A stretch of 64,000 bases of DNA from Candidatus Poribacteria bacterium (GCA_965208675.1 OZ242351.1:2880001-2944000), one strand, 5' to 3'; positions 1 to 64,000 are shown, counted from the first letter of the stretch. The notes: generated by a model not told the origin, from the sequence alone. Numbers and translations: made by a program.

Positions 1-571
1 AGCCGGCCAACGCGGCGCCATGATGGGAGCCGGCGAGAAGGTCTTTCACGACGGCGACTATCAATGCGGAGTATTTAACGGTCCCGCCCGAAACCGAAAC
101 ATTGAGCAGGGCGAAATCTACATCGTTGATGCGTGGACCTGTTATCGAGGGTACTGGTCTGACCTCTCGCGCGCCTTCGTCGTCGGAGGTACGCCGACCG
201 ACCTCCAGCAGTCCGTGTACGACCACATTGCGTCGGTTCAGCGAGAAGTACCTGCACTCTTAACGCCGGGAACCGACGGCACAGAGGTGTGGCACGCACT
301 CGACGCGCAAATCCGCGAACACCCAGTGCTAGCGGATACCGGTTTAGTTCATCACGGAGGGCACGCCATCGGCCTGCGCGCCCATGAAATGCCAGACCTC
401 AACCGCGACCGCGGCGGCACGCTCGAAGTCGGCAATGTTGTCTCCGTGGAACCCGGAGGGTACGCGGACGCCCTGAACTACGGCGTGCGCATCGAAAATA
501 TGTACCTCATCACCGAGTCGGGAGCTGAGAATCTGTCCGAGTATCCGATGGAAATTGTTCCGCGCGCGTAA
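1..571 (+). CDS. M24 family metallopeptidase (Xaa-Pro aminopeptidase-like), 5' end probably outside the window
   Basis: Frame is open to the window edge. M24 motifs GYWSDLSR, GHAIGLRAHE, SVEPG, GVRIEN. Confidence 0.85.
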   Translation, partial: AGQRGAMMGAGEKVFHDGDYQCGVFNGPARNRNIEQGEIYIVDAWTCYRGYWSDLSRAFVVGGTPTDLQQSVYDHIASVQREVPALLTPGTDGTEVWHALDAQIREHPVLADTGLVHHGGHAIGLRAHEMPDLNRDRGGTLEVGNVVSVEPGGYADALNYGVRIENMYLITESGAENLSEYPMEIVPRA

Positions 572-592
572 GAATGTTGAAAGGATTACGCT

Positions 593-1954
593 ATGGCAAC
601 TGATCTTGCCCATCACATTCAAGGTACATCTCTCGTGGACACCCATGAACACCTGCGGAAGGAAAACGAGTGGGTGGAGAATGGACCCGATATCCTTCAA
701 GACCTTTTTGGAAACTATGTTGCCGCAGACCTACACACGGCTGGCGCGTCGCCCAAAGCCATGCAACGATTGTTGAGCATCAACGGGCCTTATTCTTATG
801 CAAACCCTTCAACGGGCGATACGCCAGAATTGATGAACCCGTCCGGCGGCGGAATCGCAGCGCGATTCGAGGATATCCGAGAGGCGTGGGAAGCGTCGCA
901 ATTCACCGGATACGGCGAGGCTGTGCGGCTCATCGCAAAGGAAGTGTACGGAATTGAAGAAATCACTGGCGAAAACCTCGCAGCCGCGCAAGAAAAACTT
1001 CAGGCGTTACGTCGCCCGGGTGAACGCTATCGGTTGCTGTACGAATTGGCTAATCTGGATCATGTCCAAATCGACGACTTCTGTTGGGCGTGCCTGCCCG
1101 ATCACTCCGGACCCGACTTCTTCCTGTACGATTTATCCTGGGTAGGGTTTTGCGAAGGACAGATCAATGCCGAGCAAATCTACGACGAAACCGGTGTAGA
1201 GGTGAGCGGCTTGGCGTCGCTGAGACAGGCGATGGAGGCAATTTTCGAAAAGTGGGCGCCGTGCGCAATCGCCGTAAAGTCGCAGCACGCCTACAGTCGA
1301 ACCCTTAGCTGGATCGAACGGGGCGATGCGGAAGCCGCCGCTGCCCTCAAAACCGTGTTGTGCCAACCCGCCGAAGAAGTGAGTGTCGAGACCCGCCTGT
1401 GCCTCGGCGATTGGTGTTGGGCACGCGGCGTCGAATTATCGACTGAGCACAACCTCCCGTTCAAGATTCATACCGGCTACTACGCCGGCAACGACCGCTT
1501 GCCCATAAGCCGTATTCCCGCCGGGAACATGTGCGCCCTATTCGCCCGCTATCCTGAGGTTAAATTTGTCCTGATGCACATCGCCTATCCCTACAGCGAT
1601 GAGTTGGTTGCGCTCGCGAAGCACTACCGCAACATCTGGGTGGATCTCTGCTGGGCGTGGAGCATCGATCCGTATACCTCACGCGACTTCTTACGCCGCT
1701 TCCTCCATGCGGTTCCGGTAAACAAGCTCTTCGCCTTCGGCGGGGATACCGGATGGCCCGCCGCAACCGTGGCTTACGCCATTCAAGCCCGCCGCGAAAT
1801 TCAACGCGCACTCGAAGCGGAAATTGACGAAGGGTACATGACCGAAAAGGATGCCATGGCGATTGCAACGCGCATCATGCGGAGCAACCAGTTCTCCTGC
1901 TTCGATGTCGAAGGCACCCGCAAAAATGTACGTAAGACGAACGCACTATTGTAG
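593..1954 (+). CDS. Amidohydrolase family protein
   Basis: DTHEH metal motif, KIHTG, LMHIAYPY, FGGD; AAAGGA RBS upstream. Confidence 0.8.
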   Translation: MATDLAHHIQGTSLVDTHEHLRKENEWVENGPDILQDLFGNYVAADLHTAGASPKAMQRLLSINGPYSYANPSTGDTPELMNPSGGGIAARFEDIREAWEASQFTGYGEAVRLIAKEVYGIEEITGENLAAAQEKLQALRRPGERYRLLYELANLDHVQIDDFCWACLPDHSGPDFFLYDLSWVGFCEGQINAEQIYDETGVEVSGLASLRQAMEAIFEKWAPCAIAVKSQHAYSRTLSWIERGDAEAAAALKTVLCQPAEEVSVETRLCLGDWCWARGVELSTEHNLPFKIHTGYYAGNDRLPISRIPAGNMCALFARYPEVKFVLMHIAYPYSDELVALAKHYRNIWVDLCWAWSIDPYTSRDFLRRFLHAVPVNKLFAFGGDTGWPAATVAYAIQARREIQRALEAEIDEGYMTEKDAMAIATRIMRSNQFSCFDVEGTRKNVRKTNALL

Positions 1955-2096
1955 GTGGGACATCTTGCCCCGCATGTTTCACATTGACGCCGCTAAATTC
2001 ATAAAGCCTCAAAGACCATTGTCACACGATACACCATTTGTAGACGGGACATCTTAACCCGCTACAGCCGCCGTAGGCGGGGCATCTCGCCCCGCA
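1951..2096. repeat. Cluster of GTAG-type REP-like palindromes
   Basis: gtaggtgggacatcttgccccgca, gtagacgggacatcttaacccg and gtaggcggggcatctcgccccgca. The reverse-complement unit recurs inside the repeats at 58786 and 61453. Confidence 0.65.
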
Positions 2097-2154
2097 CGCT
2101 TCTAATTTCTCCAATTTCAATCGAACAAATTTCTGATTTCCAACAGAGGAAAAT

Positions 2155-3219
2155 ATGCCAACATTTGCAGCCGATAATCTTAGAGAATTTTCAATAAACA
2201 TATTTGAGGGCGTCGGGGTGCCCCATACGGAAGCGGAGATCGTCAGCGATCATCTCATCGACGCAAGTTTAGCTGGACTAGATTCCCACGGCGTACTTCG
2301 TATCCCCCAATATGTCAACGCAATCCGAGTGGAGCACAGAATCTTGCCGGGCGCCAAGCTGGAAATCGTGCGAGACACACCATCCGGTTTGTTAATAAAC
2401 GGCAACTTCGGGTTCGGTCAGGTCGTGGCGCATGAGGCGATGGAATTGGCTATCCGTAAGGCGCGCCAGACGGCTATCTGCGCTGCCAGCGTATATAACT
2501 GTTTTCACACCGGGCGTCTCGGCAGTTATACGGAGATGGCAGCGAATCAAGGGTTAATCGGGATGATGATGGTGAATGCGGGTGGATGCGGACAGTGGGT
2601 TGCCCCGTTCGGCGGCATTGCCAAGCGTATCGGAACCAACCCAATCTCAATCGGCGTACCCACAGGTGAAGGCGATCCAGTCGTGGTGGACATCGCTACC
2701 AGCACTGCGCCCGAGGGAAAAATTCGCGCCCTGCACAACAAGGGCGCAAAAGTTCCAGAGGGGCTGATAATCGACCACGAGGGGCAGCCTGCGACGAATA
2801 CTGCCGATTTTTACGGACCTCCGGCGGGGGCTTTGCTCCCATTGGGCGGGGCTCTCGGATACAAAGGAACTGGACTCGGCCTCATCGTCGATATCATGGC
2901 GGGTGGCATCTCTGGTATCGGATGTTGCCGCCCTGACGCCCCGCAAGAACCCGATAGCGACGGCGTGTTCATGATTGCTATTGATATCCAGCAGTTCACG
3001 CCGTTGGAGGAGTTTTACCCTCGCGTTACGCAACTGGTTGAGCACGTCAAATCGTCGCCGCCTGCGCCGGGCTTCAGTGAAGTGCTCGTGCCCGGCGAAC
3101 CGGAGTCGCGCCAGAAAAAACACCGCACCGTACACGGCATCTCCGTCGATGAGACAACATGGAGTCAAATCCAAGAAATCGCCGACGGACTAGACCTCGC
3201 AAGCCCCAATCCCCTGTAA
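2155..3219 (+). CDS. Ldh_2 family (malate/L-lactate/ureidoglycolate-type) dehydrogenase
   Basis: GLDSHGV, HTGRLG, GTNPIS, DIATS, GYKGTGL and VLVPGEPE motifs. Confidence 0.9.
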   Translation: MPTFAADNLREFSINIFEGVGVPHTEAEIVSDHLIDASLAGLDSHGVLRIPQYVNAIRVEHRILPGAKLEIVRDTPSGLLINGNFGFGQVVAHEAMELAIRKARQTAICAASVYNCFHTGRLGSYTEMAANQGLIGMMMVNAGGCGQWVAPFGGIAKRIGTNPISIGVPTGEGDPVVVDIATSTAPEGKIRALHNKGAKVPEGLIIDHEGQPATNTADFYGPPAGALLPLGGALGYKGTGLGLIVDIMAGGISGIGCCRPDAPQEPDSDGVFMIAIDIQQFTPLEEFYPRVTQLVEHVKSSPPAPGFSEVLVPGEPESRQKKHRTVHGISVDETTWSQIQEIADGLDLASPNPL

Positions 3220-3360
3220 AACCAACCTTGACAATATCTGTGGGAGGGGCTTTCCAGCCACGATTTTCTAGACAAGCATATCCCTCTAAAAGATGAATTT
3301 GTCAACCGTAAATCCGAATTCAGCTAAATCCCATTTCAGGTGTATTGGAGATCGAATTTG

Positions 3361-5276
3361 ATGAAAGAGACACTGTGTTTCATAGTTAATCTTTTTGCCA
3401 TCGCCATTCTTTTACTGCAGAATAGCTTCGCACAAGATTACACGCGCCAGGGTTTACCTCAAGGCGCCATAGCACGCCTCGGTAAGGGTACGATAAGTGA
3501 CATTGCGTATTCACCCGACGGCGCTCAGCTAGCGGTGGCGAGCAGCATAGGAATCTGGCTCTATGATGCGCACACTGGGGCAGAAATTACCCTGCTTACT
3601 GGGCATACCGATGGCGTTGCGTGTGTGGCTTATTCCCCGGACGGTAGCACGCTCGCTAGCGGGAGTTTTGACACGACGATTCGGTTGTGGGATACGGAGA
3701 CCGGATGGTATAAGGCGACCCTTGAGGGGCATTCGGATTGGGTTAAATCCCTAGTATTCTCACGAGATGGCAGGATGCTTGCGAGTGGGAGTGCTGACAA
3801 TACAATTCGACTGTGGGATACGGCAACCGGATGGTGTAAGGGCACCCTGACAGGGCATACGGATAATGTCACTTCTGTGGTGTTTTCTCCAAATGGCATG
3901 ACGCTGGCGAGTGGGGATTGGGACGGCACGATTCGTGTATGGGTCGCCAAAACGGGCAAACACAAGAGGAGCCATGACGGAGGATATTCGATCTTTTCCC
4001 TTGTTTTCGCGCCAGATGGTCGGACTCTCGCCAGCGGGGGTCTTATGGAATTTGGTGACGATAAGACGACTATTTCATTGTGGGATGCTGCGACGGGACA
4101 ACACAAACAGTATATTGAAGGCCCTAGGTACTCCTGGGGCATTTCCATCGCATATTCTCCAGACGGTCGCACGCTAGCAAGTGGAGCTGGGAGCGGACCA
4201 ACTCGACTGTGGAATTCCACCGGGCAACACAAGCGGACACTTGAGACGGGGGATGTCAATTCCGTGGCGTTTTCACCGTATGGTGAGATGCTAGCCATTG
4301 TGGAAGACAGCAACACCATTCGGTTGTGGAGTGCCACCACCGGACGCCCCAAGCAGACCCTTGTAACGCATATGGGCGCGGTTAATTCGGTGACGTATTC
4401 CACAGATGGAAAGACGCTGGCGAGTGGGGGCGATGGCACGACCATTCGACTGTGGGACGCCACCACAGGACTACTCAAGCAGATTCTTGAGGGACATACG
4501 TATCGGATTGGTTCTGTAACGTATTCTCCGGGTGGAAGGACACTGGCCAGTGGGAGCGAGGACGATACCGTTCGATTGTGGGATGCTGTGACGGGTCAAC
4601 ACAGGGCCACGCTTGAAGGGCATAAATCTCCAATTGAATCTGTCGCGTTCTCTCCGGACGGAATCACGCTGGCGAGTGGAAGTAAGGACGGAACCATTCG
4701 GTTTGGGATACAACGACAGGACGACTCAGGTGGCCCCTTGTAGGGCACACTAGTTGGGTCACGTCTGTAGCATATTCTCCAGATGGAAGCACGCTTGCTA
4801 GCGGAGGCGATGACGATACGATACGGCTATGGGATGCCGTGACGGGACGCTCTAAGGCGATTGTCGGGCGGTTTTCTAGCCATACGGAGAAGATCACGTG
4901 CGTTGCGTATTCTCCAGATGGTCGGACGCTAGCGAGTGGGAGTTGGGACAAGACGATTCGGCTGTGGGATACCGTCACGGGACAACACATGCGGACCCTT
5001 GAAGGACATACGGGTCCTATTAACTCCTTGTCTTATTCTCCAGATGGTGGCACCGTTGCTAGTGGAAGTTTGAGTGGTTACAGGAATGATGACAATACGA
5101 TTCGGTTGTGGGACGCCGAGACCGGCAGGCACAAGGCTACCCTTGTGGGACATACGAATGCGGTCAATTCCGTGGCATATTCCGCAGATGGCAAGATACT
5201 AGCAAGCGGGAGTTCGGACGGAACAATTCTCCTATGGGATGTAGAGCCAACGGTCGGATCGCCGTCGTCGCGCTGA
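3361..5276 (+). pseudogene. Secreted WD40-repeat protein, split by a 1-nt deletion near 4703 (true frameshift or sequencing error)
   Basis: Signal peptide, GLPQGAIARLGKG, many GH...SPDG.TLASGS.D.TIRLWD repeats. At ~4700 cggtttgggat replaces the usual cggttgtgggat, and the repeats continue in the next frame to 5276. Confidence 0.85.
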
Positions 5277-5292
5277 ACTTAACGCAACTTTT

Positions 5293-5556
5293 GTAGGTTG
5301 GGTTAAGCGGGTTGCGCCAAAAAAATATCCATGGTAAAACAACGCCGCAAATACAAAACCACGCTCTTCACAAAATACATAAAGCGTAACCCAACGCTTT
5401 TCGTATAACCAAACCACCTCCACCCAACGACAAACTTCCGAATTACCAAAAACGTTGGGTTATGCTACCTCACATAGATTTGTTAACGCAATCAAACCAC
5501 GATAGGTTCGCGGTATAATCACGCGTTTCCCTAAACCCCGCTCAACCCAACCTACA
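5293..5556. repeat. REP/MITE-like element with GTAGGTTGGGTT terminal inverted repeats
   Basis: Starts gtaggttgggttaagcgg, ends ctcaacccaacctaca, with internal aacccaacg/cgttgggtt units. Relatives at 35031 and 58938. Confidence 0.75.
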
Positions 5557-5581
5557 AGAATTCGGTTTCTTACTCTAAAAA

Positions 5582-7936
5582 CTAATCCCTAACAACCAGC
5601 ATTCTGCTCGACGATCGCCCCTCGTCGTCAACGCAGGTCAATTGATGCCTCCCCGCAACGGGCGTTAAAAAAACCGGCTCATCGGGCGCCCCCTTAAAAA
5701 CCAACTCTCCATTCACAAACCAGAAAATCTGTTTCGTTCGATTGGACACGGACGCAGCTAAAAGCAGTTTTTGATATTCAAGTTCCACACCCGACCGAAT
5801 GAGGTATTCGCTGTCCTCTGACGGCGATCGAATGACGGGTCCTTGACCGGCAACGACCCCAACGCAATCTGGATTGTGCGGCGGAATCGGTTGAATCGCG
5901 TAGCCGTTTTTGCTCAACCATGTCCCGACCGCCGGATGCCACTCCTCAAAAACCGCCTGGTGGTAAGATCTCCCGATTCGGCAGTGTGAGCAGAGCGACG
6001 CTCCGGTTTCATTATCGATTGTAATTTGCTTGTGTACGCGGCACGGCGTGTTGGTAGAGCGGTTAACGATGTAATCGCCGGCTTTGGTAGTCGGACAGTT
6101 CGCCGACCTCACCATCCCGCTCAGGGCGCACACCTCTCGCGTGCTGACTTGATATGGGCGAGTATACCATCGGTTGGCAGCGGAGTTCGTCAGTCCATTG
6201 AACAGCGCAAATAGAATCGGCGCTGCAACTTCCGACCCGACGAGCGACGGCGCACCGTGCCCGTCGAAGTTTCCCACCCAAACCCCGATTGTGTATGACG
6301 GTGTGTACCCGACGCTCCAGGCATCTCTATGTCCGTAAGAGGTGCCCGTCTTCCAAGCGACTTTGGGGAGGTTTATTGACGCTTCATACGCGGTAGGCAA
6401 ATCCGGGCGGCGTACTTCCGTCAACATCTCGGTAAGAATGAAACTAGCGCCCCTGCTGAATAGCCGCTTCGTGGAAAAATTGGGTACCGTGTCTCCGCTC
6501 GATTTAATTAATTGATGCTGCTCAAATTCGCCAAGATTGGCGAGTCCGGCGTAGAGTGTTGTCAACTCCAGCAACGTAACCTCGCAACTACCCAAGATCA
6601 ACGACAATCCGTAGTGGGGCTTAGGTTCAGGCAGCGTAGAAACTCTAGCCCGTTTGAGAAAATCGTAGACGCTGTCATTTCCGAGTTGCGCGTATAGGTT
6701 AACGGCGGGTACGTTGAGCGAATGGGCGAGCGCCTCCCGTGCCGTCACATAGCCGCGGTAATCCCCATCATAGTTGACAGGGCTGAAGCCCAAGTAATCA
6801 ACGGGAACATCGTGTAAAAGGCTTTCCGGCGTGATTAATCCCCGCTCTAAGGCAAGCCCATAGATGAACGGCTTGAGCGCGGAACCTGGCGAACGCGGAG
6901 CCAGTGCACCGTTGACCTGCCCCTCGCTTGCGTAATCGAAGAAATCGTGCGAGCCGACCATCGCTAGCACTTCTCGGCTTGTCGTATCCATCACCACAAC
7001 GGCACCGGTTGTAATCTCCGCTCGCCTCATAGGTGCGAGATGTTCACGAAGTACGCGCGCTGAAAGTTGCTGAATTTCGGAATCGATCGTCGAATTGATT
7101 AGGTGTCCTCTGGAAGACTCTGTTTTCGCCAGCAGCCTGGTTAAGTGGGGTGCCTTAAACGGCATCGGGTAACGTTTCGTCGGAATTGACTCACTGGCGG
7201 CTTCTTGCATCTCACTCAAGCCGATTTTCCCAAATCTGCGCATCTGCCGCAGCACCTTCTTTCGTGCTGCCCGCGTGTTATCCGGATAAACATCCGGACG
7301 CAGATACGTCGGCGAATTCGGAATAGCAGCCAGCAGCGCGGCTTCCCCTAAACTGAGACCGTTCTGGGGTTTATTGAAATAGACGCGAGACGCCGCTGCA
7401 GACCCGACGATATTGCCGCCGTAGGGCGCCAAATTAAAGTAAATGGTCAATATTTCGTCTTTGGAGAAGGCAAGTTCAAGTTGGAGGGCGCGGAACATCT
7501 CAACCAACTTGTTCGGAACCGTACGCGCTTTCGGTTCCATCATGCGCGCAACCTGCATTGTTATGGTCGATCCACCTCGGACGATTTTCCCCGCCTTGAT
7601 GTTGTCGATTGCCGCTTGCAATATCGAGAACGGATTAATCCCGAAGTGACAGTAAAACCAGCGGTCTTCGTATGTCAACACCGCGGTTCGCAGCTTTGGC
7701 GAAATCTCATCCAAGGAGGGTTCGGGGATGTGCCACGACTCATCGGACGCGATGAAAGCCCGGAGCCATTCGCCGTTGCGGTCGAGAACTATGGTTGAAG
7801 CCGGCGGACGCAGCTTCTCCACAGGCAGCGGGAACAACCGATTCGCCAACTGGAACAGCACTAATGGAACGAGCACGGTTCCTGATATCAGATAGAGGCA
7901 GAATCGGACCCGTTTCGAATGTAGGTATCTGCGCAT
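5582..7936 (-). CDS. pbpC: Penicillin-binding protein 1C
   Basis: Transglycosylase EDRWF and GGSTITMQ, transpeptidase GSALKPF and KTGTS, C-terminal BiPBP_C-like domain; next to alpha-2-macroglobulin. Confidence 0.95.
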   Translation of the reverse strand: MRRYLHSKRVRFCLYLISGTVLVPLVLFQLANRLFPLPVEKLRPPASTIVLDRNGEWLRAFIASDESWHIPEPSLDEISPKLRTAVLTYEDRWFYCHFGINPFSILQAAIDNIKAGKIVRGGSTITMQVARMMEPKARTVPNKLVEMFRALQLELAFSKDEILTIYFNLAPYGGNIVGSAAASRVYFNKPQNGLSLGEAALLAAIPNSPTYLRPDVYPDNTRAARKKVLRQMRRFGKIGLSEMQEAASESIPTKRYPMPFKAPHLTRLLAKTESSRGHLINSTIDSEIQQLSARVLREHLAPMRRAEITTGAVVVMDTTSREVLAMVGSHDFFDYASEGQVNGALAPRSPGSALKPFIYGLALERGLITPESLLHDVPVDYLGFSPVNYDGDYRGYVTAREALAHSLNVPAVNLYAQLGNDSVYDFLKRARVSTLPEPKPHYGLSLILGSCEVTLLELTTLYAGLANLGEFEQHQLIKSSGDTVPNFSTKRLFSRGASFILTEMLTEVRRPDLPTAYEASINLPKVAWKTGTSYGHRDAWSVGYTPSYTIGVWVGNFDGHGAPSLVGSEVAAPILFALFNGLTNSAANRWYTRPYQVSTREVCALSGMVRSANCPTTKAGDYIVNRSTNTPCRVHKQITIDNETGASLCSHCRIGRSYHQAVFEEWHPAVGTWLSKNGYAIQPIPPHNPDCVGVVAGQGPVIRSPSEDSEYLIRSGVELEYQKLLLAASVSNRTKQIFWFVNGELVFKGAPDEPVFLTPVAGRHQLTCVDDEGRSSSRMLVVRD

Positions 7937-8008
7937 TTTAACCTTTGCTCAGGTAGTTTGACAATCACAGGCGAATAATGTTAACGTGACTCCACGTTCG
8001 TTCAAAAA

Positions 8009-11000
8009 TTACTCCACAACACGTATCCTCCCGCTCGATGCCACCGAAGATTTCGTTGGATCGTACATGGCTTCGGCAGCTACCGGCGGCAGTGCAAAAT
8101 CGCCGCGGGTCACGGCTCGAAGGGCATAGTAAAACTTCTGCTTCTTCTGGCGCGGGAATTTGCCGAAAAAGATGAGGCGGTCATCGCGGATATCCATATA
8201 GTCCGGTTGAAAGCCACTCTTGGAGATCCACGGCACCCCGGCACGTGACTCCAAGCGCGGATTCTCAATCTCAAAACCCGCCGGCAAGACATCTACCACA
8301 GCAACGTTTTCCAATGTATCGGTCAACGCCTTAATCGTAATCTCCGCAACGAGCAGGCCGCCGTGCTGAAAATTCCCGTCTTCTATCGGTACGCCGTTTT
8401 CAGAGAAATAGCTGCGCCTCACCTGCAGTTCATTGTCAAACTCCTGAATAGTTGAATCGGTCTGAACACCGAATGCCGTCCAATAATAGTAACAATTCCC
8501 GGTGCCCTCGACGTTCACCTGAACCTGCGCCCCGCCCCAGTTTTCGTTCGCAAATTGCTGTTCCGCGGCGTCGAAGTCTGCGAATTGCTCGCCGTTCAGC
8601 GCCACTGTACCGATGTAGTCGCTCTGCATCTGTGTTTTGAAGGTTTTGCCAAGTGCGAGAAAAGCGAACGCATTCTCCTGCGTCGTGTACCAGCGATTGT
8701 TGTTAGAAGCGGAATCGGCGAGTCGTTTAACAAGGTTCGGAATTGAAGGGTGATTTGGATTCACTTCTGCCAATACATCTAGCATTATGGCTTGCGCACG
8801 GACGGACGAGTTTAAGTTGCCCCCCGATTCGCGCACATCATCATCAGTTCGCGGGGCGACGGTAGTGGGAAGCATGGATAGGGCGGTGTTAAGGTCACCT
8901 GAGAGTGCAAAAGCGCCGGCAAGCTGAAACTGACTGTAATCGCTGAGTGAATCCAGACGGTTGTTCTTCAGGTAGACCATCGTGCTCTTTTCGGGGTGCC
9001 CCGCCGCGGCTAACACATAGCAGGCGTACGCAACGCGCTCCATTTCATGTCTGCCATCGCCGCCGCTCTGTTTTGCCTCATGCTTCAGCCCCTTCAACAT
9101 CGCATCGTAGACGCGGTCAGAAACCTGATACCCAGCCTTCCGCGCTTCAACCAAAAAGTGCGCGGCGTAGATGCTACCCCAATGGTGTGTGTGTGTCTCG
9201 CCGGGCCAATACGCAAAATAATTGGAGGGCAGAAGCATACTTTCAAGCTTTGCAATGCCCTCCATGATAAAATAATCTGAACCGCCGCTCTGGAACAGTT
9301 CTGGTTCAACCAAACGTGCAAACTCGTCGAAATAGAGCAGCGGAAAGACCATTGAGGTCGTCTGTTCGACACAACCGTGCGGATAGCTCAATAGATACTG
9401 TAAGCCACCCGCGAATTGCACCGCCGGGAAGGGCGAAATTGTGAAAGTATACACCGCTGTTCCTTCGATGAAGTTAGACGGGAAGGTAAAATCCGCCGGT
9501 TGACCCGCAGAGACCACTCCGTATCCTGTCAGCGTCACCGGCGGAGCCGCCGGGCGAAGCGGGAGGTGGGTCTCAATCTGGGCGCGCTCATCGTTGCCCG
9601 CTGCTGAGAGATTGAACCTAACTTCTCCCATCGCATCTGACGCCTCAAGATTGAATAAGACCTGCTTTTCTGTTTCAAGGTCGAGATGAACTGACTGCGT
9701 GCGGCTGCCGGTGATGTCAACAAACGCTGTCGCACTCAATTGGAGTTCAAAGTCCCCCGGCTTGCCGGTGCCGTTATAAATAGTAACGGGAACTTGGAAC
9801 CGGTCGCCGCCTGAGATAAACCGGGGAAAAGTCGGCGTCATTACAATCGGCTCGCGCACGCTGACAAACGCTTGCGCCGAACCGAATCGATCGCCGTCGA
9901 ACGCAACTGCCATCAAGCGTAACTGCCCGTTGAACGACGGCACATCAAACCGAACCACGCCCTTTCCGGCGGAATCCGTTTTGAGCAGGCCAGACCACAG
10001 CGAAACCGGCTTAATCCGTGTCACGCTAATAGTGCTAAGACGCTTTTTGCGCCCCGCTTCGATGCCATCACCGCCGCCCGTGCTCAAATCCCCTTTTGCA
10101 GCTTCTATCTCCGGCAAAATTGCGGAATACAGGTCATAGGACGCGGTGTCGAGTCCGCGCTGTTGGAAGAAGAAGCCATGCGGGTCGGGCGTCCGAAAAT
10201 CGGTCAACTGGAGAATGCCCTCGTCCACCGCCGCAATCGTGACATGCCTCGCACCGGAACCGCCTTTAACACGGAACCCAATCTCGACCGTCCGGTTCGG
10301 ACGAATTTTCTCTGGTGCATTGAGTTGAACCGCTAACCGCTTCGCCTCGCTATCAATCTTTAGCGGCGCAACGCCAAAAGCACGCGCCGGGGCGTGTCGT
10401 TCCAACGACTTCGTCGAACGGATGAGATTAGCAGAGATGTAGACGTTCGGTGTGTATTCAGCGCGAACCGGGATGTCAATTACGGCAGTATTTTCGTGCA
10501 GCATAACTGTCCGATAACTTAATGGGTTATCCCGCTCGATCGTTAGAATAAGTTTACCCGAGAAAGGCGCTTTAATCTGTGCCTTTGCGATTTCGCCCGG
10601 CTGGTACGTCGCTTTATCAAGGTCAATCTCTATACGGCCCGGTTGGTCCATCGCCCAAGGTGCGTAACCCCAGCCGGTGACGGTGAAGTTTGTTGATGTT
10701 GACGCACCGGATGCCAAGTCTCGTAGCTGCACCCGGTATTCCCCGTATTCGCCCGGTGAAAAGCCGATGGATTTGATACTGCCAGACGATGCCAACGGAT
10801 AGGATTCGACCAGGATCCCCTGCTTTTCTGAAACATATTTATAGCGTCCGCGATTATCGCGTTTAAGAATAGAGTTCCACTGAAGTTTGAAAAGTGTCAA
10901 CTCCAAAACCCGTCCCGGTGCAGGAATTCCCTCCTTGTCGAGGGCGATGTATTCAAACCGGGTCTCAGCGTTGATTTTTACATGCCCTTCCGATACCCTA

Positions 11001-13390
11001 CGGATACCGGCGTAGTGAGAGTAGGGGTGGATAGTGATGCGTTGGTAAGCACTCACAGCTCTGCCGCCCGGCTCGCTGACCGTCGCCGCGACAACGCCGC
11101 GCAACGCGGACGGGGATTTTAGACCCGTGGGAATTTTCAGTTGATAGGTCGTTTGGCCGTTTTCGTCCGTCTGAGTTTCGCCCAAATCAATGCGTTGTTT
11201 CTGGAACCCAATCTCCGCATCGTTGAAAGTGAATGAACGCCATTCTGCCGGAGTAAAGATATCCGCCTCAATTTCGCAAGCAGCTTGCACCCGTCTCCCT
11301 ACTGCCGGCGGTCCAAACAAGTTCACCGCCGCAACACTGATTTCCGCTTTATCGCCAAGGGCATAGACCGGTTTATCTGTGTTGAGCTTGACCTTAATCC
11401 TATCCGGCACAAATTCCTCAACTTGAAAATGCGAACGCCCAATTTCCTGTTCGGCAACTATCAGCTTGGCGGTATATCTGCCCGTCTTCACATAGGGTGG
11501 CAGCGCAATCTGAAATTCGCACGCCCCTTCCACATCGGTTTGAGCCCGGAACTCTCGCATTATCCGCCGGTTTGGCCCCAGCACCCGCATCAGCACCGGA
11601 AATCGCGGCGGAGTCGCACGATTTACTGCACGTACAATCCCCACCACGTTGGCGACCTCTCCGGGACGGTACACACCGCGGTCGGGGTAGATAAACGCCT
11701 CATAGCCCCTACTCAGGTACGGTGCGCCCGTGACATCGAAATCGGTTGTAGAGAGTTTATGCTGATTCAATTGAACGAACGCGAGATCGCTCCCTTTGGC
11801 AGCAGTGACCATGAACGGCGTAAAATCCTTAATCTTCTCCGCAATAGACGTAAACTTGACCCAACCATTTTCATCGGTCGTACCGCTCAACAAGGTCTGG
11901 TTGTTGTCGCTCATTAGTTTAATCTCTGCATAAGGAACAGGACGCAGCGATGAGAGCGAGTTGACCCATACCCACAACACATCCGCTGACTTTTTCGCCA
12001 TGATGCCGAGGTCGGTGAGCATAACCCACTGCGTGGCGCTTCGCCAGCGGCGGTCAATGTCACGCGCTGTCACCTTAAAAACACCGATGTGATCGGATGA
12101 CAGGTAATCCTTCAATGGGATAGGCGTTGTCACCTCGTCATTAAGTACAGACTGAATTTCAACCTCTTCACTGTGCAGGGACTCACCTAGATTTCGCGCA
12201 TAATCCGACCAACCCTGCGCACTAGCGAGAAAAACAAGGTTATTTGCAAATACTTTCTCGATTTCAACCTGCACCTTGTTGACGTTAATTGTCGCCAAAC
12301 CGAGGTTTAATGCACCATCTCTGGGTAGATAGCGTCCCTCACCGATGAAACGGAGATTCGGTCTCAGGTTTGGAATTGCCACAGTTGTGGAAAACTCTTT
12401 CCGGAGTACCGCGTTATCTTCCGAACGCAACCCCTGCTTAACTGTTACCGTATAGCGGTCAGCTGGCTTGAAGTCACCCAGAATTCTCAGATAGCGGTAT
12501 CGGCTAGCGAGTCTAAAATCTATCTCGGGTTCCACCACTATATACGGTTTGGCATCCTTGACATCAACACTTGAACTCACCTCAACCTCAATATAACGTC
12601 CATCTCCGCTGCTACGGGGGGATACGCGGGTGATGAGCAAATCATCGTGCCGCTTCAGGACAATTGGCGTGATATTAGCCTTCTCAAGACCGAGATGGCC
12701 GTCAATCGGCGTGAAACCCTTATCGATTTTCATCTGAATGCGCTGATCACCGTCACCCCGCACGACTTCCTCGGTCTCTAATTCTACGATGTACGCCTCC
12801 GGCGCACGCGTGCGTATATGATAGGGAATTTTCGCGCCGCCTTCGTGCGAAATCGAGAGCCGTTCCCTCAACGTTATGGCGCTGACACGATAATTGAATT
12901 CGACCGTGCCGATAATCTTCGCATGGCTCTTTTTTTTGGTACTGTATTCAAACGCAAGTCGAGAACTCCGTACCTGAAAACGCTCGGTGAAAAAAGCAAA
13001 CTTGCGTTTCCCGGTAATCGCAACATTTGGTGATGAAGGTATTTTCGGCGATATTTCCGCGGTGTATTCGCTGGACGGGGATAGAGAAACTATCGGGTAG
13101 AAACGAAGCGTGTTCAGTGCAATCCAGCGGAATTTGCCCGGAATTTGAGGAGTGAACTTGACGGGTATTTCGTTCAAATCTTGGTTAATGTCGGTGCTCT
13201 CAACAACCGGGCGAGAGAATGCAATGGTAAAATTCCCGTGCGGTTTTACTTGACCCTCCGGCGAAAACGTCTCAACGTAAACTTGATCCATTTCTCCCGT
13301 GTTATGGATTCCAATATAGATTGCCCCGGCAATGATAATGAATGAGAGGACACCGATGATGGCGAGCAGTTGTCTGTTGGTGAGTTTCAT
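8009..13390 (-). CDS. Bacterial alpha-2-macroglobulin
   Basis: 1793 aa, N-terminal TM anchor, DRGVYRPGE, thioester motif YPHGCVEQ, C-terminal AEAMYDP; upstream of pbpC. Confidence 0.95.
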   Translation of the reverse strand: MKLTNRQLLAIIGVLSFIIIAGAIYIGIHNTGEMDQVYVETFSPEGQVKPHGNFTIAFSRPVVESTDINQDLNEIPVKFTPQIPGKFRWIALNTLRFYPIVSLSPSSEYTAEISPKIPSSPNVAITGKRKFAFFTERFQVRSSRLAFEYSTKKKSHAKIIGTVEFNYRVSAITLRERLSISHEGGAKIPYHIRTRAPEAYIVELETEEVVRGDGDQRIQMKIDKGFTPIDGHLGLEKANITPIVLKRHDDLLITRVSPRSSGDGRYIEVEVSSSVDVKDAKPYIVVEPEIDFRLASRYRYLRILGDFKPADRYTVTVKQGLRSEDNAVLRKEFSTTVAIPNLRPNLRFIGEGRYLPRDGALNLGLATINVNKVQVEIEKVFANNLVFLASAQGWSDYARNLGESLHSEEVEIQSVLNDEVTTPIPLKDYLSSDHIGVFKVTARDIDRRWRSATQWVMLTDLGIMAKKSADVLWVWVNSLSSLRPVPYAEIKLMSDNNQTLLSGTTDENGWVKFTSIAEKIKDFTPFMVTAAKGSDLAFVQLNQHKLSTTDFDVTGAPYLSRGYEAFIYPDRGVYRPGEVANVVGIVRAVNRATPPRFPVLMRVLGPNRRIMREFRAQTDVEGACEFQIALPPYVKTGRYTAKLIVAEQEIGRSHFQVEEFVPDRIKVKLNTDKPVYALGDKAEISVAAVNLFGPPAVGRRVQAACEIEADIFTPAEWRSFTFNDAEIGFQKQRIDLGETQTDENGQTTYQLKIPTGLKSPSALRGVVAATVSEPGGRAVSAYQRITIHPYSHYAGIRRVSEGHVKINAETRFEYIALDKEGIPAPGRVLELTLFKLQWNSILKRDNRGRYKYVSEKQGILVESYPLASSGSIKSIGFSPGEYGEYRVQLRDLASGASTSTNFTVTGWGYAPWAMDQPGRIEIDLDKATYQPGEIAKAQIKAPFSGKLILTIERDNPLSYRTVMLHENTAVIDIPVRAEYTPNVYISANLIRSTKSLERHAPARAFGVAPLKIDSEAKRLAVQLNAPEKIRPNRTVEIGFRVKGGSGARHVTIAAVDEGILQLTDFRTPDPHGFFFQQRGLDTASYDLYSAILPEIEAAKGDLSTGGGDGIEAGRKKRLSTISVTRIKPVSLWSGLLKTDSAGKGVVRFDVPSFNGQLRLMAVAFDGDRFGSAQAFVSVREPIVMTPTFPRFISGGDRFQVPVTIYNGTGKPGDFELQLSATAFVDITGSRTQSVHLDLETEKQVLFNLEASDAMGEVRFNLSAAGNDERAQIETHLPLRPAAPPVTLTGYGVVSAGQPADFTFPSNFIEGTAVYTFTISPFPAVQFAGGLQYLLSYPHGCVEQTTSMVFPLLYFDEFARLVEPELFQSGGSDYFIMEGIAKLESMLLPSNYFAYWPGETHTHHWGSIYAAHFLVEARKAGYQVSDRVYDAMLKGLKHEAKQSGGDGRHEMERVAYACYVLAAAGHPEKSTMVYLKNNRLDSLSDYSQFQLAGAFALSGDLNTALSMLPTTVAPRTDDDVRESGGNLNSSVRAQAIMLDVLAEVNPNHPSIPNLVKRLADSASNNNRWYTTQENAFAFLALGKTFKTQMQSDYIGTVALNGEQFADFDAAEQQFANENWGGAQVQVNVEGTGNCYYYWTAFGVQTDSTIQEFDNELQVRRSYFSENGVPIEDGNFQHGGLLVAEITIKALTDTLENVAVVDVLPAGFEIENPRLESRAGVPWISKSGFQPDYMDIRDDRLIFFGKFPRQKKQKFYYALRAVTRGDFALPPVAAEAMYDPTKSSVASSGRIRVVE

Positions 13391-13462
13391 GGCTGTTTCC
13401 TCCTATACTAAACTAGACGATGCTATTCATTGTTGGTTTACGCGCAAAGCATCCAAAACACT

Positions 13463-13485
13463 GTAGGAACGATCTCCGAATCGCG
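13463..13485. repeat. GTAGGAnCGATCTCCGAATCGCG REP-like unit
   Basis: Near-identical copies at ~36739-36761 and 43827-43850. Confidence 0.6.
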
Positions 13486-13656
13486 GCGTCAAATCTCGGC
13501 TTCTTCGATTGCGGGCGCGACATGCTCGTTTCGGGATTACCGGTCCAACAGGCTTAAACCCATGGCACAAACACGTGCTTCTTGGGGAGATTATTTGCAT
13601 TGTGATTCGGCGTATTGTATGCTACACTCACGCAGTGTCTAAAGGGGAGGATAGGG

Positions 13657-13890
13657 ATGGCATCAAACACCAGCCAAACACCAAACGTAGATGAATTGAT
13701 CGAACTTGCAGAGAGGAATCTGATTGAACTGGGCATCGAAGGGGCTTCCGTCTCCCATCACGGCGCGATTGTGCGCATCCAAGTGCCAGATTCGGACTTT
13801 GATCGAACTGTTCAGCTGCGCGAATCAATTGTAAATCGGCTTAAAGCAATCGGTTATCGGTATGTCGCCCTCGATTTAAACGAAAATTAA
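13657..13890 (+). CDS. Small protein resembling the C-terminal domain of LarE (ATP-dependent sulfur transferase)
   Basis: GGGGAGG RBS. SHHGAIVRIQVP...LKAIGYRYVALDL resembles the LarE C-terminus (RVRxHGxxARIE...GFxYVTLDL); no PP-loop. Confidence 0.6.
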   Translation: MASNTSQTPNVDELIELAERNLIELGIEGASVSHHGAIVRIQVPDSDFDRTVQLRESIVNRLKAIGYRYVALDLNEN

Positions 13891-13916
13891 CGACACACGT
13901 CTCGGAGGTGTAAAGA

Positions 13917-15080
13917 ATGTCCGTTTTGGAATGGCCCACAGGTCTGACCGTGTATAAGCCTGAAAAGTGCTGCAACGGATACACCGTCTATGCGCCGCAT
14001 CTCAGCCCATACGTGTACATGATCGACATGAACGGCGAGGTAGTTCACATGTGGGCGGTGAATATGCAAAAGGACGATGAGAATCAAGGGACAACCATCG
14101 GAACGACATGGTACCACAAATACTTGCCGAAGGGGAATCTCCTCGTTTTCGTTAACCGATTTGGCGTCAAGGAACTCGACTGGGATAGCCGCGTTGTCTG
14201 GGAATACCGTGACAAGAACGCGCATCACGACTTCGTCCGATTGGACAACGGTAACACCATGATACTCACGCGCGAGTTGGGTATCAGTGAACCCCGGATT
14301 TCGGATAAGCCAGTTTATGACGACCGATTCATCGAAGTCACGCCATCAGGTGATATTGTTTGGGAATGGCGGTCTATCGACCATTACGATGACTTTGAGT
14401 TCACTCCGGAGGCGAAGCGCCTGATTCGAGAACGCGGGCTTAGAAATGGAGGCGTAGACTGGCTGCACACCAACACACTAGAGGTTTTGCCCAACGGGAA
14501 CATCTCAACATGTTTCAGAGAAGTTGGTATGATCGCCATCGTCGACAAAAACACTGGAAGGTTCCTGTGGAAATATGATAACCTCGTCGGCCCGCATCAC
14601 CCCAACATGCTCGAGAACGGCAACATCATTGTCTATGATAACGGCGGACAAAGCGGGTATCCATTGCGATGGCGCAACTACACGCGTCTGCTAGAGATAA
14701 ACCCGCAGACCAACGAGACTGTCTGGGAGTACAGCTACCTGCCGCAGAATTGGGAGCGGACGCATTTCTCCAGTCTGCAAGGCCGCCATAGAAGTCAGTT
14801 TTTTAGCACTGCGTGGGGGTCAATTCAGCGGCTTCCCAACGGCAATACGTTTTCGCTGGATGCCACCGGCGGGCGCCTATTCGAAATTACGGCGGAGGGC
14901 GAGATTGTATGGGAATACGTTAATCCCTACCTGAGCTTCAGTTTTGAACCGTATGCAGCAGGATCGAGCGTCAACAGAGGTGTTTACCGGTGTTACCGCA
15001 TCGCTTATGAGGACGCGCCGCAGGCATCTACGCACGGGACATCGGGCAAAGCCCTCTATAGACCAGGATATAGAATATGA
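13917..15080 (+). CDS. Aryl-sulfate sulfotransferase (ASST)-like beta-propeller protein
   Basis: HHDFVRLDNGNT, DWLHTN, HHPNMLENGNIIVYDNG, QRLPNGNT and repeated IVWEY; GGAGG RBS; no signal peptide seen. Confidence 0.8.
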   Translation: MSVLEWPTGLTVYKPEKCCNGYTVYAPHLSPYVYMIDMNGEVVHMWAVNMQKDDENQGTTIGTTWYHKYLPKGNLLVFVNRFGVKELDWDSRVVWEYRDKNAHHDFVRLDNGNTMILTRELGISEPRISDKPVYDDRFIEVTPSGDIVWEWRSIDHYDDFEFTPEAKRLIRERGLRNGGVDWLHTNTLEVLPNGNISTCFREVGMIAIVDKNTGRFLWKYDNLVGPHHPNMLENGNIIVYDNGGQSGYPLRWRNYTRLLEINPQTNETVWEYSYLPQNWERTHFSSLQGRHRSQFFSTAWGSIQRLPNGNTFSLDATGGRLFEITAEGEIVWEYVNPYLSFSFEPYAAGSSVNRGVYRCYRIAYEDAPQASTHGTSGKALYRPGYRI

Positions 15081-15132
15081 ACTCAGGGTCTAGTTCATAC
15101 CAAACCCAAAGATTCCTAGTCCCGGCCTTCGT

Positions 15133-16518
15133 TTAGGAGTTGACAACCTTGCCCGGATTCATGATGTTCTGCGGGTCAATCGTGCGCTTGATAGCGCGCA
15201 TCAGATCAATTGCGTCACCGTGCTCCGCTCGCAAATACTTCATTTTGCCCATCCCAACCCCATGTTCGCCGGTGCATGTGCCATCTAACGCGAGCGCCCG
15301 CATCACAAGCCGTTCATTTAGGCGCTCCGCTTCGGCAACTTCCTCTTGGTCGTCCGGATTGATAAGGAAAACTACGTGGAAATTACCGTCGCCTACGTGG
15401 CCTAGGATCGGCGCGGTAAGGAATGATTCCTGAAGATCCTTCTTGGTTCCGATGACACATTCGGCGAGCCGAGAGATGGGTACGCATACATCAGTTGGCC
15501 AACCTTTACGGCCGGGCGACAGCGCCTGCGCGGCATAATAGGCATCGTGTCGAGCCTGCCATAACTTGCTGCGTGCTTGCGCCTCGGTTTCCCACTGAAA
15601 ACCGCCCCCGCCGAATTCCGATACAATAGTCTCCACCAACTCCGCCTGCTCCTTGACACCGGCTTCAGTGCCGTGAAACTCCATGAACAAGGTCGGCTGC
15701 ACCGCATAATCGAGGTCGGAATATCTGTTAACCGCATCCATCTGAATCTCATCCAGCAGTTCAATCCGCGCTACCGGAACGCCTAACTGAATTGTTCGGA
15801 TAACGGCGTTTACCGCCCCTTCAATATCCGTGAAAGACACCACCGCCGCAGAAATCGCCGCTGGAACCCCGTAGAGTTTAAGCGCAACTTCGGTAATAAC
15901 GCCGAGCGTGCCTTCCGAACCTACGAACAACCGCGTCAAATCGTAACCCGCCGATGATTTCCGCGCGCGGTTCGACGTTCTTATAATCCTCCCATCTGGC
16001 AGCACGACGCTAAGCCCAAGTACGTTCTCCAACATCGTCCCGTAACGGACGGCGTTGGTGCCGCTCGCGCGCGTGGATGCCATTCCGCCAATGGAAGCAT
16101 CGGCGCCCGGATCAATTGGGAAGAACAAGCCCGTGTCTCGCAGGTGTTCATTCAATTGCTTGCGAGTGACGCCGGCTTGGACAGTACAATCCAGATCGGA
16201 GGGATTCACCGCTAGGACATCCTTCATCTGGGAAAGGTCAATGCAGATTCCGCCGTGCAGCGCAATCGCATTGCCTTCAACCCCGGTGCCGGTGCCAAAC
16301 GGGATGATTGGTGTGCTGTGGGCGGCGCAAATCTTGACAATTTCCGCAACCTCTGCCGTCGAATGGGGTATGCACACAGCATCAGGAGGACGCGGTTTAT
16401 GGTAGGATGCGTCTCTGCTGCGATTCGCAAGTACCGAGGCGGATGTGGAAGCCCGCTCTCCGAGAAGCATCCGTAACTCATGAATCACAGCGTTGAATAC
16501 AGCAGAAGTAACGCGCAT
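15133..16518 (-). CDS. FAD-linked oxidase, D-lactate dehydrogenase-like
   Basis: DPGADASIGGM, GSEGTLG, GHVGDGNFH, TGEHGVG, NPGK motifs. Confidence 0.9.
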   Translation of the reverse strand: MRVTSAVFNAVIHELRMLLGERASTSASVLANRSRDASYHKPRPPDAVCIPHSTAEVAEIVKICAAHSTPIIPFGTGTGVEGNAIALHGGICIDLSQMKDVLAVNPSDLDCTVQAGVTRKQLNEHLRDTGLFFPIDPGADASIGGMASTRASGTNAVRYGTMLENVLGLSVVLPDGRIIRTSNRARKSSAGYDLTRLFVGSEGTLGVITEVALKLYGVPAAISAAVVSFTDIEGAVNAVIRTIQLGVPVARIELLDEIQMDAVNRYSDLDYAVQPTLFMEFHGTEAGVKEQAELVETIVSEFGGGGFQWETEAQARSKLWQARHDAYYAAQALSPGRKGWPTDVCVPISRLAECVIGTKKDLQESFLTAPILGHVGDGNFHVVFLINPDDQEEVAEAERLNERLVMRALALDGTCTGEHGVGMGKMKYLRAEHGDAIDLMRAIKRTIDPQNIMNPGKVVNS

Positions 16519-16610
16519 GGTGGGAAGTTTCAGATTCTCTTTTTCAAAATTTCAGATGAGGGGTTCTGGGAAAGTCATCTGAAATCTCTAAGCATCTTTC
16601 TCAGTTGAGT

Positions 16611-17390
16611 TTAATGTGTACACCTGCCGCCGTCAACGTTGATAGATTGTCCCGTGATATAAGCTGCATCATCGCTCACCAGAAAAGTTGCCATCCTGGC
16701 AATGTCTTCCGGCTCGGCTCTCGGTCCCAGTGGCGCCGCAGGTATCTGTATGAGTTCTTCGGGTATCTTGCCGTCGTCCACATACGCCCGCATTTTAGCG
16801 AGGACTGATTTTCCCATGTGCGTATCCACAACGCCGGGACATATTGCGTTTACTGTAATCTCGTGGGGTGCAAGCGCCATCGCAGCCGATTGCGTTAGGT
16901 TAATTATGGCGGATTTGCTGGCGGCGTAGGCTGCTAAGACAGGCCGCCCAGACTTGCCCGCTACCGAGGAGATGTTTACGATTCGGCCGCACCGCCCTTG
17001 ATTTATCATTGCTTTGGCTGCCGCCTGCATGCCGAATAGCATGCCCTTCAGGTTTACCGCAAATACACCGTCCCATTCATCCTCGGTAATTTCCAAGAAC
17101 GGTTTGACGTGTCCAACGCCGGCGTTGTTGACCATGATATCAAGCCGTCCGAAGTCTGTGGCTGTCCGAGCCGCCATCGCCGCCATCTGGGACTGAACCG
17201 TCACATCAACTAGCAGCGGCATCGCATCTGCACCTAGGGTTTTGATCTCATCGGCTACCGCGCGCGCTGTGTCTAAATTTCGGTCAGCGACTACCACATT
17301 GGCGCCATTTCGCGCCAACTCAAGCGCAATTCCACGGCCGACACCCCTTCCACTACCTGTGACAACAGCAACTCGCCCTGCCAGCTTCAT
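16611..17390 (-). CDS. Short-chain dehydrogenase/reductase
   Basis: TGSGRGVG, NNAG, YAASK, VDGG; start taken at MKLAGRVAVV. Confidence 0.9.
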   Translation of the reverse strand: MKLAGRVAVVTGSGRGVGRGIALELARNGANVVVADRNLDTARAVADEIKTLGADAMPLLVDVTVQSQMAAMAARTATDFGRLDIMVNNAGVGHVKPFLEITEDEWDGVFAVNLKGMLFGMQAAAKAMINQGRCGRIVNISSVAGKSGRPVLAAYAASKSAIINLTQSAAMALAPHEITVNAICPGVVDTHMGKSVLAKMRAYVDDGKIPEELIQIPAAPLGPRAEPEDIARMATFLVSDDAAYITGQSINVDGGRCTH

Positions 17391-17412
17391 AATACGTCGC
17401 CTCACTGTCAAT

Positions 17413-18282
17413 TCAAAACTCTTGGTACCCATCCAAGAAATCTTTAACCACGTGATAAAAGCGCTCAGGTTTCTCAACCATCGGTGCGTGATGCGAACCT
17501 TGAAATTCGTAAAATAGCCCGTTGAGCCTTTCGGCTAAACGCTCGGAGGCAGCGCGGGAAACATACGGGTCATACTGTCCATGAATTACCAACACATCCG
17601 CTGAACAAGGCTCGAGGTCATCCAAGAGGCCACAGGCACACACCTGTTTTAAAAGTGTCGCCGCAGCTCGCACATCAACCTCCGCCAAGCTTTGCTGCTC
17701 ATTTTTTGCAGCGGTCCACGATCTGAGCGCAATGAGTTTGCCGAGTTTGACCAATGGGATCTGGAGTCCAATTGGCAGGGTCTTGAACGCACTTAAACAG
17801 TTTGCCACAAGTTTCGGCCGATTCGCAACCGGCTGCAGCCATTTCACATCAGTTACGGGCGCGCCGCACACAATCACTCGCTTCGCGGGAAGCATACGCT
17901 TAAGCAAAAACAGTGATAGTTGCGCGCCCATCGAATGGCCCAACAAACCGTGTAACTTTTGCTCATTTGTAATTTCCAGAATTAATTCGGCGAGGATTGC
18001 CGCATAAATCTCAAGTGTGGTGTAATCCAGCGAAATCGCCGGAGTTTGTCCAAACGACGGCAAATCGAGTGCCCACACCTCATAATGCCGGCCAAGCCTC
18101 TCACCCAGATTCGTCCACCTTAGGCTTGAATCTAACCAGCCGTGTACCAGCAGCACCCTAGGACCATGTCCCCACCTTCTTACAAGGATTGGGATTTTCC
18201 CATTGGCCGAAACTTTGAGGTCGTTTTCGAGGTCAATGAAGAATCTTTCCATATCGCTTTGTGTAGCTATTGAGTCTATCAA
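17413..18282 (-). CDS. Alpha/beta fold hydrolase
   Basis: LVHGW, GHSMG nucleophile elbow, GQYD, HAPMVE. Start could be the ATG of MERFF. Confidence 0.85.
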   Translation of the reverse strand: MIDSIATQSDMERFFIDLENDLKVSANGKIPILVRRWGHGPRVLLVHGWLDSSLRWTNLGERLGRHYEVWALDLPSFGQTPAISLDYTTLEIYAAILAELILEITNEQKLHGLLGHSMGAQLSLFLLKRMLPAKRVIVCGAPVTDVKWLQPVANRPKLVANCLSAFKTLPIGLQIPLVKLGKLIALRSWTAAKNEQQSLAEVDVRAAATLLKQVCACGLLDDLEPCSADVLVIHGQYDPYVSRAASERLAERLNGLFYEFQGSHHAPMVEKPERFYHVVKDFLDGYQEF

Positions 18283-18670
18283 CCGAGCTGTTTTTCAGGA
18301 TGTGCGTAACCCGAAACGATAACATAACCCCTACTAGACGTCAAGCAAATACAGACGGCGCTAGGGTTTGCCGCGGCGTGGAGCGCCAGATTGCACTGCA
18401 GCACAAAATCCGAAACCAACGGCAAATCAACTTGATCTTTTTGGGTTTCCATCATACAATGAAGCATGTAAAGCGCATTTGAAAGAACGAGTCCAACAGT
18501 CCAGTCCATTTTTGCATATCTTTCGGTAAGCGCGGTTTCCACACGCACCCACCAACTAGTCAAATACCGCTACGGTGCGGAAACTGGTAGAACTCTTGCA
18601 GAAATTCACCACAGGATCTGCGGGTGAAGTTTGTCGTTTTAATCGCTGAATGCTTAATGCGCAGGTTCTC

Positions 18671-19072
18671 TCAATCAGCCTCGATACGCGCAGATCCCCA
18701 CTCTTTCCCTTCGGGTTCACCTAATTCAACTTCAACAGCTTTAAGTTGCACATCGAATCTTTTCAATTCTTCAGAAACGTGCTTAAAAAAATACGCGGAC
18801 AACATTTCACAAGTTGGACACGCCATCTGTTCTTCGGTCAAAGCTAGATTTTCATTCAGATAGGTGTTAGCAACGTTTTGGACAAGCGGATCGGCAATTT
18901 CGCGTAGCTTCAGGATGTCGATGACCATTCCATTTTTCGGTATCCCTTTCACAAATAGCTTCAGCGTCCAGTGATGCGTGTGCGGCGTCTCACGCACCGA
19001 CAAACTGTGGCTCGCATAGAATTCAAACGGAACGATGACAGTGGTGTACAATGCTCTTCTCCTTTCACACAT
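18671..19072 (-). CDS. 6-pyruvoyl-tetrahydropterin synthase (QueD/PTPS) family protein
   Basis: FYASH, ETPHTHHW, GMVID, YLNE and PTCE motifs of the T-fold PTPS family. Confidence 0.8.
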   Translation of the reverse strand: MCERRRALYTTVIVPFEFYASHSLSVRETPHTHHWTLKLFVKGIPKNGMVIDILKLREIADPLVQNVANTYLNENLALTEEQMACPTCEMLSAYFFKHVSEELKRFDVQLKAVEVELGEPEGKEWGSARIEAD

Positions 19073-19295
19073 TTAAATTTGGACAGGGATTATAATAAGA
19101 AATCTGATAACTCCTGTCAAGCGGTAACACCAATTCCCGTTTTCGCGCCGTAAAGTAGCAGGCACACTCCGTATTCCGTAGCCGTAACAGAAATTCGCCG
19201 TATGCCTTAACCAGCGTCACCATGGCTCCAATCGTGTTTCAAATAAACCCGACCACAATTCTACCTTGTAATCAAATTTAAGAAGGATTCGCCGA

Positions 19296-20489
19296 ATGCC
19301 AAAACGTAAAAAAATCGCAGCAATTATTACGGAATATCGGCCGTTGTCCCACGCCGACGTGATCGTAACAAAATTCATGAAAGGTTTCCCGACCGATGGC
19401 GGATTAATTCAACCTAGCGTCGACATCGTGTCTATGTATGTCGATCAATTTGCCCAAAACGACTTGAGCCGAAAACTCGCCGCCGAACACGGTGTAGAAA
19501 TCTATCCAAGCATTGTAAAAGCCTTGACACTTGGCGGAGAGCAGTTGGCTGTCGACGGAGTCCTCTTGATCGCGGAACACGGCGACTATGCATGGAATGA
19601 AAAAGATCAAAACCTCTACCCGCGGAAATACTTTATGGAGCAGATCTGCGGCGTCTTTGCGAAAAGCGGTAACGCCGTCCCAGTTTTCTGCGATAAACAC
19701 CTCTCCTACAACTGGCACGACGCCAAGTGGATGGTCGACCGCGCAGCGCAACTGGGGTCGCCCTTCATGGCGGGTTCTTCCCTGCCGCTAGCCTATCGAA
19801 ACCCGTGGCTGGAACACGAGTTGGACGCCCCGATTCAGGAGGCAATCGCAATTGGTTATGCCGGGCTGGATGTCTACGGTTTTCACACGCTGGAAACGCT
19901 GCAATGTATGCTTGAGCGCCGCCTCGGCGGCGAAACGGGGGTTGCAGCCGTGACGTGTTTAGAAGGCGTTGCCGTGTGGAATACCGCTACCATTGGATTG
20001 TGGTCGTACAAACTGGCATCGGCCGCCTGTGACGCTATTGAGAACAAACCCGCGGGGTCAATGGAGGAACATTGCCCACATCCGGCACTGTTTCTCATCG
20101 AATACCGCGATGGAACACGAGGCGCGATTTTGATGTTGAATGGCTATGTTTCTGATTTCGCATATGCCTGTCGTGTTAACAACGAAATCCATAGTACAGA
20201 ATTCCATTTATTGAACAGTCCTCCGCACCCCCATTTTAGTTACCTTAGCTTGAACATCGAAGAGATGTTTGTCACCGGTGAGCCGTCTTATCCCGTCGAG
20301 CGAACCCTGCTGACGACAGGTGTGCTTGAAACAGCCTTGGACTCGCGCTATCGCGGTTATGCGCGTCTTGAAACGCCTCATCTAGACGTTGCATATCGCG
20401 CACACGATTCAATTCCGTGGAGGCCAACAGGCAGCCAACCGGTTGGCGCGTCGCTTGAACCGTTGCCATCGTCAGAGTATGACGGATAA
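19296..20489 (+). CDS. Conserved hypothetical protein, distantly Gfo/Idh/MocA-like
   Basis: Long ORF with RBS; SHADVI, IAEHGDY, PVFCDKHLS, MAGSSLP, YGFHTLE. Function uncertain. Confidence 0.6.
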   Translation: MPKRKKIAAIITEYRPLSHADVIVTKFMKGFPTDGGLIQPSVDIVSMYVDQFAQNDLSRKLAAEHGVEIYPSIVKALTLGGEQLAVDGVLLIAEHGDYAWNEKDQNLYPRKYFMEQICGVFAKSGNAVPVFCDKHLSYNWHDAKWMVDRAAQLGSPFMAGSSLPLAYRNPWLEHELDAPIQEAIAIGYAGLDVYGFHTLETLQCMLERRLGGETGVAAVTCLEGVAVWNTATIGLWSYKLASAACDAIENKPAGSMEEHCPHPALFLIEYRDGTRGAILMLNGYVSDFAYACRVNNEIHSTEFHLLNSPPHPHFSYLSLNIEEMFVTGEPSYPVERTLLTTGVLETALDSRYRGYARLETPHLDVAYRAHDSIPWRPTGSQPVGASLEPLPSSEYDG

Positions 20490-20508
20490 CACACAAACGT
20501 CGAATGCG

Positions 20509-21042
20509 TCACGTATTTTCCTTTCCATTTCCCTTGTCTAATTCTGAAAACAGATCGCTGTACGATTCGGCAATCAAATCCTCCTTCAAGATTCCGAGCA
20601 AATCTTTTACAAGGTGATGCTCCGTCCACGCCTCCCGTGCCGTCTGATTGCGGATAACCGTCTCCAATTCGACGAACTCACCGAGATTGGCCACCCGATC
20701 TAGGTGAATCCGCGTGTCGCCGTACAGCCACAATTCGCGCCGCTTCTCGACAGTAACCTTCACACCAAGAACTGTTGACATAATCTCCTTGAAAGCGGCT
20801 GGGGTGGGAATATCCCAAATCTGGTAGGTGCTAAAGCGCGATTCCGCGGCGTTTGGGCGTTCGTAGTAGACGAGGTATGCGTAACCGCCATCTAACTCCC
20901 GGAGTTTTACCTTGCCCTTGGACGCGTTGAAATAGGTGTCAATCTGCTCCACGGTCTCGCGGTACTCCGCTTTGATATTAACAAGCTGCTGCCGCACCGA
21001 TTCCAGCGAACTGCATTTGGCTTTAAGCTCTATATTTTTCAT
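20509..21042 (-). CDS. CYTH-domain protein (class IV adenylate cyclase CyaB-like)
   Basis: NIELKA, QIDTYF, KLRE, KRRE, IHLD.V..LGEFVELE, SYSDL. Confidence 0.9.
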   Translation of the reverse strand: MKNIELKAKCSSLESVRQQLVNIKAEYRETVEQIDTYFNASKGKVKLRELDGGYAYLVYYERPNAAESRFSTYQIWDIPTPAAFKEIMSTVLGVKVTVEKRRELWLYGDTRIHLDRVANLGEFVELETVIRNQTAREAWTEHHLVKDLLGILKEDLIAESYSDLFSELDKGNGKENT

Positions 21043-21160
21043 TGAACAAATGGCATGTTTATCTGTATAATTTGTGCTAGTATCTAGCGCGAGTCTATTC
21101 TGCGGTACTTGGAACATCTCGGCATAGCTTCTGGCTGAATTTAACTTTCTGATGAAAAAT

Positions 21161-21186
21161 TGAAACTTGGGCTATGAACTGGTGTA
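21161..21186 (+). promoter_or_regulatory. Candidate ECF (SigW-like) promoter
   Basis: TGAAAC-N16-TGTA just upstream of the ECF sigma gene. Confidence 0.5.
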
Positions 21187-21213
21187 TACATACAATAATC
21201 ACCGGTGGGGGCA

Positions 21214-21837
21214 ATGATAATGTCAGATTTGGACGATGAATTGATGCAACGGTGCCAACAAGGAGACATGGAAGCCTTCGATCTCATTGTGCGCCGAAAC
21301 CGAGCGCCTCTCGTCAATTTCATCGGACGATTCTTGGGCGACCAAAACTCGGCTGAGGATTTGGCGCAAGAGACCTTCATACGTATGTTCAAAGCCGCTA
21401 ACCGCTACAGAACCGGGGCGGCAAAGTTCAGTACGTGGATGTACCATATTGCAGCTAATCTTTGCAAAAATGAGCTCCGCAACCGCGGACGGCGCGGCAA
21501 TTTCTTCATTGATAACTTTAACTCTGAGGAACAACTCGGACAAGATAACAGCGTCGGCGAAGATTTAATTGCAACCGCCCCGGCTCACGCCTCCTTGCAA
21601 CCCGAAAACCAACTAGTACAGAAGGAACGGCAACAAGCGGTACAAAATGCAATCTCCAAGCTGCCGGAACGCTATAGATTACCATTGATACTCCGCGATC
21701 TGCAAGACCGATGTTATGAAGAGATTAGCAAAATTTTGAACTTGCCGCTTGGAACCACGAAATCTCGTATCAATCGAGCACGACTAATGCTAAGAGACAA
21801 ATTAAAAGACTTTGTGGAGGAACCATGGACTGCGTAA
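21214..21837 (+). CDS. ECF RNA polymerase sigma factor (SigW/RpoE-like)
   Basis: AEDLAQETF, FSTWMYHIAANLC, YEEISKILNLPLGTTKSRINRAR. Alternative starts at 21205 or 21220. Confidence 0.95.
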   Translation: MIMSDLDDELMQRCQQGDMEAFDLIVRRNRAPLVNFIGRFLGDQNSAEDLAQETFIRMFKAANRYRTGAAKFSTWMYHIAANLCKNELRNRGRRGNFFIDNFNSEEQLGQDNSVGEDLIATAPAHASLQPENQLVQKERQQAVQNAISKLPERYRLPLILRDLQDRCYEEISKILNLPLGTTKSRINRARLMLRDKLKDFVEEPWTA

Positions 21838-22451
21838 GCGTGGAAGAACAATTCTCCGCCTACCTTGAAGACGAACTTGATTATCAAACAACGAAGGTAT
21901 TTGAGTCGCACCTTGCAAACTGCGGTTCGTGTCAAAACGGATTTACGTTATTCCGCGAATCGGTTAATTTATTGCATCAGATGCCGTCAATCGAACCATC
22001 GCCAAACTTCGATTCGGATTTGCAATCTCGCCTCGCTAATGCGCAAATGGATTCGATTCCTTGGTGGCGTCGTACACTTGCGGCTATACGTTCGCAATCA
22101 GTGTGGGCGTTTAGCGGTGTCGCTTTGGGGATTGGAGTATGCGCCATAGCAGGCATTTATCTTTACCAAAACGCATACGTCGGAAACGAAACTATTTCAG
22201 TCGTAAGCACCGAGAATACACCTAATGTCAGACGTTACGACGTGTTGCCGCCGCCAAGAATTCGTGTTGATGATTCATGGCTAGGCAGAACATCACCTTT
22301 AGTTCCTGATTTTGAAAGGCAACGCCTCGTTGAGTTTCCTGCATTTGAGGGGCCAGTTTTTCCCAAAGCAATTCAACCGCAGCGTGTCGAGCGAAATTAC
22401 ATCTTGCAGACGGTCACCTACACAGACGCCCCGACAAGGGGAGGATGGTAG
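21825..22451 (+). CDS. Zinc-finger (zf-HC2) transmembrane anti-sigma factor
   Basis: MDC...FSAYLEDEL...HLANCGSC (HxxxCxxC) then one TM helix; overlaps the sigma stop. Confidence 0.9.
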   Translation: MDCVSVEEQFSAYLEDELDYQTTKVFESHLANCGSCQNGFTLFRESVNLLHQMPSIEPSPNFDSDLQSRLANAQMDSIPWWRRTLAAIRSQSVWAFSGVALGIGVCAIAGIYLYQNAYVGNETISVVSTENTPNVRRYDVLPPPRIRVDDSWLGRTSPLVPDFERQRLVEFPAFEGPVFPKAIQPQRVERNYILQTVTYTDAPTRGGW

Positions 22452-22480
22452 GTTAATGAATGGGCACAGGACAGCATAAA

Positions 22481-23605
22481 ATGAAGCACAAATCATTGTC
22501 AATTCCTTCCAGCATTGTTCTATTCGCGATGGTGGCTTCCTTCGCGTTCGCGGAAAAGAATGTCCTGAAATCAATGGAACGCGAGTTTCAAGCAATTGTT
22601 CAGTCTGTGAAGCCCGCTGTGGTTGAGGTAGTTGCATCATTCACAGTACCTGAACAGCAAGCGGACGCTGGATTTTCTCCTTTGGATACCGACGTATCGC
22701 GCCCCTTCGCCGAGGATAGTCAGAAGACGGTTCATTTTCAAAATATCGGATCGGGTACACTTATTGATTCAGAGGGCTATATTGTGACGACCCGCGCTGT
22801 TGTTGACGGCGCCGATGAAATCGAGGTCGTATTCGGCAACGGACAGCGCAGTTCCGCTGAACTCGCAGGCATCGATCGCTTGACGGATATTGCCGTGCTG
22901 GCATTGAAGGAAGATTTTTCATTACAAACAAAAATTGGGGATTCAGATCAGGTTCACACAGGAGCTTGGGTGATTACCGTTGGCAGTTCCTTTGGACACG
23001 CGCCAACACTTTCTTTTGGTATTGTTAGCGGTTCAGAAACATTACCGAATCTGCCCTATGACGCCATCAAAGTGAATGTCGCAGTGAATCCCGGAAATAG
23101 TGGCGGGGCAGTCGTTAATACTTCTGGAGAGATTATTGGTATAATTACTGCAGCGCTGGCTGAACCTTATTTCACATCACTGCCTAATACCCCGTCAAGC
23201 CCCAAGTTGCCCGGAGATCATCATGCCGTGTCGCGCGTCCGACCCTCCGAAGGAAACGTCTGGCTGGACAGCGAAATTGGTTTCGCCATTCCGATTAAGA
23301 CCGTTAAAACCGTTGCAGAACAACTTATCCGAGATGGAAAGGTACGCCGCGGGTGGCTGGGAGTCGAAATTCTTCAGGACGACTTAGGTGTCCGAATCAA
23401 TAAAGTATTGGAAGATACGCCAGCGCAAAACGCCGGCCTCGTCGCTCAGGACGTCATTACTGAATTCAATGGCGCACCCATTCATACACGTTGGGAATTA
23501 CAAAAACTTGTTGCAAACTCCAACCCCAATACGCCGGTTACGATTAAAATTCGAAGGGACAAAAAAACACTTAAACGCCGTGTTATACTCGGTGAAAGAG
23601 AATAA
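22481..23605 (+). CDS. HtrA/DegS-like trypsin + PDZ protein, catalytic His apparently substituted
   Basis: Signal peptide, GSG, TDIAV, NPGNSGG, GWLGV PDZ; YIVTTRAVV instead of TNxHVV. Confidence 0.85.
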   Translation: MKHKSLSIPSSIVLFAMVASFAFAEKNVLKSMEREFQAIVQSVKPAVVEVVASFTVPEQQADAGFSPLDTDVSRPFAEDSQKTVHFQNIGSGTLIDSEGYIVTTRAVVDGADEIEVVFGNGQRSSAELAGIDRLTDIAVLALKEDFSLQTKIGDSDQVHTGAWVITVGSSFGHAPTLSFGIVSGSETLPNLPYDAIKVNVAVNPGNSGGAVVNTSGEIIGIITAALAEPYFTSLPNTPSSPKLPGDHHAVSRVRPSEGNVWLDSEIGFAIPIKTVKTVAEQLIRDGKVRRGWLGVEILQDDLGVRINKVLEDTPAQNAGLVAQDVITEFNGAPIHTRWELQKLVANSNPNTPVTIKIRRDKKTLKRRVILGERE

Positions 23606-23796
23606 CCTCCCCTTTTTTCAATTCCATTCAGCGGTTTTTCCCTTCCGTTATCTCCATAATTCGCCGATTTATCCTCACCCCCTTGTTTCCTACGCTTCTT
23701 GGTTCTACCCGCATTCCGTACACCACATGAAGTTAAGGACCAATGGTGCTAGTTTCCCAACCGCGCTTTGTCATTTAGGTGAAGCCGTGCGTTACC

Positions 23797-23960
23797 GTAA
23801 GGGCGGTGTCCGCCCGCCCCTTTACCAACCGCGGACAGGGTACGTCTAACTATTCAGATTTGATAGCTGCCTTTTCTCTGTGGGCGCGTCCTCCCGGACG
23901 CGACATGCCCGAACATCAATGCAAGCCAGTTCAACAAAAAAATCATCCCAATACCTCAAC
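23797..23960. repeat. ~165-bp dispersed repeat (core ctctgtgggagcgtcctcccggacgcga)
   Basis: Aligns by eye with 29713-29874 and partly with 34904-34988. Confidence 0.75.
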
Positions 23961-24064
23961 ACTCCCAAAATTCGACACATGGTATAGCTATTTCCGCACT
24001 CGCCTTCAAACCTGTGATTAAGCCCGTCTAGTAGCGCTAGTCAGTCGCCGAGGAAGAAAAAAAC

Positions 24065-24093
24065 TTTACAATTACCCGCATCAAGTGTATACT
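24065..24093 (+). promoter_or_regulatory. Sigma70-type promoter for the aroK operon
   Basis: TTTACA-N17-TATACT upstream of aroK. Confidence 0.6.
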
Positions 24094-24121
24094 TATACCT
24101 TCGCGAAGGAGGGGGGCATGG

Positions 24122-24640
24122 GTGCCAAACATTGTCTTGGTCGGCTTTATGGGAACGGGGAAAACGTCGGTAGGGCGGAGGATTTCCAAGCAATTAAAGA
24201 TGCCGTTAATTGATACAGACAGCGTTATCGAACAAGACAGCGGCATGGTCATCTCGGACATCTTCGCGAGGCATAACGAATCCTACTTCCGCGATTTGGA
24301 GAGCGCGGCTGCTTGCAAGGTATCCGGGTTGGACAACCATGTAATCGCAACGGGCGGGGGCATTGTTCTTCGGGAATCTAATCTGAAATTGCTAAAGCAA
24401 AATGGGATTGTCTTTTGTCTAACGGCGCCTCCGGAGACAATCTGGAGGCGGGTGCGGCGCTCAACCCACCGTCCGTTGATTCAGACCTCCCAGTCGATGG
24501 ACGAAATCCGGCGAATGCTTGCTGTTCGCGCCCCGTACTACGCTCGTGCCGACTACGATATCCAAACGTCCGGTTTATCAGTTTACCAAGTTGCAAATAG
24601 AATCGTAGAGATATTCCAGCATGCCGACCATCCACGTTGA
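24122..24640 (+). CDS. aroK: Shikimate kinase
   Basis: GFMGTGKT Walker A, DTD, FRDLE, ATGGG, RPL. Confidence 0.95.
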   Translation: MPNIVLVGFMGTGKTSVGRRISKQLKMPLIDTDSVIEQDSGMVISDIFARHNESYFRDLESAAACKVSGLDNHVIATGGGIVLRESNLKLLKQNGIVFCLTAPPETIWRRVRRSTHRPLIQTSQSMDEIRRMLAVRAPYYARADYDIQTSGLSVYQVANRIVEIFQHADHPR

Positions 24641-25706
24641 GCTTGATGAGAATAGCTATCCAATCTTTATTGAACACGGGCATCTCGGTCAGATAGGAGA
24701 ACTGCTTAAACCCAAGGCGAAATCACCAAAGGCGATCGTTGTTGCGGATGCTGTTGTAAGCAAACACTACAGCGAAACGGTTTCCCAGAGTCTGTCAAAC
24801 GCTGGTTTTGACTATCAGATTGTTGAAGTCCCATCCGGCGAGGAATACAAATCCTTAACGGAATTTGCCAGGCTGCACAGTGAGTTGATTAGTCACCGCA
24901 TGAATCGCGCTTCTACGTTGCTCGCGGTCGGCGGAGGCGCGGTCGGCGATCTCGCGGGTTTCGTCGCCGCGACGTATATGCGCGGCATCGCATGGGTACA
25001 GGTGCCGACGACGTTGCTAGCCCACGTGGATGCGAGTGTCGGTGGTAAAACGGCAGTAAATCACCCGAAGGGCAAAAATCTTATTGGCGCCTTTCATCAA
25101 CCCAAATTCGTCCTCATTGATGTAAAGACGCTGGAGACATTGCCGGCACGTGAAATCCGATCCGGACTTGTTGAGATCATTAAGTACGGAATGATTATGG
25201 ACACGCCGCTATTTGATCAGATTGAGGACAACCTGGATGCTATTCTTGATTTAAATGAATCCATCCTTATTGACATAATCGCTCGCTCTTGTAAGGTTAA
25301 GGCTTACGTTGTGGAAAAGGATGAGAAAGAGAGCGGACTGAGAGAAATTCTGAACTACGGACACACTTTTGGCCATGCACTTGAAGCATTGACGGATTAC
25401 GATACCTACCGCCACGGTGAAGCCATAGCAATTGGCATGAACTGCGCCGCCCGGCTCGCGGTGAATTTAGGTATATTGGACTCAACGGATTGGGAGCGCC
25501 AGAGTAATCTCTTGCAGCGTGCAGGGTTGCCGGTGAAATTTGAATCGGGAATTGACCCTGGCAAATTTCTTGAAAAGATGTACCTTGATAAGAAAGCGAA
25601 GGGCGGGAATCTGCGGCTCATCCTGCCAACGCGAATAGGCGAAGTGATCGTACGCGGCGATATTGATGACGCCGCAATCAGCACCGCAATTTCGCAATGT
25701 ACCTGA
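24621..25706 (+). CDS. aroB: 3-dehydroquinate synthase
   Basis: GGGAVGDLAGF, PTTLLA.VDASVGGK, LNYGHTFGHA. Confidence 0.97.
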   Translation: MPTIHVELDENSYPIFIEHGHLGQIGELLKPKAKSPKAIVVADAVVSKHYSETVSQSLSNAGFDYQIVEVPSGEEYKSLTEFARLHSELISHRMNRASTLLAVGGGAVGDLAGFVAATYMRGIAWVQVPTTLLAHVDASVGGKTAVNHPKGKNLIGAFHQPKFVLIDVKTLETLPAREIRSGLVEIIKYGMIMDTPLFDQIEDNLDAILDLNESILIDIIARSCKVKAYVVEKDEKESGLREILNYGHTFGHALEALTDYDTYRHGEAIAIGMNCAARLAVNLGILDSTDWERQSNLLQRAGLPVKFESGIDPGKFLEKMYLDKKAKGGNLRLILPTRIGEVIVRGDIDDAAISTAISQCT

Positions 25707-25867
25707 GAATCATCATTCCTGAGGCGCCGAACAATAGTAGAATCCAAGGACATGATAACAAACGGCGCTATTCCGTTAAACACGCCAGCACCAGGCAAAA
25801 GAACCCCGCGGAAAAGGCGAGAACAATGAATTGCCACCGCTAGAATAGGATTAAACGGAGTAACAGC

Positions 25868-26317
25868 ATGAAGGTTCTACTAATTCACGGACCAAATCTT
25901 CATCTCCTTGGTAGACGCCAGCCCGAGGTTTACGGCACTCAAACTTTGACGGACATCAACACGCACCTGCTCGAAATTGCCTCGCAGCGGAATGTTGAAC
26001 TCAAAATCTTTCAATCAAACCACGAAGGCGAGATTGTCTCCGTCATCGGGGACAATATTGATTGGGCGGACGGGGTCCTAATTAATCCTGCAAGCTACAC
26101 GCACACAAGCGTCGCCATCCGGGACGCATTGTCGGCTGTTAACCTCCCTGTAATTGAAATTCATCTTTCCAATATCTACGCTCGCGAGCCGTTCCGCCAC
26201 CGTTCTTACATAAACCCCGTCGCTGTCGGTGTGATTGGCGGTTTTGGCGCCTATAGTTACGTTCTTGCGCTGGATGCCATTATCCACATCTTGCAGGAAT
26301 CGCAACACGTTCACTGA
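25868..26317 (+). CDS. aroQ: Type II 3-dehydroquinate dehydratase
   Basis: HGPNL.LLG.R.P..YG, QSNHEG, INPA..THTS, EIHLSN. Confidence 0.97.
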   Translation: MKVLLIHGPNLHLLGRRQPEVYGTQTLTDINTHLLEIASQRNVELKIFQSNHEGEIVSVIGDNIDWADGVLINPASYTHTSVAIRDALSAVNLPVIEIHLSNIYAREPFRHRSYINPVAVGVIGGFGAYSYVLALDAIIHILQESQHVH

Positions 26318-26405
26318 TTAGGAATGAATTGGGAAAAATCGATTTAGCCCAAAGCGAGTTTAGAAAAGAAACGCTCAGATTCTTCATTCGAACGAAGGGG
26401 TAATT

Positions 26406-26963
26406 ATGGCAGCACTCAATGACTTACGAAACGGCCTCGTTATTAGGCTGGATAATATCATCTACACTATCGTGGATTGCCAACACGTAAAGCCGGGAAA
26501 GGGCAACGCATTCGCTCGGACCAAGCTCAAACGGATTGCCGATGGTGCGGTCATCGATCGGACCTTTCGCGCAAGCGATTCGGTCGAAACCGTCCGCCTC
26601 GAAGAGCGCGAAATGCAATATATGTACAGAGATGGTAATCTACTGTATTTTATGGATAACGAAACTTTCGATCAATACTCATTGTCGGAAGATTTTGTTG
26701 GAGATGGAATAAAATTTCTCAAAGAAGGCGAAACCGTCAAAATCAAAATTGATGGGAACACACCGATGACCGTCGAATTGCCAACTTTTGTTGAACTAGC
26801 CATCGTTGAAACCGACCCGGGTTTGCGCGGTGACACGGCTAGCGGTGGATCAAAACCCGCAAAGCTGGAAACCGACGGGGTTGTTCAGGTACCATTGTTT
26901 GTTAAAGAGGGGACAACAATCAAAGTTGATACTCGCACGGGAACATATGTAGAAAGGGTTTAA
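26406..26963 (+). CDS. efp: Elongation factor P
   Basis: HVKPGKG, PGLRGDT, VPLF, VDTR.G.Y. Confidence 0.97.
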   Translation: MAALNDLRNGLVIRLDNIIYTIVDCQHVKPGKGNAFARTKLKRIADGAVIDRTFRASDSVETVRLEEREMQYMYRDGNLLYFMDNETFDQYSLSEDFVGDGIKFLKEGETVKIKIDGNTPMTVELPTFVELAIVETDPGLRGDTASGGSKPAKLETDGVVQVPLFVKEGTTIKVDTRTGTYVERV

Positions 26964-26966
26964 TTC

Positions 26967-27446
26967 ATGCCTGAAGATAAATCGACAACGGCCATAGAAT
27001 TGCTTGAGCAGATCTGCGATTTAATGGAAAGTCGGGATTTGGCAGAAGTGTACCTGCACGAAGGGGATATTACCCTTAAAATCCGACGGGGAGGTGAGCC
27101 GGTCGGGTCTGCCTTGCCCGTTCCAACTCGTGATGCCGCGTCGCTGTCGTCAACCGCGCAAATTGAATCCCCCGATACGACGTCCGCGGAAGCACCTGAT
27201 GATGCAGGTGAAACCATTAAAGCACCAATGCCCGGCATGTTTTATCGTGCCTCTTCTCCGGAAGAACCAGCATTTGTTGAAACTGGCGCAGTCGTATCTG
27301 AAGAAGACACCGTGTGTCTGATTGAAGCCATGAAAATTTTCAATGAAGTCAAAGCGGAATTCCCGTGTGAAATTGTTGAAATCCTTGTTGAAAACGGCGC
27401 ACCTGTTGAATTCGATCAGCCGTTGTTCCGTATTGAAAAAAGATAA
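26967..27446 (+). CDS. accB: Acetyl-CoA carboxylase biotin carboxyl carrier protein
   Basis: [17 protein letters not shown] biotin site, VEFDQPLF. Confidence 0.97.
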
Positions 27447-27457
27447 AATTCAAAATC

Positions 27458-28831
27458 ATGTTTAAAAAAATCTTAATCGCAAACCGCGGCGAAATTGCCG
27501 TCCGCATCATTCGCGCTTGTCGAGACATGGGCATTAAAACCGTTGCCGTACATTCAGTAGCCGACCGGGACGGTCTAAATGTAAAGCTCGCCGACGAGTC
27601 CGCTTGCATCGGTCCGCCCGCACCGGCGGAGAGCTATCTCAAGCACGCAAACATCATTACGGTAGCGGAATTAACCAATGCAGATGCCATACACCCCGGC
27701 GCCGGGTTTTTGGCAGAGGATGCGGAGTTCGCCGAAATCTGCGCCGCCCACAAGATTACCTTCATTGGCCCATCAGTCGAAAATTTGAGAACAATGGGCG
27801 ACAAAGCAGAAGCGCGAGAAACCATGGCGAAAGCCGGGTTACGATTGGTGCCGGGCAGTCGGAGTAGTCGTCACGGACTGCGGAGAAGCTTAAAAAAGGG
27901 AGTGGTTGAAAGCGCAGAGGAAGCCGTCCGACTCGCAGATAAGATCGGCTACCCCGTCGGCGTTAAAGCTGTCGCGGGCGGAGGCGGGCGCGGCATCAGG
28001 ATTGCCCACAACAGTATGAGTCTCTTGAACCTCTTCCACACCGCAAAAACTGAGGCGAAGGCGTCGTTCGGCAATGCAGAGGTATACATTGAAAAGTGGA
28101 TCCAAAACGCTCGGCACATTGAAATTCAAATCCTGGCTGACAACCACGGAAACGTCATCCACCTTGGTGAACGCGCCTGCTCGATTCAGCGCAAACGCCA
28201 GAAACTGCTCGAAGAAGCGCCTGCGCCTTCACTTAACCCGAAGATTCGCAGCGAGATTGGAAGGGCAGCCGTTAAAGCAGCAAAGTCAATCGGCTATTCA
28301 AACGCAGGAACAATCGAGTTTGTCGTCGATGCAGAAGACAACTTCTATTTCCTTGAGATGAATACGCGGATACAGGTTGAACACACGGTAACGGAAATGA
28401 TTACCGGAATAGATCTGGTAAAGGATCAGATTCGTTTGGCTATGGGAGAAGAACTCGATTACAACCAAGCGGATATTAAAATGAACGGACATGCAATTGA
28501 GTGCCGAATCAACGCTGAAGACCCCGAAAATGATTTCCGTCCTTCTCCGGGCTTAGTTGAAGCATATATGCCCCCGGGCGGAATCGGCATACGCGTGGAT
28601 GGCTACATTTATCCCGGCTATGTTAAATCACCTTACTACGATTCGTTGGTTGCTAAACTCATTGTGCATGGGGGTGACAGAGACGAAGCAATTGCAAGGA
28701 CGAAGCGGGCTTTGGGAGAGTTTGATATTGAAGGAATCAAGACTACCTTGCCGCTGCATGCCAAAATCCTAAATGATGAGCGTTTTTTAAATGGTAATGT
28801 CTACACGAACTTTTTAGAATCGAATTCGTAA
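27458..28831 (+). CDS. accC: Biotin carboxylase
   Basis: [39 protein letters not shown]. Confidence 0.97.
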
Positions 28832-28894
28832 CATCTGTAACGAATTGCTCGTAGACGAACAAATGCGTTTCACTGTCCATGTCCCAGTCCGAGA

Positions 28895-29608
28895 ATGCCC
28901 GCTTCCATTCATGTAATCTTCACACCCAATCTTCTACCGATTTCACCTCCCACCGGCAAAACTGTCGTCGTCGCGGATATTTTGCGTGCCACAACCACCA
29001 TCACGTTTGCCATAGCAAATGGTGCGCTCAGTATCACGCCCGTTTTAACGCCGGATGACGCCTTTGAGTTTGCCGCGAATCGGCCGAATACCATAATTTG
29101 CGGAGAGCGCCGCGGCAAAAAGGTAAACGGTTTCCATCTTGGAAATTCGCCGTGCGAGTATACCAAAACCGCCGTATCGGGCAAACAAGTCGTTTTGACA
29201 ACAACAAACGGCACGCGCACCTTATGGGCGTGTCGTTCCGCTAAGCAGGTGCTCGTTGGCTGTTTTCTCAATCTTCACGCTATCATAAACTCGCTTATGC
29301 AAGTCGAAGGTGAGGTTGTCATAGTGTGCGCTGGACGAGAGGGCAGTTACTGCATGGAGGATACCGCCTTCGCAGGCGCATGTGTAGCCTCGTTGAATAC
29401 GGAGCATCTAACCGATGCCGCTGACGCAGCGAAAATACTTTATCGTGCGCATCGCCATAATCTGCACGGCATGTTGAAAGACTGCTATCACGGTCGAAAC
29501 CTTGCTGAGATTGGATTGGCGGACGATCTCGAATTTTGCGCTCAGCTTAATCTTGTTGATGTCGTGCCGATTCAGGTCGACGGACAAATCGTACCGTCGC
29601 ATTTTTAA
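28895..29608 (+). CDS. comB: 2-phosphosulfolactate phosphatase family protein
   Basis: DILRATTT, GER, GNSP, TTTNGT, ED...AG. Confidence 0.9.
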   Translation: MPASIHVIFTPNLLPISPPTGKTVVVADILRATTTITFAIANGALSITPVLTPDDAFEFAANRPNTIICGERRGKKVNGFHLGNSPCEYTKTAVSGKQVVLTTTNGTRTLWACRSAKQVLVGCFLNLHAIINSLMQVEGEVVIVCAGREGSYCMEDTAFAGACVASLNTEHLTDAADAAKILYRAHRHNLHGMLKDCYHGRNLAEIGLADDLEFCAQLNLVDVVPIQVDGQIVPSHF

Positions 29609-29712
29609 TTGTGTCGGTTCGCATTAATTTACCCATTAAACATCAATAGCCCCAAAGGAAATCTTCAATCTCAAAAAGGCGCTTTGACATTTTTGTGATG
29701 TCGTCCGTAAAC

Positions 29713-29874
29713 GTAGGGGCGGGGTCCCCCTCATTGAACAACCGCGGGCAGGGAACGCCTAATCATTACAGATTTGATATCTTCCTCATCTCTGTGGGAG
29801 CGACCTCCCGGACGCGATAATCCCCGAATGTCAATGCAAGCCAATTCAACAAAAAACATACCAACACGCCAACC
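29713..29874. repeat. ~165-bp dispersed repeat, second copy
   Basis: Homologous to 23797-23960. Confidence 0.75.
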
Positions 29875-29995
29875 CGAAGCACCAGTGTGGGATCAAGCGA
29901 GTGATTAGCGAGCGCGATAGCGATTCTCAGGTGTACAGAATACTCATTGATGCAACCTAGGTAGAAAGTCCCCAACACCCAAAATGGAGAGATAT

Positions 29996-31441
29996 ATGGC
30001 AGAAATCGATCGGAAACAGGTCGAAGAAATCGTCGCGCAGGTAGTCCGAAATCTTCGAGATGACGGTCAGGTTTTATCACGAAATCCAGATCCCCCGCCT
30101 TCAGGTATGCCTGACTCGGTTGTGCATCCCACTGTCGATCAAGCGGTTGCAGCGGCAAAAGCCGCGCAGACTGAACTTGCGGCACTCGGATTTGCCAAGC
30201 GTGTAGAAATCATCGAAGCCATCAGAAAGGTTTCACTCGAACATGCAACGCGGTTAGCAGAGCTGGCGGTCAAAGACACGGACATGGGAACCGCCGAGCA
30301 TAAGACCATGAAGAATGAAGCCGCTGCAAGGCTTTCTCCCGGCGTCGAAGATTTACACTCAGAAACCACAACGGGCGATTCCGGGTTGTTGCTCGTCGAA
30401 TATGCGCCATTCGGTGTCATCAACTCCATTACGCCGACAACCAACCCAACATCAACCGTGATAAATCACGCTATCATTATGCTAGCAGCCGGAAACTCGG
30501 TCGTTTTCAGCCCCCACCCGAATGCGCGGGCATGCACGGAAGAAACCATGCGCGTAATCAACGAAGCAATTGTCAATGCCGGCGGCCCCTCTAATCTGCT
30601 TACATCCGTTGCGCAGGCGAGTTTGCGTACAGCGAAAGAGATTATGAGTCACCCGGATGTATCCATGCTCGTCGCAACAGGTGGAGGCAGCGTGGTTCGG
30701 GCTGCGTTGTCCAGCGGAAAGAAAGCCATCGCGGCAGGTCCGGGTAATCCGCCGGCAATTATTGACGAAACAGCGGATGTGAAAAAAGCCGCTAACGATG
30801 TCATCCTCGGCGCAAGTTTTGACAACAACCTGCTCTGCGTCGGTGAAAAAGCGCTCTTTGTCGTCGAATCCGTTGCCGATGAAGCTATCAGCGAACTTAC
30901 TCAGAATGGCGGTTACCCCATCGGGACCGGGGAACTCAACAAACTGCAAAACGTCGTTGACAAAAACGGGGACGTGAACCGCGAGTTTATCGGCAAAAAT
31001 GCAACCGCGATTCTCGGCGCCGCAGGCATCAACGCCCCGGCGAATACCGTGGTCATCGTTTTAGAAGTCTCGGCCGATCACCCCTTCGTAATAAACGAAT
31101 ACCTCATGCCGATTCTGCCGGTCGTACGCGTCAGCGATTTCAACGAGGCGGTTAAGGGAGCAACTGCCGCCGACGGCGGACGCAAGCACACTATCGTGCT
31201 CCACACCAACAACATGGCGCGAGTCACGCAGTTCACAAAAGCAATTAACGCTAACGTCGTGGTAGTCAATGCACCCTCATACGCCTGTGCCGCAATTGAC
31301 GGTGAGGGATTCCTGGCAATGACCATTGCAGGGCCAACCGGCGAAGGCTATACACGTCCGCGAACTTTTACGACTCGGCGGCAATTAACCATTGCAGGCG
31401 GCTTATCAATTCATACGTTGCGCAACACATCCGGAAAGTAA
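29996..31441 (+). CDS. CoA-acylating aldehyde dehydrogenase (EutE/PduP-type) with N-terminal microcompartment encapsulation peptide
   Basis: PFGVI..ITPTTNP, ATGG, AGPGNPP, SFDNNLLCVGEK, TIAGPTGEG; N-terminal IDRKQVEEIVAQVVRNL plus Pro-rich linker. Confidence 0.9.
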   Translation: MAEIDRKQVEEIVAQVVRNLRDDGQVLSRNPDPPPSGMPDSVVHPTVDQAVAAAKAAQTELAALGFAKRVEIIEAIRKVSLEHATRLAELAVKDTDMGTAEHKTMKNEAAARLSPGVEDLHSETTTGDSGLLLVEYAPFGVINSITPTTNPTSTVINHAIIMLAAGNSVVFSPHPNARACTEETMRVINEAIVNAGGPSNLLTSVAQASLRTAKEIMSHPDVSMLVATGGGSVVRAALSSGKKAIAAGPGNPPAIIDETADVKKAANDVILGASFDNNLLCVGEKALFVVESVADEAISELTQNGGYPIGTGELNKLQNVVDKNGDVNREFIGKNATAILGAAGINAPANTVVIVLEVSADHPFVINEYLMPILPVVRVSDFNEAVKGATAADGGRKHTIVLHTNNMARVTQFTKAINANVVVVNAPSYACAAIDGEGFLAMTIAGPTGEGYTRPRTFTTRRQLTIAGGLSIHTLRNTSGK

Positions 31442-31546
31442 ACCATCCGAATTTGCTCTTACCCTCGGCTAGTAAATCCGATAATCAATCGCCAAGTTTA
31501 ACACCCTGCGCTATCGATCCATTTATTACCGCAACTGGAGAGTGAC

Positions 31547-32734
31547 ATGAAAATTTCCGAAATCCACACCTATGTTGTGGACGGCGGCTGGAGGCCCTGG
31601 ATATTTGTCAAAATACAGACAGACGATGGCATAACCGGATACGGCGAATGCAGCGACAGCAAGAACCCTTACGGAATTGTAGGAACGATCGATGACTTAA
31701 AGCCCATCCTCATCGGTGAAGACCCTAGAGCCTACGAAATGCGGTTCTGGGACATGATCCGAAGCACACGCCAGAGTCCGGGCGGAATTGCTGCCAAGGC
31801 GATTGCCGGAATTGAATGTGCGTTGATTGACATTAAAGCGAAGGCGCTCGGCATCTCGGTCGTCGAACTGTTCGGCGGCCCTACCCGTGAAGCCGTGCGC
31901 CTCTACTGGTCACATTGCGGCACGACTAGAGCAGTTCATGCTGAACTTCTAAGCACGCCCCCGCTCAGAAGTATGGACGACATTGCGGAGCTAGCTCATG
32001 AAGTGGTCAGCAGAGGATTCACCGCACTCAAAACCAACATTATCATGCCCGGCGATCCCGCGGAAGTATATTTCCCGGGTTTTGGAAGCGGCCCCGGTAC
32101 GACCGACCAAGTCATTACCAATCAGCTTTTGCGGCACATTGAGACCCTAATTGGGACGTTCAGGAATGCAGTTGGTTCCGATGTGGACATTAACCTCGAT
32201 CTCAACTTCAATTTTAAGCCTGAAGCGTGTATGCGCATCGCCAAGATGCTGGAACAGTTCGATCTACTGTGGTTAGAAATCGACATGTACAATCCGGATG
32301 CCATTCTCCAGATAAAAGAATCCACTTCCACCAAGATTTGCACCGGCGAAAACCTGTATTACATGCGCGGCTATATGCCCTATTTTGAACGGCATGCTGC
32401 CGACGTATTTATGGTGGATGTCCCTTGGAACGGCTTTTCCCAGTCCAAGAATATAGGAGGCCTTGCCGAAGTATTCCAACTCAATATCGCGCCTCACAAC
32501 TATTATAGCCACCTTGCTACCTTCATTAGTGCCAGTTTGTGTGCCGTACTTCCCAATGTGCGGATTATGGAAATTGACATCGACGATGTCCTTTGGAAGG
32601 ACGATTTGGTAACGCGTAAACCCAAAATTGACGCTGGCAACATGAGAATTCCCACTGGACCGGGCTGGGGAACAGAACTCAACGAAGAAGAACTCAACAA
32701 GCACCTGTGGCGCAACAAGATTGCAAAATGGTAG
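31547..32734 (+). CDS. Mandelate racemase/muconate lactonizing enolase family protein
   Basis: TDDGITGYGE, DIKAKALG, GFTALK, TGENL, APHN, PTGPGWG. Confidence 0.9.
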   Translation: MKISEIHTYVVDGGWRPWIFVKIQTDDGITGYGECSDSKNPYGIVGTIDDLKPILIGEDPRAYEMRFWDMIRSTRQSPGGIAAKAIAGIECALIDIKAKALGISVVELFGGPTREAVRLYWSHCGTTRAVHAELLSTPPLRSMDDIAELAHEVVSRGFTALKTNIIMPGDPAEVYFPGFGSGPGTTDQVITNQLLRHIETLIGTFRNAVGSDVDINLDLNFNFKPEACMRIAKMLEQFDLLWLEIDMYNPDAILQIKESTSTKICTGENLYYMRGYMPYFERHAADVFMVDVPWNGFSQSKNIGGLAEVFQLNIAPHNYYSHLATFISASLCAVLPNVRIMEIDIDDVLWKDDLVTRKPKIDAGNMRIPTGPGWGTELNEEELNKHLWRNKIAKW

Positions 32735-32800
32735 ATCCACAATTAGCGGGTACGATGGGGTTAGTTGATTCATCGTACGTAGATGTGTTGAGGTAGAGAC

Positions 32801-33583
32801 ATGCAGAAATTCCTGTGGGACGGTGACAAAGTGGCTGCAATCAGCCTCACGTTTGATGACGGGATGCAGTCGCATATCGACACAGCCGTACCGTTGTTGG
32901 AAAAATATGGACTGCGGGGGACATTTTACATCACGGCGGGCGGCGAAGATGATGGATGCCAGGCGTTAATGCGTTTTCGTCCCGCTTATGACGCCGGGCA
33001 CGAAATCGGCAATCATTCAATTCATCACTGGTGTTCCTCTGCAGGCGTCATGGCACCGAACCACCGCGGACTTGAGTATCGGATACTCGGCGAGATCGAA
33101 GATGAGTTGCTCGAAGCGGACAGACGTTTCAAAGCCGTTTTTCCTGAAGTGAGTCGATGGACCTTTTGCTACCCTTGCTACAATACATTCGTTGGAAAAG
33201 GGCTTAACCGAAGAAGCTATGTCCCAATCGTGGCAAGCACTTTCTTCGCAGCACGGGCGGGCGGCGAAATAGGTAATTCCATCAATTCACCCTATCATGC
33301 AGACTTGCACTGCTTGAATTCCTTTAAATGTGAGCAGCGCGGTGCTGCTGAACTCATTGGGCTAGTTGAACAAACAGCGAATCAGGGAGGATGGAGCATC
33401 CTCACCTTTCACGGAATTGGCGATGGTCATCTTCTCGTCGCACAGTCAGATTTTGAGGAGGTGTTAGCCCATCTTGATGGTGCTCGTAATCGCATCTGGA
33501 CTGCGCCCCTAATTCGTATCGCGGAATATCTCCACGACAATAAGTCAATACTCGCGAATACTATGGGCGAGACATGCGATTAA
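32801..33583 (+). CDS. Polysaccharide deacetylase (CE4/NodB) family protein
   Basis: SLTFDDG, GHEIGNHSIHH, FCYP, LTFHG. Confidence 0.9.
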   Translation: MQKFLWDGDKVAAISLTFDDGMQSHIDTAVPLLEKYGLRGTFYITAGGEDDGCQALMRFRPAYDAGHEIGNHSIHHWCSSAGVMAPNHRGLEYRILGEIEDELLEADRRFKAVFPEVSRWTFCYPCYNTFVGKGLNRRSYVPIVASTFFAARAGGEIGNSINSPYHADLHCLNSFKCEQRGAAELIGLVEQTANQGGWSILTFHGIGDGHLLVAQSDFEEVLAHLDGARNRIWTAPLIRIAEYLHDNKSILANTMGETCD

Positions 33584-33600
33584 CATCATAAACCCAAATA

Positions 33601-34803
33601 ATGCAAAACCTGCCAAAGACTACGTTTACGTGGCTGTCTTTATGCCTACCGATTTATCTCCCAACCTTCCTGCTCTCCTTTGGGCAAGGCGCCCTCATTC
33701 CAACACTGCCGCTCTATGCGAAATCTTTTAACGTCTCCTTCAGCTTAATCGGTCTCGCTGTCGCTATGCATGAAGTCGGTATATTAATTGCCGACGTACC
33801 CGCCGGTATCTTGCTAGATCGGGTTGGACGCAAATTGTCCATGTTAATTGGATCCGTCGTGTTGGGGATTTCCATGCTCGGTATTGGACTTGCTCAATCC
33901 TTCTACGAGTTGGCAATCTATCAACTAATCGGAGGCATGGGCGGTGCGCTATGGGCGGTTGCCCGGTACACATACATGACAGATGCTATCCCGCTTGCGG
34001 TGCGCGGCAGATCGCTGGCACTGTTTGGCGGTATTAACCGAACCGGAACTTTTTTAGGTCCTGCTGCCGGGGGATATTTCGGCACACATTACGGACTGCG
34101 GTCTCCCTTTTTTCTGTTTTCCGCAATTATGGCGATGAATTTCATTCTATCTCTCTTCTTCATTGCCAGAAGGAAACTTCAACCCCCAACAGTTCATTAT
34201 TCGTTATACTGGAAACGGTTCGTCGCTGTGTTAAAGTCGAATTACCGTGCGTTGGCATCAGCGGGCACGGCACATGTCTGCGCACAAGCGCTTCGGACAG
34301 GCAGGGGGATTATTATACCGCTCTACGGTAGTGAAATTGTCGGGCTGGATGTTCAAGCAGTAGGGCTTATTCTGAGCATTTCATCATTTGTTGACCTGTC
34401 GATGTTTCCGCTGGCTGGATTCATCATGGATCGATTCGGCAGGCGTTACGCCGTTGTCCCCTGTTTCTTCATTTTTGGACTGGGGATGGCGATGGTGCCG
34501 TTTACTGGGAGTTTCGCCTCACTCCTCGTTGCAACCATTGTTATGGGGTTTGGGAATGGGCTTGGTTCCGGAACCATGATGACGCTTGGCGCTGACATGG
34601 CACCGCAGGAAGGAACAGGCGAATTCCTCGGAGTATGGCGGTTGATTGGGGACGTGGGCGGTGTTACAGGTCCTTTGGTCGTAGGAAATATAGCCGAGGT
34701 GTGGGGGCTAGCACTCTCAGCTTTCGTTTTGGCAGGAATCGGATTCACGGCAGTTGCAATCTTCCTTCGGCTCGTCCCGGAGACCTTGCAGCGGGACAAA
34801 TAG
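33601..34803 (+). CDS. MFS transporter
   Basis: About 12 hydrophobic segments; GILLDRVGRK and GFIMDRFGRR motif A. Confidence 0.92.
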   Translation: MQNLPKTTFTWLSLCLPIYLPTFLLSFGQGALIPTLPLYAKSFNVSFSLIGLAVAMHEVGILIADVPAGILLDRVGRKLSMLIGSVVLGISMLGIGLAQSFYELAIYQLIGGMGGALWAVARYTYMTDAIPLAVRGRSLALFGGINRTGTFLGPAAGGYFGTHYGLRSPFFLFSAIMAMNFILSLFFIARRKLQPPTVHYSLYWKRFVAVLKSNYRALASAGTAHVCAQALRTGRGIIIPLYGSEIVGLDVQAVGLILSISSFVDLSMFPLAGFIMDRFGRRYAVVPCFFIFGLGMAMVPFTGSFASLLVATIVMGFGNGLGSGTMMTLGADMAPQEGTGEFLGVWRLIGDVGGVTGPLVVGNIAEVWGLALSAFVLAGIGFTAVAIFLRLVPETLQRDK

Positions 34804-34903
34804 ACATGTTGCCGTAATTATACCGGAGCCCGATGGCATCTTCCTCCGTTCCAACAGGACGACGAAATGCCAACAGAATCCATAAAATTGATTGCTTCCC
34901 TGC

Positions 34904-34988
34904 CTCTGTGGGAGCGTCCTCCCGGACGCGATACGCCCCGAACACCAATGCACGCCAACTCAACAGAAAACATACCAACACCTCAACC
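34904..34988. repeat. Partial third copy of the ~165-bp dispersed repeat
   Basis: ctctgtgggagcgtcctcccggacgcgat...aatgcacgccaactcaac...ccaacacctcaacc. Confidence 0.7.
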
Positions 34989-35030
34989 TAAAGCCCCATC
35001 CGCGCGACAGGTATAAAGAAAACAGCTCTT

Positions 35031-35326
35031 GTAGGTTGGGTTGAGCGCAATTCACCAAATAACGTGCAATTTTACATTACGCTATGCAAGATAACGGCGT
35101 ACAAGATTCGATGCGCAGAGCGTAACCCAACGATCAACCGACCGAACAGGGAGGGCGATAGTTTTCCCATAATCTTCTCCGCTCTCGCTTCTGACAAATC
35201 AAACGCTCCGGAATATCCAAAAGCGTTGGGTTCGTTACACATTAACAATTTCCGCAAATATTCAAATACCGATATCCGTTCGACATTTTTCGCGTCCTCC
35301 GTTTAAACCGCTTAACCCAACCTACA
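35031..35326. repeat. REP/MITE-like element with GTAGGTTGGGTT terminal inverted repeats
   Basis: gtaggttgggttgagcg ... cgcttaacccaacctaca. The right half is a reverse-complement homolog of 58938-59113. Confidence 0.75.
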
Positions 35327-35503
35327 AACGCTACCTTAGGGTTGCCCACAAGGATTATGTAGCGGCAGGTCTTGTGCCTGCCCATAAACTCTCGGACAGA
35401 GATGGATTTAATTTGTGAAATGTCAACAAAACCTGGCACCAATGGCGAATAAGGAGAGATGTCCAATGAGAGAATCGCGGGAGGGGAAAATACCGAAAAT
35501 GAA

Positions 35504-35590
35504 TGCCGGGAAGGGGACTCGAACCCCTACGGGCAAAAACGCCCACTAGATCCTGAATCTAGCTTGTCTACCAAATTCCAACATCCCGGC
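35504..35590 (-). tRNA. tRNA-Leu (CAG)
   Basis: Minus strand GCCGGGA...TGGTAGACA...CTAGA TTCAGGA TCTAG, long variable arm, GGTTCGAGTCC...TCCCGGCA. CCA not encoded; TTGACA-N18-TAAACT upstream. Confidence 0.95.
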
Positions 35591-35651
35591 ATAAGGGAGA
35601 AAAGCAAATAGAGTTTACATTACGGACATTCGGCTTGTCAAGCCAATTCAA

Positions 35652-36686
35652 CTATTCGACGGCACGCACCCTATTACCTCCGGCTTGCTTCGCCGCATAG
35701 CATCGTTTATCGGCTTTTTGAATGAGTTTGTCCGGATTGGTTGCATCTTCCGGACTAGTGGCAACCCCAGCACTAATCGTCAATTTATATTCCGGATGCC
35801 CTTCATTAAACGTATGTTCGCTAACCAAACGCACACACCGTTCCGCAAACCGGATTGCCCGGTGCTTGTCTGTTTCAAGCAGCAGGACAACAAATTCGTC
35901 CCCGCCGTATCGTGCGGCGATGTCGGTGTCGCGAATGTTGCGATTGAGTACATTAGCAATTTCCCGAAGAATCTTGTCCCCTTTCAGATGCCCGTACCGA
36001 TCATTATAAAGTTTAAAATTATCCGTATCAATCATAACCAATGAAATTGACTGCTTCAGCGGCCTTTCATGCATCAGGTTCTGAAGCTGCGACTGAAAAT
36101 AGCGATGGTTGTATAGATTCGTGACACCGTCGCGCGTCGCTAAGTCGAACAATTCTTGATTATCCGCACGCGCCTGCTTCATTTCGCTGGCAAGATTATC
36201 GTACAGTTGCAATAGTCTAGCCAGATCGCTTTCACGGGATTGTTTCACCTCACGAGCCAATCTTTCCCGTTCAATCGCCAATCGGCGTTTAACGAGCGCA
36301 CTTGCAACGTCTTGAATAACCTCCTCCCAAATGGGAGGTTTCACAATAAAATCGTAGGCGCCTAACCGCATTGCACGCTTAATTGTGTTGAGCGTGCCGT
36401 GACTCGTAATGATAAAGACCTCAACCGAGGAATCAACCTGCTTCGCAAACTCTAGAAGTTTCAGTCCGCCGCTTAACCTCTCGCCTCCACTGATATCCGG
36501 CAGCACCAGATCTGTCAACACAACGTCATACACATCTTCTTTGATGAGTCGCATCGCCTCTGTGCCGGTGAGCGAACTTGTAACATCATGGCCCGCTTCA
36601 TCCAAAAACATCGACAACACTTCGGAGACTGAAGTCTCTCCATCAACCACAAGAATTTTACCTGTGAGCGGTTCGCTTTCATTCAT
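35652..36686 (-). CDS. Response regulator receiver + GGDEF diguanylate cyclase
   Basis: ILVVD, VLTD, FIVKP receiver; coiled coil; DGVTNLYN, DTDNFKLYNDRYGH, RYGGDEF. Confidence 0.93.
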   Translation of the reverse strand: MNESEPLTGKILVVDGETSVSEVLSMFLDEAGHDVTSSLTGTEAMRLIKEDVYDVVLTDLVLPDISGGERLSGGLKLLEFAKQVDSSVEVFIITSHGTLNTIKRAMRLGAYDFIVKPPIWEEVIQDVASALVKRRLAIERERLAREVKQSRESDLARLLQLYDNLASEMKQARADNQELFDLATRDGVTNLYNHRYFQSQLQNLMHERPLKQSISLVMIDTDNFKLYNDRYGHLKGDKILREIANVLNRNIRDTDIAARYGGDEFVVLLLETDKHRAIRFAERCVRLVSEHTFNEGHPEYKLTISAGVATSPEDATNPDKLIQKADKRCYAAKQAGGNRVRAVE

Positions 36687-36921
36687 ACCGTCTCAATCCT
36701 AGCTTTTTAACGTCATTGTTGAACACCGTAAAAAGATTATAGAAGCCATCTCCGAATCGCGAACCTTTAACCTCACCAATAACGCAGCTGATTCTCAATC
36801 TCAAAAATCCCATTGCATTTGTTGGGGGGAATTCGGGAAGGCGTAACATACATCGGATTACAACCTATGGCGGGCGTGTACGGAAAATTATCGCGAACAA
36901 CACGTCGTTAGCATGAGACAA

Positions 36922-38769
36922 CTATGTCTCCAACCCAAGCTGCTGTGCAAGCTCTATCACACGCTGATTAATCGCTGTCTTATTGATTCGATTGCCCGCT
37001 ACAAATCCCCGAAATTCTTCGGGTAATTCCGCGGGAATCATCGAACGGGAATTGGCTTCCCGCAGGGCGAGCAGTGCAGTAAACTCGTTCATCTCGGGTG
37101 AATACTCCGGCACATAGTCGATCGCCGCTTCGATGAGGTCAGCCTCGGTTACAGCTTGTCGATTATTACGTTTTGCAATGTTGTAGCTTCGCTGCACGAT
37201 AACATTAAGGTGGCTGCTGCAAAGTCCGTCCGTAAAACCGTCCCCGCCAATCTTTCCAAAATCGACATGTTGGACAGCAATCTCGGCATCGTTGAAAAAA
37301 TGCTCCAAAATATCGGCGCGTTCCGCCGGCGCGGGCGGAAGAAAGACCAATCTGTGATTGAAAACCCCGTCTCTACGGAATATTGCATCCATCAGATCGG
37401 GGCGGTTTGACGAACCAACCCAAATCACTTTCCCATGTAGCGAAGGGTCATCAATGGCATTCAACAACTCAACCGGCAACGTACTGACGAGGTGAGACGG
37501 CTGTAAACTCGCCCGAAGCGCCCAAGCCCTATCCATGTCTATCAATACAACAACTGGAGCAACCGCCTGGATAAAGTTAATGGCAAGTTTCAAATTCCGC
37601 TCATAAGCGTGTTCCTCGCCGCTCGGATAGGCAAATTCCGCGCCGATTTCGCGAATATTTCTGAGCCGCACGCACGCCATATTTGCATGACCCGCCAGCA
37701 TTCCGGCAGCCATGGCTCTGCCGGTACCAGGGGTTCCAAGAAAAAGCAGACCGCGCGGTACGCGCCGAAGATCCCCTTCGCTCATGGCGGCGGCAACGTC
37801 TCGAATGACAGCAATCACGTGGTCCATCCCGCGTATCCCTTGCAAATCAGTGAAAGTGTCGAGAACCTCGACAATGCCGTGGCTGAAAATCTCAACGCGA
37901 TTTCGGCGGTAGCTCTCGGTCAACTCAAGCGTTATTGCCGTCTGCGCTTCTTCAGCGCGCAGCACAACGTCATGTATACCAAACAGGTTCAAACCCGACG
38001 TATCGCGGGCGAACTGCTCCACGCTAAATTCAGGGGCTAGCGTTATCGGCTTCGTGATTTGGCTGTCGGTCGGCGGCGGCGAGGGGATTGGGATATTGAT
38101 GAGATACTTGATGAATTCCAACCGCTCATTGTAGTCGGGGAACGGGATTTCGATTGTCGGAATTTCAGATTGCTTCAGGAGCGACGGATGGACTTCTGCA
38201 AGATTCTGCGTCATGAACAGCACGATATTCTTTTTCATGCGTACGTCAAAATCACCTGCCCACCCATGAAACATATCCAGAAAGAGGGCGGACTCCTTAT
38301 CCAGCGCCGTCAACTCAGTATTCGGAACAATCTTTTCAACATAGTTGATGACCAGCCCAACTTTAGCACGTCCCTCATGGGCGAGAGCGTCAAGGTTTTT
38401 CCGTACAACGTCACTCGGTGGATGTTTGCCAGTCAAAAATCCGTCTTCGTGCAGGTTCCAGTGATGGATCTTTGAGTTAATCGGCGACCGGGATTCATCT
38501 CCTTTTTTTTCTTCATGCGGAAGCAACCCCAACCACTTTTGGATAGCTTTCCACCGATTGATATCCGGCCATACGACCCCTTGCGAAGGCGCATAACCGA
38601 TGACGAAATCGCAGCCAAGGACATTCAGTTGCTCCATAACATACGGAAACATCGGCAAATAACCGTATACTTCATCCCGTACCAAATCTTCAACATTAAA
38701 ATGGAGCAGAAATTGGTGGGAAACCCCCGCATGGTATTCTGAAGCGATCCGATCCCAAAACTGAGACAT
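36922..38769 (-). CDS. AAA+ ATPase family protein with degenerate Walker motifs
   Basis: PRGLLFLGTPGTGRA, VVVLIDMD, SSNRPDLMDAIFRRDGVF; GGGGA RBS before MSQFW. Confidence 0.8.
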   Translation of the reverse strand: MSQFWDRIASEYHAGVSHQFLLHFNVEDLVRDEVYGYLPMFPYVMEQLNVLGCDFVIGYAPSQGVVWPDINRWKAIQKWLGLLPHEEKKGDESRSPINSKIHHWNLHEDGFLTGKHPPSDVVRKNLDALAHEGRAKVGLVINYVEKIVPNTELTALDKESALFLDMFHGWAGDFDVRMKKNIVLFMTQNLAEVHPSLLKQSEIPTIEIPFPDYNERLEFIKYLINIPIPSPPPTDSQITKPITLAPEFSVEQFARDTSGLNLFGIHDVVLRAEEAQTAITLELTESYRRNRVEIFSHGIVEVLDTFTDLQGIRGMDHVIAVIRDVAAAMSEGDLRRVPRGLLFLGTPGTGRAMAAGMLAGHANMACVRLRNIREIGAEFAYPSGEEHAYERNLKLAINFIQAVAPVVVLIDMDRAWALRASLQPSHLVSTLPVELLNAIDDPSLHGKVIWVGSSNRPDLMDAIFRRDGVFNHRLVFLPPAPAERADILEHFFNDAEIAVQHVDFGKIGGDGFTDGLCSSHLNVIVQRSYNIAKRNNRQAVTEADLIEAAIDYVPEYSPEMNEFTALLALREANSRSMIPAELPEEFRGFVAGNRINKTAINQRVIELAQQLGLET

Positions 38770-39065
38770 TGCTGTTCCCCTAGTTCTCTCCCACGGCTGA
38801 TTTTGCATATAATCATAGCATTTAGCGTTACGTCGTGCAAGGGCATTCTATCTATACATTCTTGAGCCAATTGTGCAGATATTGAATCCGTCGCGCGAGA
38901 ACCACTTAAATCCCATTGTCAGTGTGGTAGACGAAACAACCCCTACATTTCCAAATCAACCAATGTCTTTTATCCTGGAAATCCTGATTCAGACAATGAC
39001 CTCATAATGCCGCGGCGGACCGTAGCCTCCTAAGTATTTGCCTGCTACAAAAAACGTACCTCTTA

Positions 39066-39095
39066 TTGACATAATCCTGTTAAATGGTATATAAT
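39066..39095 (+). promoter_or_regulatory. Consensus sigma70 promoter
   Basis: TTGACA-N18-TATAAT, about 60 nt upstream of the 39158 ORF. Confidence 0.6.
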
Positions 39096-39157
39096 TGTCG
39101 AACTGTTGGCAGTATTCTATTGTTTGAGGGTAAATCCAATTAAGAGGAAAGTCGTGC

Positions 39158-39550
39158 ATGGACACTCCGGAACTGGTTAAAATCATAGTTAGCGCTGCAA
39201 TAGCAGTTATTGCGGTAGCTGGTTTATGGGTTGCGTTCCTGAACTTCATATTTGGTCGCATCGATAAAAGATTCGAGGCAATTCACCACACATTAAATGA
39301 ACGATTCGACCTCTTTGAAAAACTGTTAACAGCCAGACTGGACAACTATCCAAATAAAGAAGACATTTTTGAGTTGCGTACTCAGATAAATGATGTGCGC
39401 ATTCAGATAGATGACGTGCATACTCAAATAAATGGCGTAAGTACTCAGATGTCAAAAGAGAACGAAACGCTTGTACGGAAAGTGGATGACATGAATGCAA
39501 TTCTCATTAAACACATTGAGGATAGCACGCTGCATTCAAGTCACGCATAA
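39158..39550 (+). CDS. Small membrane-anchored coiled-coil protein (hypothetical)
   Basis: GAGGA RBS, N-terminal TM helix, IDKRFE, 21-bp tandem units (39380-39450) encoding TQINDVR/IQIDDVH/TQINGVS. Confidence 0.7.
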   Translation: MDTPELVKIIVSAAIAVIAVAGLWVAFLNFIFGRIDKRFEAIHHTLNERFDLFEKLLTARLDNYPNKEDIFELRTQINDVRIQIDDVHTQINGVSTQMSKENETLVRKVDDMNAILIKHIEDSTLHSSHA

Positions 39551-39784
39551 ACCATTCTTGAAAATCCAGATTCAGACAATCCCCGTCCAACTCCCCAACC
39601 CGCATTTACCTTGACATCACCGGCACTGCGTGAAATAATCTGTCAAGATTGCCAATAAAACGCTTTCGACAATTCCTATTCTTCCTTTTTGTCCTCCGCT
39701 CTCCGAATGGACGGCAATCCCTATGCGGGCGATGATAGATTTGCGCTTCTTTCACGGACGCTTTTCAAGCAGGGGTATTGCGTA

Positions 39785-40957
39785 TTGAAGGTTGCAATTG
39801 TTCATTACTGGCTAGTTAGTATGCGCGGCGGTGAGAAAGTTGTGGAGGCGCTCTGTGAACTCTTCCCCAATGCGGATGTCTTCACCCATGTGTACAAACC
39901 ATCCGCAATTTCAGAAACCATTAAGAAGCATCGAATCCAGACGACTTTTATCCAGAATTTGCCCGGTGCAGTCCACCATTACCAAAGCTACTTGCCGTTA
40001 ATGCCAATCGCGCTCGAACAACTCAATCTGAAGAACTACGACTTAGTGATAAGCAGCGAGTCGGGGCCAGCGAAGGGGGTAGTGATTCCACCCGACGCCC
40101 TGCACGTGTGCTACTGCCATACCCCAATGCGCTACGTGTGGCCCCTGTACCACGACTATCAGCAAACTGCGAGCTGGTTAAAGCGAATTTTTATGCCGAT
40201 AGCCGCTCACTACTTGCGGTTGTGGGATGTGACTTCAGCTTCGCGGGTCGATCATTTTTTCGCGAATTCCGCCTACGTTGCAAGGCGAGTTATGAGGTAT
40301 TACCGACGCCAATCTGAAGTCATTCACCCGCCCGTGGATACGCACGCCTTTACGCCGTCTGACATACGGGGGGACTTCTATTTAATGGCTGGTCAACTCG
40401 TCAGCTATAAACGCGCCGATGTCGCAGTGGAAGCCTTTAACAAGTTGGGGAAGCGGCTGACAATCATCGGTGGCGGGGACCAATCGAAACGGCTGAGGAA
40501 AGCAGCTGCGCCTAATATAACCTTCTTGGGGCGGCAGTCTTTCTCAGTCCTCCGGGATCACTATGCCCGTTGCCGTGCGCTTATCTTTCCCGGCGAAGAA
40601 GATTTCGGCATTGTTCCCGTAGAAGCTATGGCATCGGGGCGACCCGTCATTGCCTTTAAGGCGGGCGGCGCACTGGAAACGGTTGTGGATGGGGTGACGG
40701 GACTTTTCTTTGATGAGCAGACACCCGAGTCGCTTGTTGAAGCCATTGAACGTTTTGAACTTATGGAAACGAAGTTTTCATCGGCTCGTATCGCGCAACA
40801 TGCAGAGCAATTTAACCGTCGGAATTTCAAGGAAGGCATGCGGCGGGCAATTGAGACATTAATCCAAGAAAAGAACCGTCAATCAATTGCAAATCTGTAC
40901 GCCTCATATCGGGACAAGTCCACGATGAAAGGCAGGACCGAATCGGACCGAATATGA
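39785..40957 (+). CDS. GT4 family glycosyltransferase
   Basis: KVAIVHYWLV.MRGGEKV, YCHTPMRY, YKRAD, EEDFGIVPVEAMASG. Confidence 0.93.
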   Translation: MKVAIVHYWLVSMRGGEKVVEALCELFPNADVFTHVYKPSAISETIKKHRIQTTFIQNLPGAVHHYQSYLPLMPIALEQLNLKNYDLVISSESGPAKGVVIPPDALHVCYCHTPMRYVWPLYHDYQQTASWLKRIFMPIAAHYLRLWDVTSASRVDHFFANSAYVARRVMRYYRRQSEVIHPPVDTHAFTPSDIRGDFYLMAGQLVSYKRADVAVEAFNKLGKRLTIIGGGDQSKRLRKAAAPNITFLGRQSFSVLRDHYARCRALIFPGEEDFGIVPVEAMASGRPVIAFKAGGALETVVDGVTGLFFDEQTPESLVEAIERFELMETKFSSARIAQHAEQFNRRNFKEGMRRAIETLIQEKNRQSIANLYASYRDKSTMKGRTESDRI

Positions 40958-41616
40958 AAATCCTTGGTGTTGATACATCAACTCCCATCGGAAGCGTTGG
41001 ATTAATTGACGGCGAAAACTTCGTTGGGGAGCACAGTTTAAATATCGTACAGACTCACTCATCGCGTTTGATTCCTGCAATCGATCAAATCCTAAAATGG
41101 GCAAACCTGACCGTACATGAGCTTGATGCGTGCGCCGTCGGAATAGGCCCAGGTTCATTTACGGGCGTTCGAATTGGCGTTGGCGCCGCTAAAGCGCTCT
41201 GCTATGCAATCAGAAAACCAATCGTCGGGGTTTCCACTCTAGCGGCGGTTGCCGACAATCTTCGTTACACAAACACGGTGATTTGTCCCGTTCTTGACGC
41301 CCGCCGAAATGAAATATACGGTGCCGTCTTTCACGGCGGCGAAAGGTTGGAACGGAAATCTGACGACCTATGTGTTCCGATTGAAGCTTTTTTGGATCGC
41401 GTCAGTGACCCTGCCGTCTTTGTCGGCGATGGGTTGAAGCGATACTCCGGCGCCATACTCAAACGATTCGGGGAAAATGCGATTTTTGCATCCGCTGCCT
41501 TCAACGTGCCGCGCGGCTCGAACATTGCCCGACTCGGTTACGAACGAATATTAAATGGGCGTACGGACGACTATTTTTCATTGACACCCAATTATGTCAG
41601 GAATCAACCGACTTAA
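40954..41616 (+). CDS. tsaB: tRNA threonylcarbamoyladenosine biosynthesis protein TsaB
   Basis: ILGVDTST, HS..L, GPGSFTGVRIG, DARRNEIY, PNY.R. Confidence 0.95.
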   Translation: MKILGVDTSTPIGSVGLIDGENFVGEHSLNIVQTHSSRLIPAIDQILKWANLTVHELDACAVGIGPGSFTGVRIGVGAAKALCYAIRKPIVGVSTLAAVADNLRYTNTVICPVLDARRNEIYGAVFHGGERLERKSDDLCVPIEAFLDRVSDPAVFVGDGLKRYSGAILKRFGENAIFASAAFNVPRGSNIARLGYERILNGRTDDYFSLTPNYVRNQPT

Positions 41617-41677
41617 TCGAGAGCACGATAGTCCAAACCTCATCTCAAACACTATCGCATTCACTAGTCAGTTGCAG

Positions 41678-42103
41678 TTACGGATTCGTCGGCGACGTAC
41701 AAACTAGGACGATTAACATCTCAGTTCCGGTGTTCTCAAGGCCGTGCACACACCAAGGCGGTAAGTAGATAAAATCGCCCGCTTTCACCTCACGAGTGTA
41801 ATGGGCAAAAGTCATCTCCCCCTCGCCTTGGAGAATGACGTAGCATTCTTCGGGTTCGTGCGAACCCGTGGGGAGTACGGTGTGCGGCGGCATGTAAAGT
41901 TGCGTGATACTGAAATTCTGAGATGGCGCGTTGGGATTGGTCGGATGCAGCACTCGGACAGCAGGCCCCTCGCACGGCGGAAATAGGATTGGGATTCCCT
42001 CTTGGACGGTTACAATCTTAGGATCCGGCGCCACATCGGGTTTGGGAATCTTGGGCGGTGGCGCGTCTTCTTCGTATCCTTTGTACACGATAAACTTTGA
42101 CAT
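41678..42103 (-). CDS. Cupin domain protein
   Basis: SHEPEECYVILQGEG, GDFIYLPPWCVHGLENTG; AAGGAGG RBS. Confidence 0.85.
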   Translation of the reverse strand: MSKFIVYKGYEEDAPPPKIPKPDVAPDPKIVTVQEGIPILFPPCEGPAVRVLHPTNPNAPSQNFSITQLYMPPHTVLPTGSHEPEECYVILQGEGEMTFAHYTREVKAGDFIYLPPWCVHGLENTGTEMLIVLVCTSPTNP

Positions 42104-42165
42104 GAAATCCTCCTTAATGTGCAGATTTCCTAAATAGTGCAATTGTCAACTTGAAATTCGATCTG

Positions 42166-42200
42166 AAACCGACGCTTTATTCTTGAAAACTCGGTTTCTT
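42166..42200. repeat. ~35-bp imperfect palindrome AAACCGAnnTTTATTCTTnAAAACTCGGTTTCTT
   Basis: Copies at ~43660, ~43861 and ~61670; half copy at ~5560. Confidence 0.65.
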
Positions 42201-42413
42201 TAACGGAGTAGCATATACAAGCGACTCCCCCATTCCCGTCGGCTTGTAATTCCAAGCCCTAATTCATACCAATTGTAAAAACTAAGTGCTATGAAATTCT
42301 CTCGGTAACGTCAAAACTATAGCAGATAACTACCTCATATACAACCTCAAAGTGATTATTCAAACAGATTAGATTCCTGAATCGTTCCACATTTGCAGGA
42401 AGGCGAGGCCAAA

Positions 42414-43610
42414 ATGAAAATTACCGGCGTCCGCGTATTCGTCACTCGTCCAACGGGACTGAACTATGTTGTCATCAAAATCTTAACCGATGAAGGCGTT
42501 TATGGAGTGGGAGAGGGGTCGCTCAACGGAAACGAAATTGTCGTCGCTCGGTATCTCGAACACATCAAGGAGTTACTTATCGGACATGACCCGCACAACA
42601 TCGAAGATTTGTGGCATTTGATTTACCGCAGCGGCTATTGGCGGTCAGGACCGGTGTTCAAAGCAGCGCTGTCCGCCATCGACTTCGCCCTGTGGGATAT
42701 TAAGGGAAAAGTCGCGAACTTGCCCGTTTACCAACTGTTGGGCGGTGCTTCACGGAAAGCCGTAAAGGTTTATGGGCATGCCGGCGGGCGTGATGCCAAA
42801 GAGATAGAAGATAGCGTTCGTTCATTCTTGGAACGCGGTTTTAAAATTGTCCGCTGCCAAAGCGGTGACTACGGCGGCAGCGGCCGCCTCGATTACGAAC
42901 CACCCATACGCGATGGTGTACCCGGCACAGCAATCTTTGAACCCGCGGGCTATCTCCTTGAAACACCTCGAATATTTGAGCATCTGCGTAACGCGCTCGG
43001 TATGGAAGTTGAGTTGTGCCACGATGTACACGAGCAGCTAACACCGACGGAAGCCGCCTGGTTGGCAAAACAACTCGAGCCGTACCGGCTCTTTTTCCTC
43101 GAAGATCCCGTGATGCCGGAAGAGCGCGAAGGATTGCGCCAAATTCGCCAATCCTCTACTACAAATGTCGCCATCGGCGAATTGTTCACCGATCGGGACG
43201 AGTGCATGACGCTGTTTCAAGAGCGGTTGATTGACTACATCCGCATCGCTCCGTTGCACGTCGGCGGTATCACAGAGGCTCGTAAAATCATGGTGCTTGC
43301 CGAACCCTTCAGCGTGAAATCGGCGTTCCACGGCGCGGCGGATTTGGGGCCAATTTCACAGGCAGCCGCGCTCCATCTACAAATGGTTATCCCCAACTTC
43401 GGCGTACAAGAGTGGACAGACTTCAGCAGTAGCGAGACGCTGTGCGAGCTCTTTCCAACGCCCTGCAAACTTGTAGACGGTTATGCTCACCCAGGCGGCG
43501 CGCCGGGACTCGGGATTGACTTCAACGAAGAGTTGGCGAAAAAATTCCCCTACCAATCTACGTACATGCCGATTGTAAGGCGGTCGGATGGAACCATGCA
43601 CCGCTACTAA
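42414..43610 (+). CDS. Enolase superfamily dehydratase (mannonate dehydratase/RspA-like)
   Basis: IEDLWH.IYRSGYWRSGP, LWDIKGK, CHDVHE, FFLEDP, IGE, HG..DLGP, RRSDG. Confidence 0.9.
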   Translation: MKITGVRVFVTRPTGLNYVVIKILTDEGVYGVGEGSLNGNEIVVARYLEHIKELLIGHDPHNIEDLWHLIYRSGYWRSGPVFKAALSAIDFALWDIKGKVANLPVYQLLGGASRKAVKVYGHAGGRDAKEIEDSVRSFLERGFKIVRCQSGDYGGSGRLDYEPPIRDGVPGTAIFEPAGYLLETPRIFEHLRNALGMEVELCHDVHEQLTPTEAAWLAKQLEPYRLFFLEDPVMPEEREGLRQIRQSSTTNVAIGELFTDRDECMTLFQERLIDYIRIAPLHVGGITEARKIMVLAEPFSVKSAFHGAADLGPISQAAALHLQMVIPNFGVQEWTDFSSSETLCELFPTPCKLVDGYAHPGGAPGLGIDFNEELAKKFPYQSTYMPIVRRSDGTMHRY

Positions 43611-43659
43611 ATCCGCGGGCAAGTCATTGGGAATTTTTATCCTTACAGAATGTAACTAG

Positions 43660-43895
43660 AAACCGATGTTCTTTCTTCAAAACTCAGTTTCTTAATCGCA
43701 GCAAAAACCCCCTATAGCCCCAGCGGGGCGGCAGGTGTATAACAAACAGCATTTTCGCAGCTTGGGTTGAGGGCACGAACCCATCGTCGGGAATCGGAAT
43801 TCCCTCCTACCAGACCCAATCTCCCCGTAGGAGCGATCTCCGAATCGCGACCTTTAATTTAAACCGAGTTTTATTCTTCAAAACTCGGTTTCTTA
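43660..43895. repeat. Intergenic mosaic of palindromic and REP-like repeats
   Basis: Two AAACCGA...TCGGTTTCTT-type palindromes enclose tagccccagcggggcg, gggaatcggaattccctcctac and gtaggagcgatctccgaatcgcga. Confidence 0.6.
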
Positions 43896-44067
43896 TTCAT
43901 AGCGATAATAGGAAACTACTTCACCATCCCTGCCGGCCATGGTTTCCATATCCTAACTTTTTGCCAGCCCAAATATGTAAACCACTTTCGTCACAAATTC
44001 AATTTAGTGGAACAAACTTCAATTTATCGTGTGCTACCTCCCAAACAATAAAAGGAGGAAACACAGA

Positions 44068-45546
44068 ATGAAATCTCATGTTCGAGTAACGCTTTGTATC
44101 GCAGTAGCCTTGGCATTCGCCGTTAACATGGTCCATCCCACCGCGGCGCCAGCCGCAGATAAAATACAAACACTCCAAGAACTCAGCGACGCATTCGCAG
44201 AGATTGCGAGTGAGGCTAGCAAAATGGTGGTGGCGGTTAAAGCCGAGCAAACTGTAAAGCACAGCAGTAAGGGCGAGCATTACTGGCTTCCCCGTGTGAT
44301 TCCGAAAGGGGATGGGACATATCAACCCTTTTACAACGTACCTGACTCGGGAATTCAAAACCGAGAGTTCCGTCTCCCACCCGAACCACCTCATTTCTTG
44401 CAGGATTTTCCCTATTTCGAAGGCTTTGGTTCTGGCATCGTACTTGATGATGAAGGCCACATCGCCACGGCTGCAGAGTTAATTGGAAACGCCAACAATA
44501 TCACCGTCACGCTCGGAAACAGCACGCACCGCGAAGCTAAACTGATTGGAGTGGACAACGGAACCGGCATTGCGGTAATTAAGGTCGATCGCGACGCCGT
44601 TACGCATGCGAAAATTGGCGAATCTGATCAGGTTAAAATCGGTGAGTTAGCGCTCGATCTCAGGCGAAGCGTCGAAGGCAATCTATCCGTAGCCCTTGGT
44701 GTCGTCAGCGGCATTGAACATCAACTACCCGTCAGCAATTATAACGACGTAATCAAAATTAGCACAAATCTCCGCTCCGGTTCGGCGGGCGGGGCTGTCG
44801 TTAACGCAAGCGGTGAGGTCATCGGAATGGGTATCGACAACACATCGGACGGCGCATTTGCTATCCCAATCCGCACGGTTAAGCGCATTGCCGCGGAACT
44901 CATTGAACATGGTAAAGTTCAACGCGGCTGGTTGGGTGTTCAGATTCAAAACGTCAATCCGGAAACAACGCTGAAACTTGGCCTTGAGGCACCAAGCGGA
45001 GCGCTTATCCAGCGCGTTCTTCAGGGAACACCTGCCGCAAGAGCCGGCTTGAAAATTAACGACGTAATTGTCGCGGTGGATGATGATGCAATTACGAATG
45101 TAAAACATCTGCGGCGGGTGATCGAGATGGCAAAACCGTATTCCGACGTATCCGTCACGGTTATGCGCGATCGCTCAACGATCGAAATTCCCGTGACGCT
45201 TGGCGAACGAACAGATGAAGCAGTTCACGGTTACGTCGAGCACCGTATTGAAAGTCAAACTGGCTGGAAAGGACTGAGTCTGCAGACCCTGACTAAGTCG
45301 CTTGCGGAAGCGTTCGGTTATGGGACTTATGAAGGAGTTTTAATCGCTGGTGTGGAGCCGGATAGCCCGGCTGCCGAAGCTGCCACCGGCGAAGAGAATC
45401 TTCGAAAGGGCGACCTTATCCTTGAAGTTGACCACCAACATGTCAAAAACGTTGACGCCTTCAAAGCCGCTGTACAGTCGGACAAAGAGACCATCTTGTT
45501 GCGTGTAAAACGCGGCGCACAGATGTGGTATGTTACCGTAAAGTAA
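44068..45546 (+). CDS. DegP/HtrA-like protein (trypsin-like + 2 PDZ), catalytic triad lost
   Basis: AAAGGAGG RBS, signal peptide, GFGSGI, IATAAELI, TGIAVIKV, LRSGSAGGA, two PDZ domains. Confidence 0.85.
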   Translation: MKSHVRVTLCIAVALAFAVNMVHPTAAPAADKIQTLQELSDAFAEIASEASKMVVAVKAEQTVKHSSKGEHYWLPRVIPKGDGTYQPFYNVPDSGIQNREFRLPPEPPHFLQDFPYFEGFGSGIVLDDEGHIATAAELIGNANNITVTLGNSTHREAKLIGVDNGTGIAVIKVDRDAVTHAKIGESDQVKIGELALDLRRSVEGNLSVALGVVSGIEHQLPVSNYNDVIKISTNLRSGSAGGAVVNASGEVIGMGIDNTSDGAFAIPIRTVKRIAAELIEHGKVQRGWLGVQIQNVNPETTLKLGLEAPSGALIQRVLQGTPAARAGLKINDVIVAVDDDAITNVKHLRRVIEMAKPYSDVSVTVMRDRSTIEIPVTLGERTDEAVHGYVEHRIESQTGWKGLSLQTLTKSLAEAFGYGTYEGVLIAGVEPDSPAAEAATGEENLRKGDLILEVDHQHVKNVDAFKAAVQSDKETILLRVKRGAQMWYVTVK

Positions 45547-45737
45547 ATCCATTCGATTTGCTTTTATGGAATCAAACACTTTGGATGTGTTATAATTCAG
45601 CCGCTTCAACATGGCGTCGCATTTTGTTACGCCGCCGGATCAGATGGTTGTCAATTCTATTCTGACAACCTCTGCCGCGCAACTGAATTCTATTGCAAAT
45701 GAACGCACATTCAAAGAGAGGGCAAAAGCAGAAATCG

Positions 45738-46610
45738 ATGGAATTACTTAAGCTGGGGATTCCCAAGGGGTCGCTCCAAGAATCCACCATCAACCTGTTC
45801 AAAAGAGCCGGATACAATATCACAGTCAGCAGTAGATCCTACTATCCACAGATAGACGACGACCAAATTGAGGTCATGCTTCTTCGCCCGCAAGAGATGG
45901 CGCTCTACGTCGAACGCGGCGTAATTGATGTGGGGCTGGCTGGACGTGACTGGGTGCGTGAATGCAAAGCGGACGTACTAGAGATTGCATCGCTCACCTA
46001 CAGCAAACAGACAAACCAACCAGCACGGTGGGTTCTGGCTGTCGGAGAGGAGTCACCCATCGAATCTGCCGCAGACCTTGAAGGCAAGGTCATTTTCACC
46101 GAATTGGTTGAAGCGACCAGAACCTATCTCGCGCAAAGCGGTGTCAACGCAACAGTCAAATTTTCACACGGCGCAACGGAAGTCAAAATTCCGCACCTGT
46201 GCGACGCAATCGTGGAAATCACGGAAACAGGAAGTTCGCTACGCGCGAATCAATTGAAAATCGTTGACGTCGTGATGGAATCTGTGACCACGCTGATTTC
46301 GAATAAAGAGAGTTGGAAAAACGAATGGAAGCAGACGAAGACGAAAAACCTGCATATGCTGCTTTCAGGTGCGTTGACGGCGGAGCAGAAGGTTGGCTTG
46401 AAGATGAATATTGGTCAAGAAAATCTGAATTCGTTGCTGGCAATCTTGCCTGCCATGAAAAATCCGACAATATCTTCACTCAGTGACGACGGTTGGTACG
46501 CTGTCGAGACCATAACTGATGAGCACGTAGTACGCGATTTGATACCGGAACTAAGGCGGATTGGCGCCGAAGGCATTATAGAATATCCACTAAACAAAGT
46601 GATTCCCTGA
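45738..46610 (+). CDS. hisG: ATP phosphoribosyltransferase (long form)
   Basis: LGIPKGSL, RPQEM, GLAGRDW, GATE, ETGSSLRAN, C-terminal PTIS and GAEGIIE. Confidence 0.95.
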   Translation: MELLKLGIPKGSLQESTINLFKRAGYNITVSSRSYYPQIDDDQIEVMLLRPQEMALYVERGVIDVGLAGRDWVRECKADVLEIASLTYSKQTNQPARWVLAVGEESPIESAADLEGKVIFTELVEATRTYLAQSGVNATVKFSHGATEVKIPHLCDAIVEITETGSSLRANQLKIVDVVMESVTTLISNKESWKNEWKQTKTKNLHMLLSGALTAEQKVGLKMNIGQENLNSLLAILPAMKNPTISSLSDDGWYAVETITDEHVVRDLIPELRRIGAEGIIEYPLNKVIP

Positions 46611-46787
46611 AACCGCACACAATCTCGAAGTGAATCCAATCAACACACGCCTTTTATCCTGAACATCCTTCAATCCTGTAAATCCTGTTTCAGACAATCA
46701 CCCCAATCGTACCGCTTTCAATCACCCACTGCCCCTAATCCTACCCATCATTTAACCACATAAATCACAGTTGGGGCAAAAGTTTGA

Positions 46788-47375
46788 TTAAAGCATCCCT
46801 TTTGTCGAAGGTATATCGCTGATGCGGTCGTCGAAACTCGTTGCGATATCCAACGCCCTTGCAACAGCCTTGAAGATTGCTTCAATGATATGATGGCGGT
46901 TTGTTCCATGCGATACGTTGACATGCAGTGTCGTCCCGCTATGGTTGACAAATCCGTGAAAAAATTCCTCAGCGAGCTCAACGTCAAAACTTCCCACCTT
47001 GCCCCGGCGCAGCGGCGTGCGGTAGAGCAGGTATGGACGGCCGCATAAGTCTAGGTCCACTTGCGCTAGGGCTTCATACATTGGAACAACGAAACTGCCA
47101 AACCGGCGGATGCCGGCTTTGTCTCCTACTGCGTTTTTGAAGGCTTCTCCCAAACAAATACCGACATCTTCCACCACGTGATGATCGTCAACATGGAGAT
47201 CGCCTGTTGCATTGACCTCAAGATTAAAGAGTCCGTGCTTGGCAAAGAGTTCAAGCATGTGGTCTAGAAATCCAACGCGGGTGCTAATTTCCGACTCACC
47301 TGTTCCATCAATGTTCAGTGTGAGCCTAATCTGCGTTTCCCGCGTTTCGCGTATAATTTCAGCTTCACGTTTCAC
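46788..47375 (-). CDS. hisB: Imidazoleglycerol-phosphate dehydratase
   Basis: [37 protein letters not shown]. Confidence 0.97.
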
Positions 47376-47637
47376 GGTATCCGTTCCTCATTGGCGTAGG
47401 TTGTTTCAAGGACTAGCTTCGGCAATCGACCCGTACCGAGCCGTTAGTTTAGCATAAGGCCTGTGCTGAATCAAGTCCAAATCTTACATCAGAAATAATA
47501 ACCCAGCGCCAAAATATGTCCGTGGCTTCCATCAAACGCCCCTGAATCGCGGAGCTTTGGGAGAGGGTGGTTGATGAAAGTGACGGCCTTGATTGGCTTC
47601 TCCTTCGACACGTCTCGGTGCTTTACTCAAACAAACG

Positions 47638-47666
47638 TTGACAGAAACTTCACTATATGGTACATT
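47638..47666 (+). promoter_or_regulatory. Sigma70-type promoter
   Basis: TTGACA-N17-TACATT with extended TG, upstream of the aminotransferase. Confidence 0.6.
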
Positions 47667-47729
47667 GTTTAGTGAATTAACGCATAACAACAAAGAACAA
47701 CAAAAGCGGAGCGAACGCCGGAGCGAAAT

Positions 47730-48986
47730 ATGCCAGAACGATTGGCAATTCATGGTGGAAAACCGGTCACTACAGAACCTATTCCCAGCGGAGTCCACGG
47801 ACCAAGCGTTATCGATGAACGAGAGATTAAAGCGGTCAACGATGTGCTGCGGAGCGGAAACCTTTTCCGATTTGTCGTAAACTCTAATGTAGCCGCGTTT
47901 GAGAAGGAGGCGGCAGAGCTATTGGGTGTGAAATATGCCTTGATGGTAAACTCCGGCACAAGTGCGTTAATTTGCGCCTTAACCGGACTCGGCATCGGGC
48001 CCGGCGATGAGGTCATCCTCCCCGCTTACACCTTCATCGCAACAGCAGCGGCAATTGTCGCCGTAGGTGCTGTTCCCGTGATTGCCGAAATTGACAAATC
48101 GCTTGGCATGGATCCTGCCGACGCCGCCCGGAAAATTTCTCCATACACGAAGGCAATCCTGCCCGTTCACATGCAAGGTGTACCCTGCAGGCTCGACAAT
48201 CTCATTTCCCTCGCCCGGCAACATAACCTTAAAGTAGTTGAAGATTGCTGCCAGTGTGTCGGAGGGCAATATAAAGGCGCCTACACCGGAACGTTTGGAG
48301 ACGCCGGAGCATGGAGTCTAAACTACTATAAGGTAATAAGCTGCGGTGAAGGCGGATTAGTGTTTACGAATGACTACGATGTTTACGAGCGGGCCGCTTT
48401 CGCTAGCGATCCGGCAATGCCGATGTGGATGAGTGATAAAGAATGGCAAAATCCGCCGTTCTCACGTCAATGTTACCGTCCAAGCGAAGTTATGGGCGCA
48501 ATTGCACGAGTGCAGCTTTCTAAACTCGAAAACATATTGAGTCATACCCGTCGGCTGAAAAAAGCCTTCCTTGCGGAACTAGATGCTCCCAAAGGGTATA
48601 CCCCGCAATTTGTGGACGACCCCAATGGTGAATGCGGCATCAGCGCAGCTATTATTATTGAAGACCCAAAACTTGTGCCAAAATATGCCGAAGCGCTCAA
48701 AGCCGAAGGCGTAAACGCAGGTACAGTCTACAATGAAGGATTTCCAGATCGCCACATTTACCGCTACTGGAATTCGATTCTGTTTAAAAACAGCCCACAC
48801 GAGTCAAACTATCCTTGGCAAGACCCGCAATACGGTGGAAATGTCGAGTATTCACCAGACATGTGCCCGCAAACCCTTTCATTTCTTAGTAGAACTTTAC
48901 GGTTTGGATTCAATGTCAACATGCACGACATTCATGCTAGCATATTAGCATCAGCCGTCAATAAGGTTGACGCAGCTTTAGGATGA
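47730..48986 (+). CDS. DegT/DnrJ/EryC1/StrS PLP-dependent aminotransferase
   Basis: LAIHGGKP, NSGTSAL, GPGDEVI, EDCCQ, SLNYYKVISCGEGG. Confidence 0.93.
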   Translation: MPERLAIHGGKPVTTEPIPSGVHGPSVIDEREIKAVNDVLRSGNLFRFVVNSNVAAFEKEAAELLGVKYALMVNSGTSALICALTGLGIGPGDEVILPAYTFIATAAAIVAVGAVPVIAEIDKSLGMDPADAARKISPYTKAILPVHMQGVPCRLDNLISLARQHNLKVVEDCCQCVGGQYKGAYTGTFGDAGAWSLNYYKVISCGEGGLVFTNDYDVYERAAFASDPAMPMWMSDKEWQNPPFSRQCYRPSEVMGAIARVQLSKLENILSHTRRLKKAFLAELDAPKGYTPQFVDDPNGECGISAAIIIEDPKLVPKYAEALKAEGVNAGTVYNEGFPDRHIYRYWNSILFKNSPHESNYPWQDPQYGGNVEYSPDMCPQTLSFLSRTLRFGFNVNMHDIHASILASAVNKVDAALG

Positions 48987-49074
48987 ATGTGGAATCGCAG
49001 AATAAATTACCGAAGGCGTAGCTTGTCAGTCTATTGTCTTTCTCTCATCGCCTTCCAAGTGAAATTTAATTTTC

Positions 49075-49100
49075 TGAAACGGATTTTCCCGTAAAGCGTT
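49075..49100 (+). promoter_or_regulatory. Candidate ECF promoter
   Basis: TGAAAC-N16-CGTT upstream of the second ECF sigma gene. Confidence 0.5.
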
Positions 49101-49160
49101 CGGATTAATAGGAACTATTTGGTTAGCACGTGCTTGATTACGGTAGGGAGGACACCCACT

Positions 49161-49760
49161 TTGGCGCGCCAAATTACGGATGATCCTTCGGATCAGGAAG
49201 ATACCCATTTGGCAACTCTCACGAAAGAAAGGGATGAGTCCGCCTTTCGATTGTTGTATAACAAGCATTTCAGTTGGGTTTTTAGCAAAACGTATCGTAT
49301 GCTTCAAAACCATCAAGATACTGAAGAGGTTTGCTCCGATATCTTTGTCAAAATGTGGGAGAAAATCGATAAGTGGGATACCGACCAGGGAAGTTTTCAA
49401 GCATGGTTAAATGTCGTAGCCAAGCATACTATCATTGATGCAATTCGCAAGAAAGAAAGAATTCGTGAATCGCTGTTGAATGTCGACGCCGATGCTGACA
49501 TGCCAAGTGAGTACGAGGACAATCGGCCAACACCTGACAGATTGATTGAATCTCAAGAAGCTCAGGAGATTCTGGAACAAGCGCTCGCCCAGGTGACTAA
49601 GCCGAATCATCGAACAGCTTGGATATTACGTCATATAGAGGGATGTAGTATCGCAGAGATTTCCCAAACGCTTGACCGAAAAGAAGGTACCGTCAAGATT
49701 TGGATCTTTCGTTGCGCACAAGAGTTGAAACAAATCCTAATCAGAAAAGGCTTGCAATAG
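49161..49760 (+). CDS. ECF RNA polymerase sigma factor
   Basis: GGGAGGA RBS before TTG; DTEEVCSDIF, SFQAWL..VAKHTIIDAIRK, SIAEIS..L....GTVK.WIFR. Confidence 0.92.
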   Translation: MARQITDDPSDQEDTHLATLTKERDESAFRLLYNKHFSWVFSKTYRMLQNHQDTEEVCSDIFVKMWEKIDKWDTDQGSFQAWLNVVAKHTIIDAIRKKERIRESLLNVDADADMPSEYEDNRPTPDRLIESQEAQEILEQALAQVTKPNHRTAWILRHIEGCSIAEISQTLDRKEGTVKIWIFRCAQELKQILIRKGLQ

Positions 49761-49788
49761 ACATACTAAACTTGGAGGGGAGTTAGCC

Positions 49789-50907
49789 ATGACCTTTTGG
49801 AAGAAGTCAAGACCGATTTACAGCAGTGATGAATCGAAGAACGCGGAGATGTTAGAGGTATACACATGTTGGATTAAAGGAGAGAAACTCTCTCGCAAGC
49901 AGAAACGACTGCTTAAATCCAACCAAGACGACACACTGGTAGGGAATTTGAAACCGCTAATCCATTTTGCCCACTACGGCTTTCGCGAAACAGAAAGTGT
50001 CTTACCGCGTCCTGGTGCAAAACAACGAATCGCTGGCGAGCTAACGCGGCGAATTAAAAACAATGCAACTGAAAACCTTCCCGCCGACATGCATTTGCAA
50101 CCGGCTTACAGTATGGATCCGGTTGGAAGTGATAGTGAACTCGCTCACCCGCCTGATGCCGGAAACCCTCCGACGCATCCCCAACAGCAGGTCGATCCCT
50201 CTGCTGAGACAGTAATAATCGAAAGAGAGGGTGAACCCGAAGGAATTACGCTTGCGCCAGTGGAGGGCAGTTGCAATCTGAAATTAAGGACAACCCAGAT
50301 TGATGGAATGGAACAGGAGTATAACATCGCCTTCAAAGAGGTAATCATTGGACGCAGCGTTGAGGCAACGATTCAGTTAAATACCAATGCAGCGGTTTCA
50401 CGCCGGCATGCGTTGCTCACAGCTTACGGCGATAATGTTTACATTACCGACCTTGGCAGCAGCAACGGCACCTACGTTAATGGCGTGCGCATATCTGAAC
50501 CGACTCGGCTTCAGGTCGAATCTACGATAACCATCGTTAAGCAATCGCTTGAAGTCTCCGAAATTCAGCGGGAGGAAGGCGCCCTCCGTCTCTCTTTGAC
50601 GGAATCCGAAGGCGAACATGTTGGACAGGTTTACACCGTCCATATCAAAGAGATTACTGTTGGGCGGGGTAGAGCCGCACGCCTCCGATTCTCCGATCCA
50701 GCCGGGACGCTTTCACGCCTGCATGCAAGATTCGAGTTGAAAAATGGAGATATATATATTACAGATCTCCACAGTACAAACGGCACCTATGTGGATGGCG
50801 TTCCCATAGAAGGTCCGACTGCGCTTCAAACGGGCGCAACCATTCAACTCGGCAGCGTTATCTGTTATGTAGTCGATATTGAACATGCACCGTTAGTTTC
50901 TGTTTGA
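49789..50907 (+). CDS. Tandem FHA-domain protein with putative anti-sigma-like N-terminus
   Basis: Two FHA domains (IIGRS..VSRRHA..DLGSSNGTYVNG; TVGRG..LSRLHA..DLHSTNGTYVDG), Pro-rich linker, no TM; GGAGGGG RBS. Confidence 0.85.
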   Translation: MTFWKKSRPIYSSDESKNAEMLEVYTCWIKGEKLSRKQKRLLKSNQDDTLVGNLKPLIHFAHYGFRETESVLPRPGAKQRIAGELTRRIKNNATENLPADMHLQPAYSMDPVGSDSELAHPPDAGNPPTHPQQQVDPSAETVIIEREGEPEGITLAPVEGSCNLKLRTTQIDGMEQEYNIAFKEVIIGRSVEATIQLNTNAAVSRRHALLTAYGDNVYITDLGSSNGTYVNGVRISEPTRLQVESTITIVKQSLEVSEIQREEGALRLSLTESEGEHVGQVYTVHIKEITVGRGRAARLRFSDPAGTLSRLHARFELKNGDIYITDLHSTNGTYVDGVPIEGPTALQTGATIQLGSVICYVVDIEHAPLVSV

Positions 50908-50919
50908 ATTCTTGAGTGT

Positions 50920-51999
50920 ATGAATCAGAGACAACTTGCGTTAGCCCATTTTAACCGTGCCGCAAAGTATTACCAAAAGGCTATTTATGTCCAGGCAATT
51001 CACCATTACCTTGCGGGCTTGAAAATTGATGCAACACGGGCTGAGATTTACGCAGACCTCGCAAAAGCGTATGAAATGCTGTGCTGCTGGGATCATGCGC
51101 TTAAATCGCTGGAAACTGCGCTGCGATTACGGCCGGGATTCACAACAGCCCTACGGCGGAAACAGCGGATTCTGGAAGAACAAGCGTTTTATGAAGCCAC
51201 GCAAAACCGGCTAGACGTTAATCCAGAACTCCCCGTCCAACATCTTTGGAGCGAAAACGCTACCGACAATACCATTGAAATCGAACACTCACGCTTCACA
51301 CTGACTTGTCCCGACACAACTCCCCAAAGTACGATTTCAGCCGTATGCCAACTAGCTGAACGAATCTACCACGAGGTTGGCGGGATGTTTCAGTGCTATC
51401 CCCGCCAACCAATTCCCATCACCATCGAAGATGCAAGTTTGCCCTCATATTCCACTCTCAATCGCACACTCCCGCCTTGGGCTGCCGCTCAATATAACGA
51501 CGGCATTCAACTCATCCACCGCCCCGGAAACGCTGGAACCGGGATTTTATCGACGTTGATTCGACACGAATGGGTTCATCTAACTGTTGATTTATTAACA
51601 CAAGGACAGTGTCCAAGATGGCTTGATGAAGGGCTTGCTCAAACGATTTCCCGTCCCCTTATGAATTATGAGCACGAATACCTAGAAGATGCAAGACAAA
51701 ATCAACAACTTTTGACAATGGATGTGCTGAAAAAACCATTTCACCAACTCGACTCTCGGAACCGCCGATTAGCATATCTTCAGTCAAGTGCGATAGTGGG
51801 ATATCTGGTAAATCAGTTTGGATTCGCCCGCGTCCGAGAAATTCTCAATCGTATCGGAAACGGAAGTGCCTCTGAAATCGCAATCCAAGAGACTTTGGGA
51901 AAAACACCGGATGAAATTGTAGCCTCGTGGCAATTGGAGAACAACGGGGCAAATCTTGAAACTCAGAGTAACCCTCGTACAGAGAATCCATTTGTATAA
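50920..51999 (+). CDS. TPR + peptidase MA-like (gluzincin) protein
   Basis: N-terminal TPRs; IRHEWVH, PRWLDEGLA, LAYLQS. Confidence 0.85.
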   Translation: MNQRQLALAHFNRAAKYYQKAIYVQAIHHYLAGLKIDATRAEIYADLAKAYEMLCCWDHALKSLETALRLRPGFTTALRRKQRILEEQAFYEATQNRLDVNPELPVQHLWSENATDNTIEIEHSRFTLTCPDTTPQSTISAVCQLAERIYHEVGGMFQCYPRQPIPITIEDASLPSYSTLNRTLPPWAAAQYNDGIQLIHRPGNAGTGILSTLIRHEWVHLTVDLLTQGQCPRWLDEGLAQTISRPLMNYEHEYLEDARQNQQLLTMDVLKKPFHQLDSRNRRLAYLQSSAIVGYLVNQFGFARVREILNRIGNGSASEIAIQETLGKTPDEIVASWQLENNGANLETQSNPRTENPFV

Positions 52000-52488
52000 A
52001 TGGAAACGCTTGATATCGTTATTGTAGTCCTTGCCGGTCTAGGAGGCTTGAATTGTCTTCGAGTTGGCTTTACACGCAGCGTATGGGGAATTGCTGCTAT
52101 CTCCATGGGTATATTTGTTGCGAGTCAACTGTGGCGTGAGCTTGCGTCAATCCTCCAAGCCGTAATTGAGCATGAGGGCATCTCGAAATGGGTGAGTGTC
52201 GTCGCTATTGCAGCCGTGGTCAGCCTAACGGCGGACAAGGTTTTTGAGCAAATTCAGAAAATCATCCGCCGAGGCGTTTTAGGATGGTTGGATAACATTG
52301 TCGGCGGCGTATTTGGAATCGCTGCCAGCGGCGTTATAATTGGATTGGCGCTCATATTGCTGAATCAACATGGCGGTGAAGGGTTTCAAGAGGCTATTGC
52401 AGCCTCCCGTTTCGCACCAACGCTTCTAGATGTTGCCCATCAAGTTTTTGATTTCGGAAAAGAGATAATTGAAAAACAAACTGGTTAA
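52000..52488 (+). CDS. CvpA (colicin V production) family membrane protein
   Basis: LDIVIV...G...GF, LGWLDNIVGGVFG, S.FAP; starts right after the previous stop. Confidence 0.85.
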   Translation: METLDIVIVVLAGLGGLNCLRVGFTRSVWGIAAISMGIFVASQLWRELASILQAVIEHEGISKWVSVVAIAAVVSLTADKVFEQIQKIIRRGVLGWLDNIVGGVFGIAASGVIIGLALILLNQHGGEGFQEAIAASRFAPTLLDVAHQVFDFGKEIIEKQTG

Positions 52489-52643
52489 AGCCGCCGCAAC
52501 AAAAATTGATTCAAATTAATCCAATCAAAAATGCGGGGAAACCCACATAATAGTAGCGGCTTCAAGACTATCGATCCCAATTCCCGGTCGCTGAATCCAT
52601 CAGTTCGGGTAATCCCTTCTCGCTAATCACATTTCACACTGAA

Positions 52644-53543
52644 ATGAAATCGTCCTTCCTTGAGTTTTTTCGGGTCTGTTCTTGTTGTCTCCTGCCATTA
52701 TTTTCTCCTCTAGCATATGCCCACTTTGATGCCGAAAATCTGCTCGCATTCGCAGATTCGCTTTTTCAAGAAGAAGATTATCGCAACTCCATTCATGAAT
52801 ATCAGCGCTACCTCTTCCTATATCCCAAAGGCGAAAAAAACGACCTCGTTCAATTTCGAATCGCGGCGGCTTATCAAAACACCGGCCAACTGCAAGTAGC
52901 AATAGAAGCTTACAACGAGTTGATCGCCATCTACCCGATGAGCCCATTGGCCCAGCGGGCAAAATCGAATGTCGCACAATGCCAACTGCTGCAAGGCAAG
53001 GAGTCCGATGCCATTGCGTCGTTGCGCCAGTTCGTATCAGATTCTCCAAATAGTGGGTTAGCTCCCCGTGCACAATTCATTATTGGCATGATCCACATGG
53101 AAAACAGGGACTGGTCAAGCGCTGCACAGGAGTGGAAACAGGTCAGTATCAGATTCGCCCAAACACCGTTCGGCGCGGCGAGTGATCGGCTTTCACGAAT
53201 CGTTCAACATCGTGAATCACTGCCCCGCCGTTCTCCAATAACAGCCGGACTGCTTTCAACGTTCGCTCCTGGGCTTGGACAGGCATATAGCGACCGTTCT
53301 TCCGACGGATTGCGCGCGTTGTTGGCAGTTGTTACCGTTGTCGGCGGCACCATATACTACGTTAACGAGGAACGCTATAGAATTGCGATTCCATTGGCGG
53401 CGATTGGGTGTTCTCTTCATCTGCGCAACATTTATGGCGCCGTACAATCCGCAAAAACCTTTAATCGACAACAGGAAAGTACATTTCTCAACCGACTCAG
53501 AACGCAGATTCACGAATCCAATCTATTCGGCGCTTCAGATTAA
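52644..53543 (+). CDS. Secreted TPR (BamD/YfiO-like repeats) protein with C-terminal hydrophobic segment
   Basis: Signal peptide, repeated Y....YP.S..A..A.F units, LPRRSP..AGLLS...PGLGQ.Y. Confidence 0.75.
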   Translation: MKSSFLEFFRVCSCCLLPLFSPLAYAHFDAENLLAFADSLFQEEDYRNSIHEYQRYLFLYPKGEKNDLVQFRIAAAYQNTGQLQVAIEAYNELIAIYPMSPLAQRAKSNVAQCQLLQGKESDAIASLRQFVSDSPNSGLAPRAQFIIGMIHMENRDWSSAAQEWKQVSIRFAQTPFGAASDRLSRIVQHRESLPRRSPITAGLLSTFAPGLGQAYSDRSSDGLRALLAVVTVVGGTIYYVNEERYRIAIPLAAIGCSLHLRNIYGAVQSAKTFNRQQESTFLNRLRTQIHESNLFGASD

Positions 53544-53928
53544 TAGTTTCCGGAGAAACACTGTTCGTGAAAAATCCTTCTCCCGACAGTCGAAGATTAA
53601 TCAATCGAATAGAATCTATTGAGCGAACAGCGGCGGATTAACCGAATAAGGATGGATCAATTGAGCGAATAGCGAAGGCGATAGTCTTCGTATAGCCTTT
53701 TCATACTCCTCACAAAACACCCTTGCCATGTCCGCTGTCTGTGAAAAAATGAATTAAATCCACACGCCGCGAATACAGTAACTATGCGGTCTACAACACT
53801 CCTGGTTGCCTAACGAAACAGAAAATACACCTGTCCGCTTTTGTCTCATTTTGAGGGTCGCCGGACGCCGAAACTGCCATTTAACGTATAAAAAAAACCG
53901 CTTTCTCAATCGGAGTGCCCGTTTTTCT

Positions 53929-54840
53929 ATGTTTTTTCTGCTCTTTACTCTCATGGTCATTATCTGTCAACAGGCTAAGGCAGAGCAAGACGATTCGTCT
54001 CTCCGATATGCCGACCACCTCTTCAATCACGGAAACTATGAATCATCACTGCTTGAATACAAGCGCTTCCTCTTTGACCATTCGGATACAGATGTGGATG
54101 ACTTTGTACGTTACCGTATCGCACAAGGTTACTTTTATCAAGGAAATAGCGCAAAGGTCCAGCAGATGTTCGAAGAACTAATGAAGACGGATCCGGATTC
54201 CCCGCTCAATCCTCACGCTCAACTGATGTTGGGAAAATCCTACCTTGACGCCGGAGAGTATACGAGTGCCCGTTCCAATTTTTCCAAGATTATTCATGCT
54301 GATACAGATGTTCAGCTATCGGCACAGGCACAATATCTAAAGAGTTGGTGTTTTGTTCATGAGTGGAATTGGATGAAGGGGATAGCGGAATTTCGAAAGG
54401 TCGGCAGGTTCCGGCCTGATACCTCCCTCAGTATGGTATCCAACCAGCTTGCAGATACGACGTTAGCCAATATTCCCTTGCCGCTCAAGTCGCCCGACAG
54501 CGCCCATTGGCTGTCCACTTTTTTTCCCGGATTCGGACAAATCTACGTAGGCCAACGCCGTAACGGACTCATCTCCGCCGCAGTCAATGCCGCGCTTATA
54601 TATCTAGCGGTTGACGCAACTCGTGACGAGCGGTATGTAGATGCGGTAGGGATTTCTCTATTAGGTTTGTGGCATAATTGGCGGGTTCGGTCCAGTGCGA
54701 AAGCCTTGGCGGGCGAACACAATCGCAAACTGGCAATGAATCTGATTTACGAATTAAAGAAAAAATCTACCGCTTTTAAGCCTATGAATTTCGAACTGCC
54801 GGAAGTTGAAGCTATAGCCCCCGCTTCACTGGTGCCATGA
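53929..54840 (+). CDS. Paralogous secreted TPR protein
   Basis: Same architecture (YADHLF, EYKRFLF, PLKSP..A..LS...PGFGQIY); start uncertain. Confidence 0.72.
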   Translation: MFFLLFTLMVIICQQAKAEQDDSSLRYADHLFNHGNYESSLLEYKRFLFDHSDTDVDDFVRYRIAQGYFYQGNSAKVQQMFEELMKTDPDSPLNPHAQLMLGKSYLDAGEYTSARSNFSKIIHADTDVQLSAQAQYLKSWCFVHEWNWMKGIAEFRKVGRFRPDTSLSMVSNQLADTTLANIPLPLKSPDSAHWLSTFFPGFGQIYVGQRRNGLISAAVNAALIYLAVDATRDERYVDAVGISLLGLWHNWRVRSSAKALAGEHNRKLAMNLIYELKKKSTAFKPMNFELPEVEAIAPASLVP

Positions 54841-56475
54841 GTGCTGACTGAGAATATCATCCTGGCCCAACTCATCGAACAGAGATGTGACATTGCTGCC
54901 GTCTGCATCCATAACCCAGATACCGAAGCTGCCGTTGCGGTCGCTGCTAAAAGCAATCTTCGTCCCGTCAGGAGACCAACACGGATAGCCATTGTAACTG
55001 TCCTCGCTGGTCAGGGTGGTTTGATCCCGTGAAAACAAATCTAATACACATATCGCAGCTTGGCTCAGAGAAACTTCTTTGGTAAACACCAACTTAGAAC
55101 CATCCGGACTCCAATCCGGGTGGAGTTCGGTGTCCAAGCCCTCCGTTAACCGTTCAACGCCGCCTTCAATTACCGACGCGATGACAACCGGTGCTTGGGG
55201 CGGTTGAAACTCCTCTTGCGCTGCACGAATTAATTCATGCTGTTTTGTCTCCGGTTCCGGCACTGGTACCGGCACCGGTGTTGGCTCCGGTTCTGGCTCC
55301 GGTTCCACTTCCGGTTCTGGCTCCGGTTCTGGTTTCGGTTCTACTTCTGGTGGGAGTGCCGCGTCAGCGGCAAGAAATGCTTCAATGTCCACCACAAAGA
55401 GATTTCTATCATAGGAATACGCAATCTGGGTGCTGTCAGGCGACCAAGTCGGTTTCGATTCTGCCTCGCAGAGGGAAAGTTGAATGCGATTTTCTCCGTT
55501 TGCATCCATGATGTAAATCGACGGTTTTCGAAGCGCCTTGGCATGAACGAAAGCAATGCGGTCCCCATCAGGTGACCAAGCCGGATGCCGATCATTAAAA
55601 TTGACGCCGCTGATTGACCTCGTATTGCCGCCGCGGCTATTCATTACATAGATTTGTGGTGGGGCACCGCCTTCTGAACGACTGAAGATAATTTGCCCGC
55701 CATTCGGTGACCAGCTAGGTTGGTCGTCGAAAAAGTGGGTAAGCGCTGTCTCGTTTGCACGGTTTGCGTTAATGACTGAAATCCCAAAAAAGTCCTCGCC
55801 GGCAACATCTCCCCGAGCGAAGACAATTTGCCCTGCCATTTGGCGTCGAATAGAAATTTTTTGTACCACATTTCTGTCGCCGATAGTGATACCCGGCATG
55901 TTTACTGTGTCATAACCCGGCTTTTCTGCCGTCAAATCGTATTGTCCATCGGAAACCGGGGCAATTATGTATTGTCCCGTAGCGTTCGTAACTGACGCAC
56001 GATCGCCCAATGTAACCAGGACATTTCGCACCGGATTGCCGTCGTTAGATATCACCTTGCCTTCAAACTTAACGCCGGGTTCAAGGCGGAAATCAACGGT
56101 TGCCGAATCTTTGCGAGTGACGCTCACTGCCGCTCGTTGTTCCAGATAACCAAGAGCTAAAATGCGCAGGTTATAGTCGCCGCTTTTGAGCGATTCAAAC
56201 CTAAAGATGCCATTAGCATCGGTAGTTGTAGTTGCGACCTCCTCAAAGATGGCTTTTTCGTCTGTAACGCTCTTCTTCGTAGACAACGTGACTGTCGCAT
56301 TTACAATTCCAGCATGGGTGACCAAATCTGTAACGGATCCTGAGATGACTCCCTCCGGCGATGACACTGTCCTCGGTCCGACATCCTCGGAATCGTCACC
56401 ACCGCAACCAACAAAAAACCCTAACAGCACAAAAACAAACAGACCAAGGTAAGAGTAACGGATTAATCTCTCCAT
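54826..56475 (-). CDS. Lipoprotein with carboxypeptidase-regulatory-like domains and TolB-like PD40 repeats
   Basis: Lipobox FFVGC, ISGSVTD / TDANGIFRF, repeated P.WSPDG, (PE)n insertion. Confidence 0.85.
   Translation of the reverse strand: MERLIRYSYLGLFVFVLLGFFVGCGGDDSEDVGPRTVSSPEGVISGSVTDLVTHAGIVNATVTLSTKKSVTDEKAIFEEVATTTTDANGIFRFESLKSGDYNLRILALGYLEQRAAVSVTRKDSATVDFRLEPGVKFEGKVISNDGNPVRNVLVTLGDRASVTNATGQYIIAPVSDGQYDLTAEKPGYDTVNMPGITIGDRNVVQKISIRRQMAGQIVFARGDVAGEDFFGISVINANRANETALTHFFDDQPSWSPNGGQIIFSRSEGGAPPQIYVMNSRGGNTRSISGVNFNDRHPAWSPDGDRIAFVHAKALRKPSIYIMDANGENRIQLSLCEAESKPTWSPDSTQIAYSYDRNLFVVDIEAFLAADAALPPEVEPKPEPEPEPEVEPEPEPEPTPVPVPVPEPETKQHELIRAAQEEFQPPQAPVVIASVIEGGVERLTEGLDTELHPDWSPDGSKLVFTKEVSLSQAAICVLDLFSRDQTTLTSEDSYNGYPCWSPDGTKIAFSSDRNGSFGIWVMDADGSNVTSLFDELGQDDILSQHSWHQ
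55250..55350 (-). repeat. 6-bp tandem repeat encoding a (Pro-Glu)/(Pro-Val) linker
   Basis: ccggtt/ctggct units translate as PEVEPKPEPEPEPEVEPEPEPEPTPVPVPVPEPE. Confidence 0.85.
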
Positions 56476-56632
56476 AATAATTCGTGGGTACGTTTATCCG
56501 TCAGCGACAGACAAACACTCCTGCTCCTCCTCTCTTAATTCACCTGCTGGCAAAAGCCTTCAATTCATCAATTCATCAATTCAACCCAGCGAACCAATTT
56601 ACTAGTCCTTGTTTCATTGTTTAAACAGAAAT

Positions 56633-58249
56633 CTACAATTTCTGCGCGGCATTTGGTGCATTCTTCCAAAAACCGTCGTCGGCCGAATCATTCAAAACCG
56701 TTTCGGGAATGTAGTTGCTGTAATCCGAAATATTCCCGTGCGTAATCGCATAGACGACAATGTTGATTAGTTGGCGCGCTGCGTGCGGCGCAAGTTCCAC
56801 TAAAATCTGATTCTTACTTTTAAACTTCCCATAGAAAGGCTTCTGAACTGCTCCATCGACCACATGCATCATCTGTTCGGTATCAACTAAAACGGCAAGG
56901 CGCCCGTCAATAGTGATACCCTGCAGTTCGGAATATGGTCCAAAGTGAAGGGGAATGCTATGACCGCCCGTTGAGGTAATTTTGCGCAACGGAAAACGCA
57001 AGGGGCCATTTAGCGAATAGTATGTGTTGTAAATCGGGTGATCATTGCGAACAATGCCGAGTTGATGTTCTGGCAGGAGGCTCCGAAGTACTTTCCTTGT
57101 GCCTCTCATTGCATTTTCCGCATTTCCATGCGTGGCCATATAGATGAATCCCCCACGATGCAGCACATACTCCCGCAGACTTTGAACTTCAGCGTCTGTA
57201 TACTCACTTAATCCACCCGGTCGCCTCGTGTTCCAAATTGGGTTGCTGTGAGAGTCGTACACTCGCCCCAGATATTCTGGGCCTATGTTTGACCCCCCGG
57301 GTATCGGCTCCATGAATATAATTGGTGCCTTAAAGAACCCGGCATCGTTCATTCCGACCGCATCGACAAACTGTGTTTTTATCTTAGTTTTTTCATTTAG
57401 CGATTGCACTAGATAGGACAGACCTGCCCCAAATCGGAAATTGCCGACACCGCTGCCTCATATGTCCGCACTAGGGTGTAGCGGATCTTCAAAACGCGCC
57501 AAGTTTAATCGCCCCATTATATTTCGTCCGCGCCCCACCACGATTGCACCGGGAGTACCATGGGGGAGCTCAGGCACGCCGCCTCCCAATGCTACCTTGT
57601 CAGCGACATCGGAAAGCGCGTCGTCAATGTTGGCAGCACCTTCGGCACCAATCAACGAAGTCAGTCCAATACGGCCGCTTTCCCTGGTCCCATCCACATT
57701 GCTTCCTGAACTGGCAACTCTATGTCCGTCACCGTAACCGCCGCCTACCCCTTCCGAGAGCGAACCGCCTCCGCTCATCCCCGACGTTAGCGGGGCATTT
57801 GAATGAAGCGGAAGATCGACAGCAGTAGCAAGAGGTTGGGCCGGATGTCGATTGACACGAGAAGACTGTACGAGTCCCTCGACAGATATTTCGGCGCGTT
57901 CAGATTGCGGGGTAGATTGAGAAACTAGGGAATCCACCGCCGGGGCCTTCGCCGCATATACGGAGGCAGATCGCCCCGGATGGGTCGTCAGAACCCGGGA
58001 CTGCGACGACGCTATTTGTCGTTCGATTTGAATGTCAGGCATAGGTATTATTGGCGCGGCAATAGGTGTTTTGACATACGGTAATTTCTCTACGGGCTTT
58101 ATGGGTTTCACTTTAAAAATGCTCACATTTAAAGCATCAACTTCTCTCGAATTGATTTGGTTGACGGCGATTAAACTGAAGACTATCGCGAGACATAGAT
58201 GTACCACTAGAGACATTAACCAGAAGCGGTACTTGTAACGAGATTTCAT
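56633..58249 (-). CDS. Membrane-anchored protein with DUF4159-like C-terminal domain, containing an in-frame TGA at 57458-57460
   Basis: AAGGAGG RBS before MKSRY; TonB-like anchor SLVVH; ORFs 57458..58282 and 56633..57409 are in one frame separated only by TGA; LREYVLHRGGFIY, DHPIY..YY, L.GITIDGRLAV, NIVVYA are DUF4159-like. Confidence 0.75.
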
Positions 58250-58375
58250 CGGTGTAACCTCCTTATGCGAATAATTCGGCATGTCTTGCCGTACCGGGAA
58301 GAGAAAGCGGCACCGTAGTCAGCATATAACCGATTCTCCAATTAGTCTTTACGCTGTGTTTGCTTCTCAATATAT

Positions 58376-58391
58376 AGCAAGTATGATGCCA
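58376..58391 (-). promoter_or_regulatory. Sigma54-type -24/-12 promoter
   Basis: Minus strand TGGCATCATACTTGCT fits TGGCAC-N5-TTGCW with exact GG-N10-GC spacing, 126 nt upstream of the 58249 ATG. Confidence 0.65.
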
Positions 58392-58785
58392 GTTCTGAAT
58401 GCTTTAACAATGAAGCCGGTTAGGGATTGTTGCCCGATTAACTGTTCAATATATGGTCGGGTATGGTCGGGATTGTCCGAAAAACGTGCAATGATAGTGC
58501 GGCGGCATAAATGGAAAATGCGCTAGGGTGTAACTTCGTTGTGTGAGAGGTTGTTCGTGCGAGAAAAGGCGCATATCTTTTTCCGAAAAAAGGCGCGCTT
58601 TCCCGATCGCTATTGTGACACCAACATCAGTCCAAAAAATGTATTTTCATAACTGTATCATTTTTGCCACACTACCCCTTTCAATCCCAAATAGCCCTCA
58701 CCGTAGCTCGGCCTTGCACCAAACGGTGCATATTGAACGAATCCTTGCCCTGTTTTGTGCACTCATTGGACGAAACCAATCTCTT

Positions 58786-58933
58786 TAGGACTTACGCAGT
58801 TGAATGATGAGGTGTGGTAATTCGTGCTTCATCACGAATACGGGGCAAGATGCCCCGCCTACAATGGTGTAGAGTCGGACAATGCCATTTGACGACTTAC
58901 GAATCGGGAAACTTGAATCTGAAGTGCGTAAGT
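58786..58933. repeat. ~150-bp MITE-like repeat (TAGGACTTACGCA...TGCGTAAGT ends), copy 1
   Basis: Direct-repeat homolog at 61453-61603; inverted ends; internal REP unit. Confidence 0.8.
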
Positions 58934-58937
58934 TTTT

Positions 58938-59113
58938 GTAGGTTGGGTTAAGCGGATTAAATGAAAGACGCGAAAAATGTCCAATGGATATCGGTATTTG
59001 AATGTGTGCTGAAATTGTTAAGGTGTAGCGAACCCAACGCTTTTGGGTATTGCGGAACTTTTGGTTTATCGGAAGCGATACGGATAAAACTATCGCCTTC
59101 GCTATTCGCTCAG
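58938..59113. repeat. Half copy of the GTAGGTTGGGTT element
   Basis: Reverse-complement homology with ~35150-35326; its end matches ~53661-53690. Confidence 0.7.
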
Positions 59114-59668
59114 TTGTTCCCCTTTGGAAAGCGGGAGAACGGTTTCAGTCAGTTCTGTGCTTTCAGCTTTACCCACATCGTGGTTACATGCTCTGCCGAT
59201 GGATTAACTCCCAAATAGCCTGGACCGTCATTCGGCACACCGGGGCCGGTCACGGTAAAATCATCTAACCAGATGGTATTCCGTCCATGAAATCTCAGTT
59301 TAATGGTACCCATCTGCACAGCATCATCTTCTGCGAATAAAATCACATCGCCCATCGAAAAAGTGTATTGGTTTCCTTCGCGTGCAATCCGCAACGTGTA
59401 CCAGACCTTTTCTTCGAATGCAAAGCTGTCTATTGCAGCGGTCTGTGCAATCCAGATTTCCCTCTCATCTGGATCCCATTCCAGCACCCCCCGCTCGAAG
59501 CGATCAATTGTAACATCCATAATGTTAATTTTGGGTTCCCCTGGCAGTGACCCCAATTGTTTGGACACGAAAATGTCGATGTTAAGAAGGTATTTTGAAG
59601 TTTAGGACTTAACCTATAACTGTGTTAGTGCTGCGTTGTTAATTCAAGATTAAATATCGATTGGTGTT

Positions 59669-60531
59669 CTAGTGCGCATTATACGCTGCCTCGAATTCAG
59701 CAGGTGTCCGATAGCCTAGCGCTGAATGAGGCCTTTTCTGATTATACACGACATCTAATACTGGACTAAGTTGGTTGTATGCATCCCGGAAATCCTGATA
59801 CTCGGAGTCAACCATATACTCGTCTTTGATTCTGCCAATCGTACTCTCAACGTATGGATTCTGCCACGGTCCGTCATGGAAATGCGGCACGCTATCGCTC
59901 TCAATTGCTGACAATACTTCTCAGCAATGTACTGTCCACCTCGGTCTGAATGATGGATTTGGGGACGATGCTGTCTTGCTAATGCTTTTCTCAGTGCTCC
60001 AGACAACAGGTTAACTGACATGTTTTTTGACAACTCCCAGCCTCTTATGGTTCGAGTAAAAACATCAAACAATAATGCCAGATAAGCCACTTGACCACTA
60101 GCCAGTGGAATATAGGTGATATCTGCACACCAAATCTGGTCAGGATAAGTGACCGATAAATCTTTGAGCAAATTCGGATACGCATATCGTCTGGGTTGAC
60201 TGTTGGTGGTAATCACCCGCTTTCGCCTAGGACGTACCTGAAGCCCTAGTGCGCCAACCAGACGTTGCACCCGTTTTCGGTTGACAACCAATCCTTGACG
60301 ATGCAGTTCATTTGTGATTCTGCGATACCCATAGCGGTGATTTGATAAACGTATTTGCTCGATATGCCGGCAAAGCTGAGCATCACCCTCGGCTTTGGAA
60401 TCGTAATAGAAACTGCTTCGAGACAAGCCGAGCACATTACACAGTAGGCTAATGGGAAATGCTTCGCTGCCGCGTTTCGCCAATTCCCGTTTCTGCTTTA
60501 TCGAGAGTCGAAGTAACTCAATACTTTTTTT
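59669..60531 (-). pseudogene. IS3 transposase OrfB (rve integrase core), frameshifted near 59870
   Basis: YGYRRI, WCADITY, HHSDRGGQY. After SMTD the PWQNPYVES...YNQKRPHSALGYRTP tail lies in another frame. Confidence 0.85.
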
Positions 60532-60791
60532 GAGGCAGACAGCTCCAATGTCAATTGCCCGACGAGACGCTCCAGTTCAGCGATGCGCGCATTGGAGGCG
60601 TTCTTGTGGTTCTGTTCACCCACAAAGAGATTTGCGGCGTTTTCCATGAAGTGTTGGCGCCATTTGGACAGTAAGGTATCGCTGATTTGATATTCGTTAC
60701 AAATTTCAACTGGGCGTTTCCGCCCACTGATGATATCTAGCACACATTCGAGCTTAAATTCGGGTGTAAATTGACGTCTTGTCTTCGGCAT
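60498..60791 (-). CDS. IS3 transposase OrfA (HTH)
   Basis: RRQFTPEFK, LSKWR, ARIAELERLVGQLTLE; A7G slippery site at 60524-60531. Confidence 0.9.
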   Translation of the reverse strand: MPKTRRQFTPEFKLECVLDIISGRKRPVEICNEYQISDTLLSKWRQHFMENAANLFVGEQNHKNASNARIAELERLVGQLTLELSASKKVLSYFDSR

Positions 60792-61452
60792 GATAGCCCC
60801 TTTCTGGACGGTTAATTATTATAAAATCCTTCTTAGCTCACTGTCCAGTTTTTTGGGGTCATTCCACCTTGGGGATCCCACCAAAATTGCATAATCCCGT
60901 CGTAATCCCACGTTTCTTCGTTAAATAAGGAATATTGAATAATCCAAGAACTCTCCCGTGGGACCCGGAGGTTTCTAACCATAAACTTCAGCTCGAGCGA
61001 AAAATCTTGGATTTCTCCTAATGCCCAATTCTCCATCTCATAAGATGCTCGTTCAATTATTCCTCTATAATAGAAGTGTCCACCAACAACACCCGCGCTA
61101 ACCTCGCGATTTCTTAGACCGCCCCCCAATCTCTAAGGGTTGGGTCACTGAAATCGTCTATCCACGTACCGGCGATACAAATTCGCACAAACACAAGGAG
61201 GATTCCCGCGCGAACAATCATGAATCGGAAAAAATTGATTGGCATAGAATTTCAACTCCTATCAAAAAGATTACGATTTCGTCTGTGTCATTGTTCAGGT
61301 TGTATTCACGCTAGAATCTATTAAATCCGAGAATCGGACTGCAATTAAAATCCCGTGTGTTATTAGACGCCGCCCACAACCCAATTATTACATCGTAATG
61401 TTATTTTCAAGTAGGAACGACACAACCGCTAAAATTACACACATTAATCCGG

Positions 61453-61603
61453 TAGGACTCACGCCGTTGAATGATGAGGTGTCGTAATTCGATGCTTCAT
61501 CACGAATGCAGGGCAAGATGCCCCGCCTACAATGGTTTAGAGTCAGACAATGCCCTTGGACGCCTTATGGATGGGGCAACTTCAATCTGAAGTGCGTAAG
61601 TCC
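61453..61603. repeat. ~150-bp MITE-like repeat, copy 2
   Basis: Homologous to 58786-58933 in the same orientation. Confidence 0.8.
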
Positions 61604-61941
61604 GATCTCTTATTGCATTGCTTTGCCTTTTTGTGTTCACCAATATTCGCAAAAAAGTCTATAGGTTTAAAACCGTGTTTATTCTTGAAAAATCGATTTA
61701 TTTAACCGAGCAGTAAAGGAAAGCCATTCCGCTTAGATATCTAAACCCTAATCAATACCGGCACAATGTGCAAACCACCTCTGTGGCCAATACAAAATTT
61801 GCTAATACGCAGCATTCACGTAGGTGGTAGTCTTCATCTGCAGTAGAAAATTCAATTGAAATATGGTATTATGAAAAGGCAAAGTGTCTAGACGTTTAAG
61901 GAATCGGTTCATAGGCTCTCCATTCAAAGGCACATCGTCGC

Positions 61942-62982
61942 ATGCTAGAAATTGACCCGCTTGACAAATTCCTCAAGGAAACAAAAGAGAAAATTGATGC
62001 GCATGTCTTAAATTTTCTACCTCAAGAACACGAACGCGATGAAGTGCGTCGGCTCTATGAGATGATGAAAGACTATCCGCTGCGTTCGGGCAAACGATTG
62101 CGCCCCGCAATCTGTTTGCTAATCTGCGAAGCCTTCGGCGGAAATCTAAAAAAGGCTCTCAATACTGCTGCGGCACTCGAACTTTTGCAAGATTGGCTGT
62201 TAATCCATGACGATATTGAAGACCAGTCCGATTTACGTCGCGGTCAACCGTGTCTGCATCAAAAGTATGGCGTACCGATGGCAATTAACGTCGGCGATGC
62301 CCTCCACTGCAAAATGTGGGAAATGCTCCATACGAACGCAGATTCTCTTGGCTATGAGATTGCGTTTCAGATTCTATTCGAGTTCTCACAACTCTGCAAT
62401 CAGGTTGTGGAAGGACAACATATCGAGCTAAGTTGGGTAAGCAACAACCGTTGGAACCTAACGGAAGCAGATTACTGGACTATGTGTGTGCAGAAAACAG
62501 CTTGGTATACATGTATCACCCCTTGTCGAATCGGCGCTCTCATCGCTGGTGCAACCACAGCCGAAGCCAATCAATTTAACGAGTTCGGTATGAATCTCGG
62601 AGTCGCCTTCCAAATCCAAGACGATGTACTCAATCTCGTCGGCGAAGTGGGGCGGTACGGTAAAGAGATTGCCGGCGACATCAGTGAGGGCAAACGCACG
62701 CTTGTACTCATCCACTTGTTGAGCTCATGTACAAAGACCGAGGCGCTGCGCGTAATCGAGATTATGGATAAACCTCGAGAGGATAAGACCAAAGAAGAAA
62801 TTGAAGGCGTGTTGCGCTTGATGGGGAAGTATAAGTCCATCCAATACGCACAACAACAGTCCAAAAAACTCGCGCAAAAGGCATGTACACAGTTCAATCA
62901 CCAATTTGCCCGCCTACCGGATAGTCGGGCAAAAACCCTCTTTTCGCGCCTAATTCATTTCGTCATCGAACGAGAGTATTAA
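61942..62982 (+). CDS. Polyprenyl diphosphate synthase (GGPP/FPP synthase-like)
   Basis: GKRLRP, LIHDDIED..DLRRG, GQ, KT, AFQIQDD, EGK.T. Confidence 0.93.
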   Translation: MLEIDPLDKFLKETKEKIDAHVLNFLPQEHERDEVRRLYEMMKDYPLRSGKRLRPAICLLICEAFGGNLKKALNTAAALELLQDWLLIHDDIEDQSDLRRGQPCLHQKYGVPMAINVGDALHCKMWEMLHTNADSLGYEIAFQILFEFSQLCNQVVEGQHIELSWVSNNRWNLTEADYWTMCVQKTAWYTCITPCRIGALIAGATTAEANQFNEFGMNLGVAFQIQDDVLNLVGEVGRYGKEIAGDISEGKRTLVLIHLLSSCTKTEALRVIEIMDKPREDKTKEEIEGVLRLMGKYKSIQYAQQQSKKLAQKACTQFNHQFARLPDSRAKTLFSRLIHFVIEREY

Positions 62983-63109
62983 AATTCAGGCAATAATTCA
63001 ACTCAATACTTGCCGTTTGCAATGCTCCGCATTCAAACTTCTGTTCAGGAAGGAACACATGTAATTCAAATATACTATTATTTTACTGATTCGGCAATTC
63101 ACCAGTCCG

Positions 63110-63838
63110 TTACCCGCACGCCCTTACAAATGCCTTGAACAAGTTTAGCGCATCAGGATGGCGTTCCCACATCAGCTCCGGATGGCACGCCACCCCCAAA
63201 GCAAATTTGTGCGTTGGATTTTCGACGGCTTCGATGACACCATCTTTAGAGTGTGCAGTGGCAACAAATCCATCCCCAACCTCGTTCACTGCTTGATGAT
63301 GGTACGAGTTGACTCGGGTCAACGTGCCGCCGACTATCTGTTGTAGGCGGCTCCCCTGAAGAATATCAATCGTATGCGATGCATACCAACCCGGTCCCTT
63401 CTGCATATGGCACAAAGTTGGCGGGGGCAATTCGGACGCAATATCTTGGTATATTGTTCCGCCCGCCGCAACGCTCAAAACCTGCATACCACGGCACGTT
63501 GCCAGAATCGGCAAGTTCTGATCCAACGCTTTTTGTGTCAGTTTCAGTTCCATTTCATCACGCACTCGGTCCACGTTACCAATCTTCCGGTGCGGCTCCT
63601 GCCCAAACAGCAGCGGATCTATATCGCCCCCGCCGGACAATATCAGTCCGTCAAGCAACCCGAGGTAATGGTCGATGCAACCCGAATCTTCAACGTGCGG
63701 TAATAGGAGCGGTGTCCCCCCTATATATTCAATCACGCGAGCATAGTCGCGCGCTATTAGATTGCGTTCCAAAAAATGCATTGTGCCTTCGATATTGGTT
63801 ACTGTCAAACTGCAAGTTATGCCGATAACGGAACGCAT
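63110..63838 (-). CDS. Gamma-glutamyl-gamma-aminobutyrate hydrolase family (peptidase C26)
   Basis: GLILSGGGDIDP, RDEME, TCRGMQ, VNSYHHQAV, HPE. Confidence 0.92.
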   Translation of the reverse strand: MRSVIGITCSLTVTNIEGTMHFLERNLIARDYARVIEYIGGTPLLLPHVEDSGCIDHYLGLLDGLILSGGGDIDPLLFGQEPHRKIGNVDRVRDEMELKLTQKALDQNLPILATCRGMQVLSVAAGGTIYQDIASELPPPTLCHMQKGPGWYASHTIDILQGSRLQQIVGGTLTRVNSYHHQAVNEVGDGFVATAHSKDGVIEAVENPTHKFALGVACHPELMWERHPDALNLFKAFVRACG

Positions 63839-63916
63839 TTTTAATTCCTCTGTATTGACATCAGGAATCAAGTTAAATGGAATATCTAGGACATCAGTAA
63901 GGAGGATGTTGAAACC

Positions 63917-64000
63917 GTGTTAATCATACCCGCAATCGATCTCCGAAACGGAAAATGTGTCAATTTGTTACAAGGACGCCCCGAGGAGGAAACAATTTTT
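63917..64000 (+). CDS. hisA: HisA isomerase, 5' portion (truncated by window end)
   Basis: AAGGAGG upstream; translates [28 protein letters not shown]. Confidence 0.85.

Follow-up and report, generated by a model that had tools for sequence, protein, structure and literature searches.

In the SigW–RsiW system of B. subtilis and the AlgU–MucA system of P. aeruginosa, the anti-sigma factors span the membrane once and are removed by regulated proteolysis, through proteases of the membrane or the periplasm (PrsW/RasP and AlgW/MucP), and the SigW promoter consensus is TGAAAC-N16-CGTA. Phosphorylated RseA is degraded by ClpC1P2, and FHA domains commonly bind activated kinases. GarA, OdhI and the diguanylate cyclase DgcB carry an effector segment at the N terminus and an FHA domain at the C terminus, and they are switched when the FHA domain binds the protein's own phosphorylated N-terminal tail. 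The targets of GarA and OdhI are metabolic enzymes, and neither an anti-sigma-like domain nor an ECF partner occurs in any of the three. According to a review (PMC8999054), PknB adds a layer of control to the M. tuberculosis pairs SigE–RseA and SigH–RshA. In the ECF43-type systems EcfP/PknT of Vibrio parahaemolyticus and EcfK/PknS of Xanthomonas citri, the sigma factor is activated by direct phosphorylation, which couples ECF-dependent transcription to Hanks-kinase signaling (PMC8999054, PMC13147305). ECF43 sigma factors have Ser/Thr where region 2.2 otherwise carries the acidic DAED motif, no anti-sigma factor and an adjoining kinase gene.

Here we analyzed a 64,000-nucleotide stretch of DNA (the window) from an uncultivated marine Candidatus Poribacteria bacterium, which contains four plus-strand genes for an ECF sigma factor (longest open reading frame, 49119-49760), a 372-aa protein with two FHA domains (49789-50907), a TPR-containing peptidase (50920-51999) and a CvpA-family membrane protein (52000-52488). 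The genes are separated by 28, 12 and 0 nt, with the CvpA start codon abutting the peptidase stop codon, and this tight packing was recovered with the same gaps as in a preliminary description of the locus. A conserved −35-like TGAAAC box begins exactly at position 49075, where that description starts. Neither a kinase nor a phosphatase gene adjoins the module, and the nearest Pkinase match in the source genome lies ~66 kb away.

The first gene encodes an ECF (group 4) sigma factor by domain content, with sigma-2 and sigma-4 regions only and a length of about 200 aa: Pfam identified Sigma70_r2 (residues 46-114, 4.5e-18) and Sigma70_r4_2 (residues 163-198, 1.8e-07), and the TIGR02937 sigma70-ECF model scored 94.9 bits (cut-off, 42.9). 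Translation probably begins at the TTG at 49161 rather than at 49119, because a ribosome-binding site (GGGAGG, 49146-49151) precedes this codon and the resulting protein matches the ortholog start MARQ..., giving a predicted sigma factor of 199 aa (49161..49760, plus strand). Across the order, orthologs share 63-77% identity, and the best solved relatives are SigE (9m9d_F, E = 5.7e-17), which is the closest, SigW (5wuq_A, 2.8e-14) and AlgU (8z6g_B, 1.7e-10). An acidic region 2.2 motif, D-[T/S/A]-E-E, is kept in all 24 aligned sigma factors (D-T-E-E in the window), so the protein should bind core RNA polymerase unaided. Coupling of ECF-dependent transcription to Hanks-kinase signaling, as predicted here, would be shared with the ECF43 systems, but we rejected an ECF43-like class for this sigma factor on the basis of the acidic motif, the candidate anti-sigma protein next to it and the distance to the nearest kinase.

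Upstream of the sigma gene lies the sequence TGAAAC-N16-CGTT (49075..49100, plus strand; −35, 49075-49080; −10, 49097-49100), which has the AAC-containing −35 and CGT-containing −10 elements of an ECF promoter and is close to the SigW consensus. The pattern TGAAAC-N16/17-CGT[TA] occurs upstream of the sigma gene in 26/26 loci from 24 genomes and in 6 of 7 loci from other orders. Elsewhere in the 26 sigma loci it was found nine times in 341,930 nt; of these nine occurrences, at least two are a lipoprotein promoter (L018/L019). It precedes only 1 of the 50 sigma70_r2 reading frames of the source genome, namely this one. By the logic of autoregulation, the motif is probably recognized by this sigma factor itself.

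The same motif marks two further sets of genes, whose identities were assigned by Pfam. It precedes a PP2C Ser/Thr phosphatase gene in 20 of 22 loci (one occurrence elsewhere in 156,010 nt) and a lipoprotein/LysM-M23/SLT operon in 28 of 30 loci (one elsewhere in 195,698 nt), the latter promoter also being present in two additional genomes. A connection to Ser/Thr signaling had previously been proposed from the FHA domains; conservation of the sigma factor's own promoter motif in front of a phosphatase gene now supports it independently. The presence of PP2C in the predicted regulon also distinguishes the locus from SigE–RseA and SigH–RshA. The 247-aa PP2C ortholog was not detected at E ≤ 1e-20 in one genus (g5, 0/16 genomes), although that genus has the full FHA protein. 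Three Hanks kinases are encoded in the source genome, and one of them, a cytoplasmic protein of 668 aa, is full-length in 41/41 relatives.

Pfam matched FHA to two stretches of the second protein (1.7e-38, 131.3 bits), and these were the only FHA domains found in the source genome. FHA1 (residues ~160-262; 50266..50574, plus strand) is modeled with pLDDT > 90, and FHA2 (residues ~265-368; 50581..50892, plus strand) has OdhI, GarA, FhaA and the DgcB FHA domain as its best Foldseek matches (E about 3e-7). For the FHA domains together, the top structures of GarA/OdhI and DgcB are 8p5x_G, 6i2p_E, 4qcj and 6hc1_B (E = 3e-7 to 3e-6). Both domains of the window protein retain the GR, SR.H and NGT residues, just as the preliminary description had reported. 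Two observations on the family weaken its picture of a double-FHA protein: the GR/SR.H/NGT set of FHA1 is complete in 7 and degenerate in 13 of the 20 orthologs having this domain, and the largest sampled family (f2) encodes a ~210-aa version with one truncated FHA domain that lacks GR and N. By comparison, GR/SR.H/NG of FHA2 is complete in 26 of 30 sequences, and FHA2 is predicted to be the conserved, canonical phosphothreonine-reading domain. Family f2 nonetheless retains the operon, the kinase and the PP2C promoter, which implies that control of the sigma factor cannot need phosphothreonine reading everywhere.

A Pro-rich segment ahead of the FHA domains is disordered (pLDDT about 40 in the full-length AF2 model) and carries a short linear motif identified from alignments, QPAYSxxxVGSDSEL (residues 103-119; 50095..50145, plus strand), in which G113 is nearly invariant; that model predicts no docking site for the motif. 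GarA, OdhI and DgcB, whose FHA domains are also the best structural matches, share this layout of an N-terminal segment and a C-terminal FHA domain, which makes an intramolecular phosphothreonine switch plausible here. The ETTS-type acceptor motif of GarA and OdhI is absent from the FHA protein, and the only candidate acceptor that we noticed is T26, which sits in a Y-T-x-x-[ILVF] context in 29/30 sequences.

The N-terminal domain of this protein (residues 1-94; 49789..50070, plus strand) would be the part that contacts the sigma factor. No Pfam match was obtained for residues 1-135 at E ≤ 10, and hence none to zf-HC2; the PDB yielded no sequence match for the domain, and Foldseek with its model gave no match at E ≤ 0.001. 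Four concordant lines, each weak alone, nevertheless suggest that the ~95 N-terminal residues may form a domain of the class I anti-sigma type, in which a bundle of three helices is joined by a separate fourth helix and which binds sigma-2 and sigma-4 of its partner. The AF2 models contain four helices (13-29, 36-45, 54-62 and 77-94; pLDDT 65.7 alone and 55-87 in the full-length model), and the segment PxPxxKxRI, previously likened to the last helix of class I domains, corresponds to the start of predicted helix 4 (PxPGAKQRI). A VIA-align search against 48,161 PDB representatives placed three anti-sigma cytoplasmic domains among the top 50, namely MucA (8z6g_A; rank 4, Z 4.5, r.m.s.d. 2.4, 51 aligned), RsiW (5wuq_C; rank 6, Z 4.3, r.m.s.d. 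7.9, 68 aligned) and PupR (5cam_A; rank 39, Z 3.5), although the Z scores of the domain's matches (3.5-4.8) are level with those of unrelated helical chains. The partners of the matched RsiW and MucA chains, SigW (5wuq_A) and AlgU (8z6g_B), are among the best solved homologs of the window sigma factor. In hhalign comparisons with the seven zf-HC2 anti-sigma factors of the genome, helices 1-4 aligned in register (E = 0.037, probability 1.4%), and the nearest named ESM Atlas clusters were zf-HC2 (0.85), RskA_N (0.84) and NepR (0.83), all below the 0.9 level. The earlier proposal of a soluble anti-sigma protein is partly supported and stands as a candidate assignment.

This domain is rare: a search of 1.84 billion proteins yielded only 24 matching representatives. 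It occurs almost exclusively in front of FHA domains and beside this sigma gene in every examined locus, the exception being one orphan paralog without an FHA domain. The FHA gene is adjacent to and co-oriented with the ECF gene, as is the case for class I anti-sigma factors, and an anti-sigma gene canonically occupies the slot immediately behind an autoregulated ECF gene (PMC7826278). The occupant of this slot had been described as lacking both a transmembrane helix and a zinc motif, and we agree: its highest 19-residue Kyte–Doolittle mean is 1.41 (threshold, 1.6; no window reached this value in the sigma factor or the peptidase either), no H-x3-C-x2-C pattern is present and the positions aligned to zf-HC2 lack the His/Cys pattern of ZAS proteins. 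RseA and RshA, by contrast, are zinc-binding ZAS kinase substrates without a phospho-reader, whereas the candidate anti-sigma protein here bears FHA readers. The similarity to the M. tuberculosis systems is that of an ECF sigma factor with a candidate soluble anti-sigma that may be modulated by a Hanks kinase.

The third gene (50920..51999, plus strand) is predicted to encode a cytoplasmic gluzincin metallopeptidase of clan MA, with Pfam matches to TPR_2/TPR_1 and Peptidase_MA_2 (4e-14; 53.3 bits versus a cut-off of 32.4). The active site anticipated in the preliminary description was located at HEWVH (residues 216-220) with E237 as third ligand; HEWVH, with H216, E217 and H220, is invariant in 15/15 aligned orthologs, as are E237 and the downstream E-G-L-A. 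By sequence, the TPR part resembles the peptide-binding TPRs of Hop/STI1, PP5 and SGT. The fourth gene (52000..52488, plus strand) matched Pfam Colicin_V (3.4e-21; 76.2 bits versus 29.3) and contains hydrophobic windows. As in SigW–RsiW and AlgU–MucA, the sigma factors being homologous and the RsiW and MucA domains being among the top fold matches, a protease gene lies alongside the pair; unlike RsiW and MucA, the window protein is a soluble one with FHA domains attached, and its neighboring protease is a cytoplasmic TPR-gluzincin.

The order of the sigma, FHA and peptidase genes is kept across the class in Poribacteria, far above chance, which bears out the synteny on which the original reading was made to depend. 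Within the order, the FHA protein was matched in 41/41 genomes, the sigma gene is directly upstream in 26/26 loci, the peptidase gene is downstream in 25/26 and the full four-gene order is present in all 14 long loci; the sigma and FHA genes also adjoin in two further f2 loci (L046 and L047). In other orders, these two genes adjoin in 5/5 loci and the peptidase gene is also present in four of them, while CvpA is beside the module in none of the five. Overall, the N-domain profile was detected in 141 of 151 genomes of the phylum. The peptidase and CvpA are conserved companions that could either feed a proteolytic signal into the system, at the disordered linker or its motif, or simply be co-expressed output.

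We favor the explanation, with roughly even odds, that the locus is a phosphothreonine-coupled, autoregulated ECF sigma operon, with the soluble downstream protein most likely acting as cognate inhibitor. The four-helix N-domain would hold the sigma factor in the manner of a class I anti-sigma domain, and the conserved C-terminal FHA domain would read phosphothreonine written by a Hanks kinase, for which the 668-aa cytoplasmic protein is the best candidate. Phosphothreonine binding would free or re-capture the sigma factor, which, once free, would transcribe from TGAAAC-N16/17-CGTT its own operon, the PP2C gene and the operon for the lipoprotein, LysM-M23 endopeptidase and SLT lytic transglycosylase. 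PP2C would then remove the phosphate again, completing a negative feedback loop, with peptidoglycan remodeling as the presumed physiological output.

Other mechanisms would fit parts of the same evidence. The FHA protein could be an anti-sigma factor whose signal is proteolytic, with the TPR-gluzincin, which CvpA might anchor or gate, recognizing the conserved acidic linker motif and cutting the anti-sigma factor, and the FHA domains being stabilizing or vestigial. The invariance of the peptidase active site and TPR residues, its class-wide association with the sigma–FHA pair, the abutting peptidase and CvpA codons, the likeness of its TPRs to peptide-binding ones and the strongly conserved motif in an otherwise disordered linker are all consistent with this, as is f2, which lacks the phosphothreonine residues but keeps the peptidase, linker motif and N-domain. 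We nonetheless regard it as unlikely: the idea that the peptidase cuts the anti-sigma is based on gene neighborhood alone, CvpA does not accompany the module in the loci of other orders, purifying selection clearly acts on the phosphothreonine-binding residues of FHA2 outside f2 (complete in 26/30) and the PP2C gene in the predicted regulon, f2 included, is hard to explain without phospho-signaling.

Less probable still is a positive adaptor, in which the N-domain docks on the sigma factor or RNA polymerase and the FHA domains recruit an autophosphorylated kinase or another phosphothreonine protein, so that the sigma factor is activated or localized. A strictly conserved gene pair indicates partnership of either sign, and FHA domains often bind activated kinases, but with its acidic region 2.2 the sigma factor should not need such help, positive autoregulation normally requires a brake and the weak likenesses of the N-domain are all to inhibitors (MucA, RsiW, PupR, zf-HC2, RskA and NepR). 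Similarly improbable is that the four genes are a co-expressed envelope-stress output, with the sigma factor controlled elsewhere (by transcription or other regulators) and the FHA protein acting on a non-sigma target like mycobacterial FhaA or FhaB/FipA. The predicted regulon is indeed peptidoglycan-related, no anti-sigma family is significantly matched by the N-domain sequence and the best NCBIfam match of the protein is FhaB/FipA (117.1 bits, below the cut-off of 125). That match is limited to the FHA domain, though, and the FHA gene occupies the canonical anti-sigma position (PMC7826278), its N-domain nearly always preceding FHA and, the orphan paralog excepted, accompanying this sigma factor in every examined locus.

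A more specific form of the inhibitor model, which we view as unlikely, is a complete writer–reader–eraser loop in which the anti-sigma reads itself. The conserved cytoplasmic Hanks kinase would phosphorylate the candidate acceptor Thr26, which lies within the first helix of the anti-sigma domain and whose motif, Y-T-x-x-[I/L/V/F], fits the classic FHA preference for a hydrophobic residue at pT+3. The protein's own C-terminal FHA domain would capture pThr26, as in GarA and OdhI, the sigma-binding surface would collapse and the released sigma factor would induce peptidoglycan hydrolases together with PP2C, which would reset the switch, while the TPR-gluzincin may remove anti-sigma molecules via the conserved linker motif. 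We found no FHA-bearing anti-sigma factor in the searchable ECF literature, in keeping with the earlier impression that the architecture is unfamiliar among described ECF groups. Together, these observations suggest an undescribed wiring of kinase signals to gene expression and, if the self-reading loop is true, it would constitute a new class of ECF regulation, the FHA-gated soluble anti-sigma factor.

The genome that holds the window (G000) is a single contig of 4.89 Mb, in which the window spans C1:2880001-2944000. Four ORFs at 49119-52488, all on the forward strand and separated by gaps of 28, 12 and 0 nt, encode an ECF sigma factor (49119-49760; Pfam Sigma70_r2 and r4_2, TIGR02937 at 94.9 bits), a 372-aa FHA protein (49789-50907; two Pfam FHA stretches, 1.7e-38), a 359-aa TPR-peptidase or TPR-gluzincin (50920-51999; Pfam TPR and Peptidase_MA_2) and CvpA (52000-52488; Pfam Colicin_V). 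A hydrophobic segment is present in CvpA, and none was found in the FHA protein or the TPR-peptidase. The preliminary description of this operon proved accurate in its ORFs, gaps, domains and soluble FHA protein, and its start coordinate, 49075, is where a conserved promoter box begins. The true start of the sigma gene is probably TTG 49161, which lies 3' of a GGGAGG ribosome-binding site and agrees with the MARQ... start of the orthologs.

A match to the FHA protein turned up in all 41 genomes of the order. Across 26 loci fetched from 24 of these genomes, the sigma gene was always directly upstream of the FHA gene and the peptidase gene was downstream in 25; at the remaining locus (L007) no peptidase gene was seen within the 1.5-kb flank. 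The complete four-gene order occurred in all 14 loci of sufficient length. In other orders of the class, the sigma gene and FHA gene were neighbors at five of five loci, with the peptidase next at four of them and CvpA beside the module at none. The comparison of synteny proposed at the outset thus finds the sigma-FHA-peptidase order kept both within the order and beyond it. Sequence identity across the order was far higher for sigma (63-77%) than for the FHA protein (32-60%). When the N-terminal 120 residues of the FHA protein were used as a profile, 141 of 151 genomes sampled phylum-wide gave a match, and 0 of 3 genomes from other families (f8 and f9) did. Among 1.84 billion representative proteins, this profile retrieved only 24 at E <= 0.001, seven of which are fragments of 64-120 aa; among the 17 others, which were scanned with Pfam, 15 carried an FHA domain. 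Because so few representatives were recovered and most of those scanned carry FHA, the combination of this N-terminal domain with FHA constitutes a small, lineage-restricted family. No Rosetta-stone fusion of sigma to the N-domain (residues 1-94 of the FHA protein) was present among the 24 representatives (64-376 aa, plus one of 1152 aa without FHA).

Several neighboring and related genes were also recorded. An orphan 267-aa paralog at L027:3971-4774 (+) (G027:C147), with a like case on G030:C79, retains the N-domain and linker motif of the FHA protein, but its C-terminal part differs and matches nothing in Pfam, and it adjoins a solute-binding-protein gene, not a sigma gene. Within the window, the genes at 52644-53543 and 53806-54840 (+), the first of which begins 155 nt after CvpA, encode a pair of paralogs that combine YbgF/BamD-like TPR repeats with a hydrophobic C-terminal part; one has a weak DUF5683 match, and homologs also follow the operon in several families (L013-L015, L023, L025). 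Inspection 5' of the two genes showed no promoter motif. Converging on them at 54826-56475 (-) is a gene for a 549-aa protein built from a pair of CarboxypepD_reg domains, a spacer rich in Pro and Glu, and beta-propeller repeats of the PD40 type.

In the AF2 model of the FHA protein, four helices (13-29, 36-45, 54-62 and 77-94) are followed by a disordered linker (94-158, pLDDT below 50) and then by two FHA domains in tandem, modeled with confidence (pLDDT above 90). The linker contains a strongly conserved short motif, QPAYSxxxVGSDSEL, in which G113 is nearly invariant; docking of this motif onto the FHA tandem was considered and is unsupported, given the pLDDT of the linker in the full-length model. 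The closest Foldseek matches of the FHA domains were OdhI, GarA, FhaA and the FHA domain of DgcB (E 3e-7 to 6e-6). In an alignment of 30 sequences, the C-terminal domain (FHA2) retains GR, SR.H and NG in 26, the four exceptions being f2-type proteins of about 210-220 aa with a single truncated FHA-like domain (f2 is a family of relatives). The inner domain (FHA1) occurs in 20 sequences and is intact in only seven, the window's protein among them. Since FHA2 is kept while FHA1 is mostly degenerate, the C-terminal FHA is the ancestral, selected reader and the double FHA a local feature. The original reading of two FHA domains with phosphothreonine-binding residues therefore holds for the window's protein but not for the family as a whole.

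Whether the N-domain is an anti-sigma domain was addressed by several comparisons. A Pfam search at E <= 10 gave no match to residues 1-135 of the FHA protein, an N-domain profile gave only chance-level matches to PDB sequences (best E 0.2) and Foldseek found nothing in the PDB at E <= 0.001 for the N-domain model. Class I anti-sigma domains consist of four helices with the last one set apart, and the AF2 layout of the N-domain agrees with this arrangement. When the model was compared with 48,161 PDB representatives by VIA-align, three cytoplasmic anti-sigma domains were among the best 50 rows (MucA, Z 4.5; RsiW, Z 4.3; PupR, Z 3.5), with Z scores no higher than those of unrelated helical proteins. 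Aligned by hhalign to seven zf-HC2 anti-sigmas of G000, all four helices fell in register (E 0.037, probability only 1.4%), and in this low-probability alignment the PxPGAKQRI segment, previously likened to the last anti-sigma helix, indeed maps to the fourth-helix region. The nearest named ESM-Atlas clusters were zf-HC2, RskA_N and NepR, at 0.83-0.85 and so under the 0.9 level. On the sigma side, the best homologs with a solved structure are SigE, SigW and AlgU, all of which partner class I anti-sigmas, and SigW and AlgU are the partners of the RsiW and MucA chains among the top VIA-align rows. Each line is sub-threshold alone, and four weak lines are concordant; from these sequence and model comparisons, we lean toward the N-domain being an anti-sigma domain.

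The promoter box, TGAAAC-N16-CGTT, lies 5' of the sigma gene at 49075-49100. A relaxed form, TG[ATC]AAC-N15-17-CGT[ATC], was present 105-155 nt before a conserved sigma codon at 26 of 26 loci, with nine other matches in their 341,930 nt. It was also found at six of seven loci from other orders and f2 genus g17, and is visible by eye at the seventh, where it is broken by an N. Of the 50 sigma-2-domain ORFs in G000, the operon's sigma is the only one with the motif upstream. The strict motif has 26 matches genome-wide versus roughly 19 expected by chance (a rough estimate); because this is close to the chance number, the motif alone defines no regulon, and only cross-genome conservation does.

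Two intergenic strict-motif matches are conserved across families. One precedes a 247-aa phosphatase gene (Pfam PP2C_2, 2.1e-16), where the relaxed motif lies in the sense-strand 250 nt upstream at 20 of 22 orthologous loci, a set that takes in five f2 loci (L070, L071, L073-L075); the remaining 156,010 nt contain a single match. The other precedes a 162-aa lipoprotein gene followed by a 2xLysM and Peptidase_M23 gene and then an SLT-domain gene, with the motif at 28 of 30 loci (1 other match in 195,698 nt). In two genomes of family f4, this lipoprotein operon adjoins the sigma operon and is divergent from it. Strict matches upstream of a 338-aa protein without a Pfam match (G000:C1:2341965, +) and a CofD/YvcK-like gene (G000:C1:979035, -) were kept at one of two and two of five orthologous loci, respectively, and further candidate targets by motif are an Nramp-like transporter, a 172-aa ORF and a TPP-enzyme gene. 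ECF sigmas usually read their own promoter; if this one does so, its predicted regulon would include a Ser/Thr phosphatase and peptidoglycan hydrolases.

Sigma factors are numerous in G000, where sigma-70 region 2 was detected in fifty ORFs, many of them in very long open frames of roughly 350-1246 aa, a size that suggests ECF-like sigmas carrying large extensions at the C-terminus. Outside the window, at G000:C1:4148324 and 4158190 (+), two intergenic copies of a near-identical 26-mer, TGAAACTGGGGCAAAT[G/A]GACGCCGTT, stand 10 kb apart where long ECF-like genes cluster on the other strand; this 26-mer may be a repeated regulatory element. The window itself encodes a second, canonical ECF sigma at ~21286-21935 (+) (G000:C1:2901286-2901935), and after it a zf-HC2 anti-sigma that has a membrane segment.

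We propose, as the likeliest mechanism, that the FHA protein would act as a soluble class-I-like anti-sigma that holds sigma, with its C-terminal FHA domain tying the complex to a phosphothreonine mark presumably placed by a Hanks-type kinase. Once freed, sigma would turn on the PP2C gene and the cell-wall hydrolase operon along with the operon that encodes it, and the PP2C would then reset the signal. Observed here are the gene architecture, its conservation, the intact residues of reader and peptidase and the conserved promoters; sigma binding, the sign of regulation, the phosphothreonine ligand and the choice of kinase are inferred. The active-site residues of the TPR-gluzincin are invariant, and its place in the gene neighborhood makes it possible that it removes the anti-sigma via the linker motif. 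The only FHA domains detected in G000 are the two of the FHA protein, and the genome encodes three Hanks-type kinases, one of which (668 aa) has no evident hydrophobic stretch, as judged by eye from its sequence. None of the three kinase genes is next to the operon, the nearest being about 66 kb off. The 668-aa kinase is full-length in 41 of 41 relatives, including f2 with its degenerate FHA, so a phylogenetic profile of this kinase offers no contrast against FHA integrity. Besides the sub-threshold anti-sigma lines, two observations count against the proposed circuit: f2 lacks the phosphothreonine-binding residues yet keeps the PP2C promoter and the other parts of the module, and the 247-aa PP2C was found in 0 of 16 genomes of genus g5 at E <= 1e-20 despite a full FHA protein.

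FHA domains commonly prefer a hydrophobic residue at pT+3. Helix 1 of the FHA protein contains Thr26, part of a Y-T-x-x-[ILVF] motif and conserved in 29 of 30 sequences (Glu in the remaining one); speculatively, this Thr is a candidate acceptor that would suit both this preference and a GarA-like self-capture model. Thr138 of sigma (PTPD, in the sigma-2/sigma-4 linker), replaced by Gly in f2 with its degenerate FHA, was considered as an FHA target and rejected, since other orders with intact FHA have Leu or Ser at this position and L005 (a fetched locus) has Lys. ECF43-like sigmas need phosphorylation to bind core RNAP, according to a review (PMC8999054). In region 2.2, all 24 sigma sequences compared retain the acidic D[T/S/A]EE, and this sigma is therefore not of the ECF43-like kind.

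ECF sigma factors belong to the main signaling systems of bacteria. In the part of the review consulted, soluble anti-sigmas act by conformational change, partner switch or a mechanosensing complex, and kinase-linked ECFs by direct sigma phosphorylation or by PknB phosphorylation of a ZAS anti-sigma (PMC8999054). The closest described systems include mycobacterial SigE-RseA and SigH-RshA with PknB, where the kinase modifies the soluble ZAS anti-sigma; ECF43 sigma/kinase pairs; and SigW-RsiW and AlgU-MucA, whose sigmas are homologous and whose class I anti-sigmas undergo regulated proteolysis. For the reader part, the closest are GarA, OdhI and DgcB. None of these joins an anti-sigma-like domain to FHA domains. 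The terms FHA and forkhead are absent from the main text of the ECF reclassification and from part of its supplement, outside the tables (PMC7826278), and no description of an FHA-bearing anti-sigma was found in the literature searched, partly at the level of titles and abstract openings. To that extent, the impression that the architecture falls outside described ECF groups is borne out.

Taken together, the module is predicted to be an ECF/anti-sigma pair whose input module is new and which has feedback through a phosphatase. If true, an anti-sigma with its own phosphothreonine reader, together with an eraser phosphatase in the regulon, would represent a new input logic. The module is compact and testable in a heterologous host, where the two well-conserved predicted target promoters could be used in reporters. 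It would provide a first functional entry point to regulation in the uncultivated Poribacteria lineage, and points to kinase-controlled peptidoglycan remodeling, through an M23 endopeptidase and an SLT transglycosylase, in these bacteria.
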